Positions 1 through 32,000 of a stretch of 32,000 nucleotides of DNA are shown one piece after another. How positions within the stretch are numbered: the first letter of the stretch is position 1; each line of letters opens with the position of its first letter. Position numbers and translations under genes: made by a program. This DNA is from Candidatus Portiera aleyrodidarum. GTDB lineage: Bacteria; Pseudomonadota; Gammaproteobacteria; Johnevansiales; Johnevansiaceae. The stretch is taken from assembly GCF_000953295.1 (NCBI RefSeq), contig NZ_LN649255.1:180001-212000 (forward strand), in the 5' to 3' direction. The notes under the pieces were generated by a model that had not been told where the DNA came from, did not search any database, and saw only the letters and a list, made by a program, of their open reading frames with translations.

Positions 1-481
1 TCAAAACACTATTTGTGCTGGAGGAAGATATGATTATTTAATAAAATATTTAATTGGAAAAAATATTCCTGCAATTGGTTTTGCTATAGGTATAGAAAGA
101 ATAATATTATTATTAGAAAAAATAAAAAAATTACCAATTAATATAAAATTTAAAATAAATATCTTATTTATTATAATTTCAAATGAAAAATATTTAAAAA
201 TAAACTCAATAAAAATTGCAGAAAAAATTAGAAATGAATTACCTAATTTAATTCTAAAAATTAATTTTTGTAATAAATCTTTAAAAAAACAATTATCTGA
301 GGCAAATAATAAAGGTATATATATTATATTAATTTATGGTATAAATGAACAGAAAAAAAATAAAATAACTATAAAATATTTATATAAAAGAAAAAAACAA
401 AACTTATTAAAGTTAAAAAACTTAATAAAAGAACTAAAATTAATATTTTATCATGAATCAAATTATTTCAATTATTGGTAA
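1..481 (+). CDS. hisS: histidyl-tRNA synthetase, C-terminal fragment (5' end lies outside the window)
   Basis: My translation from nt 2 gives QNTICAGGRYDYLIKYLIGKNIPAIGFAIGIERIILLLE. This is class II HisRS motif 3 (GGRYD ... GFA.G.ER). The frame stays open to TAA at 479-481 and overlaps the der start by 29 nt. Confidence 0.85.
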   Translation, partial: QNTICAGGRYDYLIKYLIGKNIPAIGFAIGIERIILLLEKIKKLPINIKFKINILFIIISNEKYLKINSIKIAEKIRNELPNLILKINFCNKSLKKQLSEANNKGIYIILIYGINEQKKNKITIKYLYKRKKQNLLKLKNLIKELKLIFYHESNYFNYW

Positions 482-1739
482 AACAAATGTAGGGAAATCT
501 ACTTTGTTTAATTGTTTAACAAAAAAAAATAATTCAAGAACAAATAATATTCCTTACTTTACTAGAGATAGAAAGTATGGAATATTAAAAATAAAAAATA
601 AAAATATAAATTTAATAGATACAGCTGCAATTTTGAATGATTTTTTTTCTTATAAAAAAAATAATATAAATTATTCTATTAATAAACAAACCAGAATAGC
701 TATTCAAGAATCAAAGATAATTTTATTTTTAATAAACTCATATACAAAAATTGATTTGTTTTATAAAAAATTTATCAATTATTTAAAACTAAAAAATAAA
801 AAAATTATATTCATTATAAATAAAATTGATTATTTTAATAAATATATTATTACTGATTTTTATAAATTTAATTTAAATCATCCTATTTTTATATCTGCTT
901 TAAAAAAAATAAATATAAAGAAATTATTATTTAATATAAAAAAAAATTTATATAACTATAGAATTTCTATAAAAAATAATAAAAATTTAATTAAGATTTG
1001 TACAATAGGAAAAACAAATGTAGGTAAATCTACATTAATTAATAGTTTATTAAAAGAAACACGTTTAATTATTGATAAAAATCCAGGGACTACAAGAGAA
1101 AATATAAAAATAAAAATAAATTATAAAAATAATTTATTTATTTTAACTGATACTGAAGGAATAGATAAGAATATAAAAAAAAATAAAATATTAAAATTAA
1201 TTAATATATATAATATTATTTTATATATTATTGATGCTAATATAGGATTAGTTGAAATAGATTTATATTTAATAAAAAAAATATTTTTATTAGGTAAATT
1301 TTTAATTTTAATTATTAATAAATGGGATCTTCTAAATATTCATAAAAAAAAATTAATAAAAAATGAATTAAATTTAAAATTAAAAAAATATAAAACTTTC
1401 TTAAGTTTACATTTTATTTCTGCTTTATATTTATATAATATAAAAACTATATTTAATTCTATTGAATATTTTATTTATTTAAAAAATAAAATTTGGTCTA
1501 TTAAAAAATTAACTAATTTAATTAATTTAGCGATAAAAAAAAAACCACCATTAATTTATAAGAATAAAAAAATTAAATTTATATTAGCTAAACAAATAAA
1601 TCAAACTCCAATAAATATTATTATTTTTGGAAACAAAAAAATTAAATGTTTATCAAAAAATTACAAAAAATATTTATTAAATTTTTTTATAAAAAAATTA
1701 AATATAAAAAATATTTTATTAAAAATAACTCTTTTATAA
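453..1739 (+). CDS. der: ribosome-associated GTPase Der/EngA (two tandem GTPase domains)
   Basis: There are two P-loops (GKTNVGKST at residues ~9 and ~186), NKID and NKWD G4 motifs, DTEG in domain 2, and a KH-like C-terminal tail. The N-terminus MNQIISIIGKTNVGKSTLFN is colinear with Der. Confidence 0.9.
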   Translation: MNQIISIIGKTNVGKSTLFNCLTKKNNSRTNNIPYFTRDRKYGILKIKNKNINLIDTAAILNDFFSYKKNNINYSINKQTRIAIQESKIILFLINSYTKIDLFYKKFINYLKLKNKKIIFIINKIDYFNKYIITDFYKFNLNHPIFISALKKINIKKLLFNIKKNLYNYRISIKNNKNLIKICTIGKTNVGKSTLINSLLKETRLIIDKNPGTTRENIKIKINYKNNLFILTDTEGIDKNIKKNKILKLINIYNIILYIIDANIGLVEIDLYLIKKIFLLGKFLILIINKWDLLNIHKKKLIKNELNLKLKKYKTFLSLHFISALYLYNIKTIFNSIEYFIYLKNKIWSIKKLTNLINLAIKKKPPLIYKNKKIKFILAKQINQTPINIIIFGNKKIKCLSKNYKKYLLNFFIKKLNIKNILLKITLL

Positions 1740-1741
1740 GA

Positions 1742-1815
1742 AACGCCCGAGAGGATTTGAACCTCCAACAGTTTGATTCGTAGTCAAAAACTCTATCCAA
1801 TTGAGTTACGGGCGC
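1742..1815 (-). tRNA. tRNA-Arg (anticodon ACG)
   Basis: The reverse complement is GCGCCCGTAACTCAATTGGATAGAGTTTTTGACTACGAATCAAACTGTTGGAGGTTCAAATCCTCTCGGGCGTT and folds as a cloverleaf. The anticodon stem is TTTGA/TCAAA with loop CTACGAA, and the T arm is GGAGG-TTCAAAT-CCTCT. It is close to E. coli tRNA-Arg(ACG). No CCA is encoded. Confidence 0.9.
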
Positions 1816-1830
1816 TTTATAAAAAAATTA

Positions 1831-1918
1831 TGGAGAGAGAGGGATTTGAACCCTCGATAGATACTTGATCTATTTTCCTTTAGCAAAGGAACGCCATAAA
1901 CCTCTCGGCCACCTCTCC
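1831..1918 (-). tRNA. tRNA-Ser (anticodon GCT), long variable arm
   Basis: The reverse complement is GGAGAGGTGGCCGAGAGGTTTATGGCGTTCCTTTGCTAAAGGAAAATAGATCAAGTATCTATCGAGGGTTCAAATCCCTCTCTCTCCA. The anticodon stem is TTCCT/AGGAA with loop TTGCTAA. It has a long extra arm and the T arm GAGGG-TTCAAAT-CCCTC. Confidence 0.9.
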
Positions 1919-1925
1919 AAATTTT

Positions 1926-3191
1926 TTATAGTTCTTCTTTTATATTTTTTTTATCTAAACAAAAAGCTGTATGTAATGAATTTATTGCTAAGTGTACAAA
2001 TTTTTCATCTATTATTACAGATATTTTTATTTCAGACGTTGAGACCATTCTAATATTTATATTTTTTTTTGCTAAAACACTAAACATTTTTTTAGCTACA
2101 CATAAATGAGATTTAATACCAACCCCAATTACTGAAATCTTAACAATTTTATCATCTCCATCTATTGTTCCATTTAGTTTATTAAAAACATAATTTTTTA
2201 TAAGATTGTAAGCTTTTTTATAAAAATTTTTTGATAAAGTAAAAGTAAAATCTATTTTATTATTTATTTTTTTTATATTTTGAATTATCATATCTATTTC
2301 TATATTAGCATCTGCTATTTTCTTTACGATTTTATAAGCTACCCCAGGTCTATCTGAAACATTTAAAACAGTTATTTTTGCTTCATTACAATTATAAGTT
2401 ATTCCTGAAATTAATGGTTTTTCCATATTAATTATTAATTTAGACCTCTTATTTATTATTAATGTACCTGGATTATTATCAAAAACAGATAAAACTCTTA
2501 GTGGTATATTATATTTACCTGCAAATTCAACAGAACGGATTTGTAATACTTTTGATCCTAAACTGGAAAGCTCTAACATTTCTTCTACATTTACATATGA
2601 TAATAAACTTGATTTTTTACATATTCTTGGATCTGTTGTATAAACTCCAGAAACATCTGTATATATTTGACATTCATCAGCTTTTATAGAATAAGCTAAT
2701 GCTACAGCAGTTGTATCTGAACCTCCTCTGCCTAACGTAGTTATATTACCATATATATCTATTCCTTGAAAACCAGCTACTACCACTACATTCTTATTTA
2801 TTAGATCTTTATTAATTATTGAAGTATCTATATGTCGAATACGAGCTTTTGTATAAACACTATCAGTAAAAATAGCTACTTGTGCTCCAGTATAAGATTT
2901 TGCTCTAACACCAATAAAATTTAAAGCCATTGATAATAAAGAACTAGTTACTTGTTCTCCAGTTGATATTAAAATATCTAACTCTCGATTTTTATAAAGT
3001 TTAGTAATATTTTTTTTATAAATTTTTTTTGCTAAAGATAATAATTTATTAGTTTCTCCACTCATTGCGGACACAACAACAATTATTTTATGATTTTTTT
3101 TATAAAAAAATTTTATTTTTTTAGCAATATATTTTATATTTTTTATTGATCCTACTGATGTTCCACCAAATTTTTGTACTAAAATTCCCAT
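1926..3191 (-). CDS. lysC: aspartokinase (monofunctional, Pseudomonas/Bacillus-type with C-terminal ACT domains)
   Basis: MGILVQKFGGTSVGS...VVVVSAMSGETNKLL is the aspartokinase signature. I prefer the ATG at 3191 because AGGA lies 5 nt upstream. The ORF track starts at a TTG at 3203, four codons earlier. Confidence 0.9.
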   Translation of the reverse strand: MGILVQKFGGTSVGSIKNIKYIAKKIKFFYKKNHKIIVVVSAMSGETNKLLSLAKKIYKKNITKLYKNRELDILISTGEQVTSSLLSMALNFIGVRAKSYTGAQVAIFTDSVYTKARIRHIDTSIINKDLINKNVVVVAGFQGIDIYGNITTLGRGGSDTTAVALAYSIKADECQIYTDVSGVYTTDPRICKKSSLLSYVNVEEMLELSSLGSKVLQIRSVEFAGKYNIPLRVLSVFDNNPGTLIINKRSKLIINMEKPLISGITYNCNEAKITVLNVSDRPGVAYKIVKKIADANIEIDMIIQNIKKINNKIDFTFTLSKNFYKKAYNLIKNYVFNKLNGTIDGDDKIVKISVIGVGIKSHLCVAKKMFSVLAKKNINIRMVSTSEIKISVIIDEKFVHLAINSLHTAFCLDKKNIKEEL

Positions 3192-3227
3192 TGTTTTCCT
3201 CAAAATAAATATATTTTTTAATATATA

Positions 3228-4694
3228 TTAATATAATTTTAATATATTTTTTAATATATTTTTTATTAGATTTAAATTTTTAACATTTTTTTTATTAGTA
3301 CTTATATATGAAAAAATATTTTTTTTACTATAAATAATATTTTTATTATTAATAAATAATTTATTTAAAATAATTTTTGAATTTAATTTTTTTTTTAAAA
3401 AATCATTCGTTAATCTAATAAATAAATTTATATTATTATTAATCTTTATATATATAATTATTATACTTTTATTAAATAACTTATTTATTAAATTATTTAT
3501 TATTAAATACAAATCGTTTTTATAATAAATTTTTATTTTTTCTATTAAAATTCTATAGTTATATAAATATAGAATTTTTTTTAATAATTTTTTTATAAAA
3601 AAATTTATATTTATATTTTTTATTTCTCTTAAATTATCAATAAGTTCATTTTTTTTATTTATTATATTTAATATATTTTTTTTTATATTGTATATATTTT
3701 GTTTAAAAATATCAGATACATTATTAATTAATAATTTATTTTTTAATAAATAACATATAGCATTTTTATCTGTTAAAGCTTCAATCCGACGTATTCCTTT
3801 AGATATACTTTTTTCTAAAATTATACAAAAAACTCCAATTTTATTAGTACTTTCAACATGTAAACCATCACAAACTTCTATAGAATAACTATTTTTTTTT
3901 CCAATAAAAACTACATTTAATTTTTCTTTTAAATATTTATTTTCAACTAATGCAACTGCTTTAATCTTATTTATTTTTTTTAATGATAATTTTTTTATAA
4001 AAATTATATTATTTTTTAATATCTCATTATTTATTAATTTTTCAATAATAAATAATTTTTCATTAGAAATATTTTTATGATAATTAAAATCAAATGTTAA
4101 ATTTTTATTATTTATTAAAGAACTTTTTTGAATCAGATTTACATTTAATACTCTTTTTAACGTTTCATTTAATAAATGTGTAGCTGAATGATTTTTTTTT
4201 ATTTTATACCGATAAAGTTTATCTATATAAATATTTACTTTATTATTAATAAATAAAATACCTTTTAATAAAACTCCTATATGTAAATATAAATTTTTAT
4301 ATTTAATAACATTTTTTACTTTAAATTTACCTAGATCATTATATATATAACCAACATCTCCAACTTGACCACAAGATTCAAAAAAAAAAGATGTTTTATT
4401 TAAAAGAATAAATCCATTATTTTTTTCATTAATAAAATTAATATTTTTTCCATTTTTATCAAAAATAAAACTTATATTAGTTTTATATTTATAAATATTA
4501 AAATTTATTAAATAATTTTTTTTATCTATATTAACAATTTTTGTATTTAATAAATATTTTTTTTTTGATTTAAATTTATAATTTATCATTTCTTTTTTAA
4601 AACCTAAGTTATCAAACTTTATATTATTTTCTGTTAAAAAATATTTGATTAAATCATAAGGTAAACCATATGTATCATATAATTTAAATATCAA
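3228..4694 (-). CDS. alaS: alanyl-tRNA synthetase, C-terminal part (rest of the tRNA-binding region, editing domain, degenerate C-Ala tail); separate frame from the N-terminal part
   Basis: It begins (L)IFKLYDTYGLPYDL, matching AlaRS FRLYDTYGFPVDL. It contains the editing-site ligand motifs HSATHLL and CDGLHV. It opens at a TTG, and the frame is open upstream only to 4715. Confidence 0.85.
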   Translation of the reverse strand: MIFKLYDTYGLPYDLIKYFLTENNIKFDNLGFKKEMINYKFKSKKKYLLNTKIVNIDKKNYLINFNIYKYKTNISFIFDKNGKNINFINEKNNGFILLNKTSFFFESCGQVGDVGYIYNDLGKFKVKNVIKYKNLYLHIGVLLKGILFINNKVNIYIDKLYRYKIKKNHSATHLLNETLKRVLNVNLIQKSSLINNKNLTFDFNYHKNISNEKLFIIEKLINNEILKNNIIFIKKLSLKKINKIKAVALVENKYLKEKLNVVFIGKKNSYSIEVCDGLHVESTNKIGVFCIILEKSISKGIRRIEALTDKNAICYLLKNKLLINNVSDIFKQNIYNIKKNILNIINKKNELIDNLREIKNININFFIKKLLKKILYLYNYRILIEKIKIYYKNDLYLIINNLINKLFNKSIIIIYIKINNNINLFIRLTNDFLKKKLNSKIILNKLFINNKNIIYSKKNIFSYISTNKKNVKNLNLIKNILKNILKLY

Positions 4695-4702
4695 ACTTCC
4701 AT

Positions 4703-5791
4703 TTATATCATACCTTTATCAAGTAATTTTATAAATTTAAGTTCTTCTTTTAAAATTATTTTTTTTATATTTTCTTTAAAAGAATGTAATTTTTTATAAA
4801 CTTTTCCATAGATTGTATCTAATATATCTATTAATTTATATAAATATGGTTTTAAAACGCCTATTTTATAACCAGAAATTAAAGATCTACGTATTAATCT
4901 ACGTAATACATAACCCTGACTCTTTTTATTTGGTAATAATCCTTCACTTATTAAAAAAGCACTTGTTCTGATATGATCTGCTATAATTTTTAAATATTCT
5001 TTTTTTAAATTTGATACATTTATTATATATTTGATTTCATTTAATAATGGTTTAAAAACATCAATTTCATAATTACAAAAAACATTTTGTTTAATACTTG
5101 CTATTCGTTCTAAACCCATACCTGTATCAACAGAAGTATTAGGTAATAAATATAAATTACCTTTTATATCTTTTTCAAATTGTATAAAAACTAAATTCCA
5201 AAGTTCTATAAAATTTTTCTTATTTAATAATGATATATTTTTCATATCAAGATTTTTATTTTTACAAAAATAAATTTCTGTACAATAACCACAAGGTCCC
5301 ATATTATTCATTTGCCAAAAGTTTTCTTTATCAAATTTAAATATTCTTTTTTTAGATATACCAATTTCATTCACCCAGATGAAATACGATTTTTTATCTT
5401 TATAATGCACTGTTACAAATAAATTTTTTTTGGAAATTTTTAATTCTTCTATAAGAAAAGTCCATGCCAATTTTATAGCATTTTGTTTAAAATAAGAACC
5501 AAAACTAAAATTTCCTAACATTTCAAAAAAAGTATTATGAAAATTAGTATATCCTACATTTTCTAAATCATTATGTTTTCCCCCTACTCTAACACAACAT
5601 TGACTAGATACAACTTGCAAATATTTTATTTTTTCTTTACCTAAAAAAATATTTTTAAATGGAACCATTCCTGAATTTGTAAATAATAATGAAGGATCTT
5701 GGTAAGGTATTATTTTACTAGATTTTAATTTTATATGTTGATGACTTTTAAAAAAATTTAAAAATAATTTTCTTATTTCTGAAGTTTTCAT
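4703..5791 (-). CDS. alaS: alanyl-tRNA synthetase, N-terminal catalytic part (362 codons, ends at an in-frame TAA)
   Basis: The sequence MKTSEIRKLFLNFFKSHQHIKLKSSKIIPYQDPSLLFTNSGMVPFK...CVRVGGKHNDLENVGYTNFHNTFFEMLGNFSFGSYFK is the AlaRS aminoacylation core. AGGT lies 7 nt upstream of the ATG. Confidence 0.9.
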   Translation of the reverse strand: MKTSEIRKLFLNFFKSHQHIKLKSSKIIPYQDPSLLFTNSGMVPFKNIFLGKEKIKYLQVVSSQCCVRVGGKHNDLENVGYTNFHNTFFEMLGNFSFGSYFKQNAIKLAWTFLIEELKISKKNLFVTVHYKDKKSYFIWVNEIGISKKRIFKFDKENFWQMNNMGPCGYCTEIYFCKNKNLDMKNISLLNKKNFIELWNLVFIQFEKDIKGNLYLLPNTSVDTGMGLERIASIKQNVFCNYEIDVFKPLLNEIKYIINVSNLKKEYLKIIADHIRTSAFLISEGLLPNKKSQGYVLRRLIRRSLISGYKIGVLKPYLYKLIDILDTIYGKVYKKLHSFKENIKKIILKEELKFIKLLDKGMI

Positions 5792-5875
5792 TTATATACC
5801 TATATAAATTTTTTATACATTTCATTAACAAAATTTTATTTATTATGCCAAACACATGAGAAGTTTATCAGTACT

Positions 5876-5912
5876 ATGTTATTATATTTATGTTATTATA
5901 TTTATGTTATTG
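5876..5912. repeat. 14-bp tandem direct repeat (ATGTTATTATATTT x2 plus a 9-nt partial copy) in the alaS/mutS divergent intergenic region
   Basis: Read directly: 5876-5889 and 5890-5903 are identical, and 5904-5912 repeats the first 7 nt and then diverges. Confidence 0.7.
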
Positions 5913-5971
5913 TAAAGAACTTATTTTGATTTTCATTATATCATATATCCTATAACTATTTAAAAAACCGT

Positions 5972-8389
5972 ATGAAAAATAATTCAAAAAATACAACACC
6001 AATAATTACACAATATTTAAAAATAAAAAATAAATATAAAGATATTTTATTATTATATCGTTTGGGTGATTTTTATGAATTTTTGTTTGATGATGCAAAA
6101 AAAGCATCTTCTTTATTAAAGATACAATTAACTAGTAGAGGAAAATATAATAATAAACCTATACCTATGGCAGGTATACCTTCTCACAGTATAGAATCTT
6201 ATTTAAAACGTCTAATAGATTCAGGAATATCTGTAGCTATTTGTGAACAAATAAAAAATAAAAAAAAAAATAATAATAATTTAATAGAACGAAAAGTAAT
6301 AAGAGTAATTACTCCAGGAACTATATATGAAGAAAATTTATTAGATGAGAATAAAGATAATTTAATTTTATCTATAATATACCAAAATAAAATCTGGGGA
6401 ATTGCCTCTTTAGAATTAACAACAGGTTATTTTGGAGTTTTAGAAGTTAATAATAAAAAAGACTTATTTTTAGAATTAGAACGTTTAGACCCTGCAGAAG
6501 TCTTAATTCCTTATTCAATGAAATTTAAAAAATTACCAATAAAAAAATCAATAATAAAATATATAAAAAATAAAAATTTTAATTATGAGAATTCCTATAA
6601 TTTAATTTTAAATAAATTAAATATTAAAAATATAAATAAGAAATTATATAATGGGATATGTGCAGCAGGGGCAATTATAAAATATATAAATAATAACAAA
6701 ATTTATAATTTATCACATATAAATAATTTATTTATTGAAAATAAAAAATATAATTTAAATATAGATAATACAACTAAAAAACATTTAGAAATTAATATAA
6801 ATGTTAATGGAAAAAAAGATAACACATTGTTTAGTATTTTAAATACTACAAATACAAATATGGGCAGCAGATTATTAAAAAAATGGATAAATAACCCATT
6901 TTTAAATTATCAACTAATCGAATTGAGACAAAACGCTATTTCAAAAATTATAAATTATGATTTAATATATTTTTTAAAAAAAAATATAAAAAAAATTGGT
7001 GATATCGAACGTATTATTACTAGAATAGCTTTAAAAAAAGCTAAGCCAATAGATTTAATAAAATTAAGAAATGCATTAAAAGTTTTTCCTAACATAAAAA
7101 GTTTATTAAATATTATTTTAAATAAAGAAAAAAAAATAAAATCTATACTTAATAATATTAATATATATTTAATTACTTATCCAAATATTGAATTAATTTT
7201 AATAAATTCAATAAATGATAACCCACCTAATAATATTAAAGATGGTTATGTAATAAAATCAAATTTTAATAACAAATTAGATAATTTACGTGAAAATTAT
7301 AATAACTCAGAAAATTATATAAGAACTTTTGAAAAGAAAGAAAAAATTCGTACAAAAATAAATCAACTAAAAATTAATTATAATAATATTAATGGATATT
7401 TTATAGAAATACCTAAAAAGAAAATTAAAAAATATAAAATACCAAAAGAATATATAAAAAGTAAATCATTAAAAAATTCAGAAAGATTTTATTCTAAAGA
7501 ATTAAAACTTTTAGAAAAAAAATTATTAGAATATAAAGAAAATTTAATTTTATATGAAAGAAAAATTTATAAAAAAATAATAAATATAATTATAAACAAT
7601 ATAAAAAAATTATTAAAAACATCTAAAGCTCTTGCTGCTTTAGATGTTATTACAACTTTATCTGAAAGAGCTGTATCATTAAATTTTTGTAGACCAATAA
7701 TTAATAAAAATAAAATTGGAATAAAAATAATTGAAGGGAGACATCCTATAATAGAATTAGTAACTAATAATCAGTTCATACCTAATAATTTATCATTAAC
7801 TAATAATAATAATATCAAAATTATTACAGGGCCAAATATGGGAGGAAAATCTACTTATATAAGACAAAATGCAATAATTGTTTTATTAACTTATATCGGG
7901 AGTTATGTACCTGCTAAATATGCAGAAATAGGTCCAATTGATAAAATTTTTACTAGAATAGGATCATATGATGATTTAAGTTCAGGAAATTCTACGTTTA
8001 TGATAGAAATGAAAGAAACAGCAAATATACTAAATAATGCAACATTCAAAAGTTTAATTTTAATGGATGAAATAGGTAGAGGAACAAACCCTAATGAAGG
8101 CTTCGCCATAGCTTGGGCTTGTTTAGAACAAATAATAAAAATTAAAGCGTTAACTTTATTTTCTACTCATTTTTTTACTTTAACTAAAATAGAAAAAAAA
8201 TTTAAACAAATAAAAAATATACATTTTAATGCAATAGAAAATAATAATCAACTTATTTATATGTATAATATTAATAAAGGAGCTATTAATAATAGTTATA
8301 GTTTAACTGTAGCAAAGTTAGCTAATGTACCAAAAAATGTTATTGAAAAATCTACAAAAATTATTTATTTACTAAATAATAATAAATAA
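5972..8389 (+). CDS. mutS: DNA mismatch repair protein MutS
   Basis: TPIITQYLKIKNKYKDILLLYRLGDFYEFLFDDAKKAS contains the mismatch-binding GDFYE motif. It also has the Walker A GPNMGGKSTYIRQ, and DEIGRGT. At 805 aa it is colinear with E. coli MutS. Confidence 0.93.
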   Translation: MKNNSKNTTPIITQYLKIKNKYKDILLLYRLGDFYEFLFDDAKKASSLLKIQLTSRGKYNNKPIPMAGIPSHSIESYLKRLIDSGISVAICEQIKNKKKNNNNLIERKVIRVITPGTIYEENLLDENKDNLILSIIYQNKIWGIASLELTTGYFGVLEVNNKKDLFLELERLDPAEVLIPYSMKFKKLPIKKSIIKYIKNKNFNYENSYNLILNKLNIKNINKKLYNGICAAGAIIKYINNNKIYNLSHINNLFIENKKYNLNIDNTTKKHLEININVNGKKDNTLFSILNTTNTNMGSRLLKKWINNPFLNYQLIELRQNAISKIINYDLIYFLKKNIKKIGDIERIITRIALKKAKPIDLIKLRNALKVFPNIKSLLNIILNKEKKIKSILNNINIYLITYPNIELILINSINDNPPNNIKDGYVIKSNFNNKLDNLRENYNNSENYIRTFEKKEKIRTKINQLKINYNNINGYFIEIPKKKIKKYKIPKEYIKSKSLKNSERFYSKELKLLEKKLLEYKENLILYERKIYKKIINIIINNIKKLLKTSKALAALDVITTLSERAVSLNFCRPIINKNKIGIKIIEGRHPIIELVTNNQFIPNNLSLTNNNNIKIITGPNMGGKSTYIRQNAIIVLLTYIGSYVPAKYAEIGPIDKIFTRIGSYDDLSSGNSTFMIEMKETANILNNATFKSLILMDEIGRGTNPNEGFAIAWACLEQIIKIKALTLFSTHFFTLTKIEKKFKQIKNIHFNAIENNNQLIYMYNINKGAINNSYSLTVAKLANVPKNVIEKSTKIIYLLNNNK

Positions 8390-8403
8390 TTTTTTTAACC
8401 ATA

Positions 8404-9288
8404 TTATATTTTTTTTCCATAAATTTGATTTTTAGCTTTGTAACTTGATCTTATTAAAGGACCTGAAGCAATATAATTAAATCCTAAAATATAACCTTTT
8501 TTTGCATAATAATAAAATTTCTTTGGTTTTATCCATCTTTTAATTGGTAAATGAAATTCAGATGGAGAAATATATTGTCCTATTGTTATAATTTCAACTT
8601 GATTTTTTTTTATATCTTTCATAACATTTATAATTTGTTGATCAGTTTCACCTAACCCTGCCATTAAACCTGATTTTGTTTTTACACTTGGACAAAAATT
8701 TTTATATTTTTTTAATAAATTTAATGAGTTAAAATAATTGCCACCCGGTTTAACTTTTAAATAGAAATTTTTAATTGTTTCAATATTATGATTAAATACA
8801 TTTGGTTTGTTTTTACTTAAAATCTTAATAGCAATATCTATTTTTCCTCTAAAATCAGGTACTAAAATTTCTATTTTTATATTATTATATAATCTTTTTA
8901 TTGCTCCAATACATTTAGAAAAATGATTTGCTCCCCCTTCATATAAATCATCACGATTAACAGAAGTAATTACTATATAATTTATATTTAATTTAATTAT
9001 TAATTTGATTATATCAAAAGGTTCATAATAATTTATATTTTTAGGATTACCATATAAGACATCACAAAAAGGACATTTTCTTGTACATTTATTTCCTAAA
9101 ATCATTATAGTAGCTGTATTTTCATTAAAACATTTTATAATATTAGGACAAGAAGATTCTTCACAAACAGTATGTAAATAATTTTTACGTAATTTTTTTT
9201 TTATATTTTTTATTTCATTAAAAATTGGTATACGAAGTTTAATCCAATTTGGTTTTTTTTTATTTATTTTTAATATTTTATTTTTCAT
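8404..9288 (-). CDS. lipA: lipoyl synthase (radical SAM)
   Basis: It carries CEESSCPNIIKC plus the CTRKCPFCDV cysteine clusters typical of LipA. It overlaps lipB by 4 nt. Confidence 0.93.
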   Translation of the reverse strand: MKNKILKINKKKPNWIKLRIPIFNEIKNIKKKLRKNYLHTVCEESSCPNIIKCFNENTATIMILGNKCTRKCPFCDVLYGNPKNINYYEPFDIIKLIIKLNINYIVITSVNRDDLYEGGANHFSKCIGAIKRLYNNIKIEILVPDFRGKIDIAIKILSKNKPNVFNHNIETIKNFYLKVKPGGNYFNSLNLLKKYKNFCPSVKTKSGLMAGLGETDQQIINVMKDIKKNQVEIITIGQYISPSEFHLPIKRWIKPKKFYYYAKKGYILGFNYIASGPLIRSSYKAKNQIYGKKI

Positions 9289-9941
9289 AGCTTTCCTATA
9301 TGTTTTAAAAAACAGTAAACCCCAACATTTGCTTCTAACTCAAACTTAATAGCAAAATTATAGATATCACAAAGCTTTATCATTTTTATATTAATTAAAT
9401 CACAAGGTTTAAAATTCTTAAATATATTCAGATTAAAATTAATATTATATGATAATCCATGAAAACTACATCCTTTACTTATACCTAAACCTAATGACGC
9501 TATTTTATATTCTTGATTTTTATAATTTATATAAACACCATGATTTTTTATTTTATATGCAAAAATACCATGAAAAAATAAAACATCGAGAAATGTATTT
9601 TCTAAAATATTTATTAAATTATAAATATTTATTTTTAACCGTTTAATATTTAATAATATATAAAAAATTAATTGTCCTGGGGTATGAAGTGTAATTTTTC
9701 CACCTCTATTAATTTTTAATAAAAATATATTTTTTTTTATAAAAAAAATATTTTTTTTATCTAAATTACCTTTAGTAAAAATTTTAAAATGTTCTAAAAT
9801 TAAAATTTTATCTGGATCATTAAGATTTCTATATTTTGAATATAACTTCATATATTTTATAATATATGAATAATTATATTTTTTCAAACAATTAAATATT
9901 AAAATTTTTGTATTTAATATATATATTTTTTTTATTTTCAT
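9285..9941 (-). CDS. lipB: octanoyltransferase
   Basis: RGGKITLHTPGQLIFY matches LipB RGGQVTYHGPGQ. The catalytic KIASLG and GCSFHGLS motifs are present. Confidence 0.88.
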   Translation of the reverse strand: MKIKKIYILNTKILIFNCLKKYNYSYIIKYMKLYSKYRNLNDPDKILILEHFKIFTKGNLDKKNIFFIKKNIFLLKINRGGKITLHTPGQLIFYILLNIKRLKINIYNLINILENTFLDVLFFHGIFAYKIKNHGVYINYKNQEYKIASLGLGISKGCSFHGLSYNINFNLNIFKNFKPCDLINIKMIKLCDIYNFAIKFELEANVGVYCFLKHIGKL

Positions 9942-9953
9942 TCATTATATTAA

Positions 9954-10045
9954 TGGAAGGCGTGGGATTTGAACCCACGAATCTAATTTAATAAAAAATT
10001 GCTTGTTTTCGAAACAAGTGCAATAATCCTCTCTGCCAGCCTTCC
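9954..10045 (-). tRNA. tRNA-Ser (anticodon CGA), long variable arm
   Basis: The reverse complement is GGAAGGCTGGCAGAGAGGATTATTGCACTTGTTTCGAAAACAAGCAATTTTTTATTAAATTAGATTCGTGGGTTCAAATCCCACGCCTTCCA. The anticodon stem is CTTGT/ACAAG with loop TTCGAAA, and the acceptor stem is GGAAGGC/GCCTTCC. Confidence 0.85.
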
Positions 10046-10055
10046 ATTAAAATTT

Positions 10056-10144
10056 CGGAGGGACAGGGATTTGAACCCTGGAAAAGTAAAAAAACTTTTG
10101 TCGGTTTTCAAAACCGATGCAATAATCCTCTCTGCCATCCCTCC
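10056..10144 (-). tRNA. tRNA-Ser (anticodon TGA), long variable arm
   Basis: The reverse complement is GGAGGGATGGCAGAGAGGATTATTGCATCGGTTTTGAAAACCGACAAAAGTTTTTTTACTTTTCCAGGGTTCAAATCCCTGTCCCTCCG. The anticodon stem is TCGGT/ACCGA with loop TTTGAAA. Confidence 0.85.
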
Positions 10145-10146
10145 TT

Positions 10147-10596
10147 TTATATTATATTTATAATAAGTTTATTATTAGTAAATATATTTTTTTCATAAAA
10201 AAATATATTATTTTTAATACATATTATATATTTTATATTTTTTATATTTATTCCTTTTATAAATAAATAATTACTTATTAATCTAATTCTTTTTTTATTA
10301 AAATATAAATTATATTTTATATTACCTGATTTATTTATATAAAAATTTAATATAATTTTTTTATTTGGATTATTACGAATATATATAATATATTCATTTA
10401 AAATATTTTTAAAATTCTTTTTTAAAAAAAAATTATCATAATTAAAATAAATATTTTTAATAAATGGTAATTTATTATAAATAAATTCATTATTTATTTT
10501 TATATTTTTATAAAAAATATAATTATTTTTATAAGAAATATTAATTATTATAAAAAAAATAATTGTTAATATTTTAATAAATTTATTATTTTTCAT
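10147..10596 (-). CDS. pal: degenerate Pal/OmpA-family peptidoglycan-associated protein (signal peptide present, no lipobox cysteine)
   Basis: IYFNYDNFFLKKNFKNILNEYIIYIRNNPNKKIILNFYINKSGNIKYNLYFNKKRIRLISNYLFIKGINIKNIKYI is colinear with E. coli Pal [77 protein letters not shown]. The N-terminus is hydrophobic (FIKILTIIFFIIINI). This is a manual alignment only. Confidence 0.55.
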   Translation of the reverse strand: MKNNKFIKILTIIFFIIINISYKNNYIFYKNIKINNEFIYNKLPFIKNIYFNYDNFFLKKNFKNILNEYIIYIRNNPNKKIILNFYINKSGNIKYNLYFNKKRIRLISNYLFIKGINIKNIKYIICIKNNIFFYEKNIFTNNKLIINII

Positions 10597-11086
10597 ATTT
10601 TTTATTATTTAATTTATTTTTATATTTAAAATAATGTGTTAATGCAACTGCTATTGCATCTAAAGCATCATAACTATTAATATATCTTAAATTTAAATAC
10701 GAATAAACCATTTTTTTTAAATTTATTTTATTTGATGCACCAGAACCTGTTAGACATTGTTTAATTAATCTAGAAGAATATTCAGACACTGGGATATTAT
10801 GATTTGCAGCACAAACTAGAGCAGTCCCTCTTGCTTGAATTAATTTTAAATTTTTAAAAATATTTTTTTTTTTAGATATAAAAGTTTCCTCTATTGCAAC
10901 TTCAGAAGGACAATAATTTGAGATGATTTCACTAATTCCACTATATAGAAACTTTAATTTTTTTGATAAACTATTAATTTTTATTATGTTTATATAACCA
11001 CTATCGATATAATATGGATAATCTTTTATTTTTATTAAACCAAAACCAGGTCTTATTAGACCTGGATCCAGACCTAAAAATATCAT
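10586..11086 (-). CDS. ruvC: Holliday junction resolvase RuvC
   Basis: MIFLGLDPGLIRPGFGLI matches the RuvC N-terminus. The catalytic acidic residues are in place (DPG, AIEETF, YDALDAIAVALTH). Confidence 0.9.
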   Translation of the reverse strand: MIFLGLDPGLIRPGFGLIKIKDYPYYIDSGYINIIKINSLSKKLKFLYSGISEIISNYCPSEVAIEETFISKKKNIFKNLKLIQARGTALVCAANHNIPVSEYSSRLIKQCLTGSGASNKINLKKMVYSYLNLRYINSYDALDAIAVALTHYFKYKNKLNNKKYEK

Positions 11087-11093
11087 TTAAATT

Positions 11094-12800
11094 TTATGAA
11101 GGGCACCCTGTTAAAGGACAAACAAAATTTTTATTTTTAGGAAAAGCAATAACATCTCTAATATTTTTTGATTCTGTTAATAACATTACTAGACGATCTA
11201 AACCTAAAGCTAAACCACAATGTGGTGGGACTCCATATTTAAAGGCTTCTAAAAAAAAACCAAAATTTTTATTTATTTGTTCATAACTTAACCCTAATAT
11301 TTTAAATATTAATTTTTGAATTTTTTCATTATTTATACGAATTGACCCCCCACCTAATTCAATACCATTAATTATTAAATCAAAAGATTTAGCTTTAGTA
11401 TTTTCAGGATTATATATTAATTCTTCTAATGTAGATTTAGGTGAAGTAAAAGGATGATGATATGAAGTGAAAGTTCCAGAAGATGAACGTTTAAATAAAG
11501 GAAAATTAATAACCCAGATTGGTGCCCATTTTTTTTTATAAAGATTAAAATCTTTTGCTAATTTGATTATTAAAGCTGATAAGGAATTATTTACAATATT
11601 TTTTATATCAGAACAACAAAAAATTATATCTCCATTTTTTATATTTAATTTATTAATTATTTTTTTTATTAAATCATATTCAATATATTTAGAAATAGGA
11701 GATTTTAAACCTTTAAAACCTAATTTTATATTATAAAATTTAATCCATACTAAACCTTTTAAACCATATAATTTAACAAAATTAATATAATTATTAATTT
11801 GTTTTATAGATAATTTAACTCCATCCTTTAATTTTATAACTGCTATTCTTTGTTTGATATTTTTTTTAAATATATTAAATTTATTATTTTTAGAAATTAA
11901 TTCATCAATATCGGTTATTTTTAAAGGAATTCTTAAATCAGGTTTATCTGTTCCATAATCTTTAAGTGCTTTTTTATATTCTATTTTTTTAAACTCATTA
12001 GGTAAATCAACTTTTAATATTTCTTTAAATAAATATTTAATCATATTTTCAGTTATATACATTATATCTTTTTGTTTTATAAAGGATGTTTCTAGATCAA
12101 TTTGTGTAAATTCTGGTTGTCTATCAGAACGTAAATCTTCATCTCGAAAACATTTAGCTATTTGATAATATCTATCTAAACCTGAAAACATTAAAATTTG
12201 TTTATATATTTGAGGGGATTGAGGTAAAGCAAAAAATTTATTTAAAAATTTATGACTTTTTATAAAAAAAGTTCTTGCTCCTTCAATAGTAATATTACTT
12301 AAGATTGGAGTTTCTATTTCAATAAATTTATTGAAATTTAAAAATTTTCTAATTTTATAATTTATTTTTGAACGCATAATTAATTTATTTATAATATTTT
12401 TACGACGTAAATCAATATAACGATATTTAAATCTTAATTCTTCTTTTATATTTTTTTCAGATATTTTAAAAGGTAAATTTTTTGATTGATTTAAAATCTT
12501 CAAATCAATTATAAATATCTCAATCAAATTTGTTAATATATTTTTTTGTTTATTTAATGGTCTTAATTTTATTAATCCTATTACTTTTAGAATATATTCA
12601 TATTTAATTTTTTTTGCTATTAAAAAAGTTTTTAAATCAATTTTTTTTGAATCAATAACTATTTGTATAATACCATACATATCACGTAAATCTATAAATA
12701 AAATCCCTCCATGATCACGGATTTTATCAACCCAACCATATAAAATTACATAATTATTTACTAATTTTTTATTTAAATTTCCACAATAATTACTGCGCAT
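11094..12800 (-). CDS. aspS: aspartyl-tRNA synthetase
   Basis: It has the N-terminal OB fold ([26 protein letters not shown]) and class II motifs ([36 protein letters not shown]). It is 568 aa. Confidence 0.93.
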
Positions 12801-12851
12801 TTTTTATTTCCATAATATATATAATTTACAATAAATATTTATTATAATGTA

Positions 12852-12880
12852 TTGACATAATTAAATAAGATATCTATATA
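12852..12880 (+). promoter_or_regulatory. putative sigma70-type promoter for mgtE (TTGACA, 17 nt spacer, TATATA)
   Basis: A perfect -35 TTGACA lies at 12852-12857, followed by a 17-nt spacer and TATATA at 12875-12880, 45 nt upstream of the mgtE ATG. In DNA this AT-rich the -10 match is weak evidence. Confidence 0.35.
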
Positions 12881-12924
12881 TATATCTTATATATTTTATC
12901 ATAAAATATAATTAAGAGATATTA

Positions 12925-14271
12925 ATGGAAATAAATAAAATTTTTCCTGAATTAATTAAAGCTTTATCAAAAAAAGATTATAAAAAAATAAAATATTTAT
13001 TAAAATATTTTCGTTCAGCTGATATTGCTGAAATGATATCACGGAAATCAAATAATTTTATATTAAAAATATTAAATAGTCAAAATTTAAAAAGAAAAGC
13101 TGATATTTTTTCTTACTTACCAAAAGATAAACAATTTGAAATTACTAAAAAACTAAAGAATGAAGAAATAATAAAACTGTTTGTAAAAATGAATTCAGAT
13201 GATAGTGCTGATGTTTTTAAGATGTTTGAACCAATCCGTAGAGAAAATATATTACGAAGTATGGCACATAAAGTTAGAGAAGATATTATAAAGCTTTCTA
13301 GTTATGAAGATGGATCTGCTGGAGCTATTATGTCATCGAAATATGTTGTTATTCCTGAAAAATTAAATGTATTACAAGCTTTAAATAAAATAAAACAAAC
13401 AGCGCCTGATGCTGAAACAATTTATCAAGTATATGTATTAGATAATAATCAAAAATTAACAGGGACATTATCATTACGTCAAATTCTTTTAGCAGATCCT
13501 ATTGCTTTAATTAAAGATTTAATGATTAAAGATGTAATATATGTAAATACAAATTCAAAACAAGAATATGTAGCCAAGTTGATTTCACGATATGATTTTT
13601 TAGCGATACCTGTAATTAATTCTGAACATAAATTAGTAGGTCTTATTACATACGATGATGCAATGGATGTTGTAGAAAGAGAAACAACAGATGATTTTCA
13701 TAAATCTGGAAGCGTAGGTACTTTAGAATATAATATTGTTCGTACAAAATTATGGACTTTATATAGTAAACGGGTATTTTGGTTAGTCTTATTAATTTTT
13801 GGTAATTTATTTTCTGGTGCAGGAATCTCACAATATGAAAAGACTATTTATTCTAAAATCTCCTTAGTGTTTTTCTTACCTTTGTTAATTGGAAGTGGAG
13901 GAAACGCAGGATCACAAGCTGCTACTCTTATGATTAGAGGATTAGGTACTGGAGAAATTAATATTAAAGATTGGGCTAAACTAATGAGTAGAGAATTATT
14001 AGTTTCAGGAATTTTAGGTTTAACAATGGCTGTTGTAATATACCCAATCGGATATATTAGAGGAGGAATAGAAGTTGCTTATTCTGTAGCGGGGAGTATG
14101 ATAATAATAGTCATAATTGGGAGTTTATTAGGAATGTCTTTACCTTTTTTTTTAAATCGTTTAGGTTTTGATCCTGCTGCAGCAAGCGCACCTTTAGTTT
14201 CTACTTTGTGTGATTCATTAGGAGTATTAATATTCTTTTCAATAGCTACTATAATATTAAATATTACTTGA
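12925..14271 (+). CDS. mgtE: magnesium transporter MgtE
   Basis: It has the N-domain, tandem CBS region and C-terminal membrane domain, with LLIGSGGNAGSQAATL and PLVSTLCDSLGVLIFF typical of MgtE. AAGAG lies 8 nt upstream of the ATG. Confidence 0.9.
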   Translation: MEINKIFPELIKALSKKDYKKIKYLLKYFRSADIAEMISRKSNNFILKILNSQNLKRKADIFSYLPKDKQFEITKKLKNEEIIKLFVKMNSDDSADVFKMFEPIRRENILRSMAHKVREDIIKLSSYEDGSAGAIMSSKYVVIPEKLNVLQALNKIKQTAPDAETIYQVYVLDNNQKLTGTLSLRQILLADPIALIKDLMIKDVIYVNTNSKQEYVAKLISRYDFLAIPVINSEHKLVGLITYDDAMDVVERETTDDFHKSGSVGTLEYNIVRTKLWTLYSKRVFWLVLLIFGNLFSGAGISQYEKTIYSKISLVFFLPLLIGSGGNAGSQAATLMIRGLGTGEINIKDWAKLMSRELLVSGILGLTMAVVIYPIGYIRGGIEVAYSVAGSMIIIVIIGSLLGMSLPFFLNRLGFDPAAASAPLVSTLCDSLGVLIFFSIATIILNIT

Positions 14272-14273
14272 AG

Positions 14274-15683
14274 CTAAAGGATTGGGGATGCTAAAAAAGC
14301 TGATCTGGAAATTAATTTCTTTATTAAAGAACGACAATTAATTTCATTTAACCTTATTAATCTACAAGATAATAAATCTTGTTTTAACATATAATTAACA
14401 TCTTTAGCAAATTCATAATCAATAATATATGCTGTTATTTCAAAATTTAATCTAAATGATCTATTATCTAAATTCATTGTTCCTACTGAAGCTGTATGAT
14501 CGTCAATTAACATAACTTTTTGATGTAAAAAACCTTTTATATATTTATATATTTTTACTCCAGATTTGATTAAATCAGATAAAAAACTAAAGGTAGATAA
14601 ATAAACTAATAACTGATCTGTTCGTTCAGGTATAATTATCTTAACATCTACACCTCTTAATGCAGCTAATTTTAAGGAATCTATTACACTTTGATCTGGA
14701 AGAAAATAAGGGCTAGTTATCCAAAATTTTTTTTTTGCGAGATTAATAGCATTTTGAATTAAAAGACTTGCATTATTTATATTATATATAGGTCCAGAAG
14801 GGACGATAATTATATTTTGATTTTTAAATTTTGATATTATTGGTTTCCAATTTAAATTTTTCAATTTTTTTCCTGTTGTCCAAAACCAATCCTCTAAAAA
14901 AATTTCTTGTAAACATAAAACACTAGGTCCAATTATATGTAAATGTGTATCTCTCCAATATCCTAATTTTTTATTTCTACCTAAATATTCAATACCTATA
15001 TTTAAACCTCCTGTCCATCCTTCTTTACCATCTATTATTACCAATTTTCTATGATTACAAAAATTAATGTTTAAAATATTTTTCCAACCATTACATGATC
15101 CAAAATTAAAAATGTTTATTCCTGCTTTTCTTAATTCTTTTATAAATTTAAATGATAACCTCTGACTACCAATTTGATCATAAATAAAAAAAACTTTCAC
15201 TCCTTTTTTTACACTAGATATTAAAATATTTTTTAACGTTTGACCAACTTTATCATTTTTTATGATAAAAAATTGAATTAAAATATATTTTTTTGCTCTT
15301 TTAATACCATTAAACATACTTTTAAAAGAAATATATCCATTAATTAATAATATTGCAGAATTTGCTTTTGTTAATGGTAAATTTGCTAATTTCTCTACTA
15401 ATTTTACATTAACATTAGTATTAGACTTTAGATGATTTTTTTCTTTATAAAAATTTTTTTTTATAGTATATCCACCAAACTTTGGACAAGATAATATCCA
15501 AAATATAGGAATTGATAAATATGGAAATGTTATTAAAGATATTAACCATGCAATAGCACCTTGAGCTGATCTACTAATCAGAATAGCTACTATTATAGTG
15601 TATAATAATAACAAAAAAATTATTATTTTCATAAAAATTTTAAATATATATAAAATATCAATAAAATTTAAATCAAAATTCAT
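14274..15683 (-). CDS. cls: cardiolipin synthase (two HKD phospholipase D motifs)
   Basis: It has N-terminal transmembrane helices and two HxK(x)4D motifs: NHRKLVIIDGKEGWTGGLNIG and LHQKVMLIDDHTASVGTMNLDNRS. Confidence 0.88.
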   Translation of the reverse strand: MNFDLNFIDILYIFKIFMKIIIFLLLLYTIIVAILISRSAQGAIAWLISLITFPYLSIPIFWILSCPKFGGYTIKKNFYKEKNHLKSNTNVNVKLVEKLANLPLTKANSAILLINGYISFKSMFNGIKRAKKYILIQFFIIKNDKVGQTLKNILISSVKKGVKVFFIYDQIGSQRLSFKFIKELRKAGINIFNFGSCNGWKNILNINFCNHRKLVIIDGKEGWTGGLNIGIEYLGRNKKLGYWRDTHLHIIGPSVLCLQEIFLEDWFWTTGKKLKNLNWKPIISKFKNQNIIIVPSGPIYNINNASLLIQNAINLAKKKFWITSPYFLPDQSVIDSLKLAALRGVDVKIIIPERTDQLLVYLSTFSFLSDLIKSGVKIYKYIKGFLHQKVMLIDDHTASVGTMNLDNRSFRLNFEITAYIIDYEFAKDVNYMLKQDLLSCRLIRLNEINCRSLIKKLISRSAFLASPIL

Positions 15684-15961
15684 TTTTTAATCTTTCTTAT
15701 TTTTTTTATATATTTACTAATTTTAAACTTAATTTTTTTTGTAGCTAATAATTTTATTTTTTTTCCATTTTTAGGATTATTACTTATCTTGGCTGCACTA
15801 TATTTTATTGTAAATGTACCAAATCCTAATAAAAAAACAGATTTACCTTTTTTTAAATTTTTTTTAATATAATTATAAAACAAATTTATTATCAAATTTG
15901 CTTTATTTTTTTTTATATTTGTTAATAAAGAAATTAATTTTCTCAAATAGGATTTTTTCAT
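15680..15961 (-). CDS. hupB: HU-family nucleoid protein
   Basis: LLGFGTFTIKYSAAKISNNPKNGKKIKL matches HU [26 protein letters not shown]. Its position after clpX matches the conserved clpP-clpX-(lon)-hupB order. It is 93 aa with a lysine-rich tail. Confidence 0.8.
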   Translation of the reverse strand: MKKSYLRKLISLLTNIKKNKANLIINLFYNYIKKNLKKGKSVFLLGFGTFTIKYSAAKISNNPKNGKKIKLLATKKIKFKISKYIKKIRKIKK

Positions 15962-16005
15962 ACTAATAAAGGTTTACTTTTTTACTAATAACGGTTTACT
16001 TTTTC
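15962..16005. repeat. 22-bp tandem direct repeat (20/22 identical) spanning the clpX 3' end, its stop codon and the clpX-hupB spacer
   Basis: On the plus strand, actaataaaggtttactttttt (15962-15983) is followed by actaataacggtttactttttc (15984-16005). Confidence 0.75.
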
Positions 16006-17185
16006 CTAATATTACATTTTCATCTATAATTACTTTAATTATATTTTTTTTTGAAGGTATTTTAAACATTGTTTCTAATAATATATTCTCCATAATCGAA
16101 CGTAAACCTCTAGCACCAGTTTTGAGCAATTTAGCTTTCTCTACAATAGCTTTGATAGCTTTTTCTTTAAATAATAACTCTACACCATCAAGATTAAATA
16201 AATATGAATATTGTTTTAATAAAGCGTTTTTTGGATATTTAAATATCTTTAATAAATCAAATTCATTTAATTCATTTAAAGTAACTATATTTTGTAATCT
16301 ACCAATAAATTCAGGAATTAAACCAAACTTTATTAAATCTTCATTTTTTACATCTCTAATAATATCACCTAGATTTTTATATTTTTTTAATTTTGAATTA
16401 AATCCAATACTATTTTTAGTTTTTCTATCTAAAATTATTTTTTCTAAACCTAAAAAAGCTCCACCAACAATAAATAAAATATTTTTTGTATTTACTTTTA
16501 TAAAATTTTGTTGAGGATGTTTTCTTAAACCTTTTGGTGGAACTAAAGCTATTGTACCTTCGATTAATTTTAATAATGATTGTTGAACACCTTCACCTGA
16601 AACATCTCTTGTTATTGAAATATTTTCTGATTTTTTTGCGATTTTATCAATTTCATCTATATAAACAATACCTTTTTGTGCTTTTTCAATATTATAATTA
16701 CAATTTTGTAATAAATTTTGAATTATTATTTCTACATCTTCTCCTACATAACCTGCTTCTGTCAAAGAGGTGGCATCAGCAATTGTGAAAGGTACATTAA
16801 GTAATAAAGCCAAAGTTTCCGCAAACAAAGTTTTTCCCGTTCCGGTTGGACCAATTAATAAAATATTACTTTTTTCAATTTTTATTTTATTATATTTTAA
16901 ACGTTTATAATGATTATAAACTGCTACAGATAAAACTAATTTAGCACGGTCCTGCCCTATAATATATTTATTTAAAAAATTATAAATTTCTTTAGGTTTT
17001 GGTAAATAAATATCATAATCTAAATTTATTATTTCTTCATTTAAAATTTCATTACATAAATATATACATTCATTACAAATATACACAGAATTACCTGCTA
17101 TTAATTTCTTTACTTCTGTTTGTTTCTTTCCACAAAAAGAACAATATAAATTATAAACAAATTTATTTATATTTTTTAAATCCAT
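15974..17185 (-). CDS. clpX: ATP-dependent Clp protease ATPase subunit ClpX
   Basis: It has the zinc-finger N-domain [27 protein letters not shown], the Walker [20 protein letters not shown], and the IGF loop SIGFNS. Confidence 0.95.
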
Positions 17186-17204
17186 AATAAATCCCTTTAA
17201 TTTT

Positions 17205-17810
17205 TTAACGTTTTTTTATTATATAATCTATAATTCCATAATCTAATGCTATTTTTGCTTCCATAAAATTATCACGGTCTGTATCTATATTTATTTTTTC
17301 TATATCCTGCCCGGTATGTTTAGATAAAATTTTATTAATTCTTTTTTTTATAGATAATATTTCTTTTGTATGTATTTCTATATCACTTGCTTGACCATGA
17401 AAATTTCCTAACGGTTGATGTATCATAATTCTTGAATTAGGTAAACAAAATCTTTTGCCTTTTTTGCCTCCTGCTAGTATTATTGCAGCCATACTAGCAG
17501 CTTGACCAATACAAACAGTTGAAATCTCAGGTTTTATATATTGCATAGTATCATAAATAGATAAACCAGATGTTACTATTCCTCCTGGAGAATTTATATA
17601 TAAATTAATATCTTTTTCTGGATTAACAGATTCTAAATATAATAATTGTGCTACAATCAAATTTGCTTTATAATCTTCAATATTACCAACTAAAAATACA
17701 ATACGTTCTTTAAGAAGCCGTGAATATATATCATATGAAATATCTCCTCTAAAATTCTTTTCTATTACTATCGGCACTAAATTATCTTTTATAAAACTAT
17801 AATAATTCAT
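17205..17810 (-). CDS. clpP: ATP-dependent Clp protease proteolytic subunit ClpP
   Basis: [36 protein letters not shown] and IMIHQPLG carry the catalytic Ser and His contexts. GGAGA lies 4 nt upstream of the ATG. Confidence 0.95.
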
Positions 17811-17837
17811 TTGTTCTCCAAACTATATATTTTATTT

Positions 17838-17910
17838 GGTGGATGATGGGTCTCGAACCCATGTCCTACGGATCCACAATCCGGAGCTCTACCACTGAGC
17901 TACACCCACC
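17838..17910 (-). tRNA. tRNA-His (anticodon GTG) with encoded G-1
   Basis: The reverse complement is GGTGGGTGTAGCTCAGTGGTAGAGCTCCGGATTGTGGATCCGTAGGACATGGGTTCGAGACCCATCATCCACC. The anticodon loop is TTGTGGA, and the extra 5' G pairs with C73, as is typical for tRNA-His. Confidence 0.9.
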
Positions 17911-17920
17911 AATTTCTTCT

Positions 17921-17994
17921 TACGTCCAGCAGGACTTGAACCTGCAACCAACGGCTTAGAAGGCCGATGCTCTATCCTATTGAGCTATGGACGC
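17921..17994 (-). tRNA. tRNA-Arg (anticodon TCT)
   Basis: The reverse complement is GCGTCCATAGCTCAATAGGATAGAGCATCGGCCTTCTAAGCCGTTGGTTGCAGGTTCAAGTCCTGCTGGACGTA. The anticodon stem is TCGGC/GCCGT with loop CTTCTAA. It resembles E. coli tRNA-Arg(UCU). Confidence 0.9.
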
Positions 17995-18013
17995 CAAGTT
18001 TATTATATGAAGA

Positions 18014-18087
18014 TCGGAGTAGAGGGATTCGAACCCACGACACCCTGCTCCCAAAGCAGGCACGCTACCTGGCTGCGCTATACTCCG
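18014..18087 (-). tRNA. tRNA-Pro (anticodon TGG)
   Basis: The reverse complement is CGGAGTATAGCGCAGCCAGGTAGCGTGCCTGCTTTGGGAGCAGGGTGTCGTGGGTTCGAATCCCTCTACTCCGA. It has the C1-G72 pair typical of tRNA-Pro and the anticodon loop TTTGGGA. Its 5' end overlaps the last 10 nt of cysS. Confidence 0.88.
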
Positions 18088-19451
18088 GTTTTGATAAACC
18101 AAATAAATTTTCTTAAATTATCTTGAATTAAAATATTAAATTTATTTAAAATTTTTCTTATATTATCTGATTTAAAAAAATTTTTTTCAACTTTAGCTAT
18201 AGTTCGTTTTAATATTAATTTTTCAATTATTTTAATATTTAATCTTATTTTTTTTTTAAAAAATTTATTTGGTAATGAATTTAATATTCCTATTATATTT
18301 CCTAAACGTATTAATTCATAAGATAAAGCTTGAGCTTTTTTTATTTTACCTATATAAAAAAAATTCTTTAATTCATATAATATATCAAATAATATTGATA
18401 TTGCTTTTACAGTATTAAAATCATTTTCTAATGCTAAAATAAAATTATTATAATAATAATTATCTATTATCCCTTTTATTGGTTTAATTTTTTTTATTAT
18501 ATTATAAAATCGATTTAACGAATTAAAAGCCATATCTAATGAATATTTAGAATAATTTATTGATTTTCTATAATGAGTTAAAAGAAAAAAAAATCTAATT
18601 ACTTCAGGATGATAAATTTTTAAAATTTTCTTTAAAAAAACTATATTTTTTAAAGATTTAGACATTTTTTTATCATTTCTATTAATATGTCCTGAGTGTA
18701 TCCATATATTAACATGTTTTTTACAAAAAATAGCTTCACTTTGTGAAATTTCATTTTCATGATGTGGAAAAATTAAATCTAAACCACCCCCATGTAAATC
18801 AAATTTATTACCTAAATATATTTTTGATAAAATAGAACATTCAATATGCCATCCTGGCATACCTAAACTCCAAGGGGAATACCATCCCTTTTTTTTAGTT
18901 TTTTTCCATAAAATAAAATCTAAAAAATTTTTTTTAGATTTATCTTTATTTATTCTTAAACCAGAATATAAATTATTAAACTTTTGATTACTTAATTTCC
19001 CATATAATTTTATTTTATTTATCTTAAAATAAACATTACCTTTATTTATATATGCATATTTTTTTTTTATTAATTTATTTATATAAAAAATTATAATATT
19101 TTTATATTTACTAACTTTTGGTTCATAATCTGGAGAATTTATACCTAATTTTTTTTCATCTTTATATATTGAATTAATAATTCTATTAGTTAAAAAATAT
19201 ATAGATTCTTTATTTTTATTTGATTTTTTTATAATTTTTTTATCTATATCTGTTATATTTCTTACATATTTAAGATGATAACCTCTAATTTTTAGATATT
19301 TGTTAATTAAAGAAAAAACAAACATATTTCGAGCATGACCTATATGATAATAATCATATACAGTAATTCCACAAACATATATTTTAACTTTATTATATTT
19401 TATAGGAATTAAGAATTCTTTATAATTTTTTAATGTATTATATATTAACAA
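18078..19451 (-). CDS. cysS: cysteinyl-tRNA synthetase
   Basis: VCGITVYDYYHIGHARN is the HIGH motif, and KMSKSLKN is also present. The N-terminus (M)LIYNTLKNYKEF is colinear with E. coli MLKIFNTLTRQKEEF. It starts at a TTG, and its stop TAG lies inside tRNA-Pro. Confidence 0.92.
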   Translation of the reverse strand: MLIYNTLKNYKEFLIPIKYNKVKIYVCGITVYDYYHIGHARNMFVFSLINKYLKIRGYHLKYVRNITDIDKKIIKKSNKNKESIYFLTNRIINSIYKDEKKLGINSPDYEPKVSKYKNIIIFYINKLIKKKYAYINKGNVYFKINKIKLYGKLSNQKFNNLYSGLRINKDKSKKNFLDFILWKKTKKKGWYSPWSLGMPGWHIECSILSKIYLGNKFDLHGGGLDLIFPHHENEISQSEAIFCKKHVNIWIHSGHINRNDKKMSKSLKNIVFLKKILKIYHPEVIRFFFLLTHYRKSINYSKYSLDMAFNSLNRFYNIIKKIKPIKGIIDNYYYNNFILALENDFNTVKAISILFDILYELKNFFYIGKIKKAQALSYELIRLGNIIGILNSLPNKFFKKKIRLNIKIIEKLILKRTIAKVEKNFFKSDNIRKILNKFNILIQDNLRKFIWFIKTGV

Positions 19452-21043
19452 TTATTTTTTAAGCTTATTATCTTATTAAAAACAAAATTATTTTTATTAT
19501 AATCATATCTATCTGCACAAAAATAACCTACTCTTTCAAATTGTAATTTTGTTTCAGGTTTAATTTTTGATAAAAGAGGTTCTCCTATAGAGTTTTTTAT
19601 TTTTAAAGAATTTGAAGTTATATTATTATATATATTTTCTTTATTATTTTTTAATAAATTTTTATAATTACGTATTTCAACTTTTACTCCATATTTTACA
19701 CTTACCCAATGAATCACACCTTTTATTTTTTTTCCTTCAAAATTTTTATTTTTAGTATTTAAATAAGCAATTCCTTGTATTTCTTTTATATTTTTATTTT
19801 TTAAATAAATAATTTTATTACATTTTATTATATAAGAATGACGTAAACGCACTTTTTTTCCGATAGATAATCTAAAAAAATTTTTTTTTGGATTTATATT
19901 AAAATCACTTAAATCTATCCAAATCTCTCTATTAAAAAATATCTTTCTAGTACCCATATCTGTTCTAACTGGATGATTCTTAACCTTAATTATTTCTTCA
20001 TATCCTACAACTAGATTCGTTAATACTAATTTTACAGGATTAATTACACACATTACTCTAATAACTTTATTTTCTAAATCAGAACGTATAACATAATATT
20101 GCATTTTTATATCTATCTTATTATTTGATCTTGTTATTCCTGTTTTTTCACATAATTTTTTTAAAGAAGATGGTGTGTAGCCTCTTCGTCGCATTCCTGA
20201 AACTGTAAGTAATCTAGGATCATCCCATCCACATACAATATTCTTGTCTATTAAGAATTTTATTTTTCTTTTAGAAGTTAAAGAATAATTTATATTCATT
20301 CTAGAAAATTCTATTTGTTTTGGTGAAATATATTTGTTATTTAATAGATTTTTAATAAACCAATTATATAAATTTCGATTATTTTCAAATTCTAAAGTAC
20401 AAATAGAATGTGTGATTCCTTCCAATATATCAGATTGCCCATGTGCATAATCATAAGATGGATATATTTTCCATTTATTTCCTGTTCTGGAGTGGTAAAC
20501 ATTTATAATCCGATACATGATAGGGTCTCTTAAAGTTAGATTATTAGATTTCATATCAATTTTCGCACGTAAAACTTTACCTCCTTCTTTAAAAAATCCT
20601 TTACGCATTTTTTTAAATAAAAAAATATTTTCTTTTATAGTACGATTTCTGTAAGGACTATTATATCCAACTGACTTAAAATCACCTCTATATTTTTTTA
20701 TTTCTTTTATAGATAAATCATCAACATAAGCTTTACCTTTTTTTATTAAATATAAAGCCCAATAATATAAATTATCAAAATAATTAGAAGCATAATAAAT
20801 TTTATTAAATTTATATCCTAACCACTTAATATCTTCTAAAATAGAATTAATATATATATTATTTTCTTTCAGAGGATTTGTATCATCAAATCTAATAAAA
20901 CATTTTCCTTTTAGGACTTTAGCTAAATTTAAATTTAACCATATTGATTTAACATGGCCAATATGCAAAAAACCATTTGGTTCTGGAGAAAATCTAGTAA
21001 CAATCTTCTTAATATTATTTATATTTTTTAACATTAGTTTCAA
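19445..21043 (-). CDS. glnS: glutaminyl-tRNA synthetase
   Basis: TRFSPEPNGFLHIGHVKS is the HIGH region, and LTSKRK is the GlnRS variant of KMSKS. The track start at 21043 is a TTG overlapping the aroE stop. An in-frame ATG at 21034 is an equally plausible start. Confidence 0.9.
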   Translation of the reverse strand: MKLMLKNINNIKKIVTRFSPEPNGFLHIGHVKSIWLNLNLAKVLKGKCFIRFDDTNPLKENNIYINSILEDIKWLGYKFNKIYYASNYFDNLYYWALYLIKKGKAYVDDLSIKEIKKYRGDFKSVGYNSPYRNRTIKENIFLFKKMRKGFFKEGGKVLRAKIDMKSNNLTLRDPIMYRIINVYHSRTGNKWKIYPSYDYAHGQSDILEGITHSICTLEFENNRNLYNWFIKNLLNNKYISPKQIEFSRMNINYSLTSKRKIKFLIDKNIVCGWDDPRLLTVSGMRRRGYTPSSLKKLCEKTGITRSNNKIDIKMQYYVIRSDLENKVIRVMCVINPVKLVLTNLVVGYEEIIKVKNHPVRTDMGTRKIFFNREIWIDLSDFNINPKKNFFRLSIGKKVRLRHSYIIKCNKIIYLKNKNIKEIQGIAYLNTKNKNFEGKKIKGVIHWVSVKYGVKVEIRNYKNLLKNNKENIYNNITSNSLKIKNSIGEPLLSKIKPETKLQFERVGYFCADRYDYNKNNFVFNKIISLKNNC

Positions 21044-21876
21044 TAATTATTTAATAAATTACGTATTTTTATATGTAATTTTTTAGTTTTTGGACGTACA
21101 TTATTTAATAAATAAAATGTTTCAGCTGCTTGTTCTATTAACATCCCCAAACCATCATATATTTTTGCATTATATTTTATTGCAATTTTTAAAAAATTAG
21201 TAATTTTTTTTGAATACATTAAATCATAAGCTATACTTTTTTTTTTAAAAATATTTTTATATAAAAATATTTTTTCTTTTTTTAAACTTAAACTTGTACC
21301 ATTAATTATAATATCAAAAGGTTTTTTATTTTTTAAATCATTATATGAACAAAAGTTCATTATATTCTTTATATTAAATCTATTAATTATTTCTTTACAT
21401 TTTAATAAAGTTCTATTTACGATATAAATTTTGTTTGGTCCTAAATCTAATAATTGTTGTAAAATACTATTAATGGCTCCTCCTGCTCCTAATAATAAGA
21501 TACGTTTTTTTAATACTTTTATTTTCAATCTATGAAAATCTCTTATTAATCCCACTCCATCTGTTGTATCGCCATATATAAGATTATTTTTTTTATCTAT
21601 TATTAATGTATTTACTGATTGTGATATTTTTGATCTATAAGATAACTTCTCAGCTAATTTTATTGCATATTGTTTATATGGGATGGTTACATTAATACCT
21701 ATACCATTTATTTTTAAAAAAGTTATCCATTCTTTTATTAATTTAATTTTATTAAAAATATTAATAGCATTATAATATAAAAAAATATTATTTTTTTTTC
21801 CAAAATAATTATGTATTATAGGAGATAAAGAATGTTTAATTGGTTTTCCAAAAACACAATAAAGTTTTTTTGACAT
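21040..21876 (-). CDS. aroE: shikimate dehydrogenase
   Basis: VFGKPIKHSLSPIIHNYF matches AroE GNPIAHSKSPxIHN. It also has the GAGGA NADP-binding loop (LLLGAGGAINSIL). Confidence 0.88.
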   Translation of the reverse strand: MSKKLYCVFGKPIKHSLSPIIHNYFGKKNNIFLYYNAINIFNKIKLIKEWITFLKINGIGINVTIPYKQYAIKLAEKLSYRSKISQSVNTLIIDKKNNLIYGDTTDGVGLIRDFHRLKIKVLKKRILLLGAGGAINSILQQLLDLGPNKIYIVNRTLLKCKEIINRFNIKNIMNFCSYNDLKNKKPFDIIINGTSLSLKKEKIFLYKNIFKKKSIAYDLMYSKKITNFLKIAIKYNAKIYDGLGMLIEQAAETFYLLNNVRPKTKKLHIKIRNLLNNY

Positions 21877-21896
21877 GAATTATATAACCTTTTTAT

Positions 21897-22382
21897 ATGA
21901 CAATATTAAAAATCTTAAAATATCCAGATAAACGTCTTAATATTATAGCGAAACCAATAAAAAATATAAATAATAAAATAAAAAACTTAATTTTTAATAT
22001 GCTTAATACAATGTATGCATATAATGGAATTGGTTTATCTGCTACACAAATTAATAAACACCTTCGTATTTTTGTTATGGATATAAGTAAAACTTATAAT
22101 CAACCAATTATTATTGTTAATCCTAAATATAACTTTGTAAGTAATAAATATAAAAAATTTAAAGAAGGATGTTTATCTATTCCATATTATTTTGAATATA
22201 TTTATAGATCTATTAATATAAATTTAAATGCAATAGATATAAATGGAAATAATATCATTATTAATGCTTATGGATTGATATCACAATGTATACAACATGA
22301 AATAGATCATTTAAACGGTAAATTATTAATAGATCATTTATCACAACAAAAGAAAAAAAAAATATATAAAATTAAGGATTAA
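21897..22382 (+). CDS. def: peptide deformylase
   Basis: All three deformylase motifs are present: GIGLSATQ, EGCLSIP and QHEIDHLNG. Confidence 0.93.
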   Translation: MTILKILKYPDKRLNIIAKPIKNINNKIKNLIFNMLNTMYAYNGIGLSATQINKHLRIFVMDISKTYNQPIIIVNPKYNFVSNKYKKFKEGCLSIPYYFEYIYRSININLNAIDINGNNIIINAYGLISQCIQHEIDHLNGKLLIDHLSQQKKKKIYKIKD

Positions 22383-22386
22383 AAAT

Positions 22387-23355
22387 ATGACTAAATTATC
22401 ATTAGTAGGTGATATAGGTGGTACTAATGTTCGTTTAGCTTTGGTATCATCAAATAATTTTAATCTTTATAAAATAAAAAAATTTAAATGTATTAATTAT
22501 GTGGATATTAATGAAGTTATAAAAAAATATATTTCTTTAGTAGATTGTGAATATCCTAAAAAGGCATGTTTAGCTTTTGCTTGTCCTATTAATTATAATC
22601 TAATAAAAATGACAAATAATTCCTGGAAAATAAAAAAATATGAATTAAAAAATAAAATGAAATTAAAAAAATTAAAAATAATCAATGACTTTACAGCGAT
22701 TGCCTTAGGTTTACCTCATATTCAAACAAAAGATTTATATAAAATTGGATATGGAAAAAATTATAATAATAGTAATAAAATTGTTATTGGTCCAGGCACT
22801 GGATTAGGACTTGCTGGATTAATTCCTAATAAAAATTTTTGGATACCTATTTCAGGAGAAGGAGGGCATATTAGTTTTGCGCCAATGGATAAATTTGAAA
22901 TATATATATTAAAATGGTTTAAAAAAATTTATAATCGTGTTTCTATAGAACGTATACTTTGTGGTCAAGGAATATTAGACCTATATAATGCGCATGTTAA
23001 TTATTTTAAATCTTATAAAAAGATATTTAACACTCCTGCTGAAATTACTAATGCAGCTTTAAATAAAGAAGATCATCTAGCTTATAAAACAATAATGAGG
23101 TTTTGTAAAATCTTAGGGAGTGTAACAGGAGATATTGCTTTAACTTTAGGAGCAAAAGGTGGAGTTTATTTATGTGGAGGAATTTTACCAAGAATAAAAA
23201 AAATATTAGAAACTAGTGAATTTCGTAATTCTTTTTATAACAAAGGTAGAATGAGTTTTTATAATAAAGAAATTTCAACTTGGTTAGTAAAGTCTAAATG
23301 GATAGGATTATTAGGAGCAGCTGAAGCTTTGTTTAATAAAATGGACCCCATGTAA
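22387..23355 (+). CDS. glk: glucokinase
   Basis: LVGDIGGTNVRLALV is the ATP-binding N-terminus of Glk. GPGTGLG and GGHISFAP are present. It is 322 aa. Confidence 0.9.
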   Translation: MTKLSLVGDIGGTNVRLALVSSNNFNLYKIKKFKCINYVDINEVIKKYISLVDCEYPKKACLAFACPINYNLIKMTNNSWKIKKYELKNKMKLKKLKIINDFTAIALGLPHIQTKDLYKIGYGKNYNNSNKIVIGPGTGLGLAGLIPNKNFWIPISGEGGHISFAPMDKFEIYILKWFKKIYNRVSIERILCGQGILDLYNAHVNYFKSYKKIFNTPAEITNAALNKEDHLAYKTIMRFCKILGSVTGDIALTLGAKGGVYLCGGILPRIKKILETSEFRNSFYNKGRMSFYNKEISTWLVKSKWIGLLGAAEALFNKMDPM

Positions 23356-24691
23356 ATGATTTGTAATAAAATATAGGTATATTTTTTTGTTTCCAAATAT
23401 AACTTATTTTATCTATCCATCTCCAAGAAAAATCAATTTCTTCTTTACTAACAAAAAAATCTTGTTTACCTTTTATAACTTCTAATATTAAAAATTCATA
23501 TGAATCTAAATAATTAGTTTTTTTATTAACAAAAGACATATTTTTATAATTTAATTTCTTAAAAAGATTTTTATTTAAAATATTTATATTTATTTCTTCT
23601 TTAGGTTGTAATTTAATAATTAATTTATTTTTATTAAAAGATATAATTATTTGTGATAACTTTTTTTTTAACCGTTTTCCTGATATCAAATAAAAAGGTA
23701 TACCATACCAATAAAAATTATTTATTTTTGTTTTGATTGAAATAAATGTTTCTGTACATGAATTTCTATTTGAATTTTCTTCTTCAAGATATCCATTAAA
23801 AATTTTTTTATGTAATTTATTAGAAATATATTGCCCATAATTTATATCAACTGTTAAAAAACTATTATTTAAATCTTTTAATAATTTTATCTTTTCTTTA
23901 CGTATATTTTTATAACTAATCTTATTTGGAACACAGATAGTAATGATAGATAATATTTGTATCAAATGATTTTGTACCATATCTCGTAATTGACCTGTTT
24001 TGTCAAAATAACCCCAACGATCTTCTATACCTAAGCTTTCAGCTAAAATAATTTTAATATGTGTAATATATTTTTTATTCCATAAATTATAAAATATAGT
24101 ATTTAAAAATCTTAAATTTAATAAATTTTTTACTTGTCTTTTACCCAAATAATGATCTATACGAAAAATGTTTTTTTCATAAAAAATATTTTTAATATAA
24201 GTATTTATATTTATTGAACTTTTTAAATTAAATCCGATTGGTTTTTCTAAAATTATTTTCGAATTTGTTTTTATGCATTTATTTAAATTTAGATTTTTAC
24301 AAATAATTTTAAATAAATTACTAGATACTGATAAATAAAAAATTAATGGAAAATTATTTTTTAATAACCAAAATTTTATTAATTTATAATATATAAGATT
24401 TGTAAAATCTATATTTAAATAATATAAACATTTAATAAAATTAATAATTAAAATTAATTCATTTTTATTTTTAATTTTTTTATTATTTAATAATATCTTA
24501 TATATTTTATATCTAAATTTATTTAAAGTTAAATATTTACGTGCTAAACATAATATATTTATTTTTTTATTTATTAATTTTTTTTTATATAATATAAATA
24601 AAGAATGATATAATTTTCTTAAAGCTAAATCACCTAAAGCACCAAATAATAAAAAATTTAAATTTGTTATTTTATCCAAATTTAATTTCAT
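23333..24691 (-). CDS. zwf: glucose-6-phosphate 1-dehydrogenase
   Basis: LFGALGDLALRKL is the NADP-binding GxxGDLA motif, and RIDHYLGK is the active-site signature. AGGAG lies 9 nt upstream of the ATG. The C-terminus is short, ending 3 residues after TWGP. Confidence 0.9.
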   Translation of the reverse strand: MKLNLDKITNLNFLLFGALGDLALRKLYHSLFILYKKKLINKKINILCLARKYLTLNKFRYKIYKILLNNKKIKNKNELILIINFIKCLYYLNIDFTNLIYYKLIKFWLLKNNFPLIFYLSVSSNLFKIICKNLNLNKCIKTNSKIILEKPIGFNLKSSININTYIKNIFYEKNIFRIDHYLGKRQVKNLLNLRFLNTIFYNLWNKKYITHIKIILAESLGIEDRWGYFDKTGQLRDMVQNHLIQILSIITICVPNKISYKNIRKEKIKLLKDLNNSFLTVDINYGQYISNKLHKKIFNGYLEEENSNRNSCTETFISIKTKINNFYWYGIPFYLISGKRLKKKLSQIIISFNKNKLIIKLQPKEEININILNKNLFKKLNYKNMSFVNKKTNYLDSYEFLILEVIKGKQDFFVSKEEIDFSWRWIDKISYIWKQKNIPIFYYKSFTWGPFY

Positions 24692-24808
24692 TAACGTTAT
24701 CTCCTAAAAAAATTAATAAATAAAAAAATAATAATTATATTATAATAACATAATTATTATTATTATTACTAATTACTATTTAGAATAAATATTTTGGAGA
24801 AAAATTAT

Positions 24809-26224
24809 ATGTTAAAAATTTTTACAAAAAAAATATATTATAAAAATAAATTTAAAACTAAAATAGTGCCATTAGTATGGAGAAGTTGTAGTTTAATAGC
24901 TTTAATAGGTATATTATTTGGAATGGATATAGGTGTCATTTCGGGAGTCTTACCTTTTATTACAAAAGAATTTAAATTATCTAATACCATGGCCGGTTGG
25001 ATAGTAGGGTCAATGATGGGAGGAGCTGCAATAGGAACTTTTGCTATTTGTATTGTTTCAAAACAGTTAGGTAGAAAAAAATCTTTATTAATAAGTTCAA
25101 TATTATTTTTTATTGGAGCTTTAATAGCTGTATTTGCAAACTGTACAAGAATCTTAATTTTAGCTCGTATTATTCTTGGATTAGCAGTAGGATCTGCTTC
25201 TTTTACTGCTCCTTTATATTTAGCTGAAATTACTCCAGTTAGAATTAGAGGTATGACAATTTCTTTATATCAATTTATGGTTACGATCGGTATACTTATA
25301 GCTTTTATATCTAATTTTATTTTTAGTTACTTTCAAAGTTGGAGATGCATGTTTGGAATATTAATCTTTCCTTCAATAATATTATTTTTTGGAATCTTAA
25401 TTATTCCTGATAGTCCAAGATGGTTAGCATATAAAAATAAAAAAAATGAAGCAAGAAAAATATTAAAAAAATTAAGATATTCTAAAGTTGAAGTTAATAA
25501 TGAAATAAAAGAAATTTTTAATAGTATAAAAAACAAAAATAAAAAGTTAGGATGGAATTTATTTAAAAAAAATATTAATTTTCGTAGATCTGTAATTTTA
25601 GGAATTATTTTACAAATTATACAACAATTTTCAGGAATGAATGTTATGATGTATTTTTCTCCTAAAATTTTTGAACTTTCTGGATTTATTGGAACAAAAA
25701 ATCAATTATTAAGTACTATTATAGTTGGTTTAGTAAATGTTTTCTCAACAATAATAGCTATTATATCAGTAGATAAATTAGGTAGAAAACCGATTTTATA
25801 TATAGGTTTTACAATAATGGCGATCGGAATGGCTATATTAAGCTTAGTTTTATATATAGGAACATTAAAAATTATACAATATTTATCAATAATTTCTTTA
25901 TTAATTTTTGTAGCTGGGTTTGCTATGTCTGCAGGCCCTATTATATGGATAATATGTGCTGAAATACAACCTTTATACGGAAGAGATTTTGGAATAAGTT
26001 GTTCTACTATTGCAAATTGGTTAGCTAATATGTTACTTGGGACTTTTTTCTTAACGATTTTAAATAAATTAGGTGGCCCAATAACATTTATATTATTAGC
26101 TTTAGCAAATATATCTTTTATTATCTTTACTAGATTTGTAATTCCTGAAACCAAAGGAATTTCATTAGAAAAAATAGAAAAAAACTTAATGAATGGGAAA
26201 TCACTACGGCATTTAGGAAAATAA
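24809..26224 (+). CDS. galP: MFS sugar:H+ symporter (GalP/AraE/XylE sugar-porter family)
   Basis: It is colinear with E. coli GalP as I recall it: LGRKKSL, PLYLAEI, PDSPRWL, QQFSGMNVMMYFSPKIFE, FAMSAGPIIW, VIPETKGISLEKIEKNLMNGK. I prefer the ATG at 24809 because GGAG lies 9 nt upstream. The ORF track begins at a TTG at 24794. Confidence 0.85.
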   Translation: MLKIFTKKIYYKNKFKTKIVPLVWRSCSLIALIGILFGMDIGVISGVLPFITKEFKLSNTMAGWIVGSMMGGAAIGTFAICIVSKQLGRKKSLLISSILFFIGALIAVFANCTRILILARIILGLAVGSASFTAPLYLAEITPVRIRGMTISLYQFMVTIGILIAFISNFIFSYFQSWRCMFGILIFPSIILFFGILIIPDSPRWLAYKNKKNEARKILKKLRYSKVEVNNEIKEIFNSIKNKNKKLGWNLFKKNINFRRSVILGIILQIIQQFSGMNVMMYFSPKIFELSGFIGTKNQLLSTIIVGLVNVFSTIIAIISVDKLGRKPILYIGFTIMAIGMAILSLVLYIGTLKIIQYLSIISLLIFVAGFAMSAGPIIWIICAEIQPLYGRDFGISCSTIANWLANMLLGTFFLTILNKLGGPITFILLALANISFIIFTRFVIPETKGISLEKIEKNLMNGKSLRHLGK

Positions 26225-26229
26225 AAAAA

Positions 26230-27066
26230 TTAAGTTATTAATTCATATAAAATATTTAAAGTAGGTTCTACATTATTTAATGTATAAAAATGTAAACCTG
26301 GGGCTCCTCCTTTAATTAAAATCTCACACAATTTTATAACAATTTCTTTTCCAATAATTTCTACATCTTTTTTATTTTTACAATTTTCTAAACTTTTAGA
26401 TATCCATTTTGGAATATTTGCGCCACATTTTTTTGAAAAAGTTATTAACTTATTTACATTAGTAATAGGCATAATACCTGGAATTATTGGTTTATTAATA
26501 CCAAAGTTAATAACTTTTTCAAAAAAATAAAAATATGAATCTGGATCATAAAAATATTGAGTAATTGCTTTATCAGCTCCAAAAAGAAATTTTTTTATAA
26601 AAAATAAAATTTCTTTTTTTAAAGTAATAGTATTAGGATGCATTTCTGGATATGCAGATACTATTATTTCGAATTTATTATAAAAATTTTTTTTTATAAA
26701 TTTAATAAAATTTATTGAATTTAAAAAATAATTATTTGTTAAAATATAATTATTAAGATCACCTCTAAGTGCTAAAATTTTTTTTATACCTAATTTTTTA
26801 TATATATTTATAATATTTATTATTTCTTTTTTAGTACTTGATATACAAGATAAATGTGGAACACATTCTATATTAGATTTTTTTATAGATTTTATAATAT
26901 CTAAAGTATTTTCTTTATTAGAACCTCCAGCACCAAAAGTAATAGAACAAAAATCTATATTAATTTTTTTATATAATTTTTTTATTAATTTTATTAATTC
27001 TTTTTTTTTAAAATTATTATTAGGTGGAAAAAATTCAAAACTAATTTCTAGTTCATTTTTATTCAT
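26230..27066 (-). CDS. metF: 5,10-methylenetetrahydrofolate reductase
   Basis: ISFEFFPP, ITFGAGGS and LALRGD are MetF signature stretches. It is 278 aa. Confidence 0.88.
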   Translation of the reverse strand: MNKNELEISFEFFPPNNNFKKKELIKLIKKLYKKINIDFCSITFGAGGSNKENTLDIIKSIKKSNIECVPHLSCISSTKKEIINIINIYKKLGIKKILALRGDLNNYILTNNYFLNSINFIKFIKKNFYNKFEIIVSAYPEMHPNTITLKKEILFFIKKFLFGADKAITQYFYDPDSYFYFFEKVINFGINKPIIPGIMPITNVNKLITFSKKCGANIPKWISKSLENCKNKKDVEIIGKEIVIKLCEILIKGGAPGLHFYTLNNVEPTLNILYELIT

Positions 27067-27187
27067 ATTATTCTTAATTTTAATTATTTATTTTTTTATA
27101 ATTTTCAATTAATAATATACATATATTGTATTTAATTTTTCTTTATTTTAATATTTATTTTTTTACATTAGTAAAGGAGTATATAAT

Positions 27188-29215
27188 ATGCTATATCGTA
27201 GTGAACTTGCAAATGCACTTCGCTTTCTTTCTATAGATTCTATAGAAAAAGCTAAATCAGGCCATCCAGGAATGCCTCTGGGGATGGCTGAGATTGCTGA
27301 AGTTTTATGGAATGATCATTTAAAACATAATCCAAATAATCCTTACTGGATAAATAGAGATCGGTTTATATTATCTAATGGACATGGATCTATGTTGCAT
27401 TATGCTTTGTTGCATTTAAGTGGTTATAATTTATCAATTACTCAAATAAAAAATTTTCGTCAATTAGGTTATAAAACTCCAGGTCACCCAGAATTAGGAT
27501 ATACAATAGGGATTGAAACCACTACTGGTCCTTTAGGCCAAGGATTAGCAAATGCCATTGGTATGGCAATAGCAGAACAGAATTTATCTAAAAAATTCAA
27601 TAAAAAAAATTATAAAATAATAAATCATAAAATCTGGAGTTTTGTTGGTGATGGATGTTTAATGGAAGGAATTAGTCATGAATCTTGTTCTTTAGCTGGA
27701 AATTTAGGTTTAGGTAATTTAATTGTATTTTATGATGATAATAATATATCTATTGATGGAAAAAGTTCTAATTGGTTTAATGATAATACATATAAAAGAT
27801 TTAAATCTTATAATTGGCATATTATTGGACCAATAAATGGACATAATTTTAAAGAAATAAATAGAGCTATATCGATAAGTAAAAAAATAAAAAATAAACC
27901 AAAATTAATAATTTGTAAAACATTAATAGGTTATGGTTCCCCAAAAAAATCTGGTACATCAACTTGTCATGGAACATTTTTAGGAAAAAAAGAAATAGAA
28001 ATAGTACGAAAAAATTTAAATTGGAAATATCCTGCATTTAAAATACCTAAAAATATTTATTTATCATGGAATGCACAAAAAAAAGGTATAAAATTAGAAG
28101 AAAAATATAATAAAAATTTTAAAATATATTCAAAAAAATATCCTCTACTTGCTAATGAACTCAAAAGAATATTTAAAAATAAATTACCTAATTATTTTAA
28201 TAAAAAAAATGAATATAATTTAATAAAAAAAATACAAACAAAAAATGAAAATATTGCATCAAGACAAGCTTCTCAAAATATCTTAAATATTTTAGCACCT
28301 AAACTCCCAGAACTTATCGGTGGAAGTGCTGATTTAACTCCATCTAATTTAACATTATGGAAAAATGCAAAAATTATTAAAAAAAATAATTATTCAGGTA
28401 ATTATTTATATTATGGAGTAAGAGAATTTGGGATGGCTGCTATATCTAATGGTATCGCTATTTATGGAGGATTAATTGTTTTTGATTCAACCTTTTTAGT
28501 TTTTATAGAATATATGTTAAATGCAATAAGAATGTCAGCTTTATGTAAAATAAAAATGATACATATTTTTACTCATGATTCTATTGGCTTAGGAGAAGAT
28601 GGTCCTACACATCAACCTGTGGAACAAATAGAAATTTTAAGAGCTATACCAGGTCTTATTATTTGGAGGCCCGCAGATTATACAGAAACAGTAGTAAGTT
28701 GGTTGAATGCAATAAAAAATAAAGAACCAACAGTTATTATACTTTCTAGACAAAATTTAATAACACAAAAACGTAATAAGAAACAATTAAAAAATATAAA
28801 ATTAGGAGGTTATATATTATATAATACTAATAAGAAAGTTATTCCTGATTTAATTTTTATTGCTACCGGATCAGAATTAAATTTAGTAATGGAAACTGTT
28901 AAAAGTTTAGAAAAAAAATATAAAAATCTAAATTTTAGAATTGTCTCGATGCCAAGTACATCTATTTATGATAAACAAAATAAAAATTATCATGAAAAAG
29001 TTTTACCAAAAAAAGTACGGAAAAGAATAGCAGTAGAATCTGCATCAATTAATAATTGGTATAAATATGTAGGTCTAGATGGATATATATTAGGTATGAA
29101 GACATATGGGGCTTCAGGCAAATTAGAAGATTTATTTAAATATTTTGGTTTTACAAAACAAAATTTAATAAAAATTTCAGAAAAATTATTAAAAAAATTA
29201 CCTATATATAATTAA
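27188..29215 (+). CDS. tkt: transketolase
   Basis: SGHPGMPLGMAEIAEVLW, the thiamine-diphosphate motif GDGCLMEGISHE, and THDSIGLGEDGPTHQPVEQ are present. AAAGGAG lies upstream of the ATG. Confidence 0.95.
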   Translation: MLYRSELANALRFLSIDSIEKAKSGHPGMPLGMAEIAEVLWNDHLKHNPNNPYWINRDRFILSNGHGSMLHYALLHLSGYNLSITQIKNFRQLGYKTPGHPELGYTIGIETTTGPLGQGLANAIGMAIAEQNLSKKFNKKNYKIINHKIWSFVGDGCLMEGISHESCSLAGNLGLGNLIVFYDDNNISIDGKSSNWFNDNTYKRFKSYNWHIIGPINGHNFKEINRAISISKKIKNKPKLIICKTLIGYGSPKKSGTSTCHGTFLGKKEIEIVRKNLNWKYPAFKIPKNIYLSWNAQKKGIKLEEKYNKNFKIYSKKYPLLANELKRIFKNKLPNYFNKKNEYNLIKKIQTKNENIASRQASQNILNILAPKLPELIGGSADLTPSNLTLWKNAKIIKKNNYSGNYLYYGVREFGMAAISNGIAIYGGLIVFDSTFLVFIEYMLNAIRMSALCKIKMIHIFTHDSIGLGEDGPTHQPVEQIEILRAIPGLIIWRPADYTETVVSWLNAIKNKEPTVIILSRQNLITQKRNKKQLKNIKLGGYILYNTNKKVIPDLIFIATGSELNLVMETVKSLEKKYKNLNFRIVSMPSTSIYDKQNKNYHEKVLPKKVRKRIAVESASINNWYKYVGLDGYILGMKTYGASGKLEDLFKYFGFTKQNLIKISEKLLKKLPIYN

Positions 29216-29228
29216 TAGGAATAAAAAT

Positions 29229-30527
29229 ATGAAAATAATTAACTCTAAAAATTTAGCTCTAAATATAATAATATGTTTAGTTTTAGGAATAATTTCTGGA
29301 TTAATATTACATTCAAATCATATTATAAGATCATGGTTTATTTTTAATTTTTTACAACCTCTAGGAGAAATTTTTATTAGATTAATAAAAATGATAGTAA
29401 TTCCTATTATTATTTCTTCTTTAATAATGGGTGTTTCCGGTATTGATGATACAAAAAAATTAAGTAGAATAGGGCTAAAAACTCTTTTATATTTTGAACT
29501 AGTTACAACCTTAGCTATAGTTGTAGGATTAATAGCAGCAAATATATTTAAACCTGGATATGGTATTAATATGTCTAACTTAAGTAAGAATATTGATATT
29601 TCACAATATAAAAATTTTAATAAAATTGTTAATCCTCATACAACTGTGATAAATCTCATAGTAAATTTAATCCCATATAATATATTTAAATCAATAGTAA
29701 ATGGAGATATGTTATCTATTATATTTTTTTCTATAATATTTGGTTTAGGTTTATCCAGTTTACCTAAAAAAAATAAAAAAAATTTAATAAATATAATAAA
29801 AACTATATCTGAAACCATGTTTAGTATAACAAATTTAGTTATGCGTTATTCACCATTAGGTGTATACTCTTTAATATCTATTACTCTAGCAAATTTTGGA
29901 TTTTTATCATTACTACCTTTAATAAAATTAGTTTGTTTAGTATATTTAACAATAATATTTTTTATATTTGTAATTTTAGGCAGTATTGCTTGGTATTTTG
30001 GTTTTAATTTAATTATATTATTACGAATCATAAAAAATGAACTATTATTAGCTTTTATTACTTCTAGTTCGGAAACAGTATTATTAAAATTAATGTCTAA
30101 AATGGAAAATTATGGAGCTCCAAAAAATATTTGTAATTTTGTAATCCCTACTGGATATTCATTTAATTTAGATGGTTCAACGTTATATCAAAGTATTGCT
30201 GCTTTATTTATAGCACAACTTTATGGAATAAATTTAAATTTATTTACACAAGTTACTTTAATCTTTACTCTAATGATTACGTCAAAAGGAATAGCAGGAA
30301 TTCCAGGAGTATCTTTTGTTGTGTTATTAGCTACATTAGGTAGTATAGGAATTCCTATTGAAGGTTTAGCTTTTATTGCAGGAGTAGATCGAATATTAGA
30401 TATGGCTAGAACAGGATTAAATGTTATAGGTAATGCATTAGCTGTATTAATAATTTCAAAATGGGAAAATCAATATGATAAAAATAAAGGGTTAAGTTAT
30501 TTTGAAAGTAAAAAATATAAGGGATAA
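29229..30527 (+). CDS. gltP: glutamate/aspartate:cation symporter (DAACS family)
   Basis: It is near-colinear with E. coli GltP as I recall it: IKMIVIPIIISSLIMGVSGI, PTGYSFNLDGSTLYQSIAALFIAQLYG, TSKGIAGIPGVSFVVLLATLGSIGIP, GVDRILDMARTGLNVIGNALAV. Confidence 0.88.
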   Translation: MKIINSKNLALNIIICLVLGIISGLILHSNHIIRSWFIFNFLQPLGEIFIRLIKMIVIPIIISSLIMGVSGIDDTKKLSRIGLKTLLYFELVTTLAIVVGLIAANIFKPGYGINMSNLSKNIDISQYKNFNKIVNPHTTVINLIVNLIPYNIFKSIVNGDMLSIIFFSIIFGLGLSSLPKKNKKNLINIIKTISETMFSITNLVMRYSPLGVYSLISITLANFGFLSLLPLIKLVCLVYLTIIFFIFVILGSIAWYFGFNLIILLRIIKNELLLAFITSSSETVLLKLMSKMENYGAPKNICNFVIPTGYSFNLDGSTLYQSIAALFIAQLYGINLNLFTQVTLIFTLMITSKGIAGIPGVSFVVLLATLGSIGIPIEGLAFIAGVDRILDMARTGLNVIGNALAVLIISKWENQYDKNKGLSYFESKKYKG

Positions 30528-30536
30528 GAAAATATA

Positions 30537-30965
30537 ATGAAAATATTTTTAATTAATGGACCAAATTTAAATTATTTAGGAAATAGACAAAATAATATAT
30601 ATGGATTTAATACGTTAAATGATATAGAAAATTTATTAATAAAAAAAGCAATAAAATTTAAAATTGAAATAGAATGTTATCATTCTAATCATGAGGGTTA
30701 TATAATAGATACTATACAACGGGCATATAATAAATGTAATGCTATTATTATAAATGCAGGGGGGTATAGTCATACATCAATATCTATATTAGATGCATTA
30801 AATATTTTTAAAGGGAAAATAATAGAAGTACATATATCTAATATAAATAAGCGGGAAAAGTTTAGAAAAAAATCTTATATTTCTACTAGAGCTAATGCAG
30901 TGATATCTGGATTGGGAATATATGGCTATATATCAGCATTAGATTATTTAATAAAAGAATATTAA
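30537..30965 (+). CDS. aroQ: 3-dehydroquinate dehydratase, type II
   Basis: IFLINGPNLNYLGNRQNNIYG, HSNHEG, INAGGYSHTS and EVHISNINKREKFR match the AroQ signatures. Confidence 0.92.
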   Translation: MKIFLINGPNLNYLGNRQNNIYGFNTLNDIENLLIKKAIKFKIEIECYHSNHEGYIIDTIQRAYNKCNAIIINAGGYSHTSISILDALNIFKGKIIEVHISNINKREKFRKKSYISTRANAVISGLGIYGYISALDYLIKEY

Positions 30966-31840
30966 TTCTTTTTTATAACATACATTGTGGCGCTTCGTGA
31001 ACTTTTATTAAAAATAAGTTCTTCTTTATTTGGATATATTTTTTTTAAATTATATTTTTTTTTATTTATAGTATTAGTTTTAATTAAAGATTTTATTAAA
31101 GTTGATTCTAAAGAATTAAAAGTAATAATAATTAATTTTTTATTTATATCTAAAAGGTCTAAAGATGAAATTATTACTTTCTCTAGATTAGTTAATTCAT
31201 TATTTATATAAATACGTATAGATTGAAAAACTTTTGTTGCAGGATGGGTTTTATTTTTTTTAAATTTTATTTTTTTTATTAAATTAGATAATTCTAAAGT
31301 CATTTTAAATGGATATTTAATCCTACGTTTACATATTTCGTTTGTAATTTTATTTGACTTTTTATCTTCTCCATATTTTTTTAATATATTTAAAATTTCT
31401 TTTTTTTTATAATTATTTAACATTTCAGAAGCTTTTATTCCTAAGTTATTATTTATTCTCATATCTAATGGACCATTTTTATAAAAACTAAAACCTCTTT
31501 TAAAATCTTTAATTTGATTTTTAGAAATTCCTAAATCTAATAAAATTCCAGATACTTTTCCTAATTTTTTTTTAAAAGCAAAATTTTCTAATTTATTAAA
31601 ATTTATATTAATCAATTTAAATCTTTTATCACGAATTATTTTTTTTGCATAAATCTTTGTATTAAAATCATTATCTATTGCTATTAATTTACCTTTTTTA
31701 GATAATCTTTTTAAGATCTTTTTGCTATGTCCTCCACTTCCATAAGTACAATCTATATATATCCCATCTTGATTATTTATTAATAAATCAATAGCTTTAT
31801 TTATAAATAAACTTTTCTGATTAGTTTCTTGATTTTTCAT
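30962..31840 (-). CDS. rsmH: 16S rRNA (cytosine1402-N4)-methyltransferase
   Basis: IYIDCTYGSGGHS matches the RsmH/MraW SAM-binding motif DxTxGxGGHS. LLDLGISKNQI is also present. It is 292 aa. Confidence 0.88.
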   Translation of the reverse strand: MKNQETNQKSLFINKAIDLLINNQDGIYIDCTYGSGGHSKKILKRLSKKGKLIAIDNDFNTKIYAKKIIRDKRFKLININFNKLENFAFKKKLGKVSGILLDLGISKNQIKDFKRGFSFYKNGPLDMRINNNLGIKASEMLNNYKKKEILNILKKYGEDKKSNKITNEICKRRIKYPFKMTLELSNLIKKIKFKKNKTHPATKVFQSIRIYINNELTNLEKVIISSLDLLDINKKLIIITFNSLESTLIKSLIKTNTINKKKYNLKKIYPNKEELIFNKSSRSATMYVIKKN

Positions 31841-31897
31841 ATACCATAAGCCGGATTCTGTTATAAATTTACAGTCATTTATCTAATATATATATTA

Positions 31898-32000
31898 CTA
31901 TATATATATATGCAACTTACCAGAATTTTTTTTATAGAGCTTAAATTCTTTTTTAGTTTTACTCAAAGTGGGGTTTACATAACGAATTTGTTTCCAAACA
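31898..32000 (-). CDS. 3' end of an unidentified CDS running into the window edge; possibly mraZ by position upstream of rsmH
   Basis: My translation of the minus strand from 31999 gives VWKQIRYVNPTLSKTKKEFKLYKKNSGKLHIYI followed by a stop (TAG at 31898-31900). The K/N/I-rich composition matches real genes here. The possible match to the MraZ C-terminal ELW... region is weak. The plus-strand alternative is F-rich, as antisense frames are here. Confidence 0.3.
   Translation of the reverse strand, partial: VWKQIRYVNPTLSKTKKEFKLYKKNSGKLHIYI

What the first reader, a model, noticed from the sequence alone, without database searches (positions are those of the whole stretch)
3228..5791. Essential alaS is broken into two long, motif-intact ORFs (362 + 488 codons) in different frames
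Seen: ORF 4703..5791 carries the AlaRS catalytic core and ends ...FIKLLDKGMI-TAA. ORF 3228..4694 starts (L)IFKLYDTYGLPYDL and keeps the editing-site ligand motifs HSATHLL and CDGLHV. Against E. coli AlaRS as I recall it, FIKLLDKGMI aligns with FARTLERGLA, and INGSLIFKLYDTYG (readable in the downstream frame) aligns with LDGETAFRLYDTYG. So homology runs right up to the break from both sides. About a dozen linker residues are missing, and the downstream part is in the -1/+2 frame. Inference: both halves have stayed open for more than 1 kb each in a genome that removes dead DNA cleanly (see the collapsed loci in this window). That argues against a decaying pseudogene. The break lies near the boundary that deletion studies of E. 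coli AlaRS placed between the adenylate-forming N-terminal ~368 residues and the tRNA-binding region. A naturally split AlaRS is known in Nanoarchaeum equitans, so a two-piece enzyme is conceivable. There is no homopolymer at the junction, so the poly(A) transcriptional-slippage rescue described for Buchnera and Blochmannia does not obviously apply.
Basis: partly seen in the sequence, partly recalled or inferred. Interest (0 to 1): 0.7.

Follow-up and report, generated by a model that had tools for sequence, protein, structure and literature searches.

The report
Split alaS in whitefly symbiont Portiera
The alanyl-tRNA synthetase gene of this whitefly endosymbiont really is cut into two intact reading frames by a 37-base deletion, but the split was already published in 2015, and related strains have lost the catalytic half altogether, so the gene is not essential here.

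Summary
The window is Candidatus Portiera aleyrodidarum AD-CAI, the symbiont of the whitefly Aleurodicus dispersus. ORF 4703..5791(-) holds the intact AlaRS catalytic core. ORF 3228..4694(-) holds the rest, with the editing motifs HSATH and CDGLH. The sister strain AF-CAI has one intact 866-codon alaS that is 98.8% identical. The only indel between them is a 37-nt deletion in AD, so this is not a 1-base error. No slippery site or homopolymer could rejoin the frames. Santos-Garcia et al. 2015 (PMC5322561) already describe this as a gene fission (alaS plus alaXp). They also report that Bemisia and Trialeurodes Portiera keep only the C-terminal editing part. New here:
- The break maps to about E. 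coli residue 375|394. That is the 368N boundary and the alpha|beta split of Nanoarchaeum AlaRS.
- One other Portiera contig still carries debris of the lost N domain.
- The open frames do not show function, because AD and AF have diverged too little (dS about 0.05).
Best reading: a real, young fission in which the C piece serves as a free-standing editing protein. The N piece is either early in the same loss (about 0.5) or works with the C piece (about 0.35). Already known; modest interest.

The parts
4703..5791 (-). alaS N piece: 362 codons plus TAA (4703..4705). [quoted passage not shown] It equals CEI58765.1 (P0121).
   Evidence: Pfam tRNA-synt_2c E=4.9e-126, profile 1-366/552. NCBIfam alaS 417 bits, model 1-365/847. 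Motif 2 VRVGGKHNDLENVG lies at 5552..5593, ELWNLVF at 5186..5206 and motif 3 VDTGMGLERI at 5102..5131. All are invariant-column residues in alignment A2. The AF2 model ends in a helix, residues 339-361.
4707..4708 (-). Deletion junction. 37 nt present in AF-CAI (AATTTTTTAAATAAAAAATTATTAAATAAATTTAATT, coding NFLNKKLLNKFNY) are absent between these two bases, with 1 nt of ambiguity. The deletion shifts the frame and creates ATA-TAA.
   Evidence: Pairwise DNA alignment of window 3228..5791(-) with L020 10001..12601. It shows one 37-column gap and 30 mismatches in 2564 nt. E. coli and other AlaRS have residues here, so AF is the ancestral state.
4691..4702 (-). Spacer after the N-piece stop. It reads ATG GAA GTT TGA, a 3-codon mini-ORF directly after TAA. 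Its TGA overlaps the TTG start of the C piece (TTGA). This geometry would allow termination-reinitiation, which is an inference only.
3228..4694 (-). alaS C piece, called 'alaXp': 488 codons from TTG 4694..4692. It equals CEI58763.1 (P0001). It holds the remainder of the tRNA-recognition domain (three helices), the beta-barrel, the editing core, a long helix and a globular C-Ala domain.
   Evidence: Pfam tRNA-synt_2c 387-550/552 and tRNA_SAD E=3.2e-11. AF2 mean pLDDT 85. Foldseek matches: full-length A. fulgidus AlaRS (TMq 0.67), AlaX-M (TMt 0.78-0.82), AlaX-S (TMt 0.85-0.87) and the C-Ala dimerisation domain 2zvf (TMt 0.75).
4665..4679 (-). YDTYG. Its Asp is the equivalent of E. coli Asp400, which contacts G3 of the G3:U70 pair. 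It is part of the C piece only if translation starts at TTG 4694.
   Evidence: Role of Asp400 and Asn303 as cited in PMC11392972.
4587..4589 (-). Internal ATG (codon 36 of the C-piece ORF, KKE-M-INYKF). This alternative start would give a 453-aa protein. It is the positional equivalent of the alaXp start in another Portiera lineage (L024, MKKQKLKSK).
   Evidence: An AGG lies 14-16 nt upstream. Nearly all genes in the window start at ATG.
4176..4190 (-). Editing-site motif HSATH (HxxxH, zinc ligands).
   Evidence: H169 and H173 are invariant in the 40-sequence alignment A3.
3858..3872 (-). Editing-site motif CDGLH (CxxxH, zinc ligands). AF-CAI and the other Portiera have CNG.H, so N276D is derived in AD.
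5792..5971 (.). Intergenic region between the divergent genes alaS and mutS. It is the presumed promoter region for the co-oriented run alaS-N, alaS-C, lysC. An AGG lies 10 nt before the alaS ATG.
   Evidence: The promoter scan is uninformative at this AT content (38 hits against 43 expected).
1926..3203 (-). lysC, 24 nt downstream of the C piece on the same strand. The order mutS<- ->alaS/alaXp->lysC is conserved in every Portiera locus fetched.

Best explanation
Origin (shown): in the Portiera lineage of Aleurodicus dispersus, less than about 18 My after it separated from the A. floccissimus symbiont, a single 37-bp deletion removed 13 codons from alaS. The deletion lies at the end of a helix in the tRNA-recognition domain and shifted the frame.

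Products (shown for the ORFs, inferred for expression): the result is two adjacent, co-oriented and probably co-transcribed ORFs. No slippage mechanism can fuse them.

C piece (conservation shown, activity inferred): the downstream ORF (beta-barrel, editing core, C-Ala) works as a free-standing AlaX-like trans-editing protein that clears Ser- or Gly-tRNAAla. This is the part of alaS that every Portiera lineage has kept for more than 125 My. It is translated either from the internal ATG 4589 or, by reinitiation, from TTG 4694.

N piece (inferred): the upstream ORF (catalytic core, equivalent to E. coli 1 to about 375) is still undamaged only because the event is young. It most likely is the first stage of the catalytic-domain loss that the Aleyrodinae symbionts have completed. 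There alanylation of tRNAAla must come from outside the symbiont. At most the N piece retains weak activity.
For: - Identity of the window: the C piece is 100% identical to CEI58763.1 and the N piece equals CEI58765.1, both on the 290,195-bp Portiera genome.
- The lesion: the sister AF-CAI gene is intact (866 aa, NCBIfam alaS 724.7 bits against a cut-off of 457). It differs by one 37-nt gap plus 30 substitutions.
- Coverage is 90x and 1500x, and the AD-AF split is dated at 18.35 Ma.
- No rejoining: there is no slippery heptamer and no run longer than 3 nt in the 12-nt window where a shift would have to occur.
- C piece kept elsewhere: Portiera of Trialeurodes (P0124, 433 aa) and three unnamed whitefly-derived contigs (410, 332 and 327 aa) keep only the C-terminal part at the same mutS/lysC locus. 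HxxxH, CxxxH and GIRRIE are conserved in them.
- Decay of the N domain elsewhere: L024 305..702 still shows ordered debris of the N domain (SCQNCIILGGK, DTGMGL*RIASI, ISEGLLPNN, TYGLP*), and its alaXp starts at the equivalent of AD's internal ATG. The TV locus retains only MKTLEINKRLFIV*.
- Literature: alaS is lost in the Portiera of B. tabaci, T. vaporariorum, P. mori and S. simplex (PMC5322561; PMC7821994).
- Start codon: the TTG start has no properly spaced SD (GGAAG at -6..-2). About half the window's genes have AGGA/GGAG at -9..-15, and ATG is the rule.
- Hints of relaxed constraint in AD: S276T at a 98%-conserved Ser, Y306S at an H/Y-only column, and six AD-derived against one AF-derived replacements in the C half.
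Against: - Both ORFs are free of any further lesion, and all catalytic and editing motifs are intact.
- Non-synonymous change is not significantly raised over ten neighbouring genes. N half: 10 observed against 6.4 expected, P=0.11. C half: 9 against 8.7.
- The AD/AF asymmetry in the C half (6:1) is not significantly different from the neighbours (26:15).
- Aleurodicus Portiera kept the full gene for more than 100 My after Aleyrodinae lost it, and AF still has it. This suggests it was still needed in this host lineage.
- The break falls exactly where a natural two-subunit AlaRS is known to work.
- The stop-to-start geometry (TAA, 8 nt, TTG) would suit translational coupling.
- No expression or activity data exist.
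Confidence: 0.5

Rival explanations
1. A working two-subunit AlaRS. The N piece (catalytic core plus the Asn303-side of the recognition domain) and the C piece started at TTG 4694 (Asp400-side, editing, C-Ala) associate non-covalently through the pre-existing subdomain interface. Together they charge tRNAAla, as AlaRS-alpha and AlaRS-beta of Nanoarchaeum equitans do.
For: - The break maps to about E. coli 375|394, next to the 368N boundary to which N. equitans alpha corresponds. There, alpha plus beta are strongly active and G3:U70-specific, while alpha alone is weak (PMC11392972; PMC10036535).
- Both ORFs and all motifs are intact.
- The genes are adjacent with an 8-nt gap, and a TGA overlaps the TTG.
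- The total number of substitutions in the N half (18) equals the expectation under neighbour-level constraint (17.1).
- AF-CAI keeps the gene intact, which implies selection for AlaRS in this host lineage.
Against: - The event is too young for intactness to carry weight.
- Thirteen residues of the recognition domain are gone.
- TTG with a badly spaced SD is an atypical start in this genome. If ATG 4589 is used instead, the Asp400 equivalent is lost.
- The Asn303 loop is already degenerate (PNKKSQG against PSNEGRG) in both AD and AF.
- Other Portiera live without the catalytic domain.
- As far as I know, trans-complementation of bacterial AlaRS fragments cut here has not been shown.
Confidence: 0.35
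2. Both pieces are dead. The whole alaS, editing part included, became a pseudogene very recently in AD, and nothing is made from it.
For: Six of seven polarisable amino-acid changes in the C half are on the AD branch, including N276D inside the CxxxH motif. The C piece has no convincing start signal.
Against: The editing part has been retained as an ORF in every other Portiera lineage for more than 125 My, so its loss only here is unlikely. Zinc ligands and other invariant residues are intact. Non-synonymous change in the C half equals the neighbour expectation (9 against 8.7).
Confidence: 0.08
3. Assembly or amplification artefact. The real A. dispersus symbiont has an intact alaS, and the 37-nt gap arose from whole-genome amplification chimeras or mis-assembly of an AT-rich stretch.
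For: - The DNA was MDA-amplified from pooled bacteriomes.
- The deleted stretch is low-complexity A/T.
- A second gap of exactly 37 nt and one of 30 nt occur in AD within the same 15.7 kb.
- No independent A. dispersus data could be found.
Against: - Coverage is 90x 454 plus 1500x Illumina from ten pooled reactions.
- The typical 454 error is in homopolymer length, not a 37-nt loss.
- No repeat flanks the gap that could collapse it.
- The authors examined and discussed the locus as a fission.
Confidence: 0.04
4. Recoding. A -1 ribosomal frameshift or transcriptional slippage rejoins the frames and yields one polypeptide of about 853 aa that lacks 13 residues.
For: A single extra base anywhere in the 12-nt stretch AGGTATGATATA would restore one frame; for example, adding an A gives ...LLDKRYDINGSLIFKLYD.
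Against: The stretch contains no X XXY YYZ heptamer and no run longer than three identical bases, so neither mechanism has a substrate.
Confidence: 0.03

Closest known systems
[quoted passage not shown] 2015, Genome Biol Evol 7:873 (PMC5322561)
   Same: Same genome (AD-CAI, 290,195 bp), same two ORFs (CEI58765.1 and CEI58763.1), and the same comparison with an intact gene in AF-CAI and alaXp-only in the Bemisia and Trialeurodes symbionts.
   Different: The passages of the paper retrieved here do not give several things established in this analysis:
- the lesion itself (a 37-nt deletion);
- its position relative to E. coli 368N and the N. equitans split;
- the start-codon problem of the C piece;
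- the N-domain debris in another lineage;
- any test of selection on the two pieces.
Split AlaRS of Nanoarchaeota (N. equitans AlaRS-alpha NEQ547 / AlaRS-beta NEQ211)
   Same: The natural break falls at the same place in the tRNA-recognition domain: alpha corresponds to E. coli 368N, and the break here is at about residue 375. The catalytic core plus the Asn303 side is on one piece. The Asp400 side plus editing plus C-Ala is on the other.
   Different: - The Nanoarchaeota enzyme is archaeal-type and the origin is independent.
- Its genes lie half a chromosome apart, its split is ancient and shared by several Nanoarchaeota, and its activity has been shown in vitro.
- Here the pieces are adjacent, the split is less than 18 My old and confined to one strain, 13 residues are deleted, and no activity data exist.
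AlaX trans-editing proteins (AlaX-S, AlaX-M, AlaX-L)
   Same: A free-standing protein with the AlaRS editing fold and the HxxxH / CxxxH zinc site. The architecture of beta-barrel, editing core and C-terminal domain resembles AlaX-L. Foldseek TMt is 0.78-0.87 to AlaX-M and AlaX-S.
   Different: It derives directly from the organism's own alaS by truncation and is not a member of the AlaX orthologous groups (NCBIfam AlaXM 74 bits against a cut-off of 300). It also carries a leftover of the tRNA-recognition domain.
Engineered E. coli AlaRS fragments 368N, 442N and 461N (Jasin, Regan and Schimmel 1983-87; Guo et al. 2009; as cited in PMC11392972)
   Same: The N piece is nearly the 368N fragment. 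The paper read says 368N cannot alanylate tRNAAla; that it still forms the adenylate is from my own knowledge of Jasin et al. 1983. Residues up to 442-461 are needed for aminoacylation.
   Different: This is a natural fragment in a highly diverged, AT-rich protein in which the Asn303 loop is already altered.

Membership tests
Bacterial alanine--tRNA ligase (alaS, NCBIfam TIGR00344 equivalog) | One polypeptide scoring above the curated cut-off (457 bits) over the whole model | tested here: not met
   The N piece scores 417.1 bits (model 1-365) and the C piece 281.5 bits (model 385-827). The intact AF-CAI protein scores 724.7 bits.
Bacterial alanine--tRNA ligase (alaS, NCBIfam TIGR00344 equivalog) | Class II catalytic motifs (motif 2 R..GGKHNDLENVG, EIWN, motif 3 DTGMGLER) | tested here: met
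   All are present in the N piece and fall in invariant columns of the 41-sequence alignment A2.
Bacterial alanine--tRNA ligase (alaS, NCBIfam TIGR00344 equivalog) | Continuous tRNA-recognition domain carrying the G3:U70 readers (E. coli Asn303 and Asp400) | tested here: not met
   The domain is interrupted at about E. coli residue 375|394 with 13 residues deleted. The Asp400 equivalent is present only on the C piece. The Asn303 column is Lys, with the loop reading PNKKSQG, in both AD and AF.
Bacterial alanine--tRNA ligase (alaS, NCBIfam TIGR00344 equivalog) | Alanylation of tRNAAla | not testable with these tools
   This needs enzyme assays with the recombinant N piece with and without the C piece.
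AlaX-type free-standing alanyl-tRNA editing proteins | Editing-core fold with HxxxH and CxxxH zinc ligands | tested here: met
   HSATH and CDGLH are present. H169, H173, C275 and H279 are invariant in A3. Pfam tRNA_SAD E=3.2e-11. Foldseek to AlaX-S and AlaX-M gives TMt 0.78-0.87.
AlaX-type free-standing alanyl-tRNA editing proteins | Encoded separately from the aminoacylation domain | tested here: met
   It is a separate ORF in another frame after the TAA stop. The same holds for four other Portiera lineages.
AlaX-type free-standing alanyl-tRNA editing proteins | Membership of the AlaX orthologous group (NCBIfam NF040865 AlaXM, cut-off 300 bits) | tested here: not met
   It scores 74.4 bits, and its best match is the alaS equivalog itself. 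It works like an AlaX but descends from alaS.
AlaX-type free-standing alanyl-tRNA editing proteins | Hydrolysis of Ser- or Gly-tRNAAla in trans | not testable with these tools
   A deacylation assay is needed.
Naturally split two-subunit AlaRS (Nanoarchaeota type) | Break inside the tRNA-recognition domain at the E. coli 368N equivalent | tested here: met
   The N piece ends at about E. coli residue 375. N. equitans alpha corresponds to 368N (PMC11392972).
Naturally split two-subunit AlaRS (Nanoarchaeota type) | Both subunits expressed and jointly required for specific alanylation | not testable with these tools
   No transcript, protein or activity data are available. The start codon of the C piece is uncertain.
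Naturally split two-subunit AlaRS (Nanoarchaeota type) | Split maintained over evolutionary time in related lineages | tested here: not met
   The sister strain is intact. No other N-domain relative closer than 51% identity was found among 5.8 billion proteins. Other Portiera lost the N domain.
Frameshift rescue by ribosomal or transcriptional slippage | Slippery heptamer or homopolymer of 7 nt or more in the frame-overlap window | tested here: not met
   The overlap window AGGTATGATATA has no such element, and the longest run is 3 nt.

The most novel reading that the evidence does not exclude
The two ORFs could encode a functioning two-subunit bacterial AlaRS. It would have been created less than 18 My ago by one 37-bp deletion, at the same domain boundary that Nanoarchaeota use. 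That would be a natural, datable and convergent re-enactment of synthetase fission. The sister strain would supply the unsplit control, and the Aleyrodinae symbionts would show the end state in which only the editing subunit survives.
Probability: 0.3. Interest if true: 0.6.

Novelty: already known. Interest (0 to 1): 0.3.

Why it matters
AlaRS is the synthetase that most strictly keeps its four-domain architecture across life. Natural breaks in it are very rare: the Nanoarchaeota split and the Tupanvirus mini-AlaRS are the known cases. The Portiera clade offers a graded series at one syntenic locus:
- intact (AF-CAI);
- freshly split (AD-CAI);
- N domain in ruins (L024);
- N domain gone (Trialeurodes symbiont, L023).
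This series shows how a symbiont sheds aminoacylation while keeping proofreading. It implies that tRNAAla charging is supplied from outside the symbiont while mischarged tRNAAla is still policed inside. The fission itself is already in the literature, so what remains of value is a cheap experimental test of whether the two pieces still work together.

Tried and rejected
- Exact-protein look-ups of both pieces found no contig, so no independent assembly of this strain was available.
- The single genome-contig scan returned only distant AlaRS (35-46% identity) and no Portiera.
- Two metagenome scans, one with the junction sequence and one with a flank conserved between AD and AF, found nothing.
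- The promoter and terminator scan was uninformative at this AT content (38 hits against 43 expected).
- dN/dS as a test of relaxed selection has too little power at dS of about 0.05. The high ratio in the C half (0.64) comes from a synonymous deficit in 11.5%-GC sequence, not from excess replacements.
- A search for a closer N-domain relative, to polarise changes or find other split genes, found none. The best match was 51% identity.
- Counting changes at conserved columns to show that the AF-CAI enzyme was already degenerate did not hold up. The intact AlaRS of Stammera has as many changes (46 against 43 of 157). Only the Asn303 loop stands out.
- Recoding by frameshift or slippage was considered and rejected for lack of any slippery element.
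- A 1-nt sequencing error was rejected, because the lesion is 37 nt.
Full report
**What the sequence shows**

On the minus strand, ORF 4703..5791 (362 codons, ATG start) ends ...FIKLLDKGMI-TAA. ORF 3228..4694 (488 codons, from a TTG) begins (M/L)IFKLYDTYGLPYDL. The downstream frame is open back to **RYDINGSLIF and is -1/+2 relative to the upstream frame. HSATH lies at 4176..4190 and CDGLH at 3858..3872. Pfam tRNA-synt_2c covers profile positions 1-366 on the first ORF and 387-550 on the second. The NCBIfam alaS equivalog covers positions 1-365 and 385-827.

**Where the window comes from**

The window has 12-28% GC. The C piece is 100% identical to CEI58763.1, and the N piece is CEI58765.1. Both lie on the 290,195-bp genome of Candidatus Portiera aleyrodidarum. 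Their 90% cluster also holds an 866-aa 'alanine--tRNA ligase', CEL12444.1, from a 290,376-bp genome. Table 1 of Santos-Garcia et al. 2015 (PMC5322561) assigns these sizes to strain AD-CAI (host Aleurodicus dispersus) and strain AF-CAI (A. floccissimus).

**Already described**

[quoted passage not shown] A later paper lists alaS as lost in the Portiera of T. vaporariorum, P. mori, B. tabaci and S. simplex (PMC7821994). All Portiera also lack argS and thrS. The finding is therefore real but published, and the premise that alaS is essential does not hold in this clade.

**The lesion**

I fetched the AF-CAI locus (L020, LN734649.1) and aligned the genes. There is one gap of 37 nt in AD, and otherwise 30 mismatches in 2564 nt, or 98.8% identity.
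- AF reads GGTATG-AATTTTTTAAATAAAAAATTATTAAATAAATTTAATT-ATATAAATGG and encodes KGM-NFLNKKLLNKFNY-INGSL.
- E. coli and other AlaRS have residues in this stretch, so AF is ancestral and AD carries a deletion.
- A 37-nt loss is not the homopolymer-length error typical of 454 reads, and the genome had 90x 454 and 1500x Illumina coverage. I rate an artefact at about 4%. No independent A. dispersus data could be found to settle it.
- The only place where a shift could fuse the frames is the 12-nt stretch AGGTATGATATA. It has no slippery heptamer and no run longer than 3 nt. Recoding is rated at about 3%.

**Where the break falls in the enzyme**

Against E. coli AlaRS (3HXU) the N piece ends at about residue 375. 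The deleted 13 residues correspond to about 376-389. The TTG codon corresponds to about 394, and the Asp of YDTYG is Asp400.

Arutaki et al. 2020 (PMC11392972) state three relevant points. [quoted passage not shown] The 368N fragment cannot alanylate tRNAAla, and 442N is the minimal active fragment. Asn303 and Asp400 read the G3:U70 pair. Alpha plus beta is active and specific, while alpha alone is weak and non-specific. The Portiera break is thus a near-exact positional analogue of the Nanoarchaeota split, and the two G3:U70 readers end up on different pieces.

Structure predictions agree with this layout.
- The N piece (mean pLDDT 73) ends in a helix at residues 339-361.
- The C piece (mean pLDDT 85) consists of three short helices (1-47), a disordered linker, a beta-barrel, the editing core, a long helix and a globular C-terminal domain.
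- The C-piece model matches full-length A. fulgidus AlaRS, AlaX-M, AlaX-S and the C-Ala dimerisation domain.

**What other Portiera tell us**

A search with the C piece found four further Portiera-type proteins. They are P0124 (433 aa, 'Alanyl-tRNA editing protein', Trialeurodes strain), P0123 (410 aa), P0125 (332 aa) and P0126 (327 aa). They are 56-64% identical to the C piece (BLASTP) and lack the N domain. The three loci fetched (P0124, P0123 and P0126) sit in the same place between mutS and lysC. HxxxH, CxxxH and GIRRIE are conserved in all four proteins.

The DNA upstream shows the N domain at different stages of removal.
- L024 305..702 contains ordered debris: SCQNCIILGGK, DTGMGL*RIASI, ISEGLLPNN and TYGLP*. 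Its alaXp starts at the ATG equivalent to AD's codon 36.
- The Trialeurodes locus keeps only MKTLEINKRLFIV*, a remnant of the alaS 5' end, in a 193-nt spacer.
- A search with the N piece found nothing closer than 51% identity, apart from the sister strain AF-CAI, which shares the query's own 90% cluster and so is not listed separately. No other sequenced Portiera retains the N domain.

The C-terminal editing part has therefore been kept as an autonomous protein for more than 125 My, while the catalytic part was dispensable in Aleyrodinae.

**Do the open frames argue for function?**

They do not, because too little time has passed. Nei-Gojobori counts between AD and AF are as follows.

| Region | Synonymous | Non-synonymous | omega |
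|---|---|---|---|
| N half | 8 | 10 | 0.27 |
| C half | 3 | 9 | 0.64 |
| Ten neighbouring genes, pooled | 124.7 | 69.3 | 0.13 (pS 0.054, pN 0.0072) |

- Against the neighbour expectation, non-synonymous change is not significantly raised. The N half has 10 against 6.4 expected (P=0.11), and the C half has 9 against 8.7.
- The high omega of the C half comes from a synonymous deficit (3 against 13.9, P=0.0005) in sequence of 11.5% GC.
- About 6.9% of single-base changes in either ORF create a stop. With the roughly 10 substitutions the AD branch can have had, an unconstrained frame stays open with P about 0.5.
- Polarising with two outgroup Portiera, six C-half replacements are AD-derived and one is AF-derived, against 26:15 in the neighbours. 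This is suggestive but not significant. One of the six is N276D inside the CxxxH motif.
- Polarising the N half with 110 distant AlaRS, the AD-derived changes include S276T (Ser in 98%) and Y306S (an H/Y-only column). The AF-derived changes fall in variable columns.
- In both AD and AF the loop PSNEGRGYVLRR, which carries Asn303, reads PNKKS(Q/H)GYVLRR.
- Overall divergence at conserved columns is no greater than in the intact AlaRS of Stammera (43 against 46 of 157).

**Translation of the C piece**

About half the genes in the window have AGGA/GGAG 9-15 nt upstream, and nearly all start at ATG.
- The TTG at 4694 has GGAAG only 1 nt upstream. It lies 8 nt after the N-piece stop, and the TGA of a mini-ORF (TAA-ATG-GAA-GTT-TGA) overlaps it. 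Reinitiation there is possible but is only an inference.
- The internal ATG at 4589 has an AGG at -16..-14 and matches the start used in L024. A protein started there lacks the Asp400 equivalent and could only be an editing factor.

**Conclusion**

The fission is genuine (about 0.9) and cannot be repaired by slippage. The C piece very probably functions as an AlaX-like trans-editing protein (about 0.8). For the N piece the data do not discriminate. I favour, at about 0.5, that AD has taken the first step of the catalytic-domain loss already completed in Aleyrodinae. I give about 0.35 to a working Nanoarchaeum-like two-subunit enzyme. The remainder goes to both pieces being dead (0.08), an artefact (0.04) and recoding (0.03). 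Because the split was explicitly reported in 2015, novelty is 'already known' and interest is modest. The remaining question, whether the pieces work together, can be tested directly.

Noticed in passing
window ~1728 (3' end of der, 453..1739 +, next to tRNA-Arg 1740..1816) and window ~15438 (PLD-like gene 14274..15683 -): AD-CAI has a second gap of exactly 37 nt relative to AF-CAI at the der 3' end, giving 428 against 433 aa. It also has a 30-nt in-frame gap in the PLD-like gene, giving 469 against 479 aa. All three medium-sized indels in the shared 15.7 kb are losses in AD. The deleted sequences share no similarity or flanking repeats. The equal length of 37 nt is unexplained.
   Followed up: partly
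L020 (AF-CAI), opposite window ~9550; AD ORF 9285..9941 (-): lipB is an intact 218-codon ORF in AD. AF-CAI has a 1-nt deletion that turns T6AT4 into a T10 run (A10 on the coding strand), and its gene call is only 149 aa. This is a homopolymer frameshift of the kind that transcriptional slippage could rescue.
   Followed up: no
window 3228..4694: The C half of alaS has only 3 synonymous differences from AF-CAI where 13.9 are expected from the neighbouring genes (P=0.0005). Its GC content is 11.5%. Synonymous sites appear saturated in A/T, which inflates dN/dS there.
   Followed up: partly
window 4916..4936 (residues 286-292 of the N piece): The loop that carries the G3:U70-reading Asn303 (PSNEGRG in gammaproteobacterial AlaRS, PSNEYRG in Stammera) reads LPNKKSQ in AD and LPNKKSH in AF. 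The otherwise invariant Arg is lost in both strains, so this change predates the fission.
   Followed up: partly
L024 305..702; L021 9808..10000: An unnamed whitefly-derived Portiera contig (SRA run ERR13328196) keeps about 400 nt of recognisable, stop-ridden debris of the alaS catalytic domain upstream of its alaXp. The Trialeurodes-type locus keeps only a remnant of the first 13 codons (MKTLEINKRLFIV*).
   Followed up: yes
L023 9184..9396: Upstream of the called alaXp start (ATG 9397), the same frame stays open and is clearly homologous to the AlaRS beta-barrel for 71 codons. It contains no ATG, GTG or TTG. Either a non-canonical start is used, or this is a fresh 5' truncation.
   Followed up: partly
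L019 6001..8680 (Candidatus Stammera capleta, CP144782.1): Its alaS reads as one 893-codon frame only if TGA is translated as Trp. There are five in-frame TGA codons, one of them at the invariant Trp. A full-text search returned papers on UGA-to-Trp reassignment that also mention Stammera. I did not open them, so whether the reassignment is already reported for Stammera is not checked.
   Followed up: partly
window 3191..3203: The mechanical ORF start of lysC (TTG 3203) is probably not the real start. An ATG at 3191 is preceded by AGGAAA and gives MGILVQKFGG, which matches the 421-aa gene call in AF-CAI.
   Followed up: partly
window 8380..8400: The 3' end of mutS differs between the strains. 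A 3-nt indel and several substitutions give 805 aa in AD against 817 aa in AF, and the end abuts the convergent lipA.
   Followed up: no
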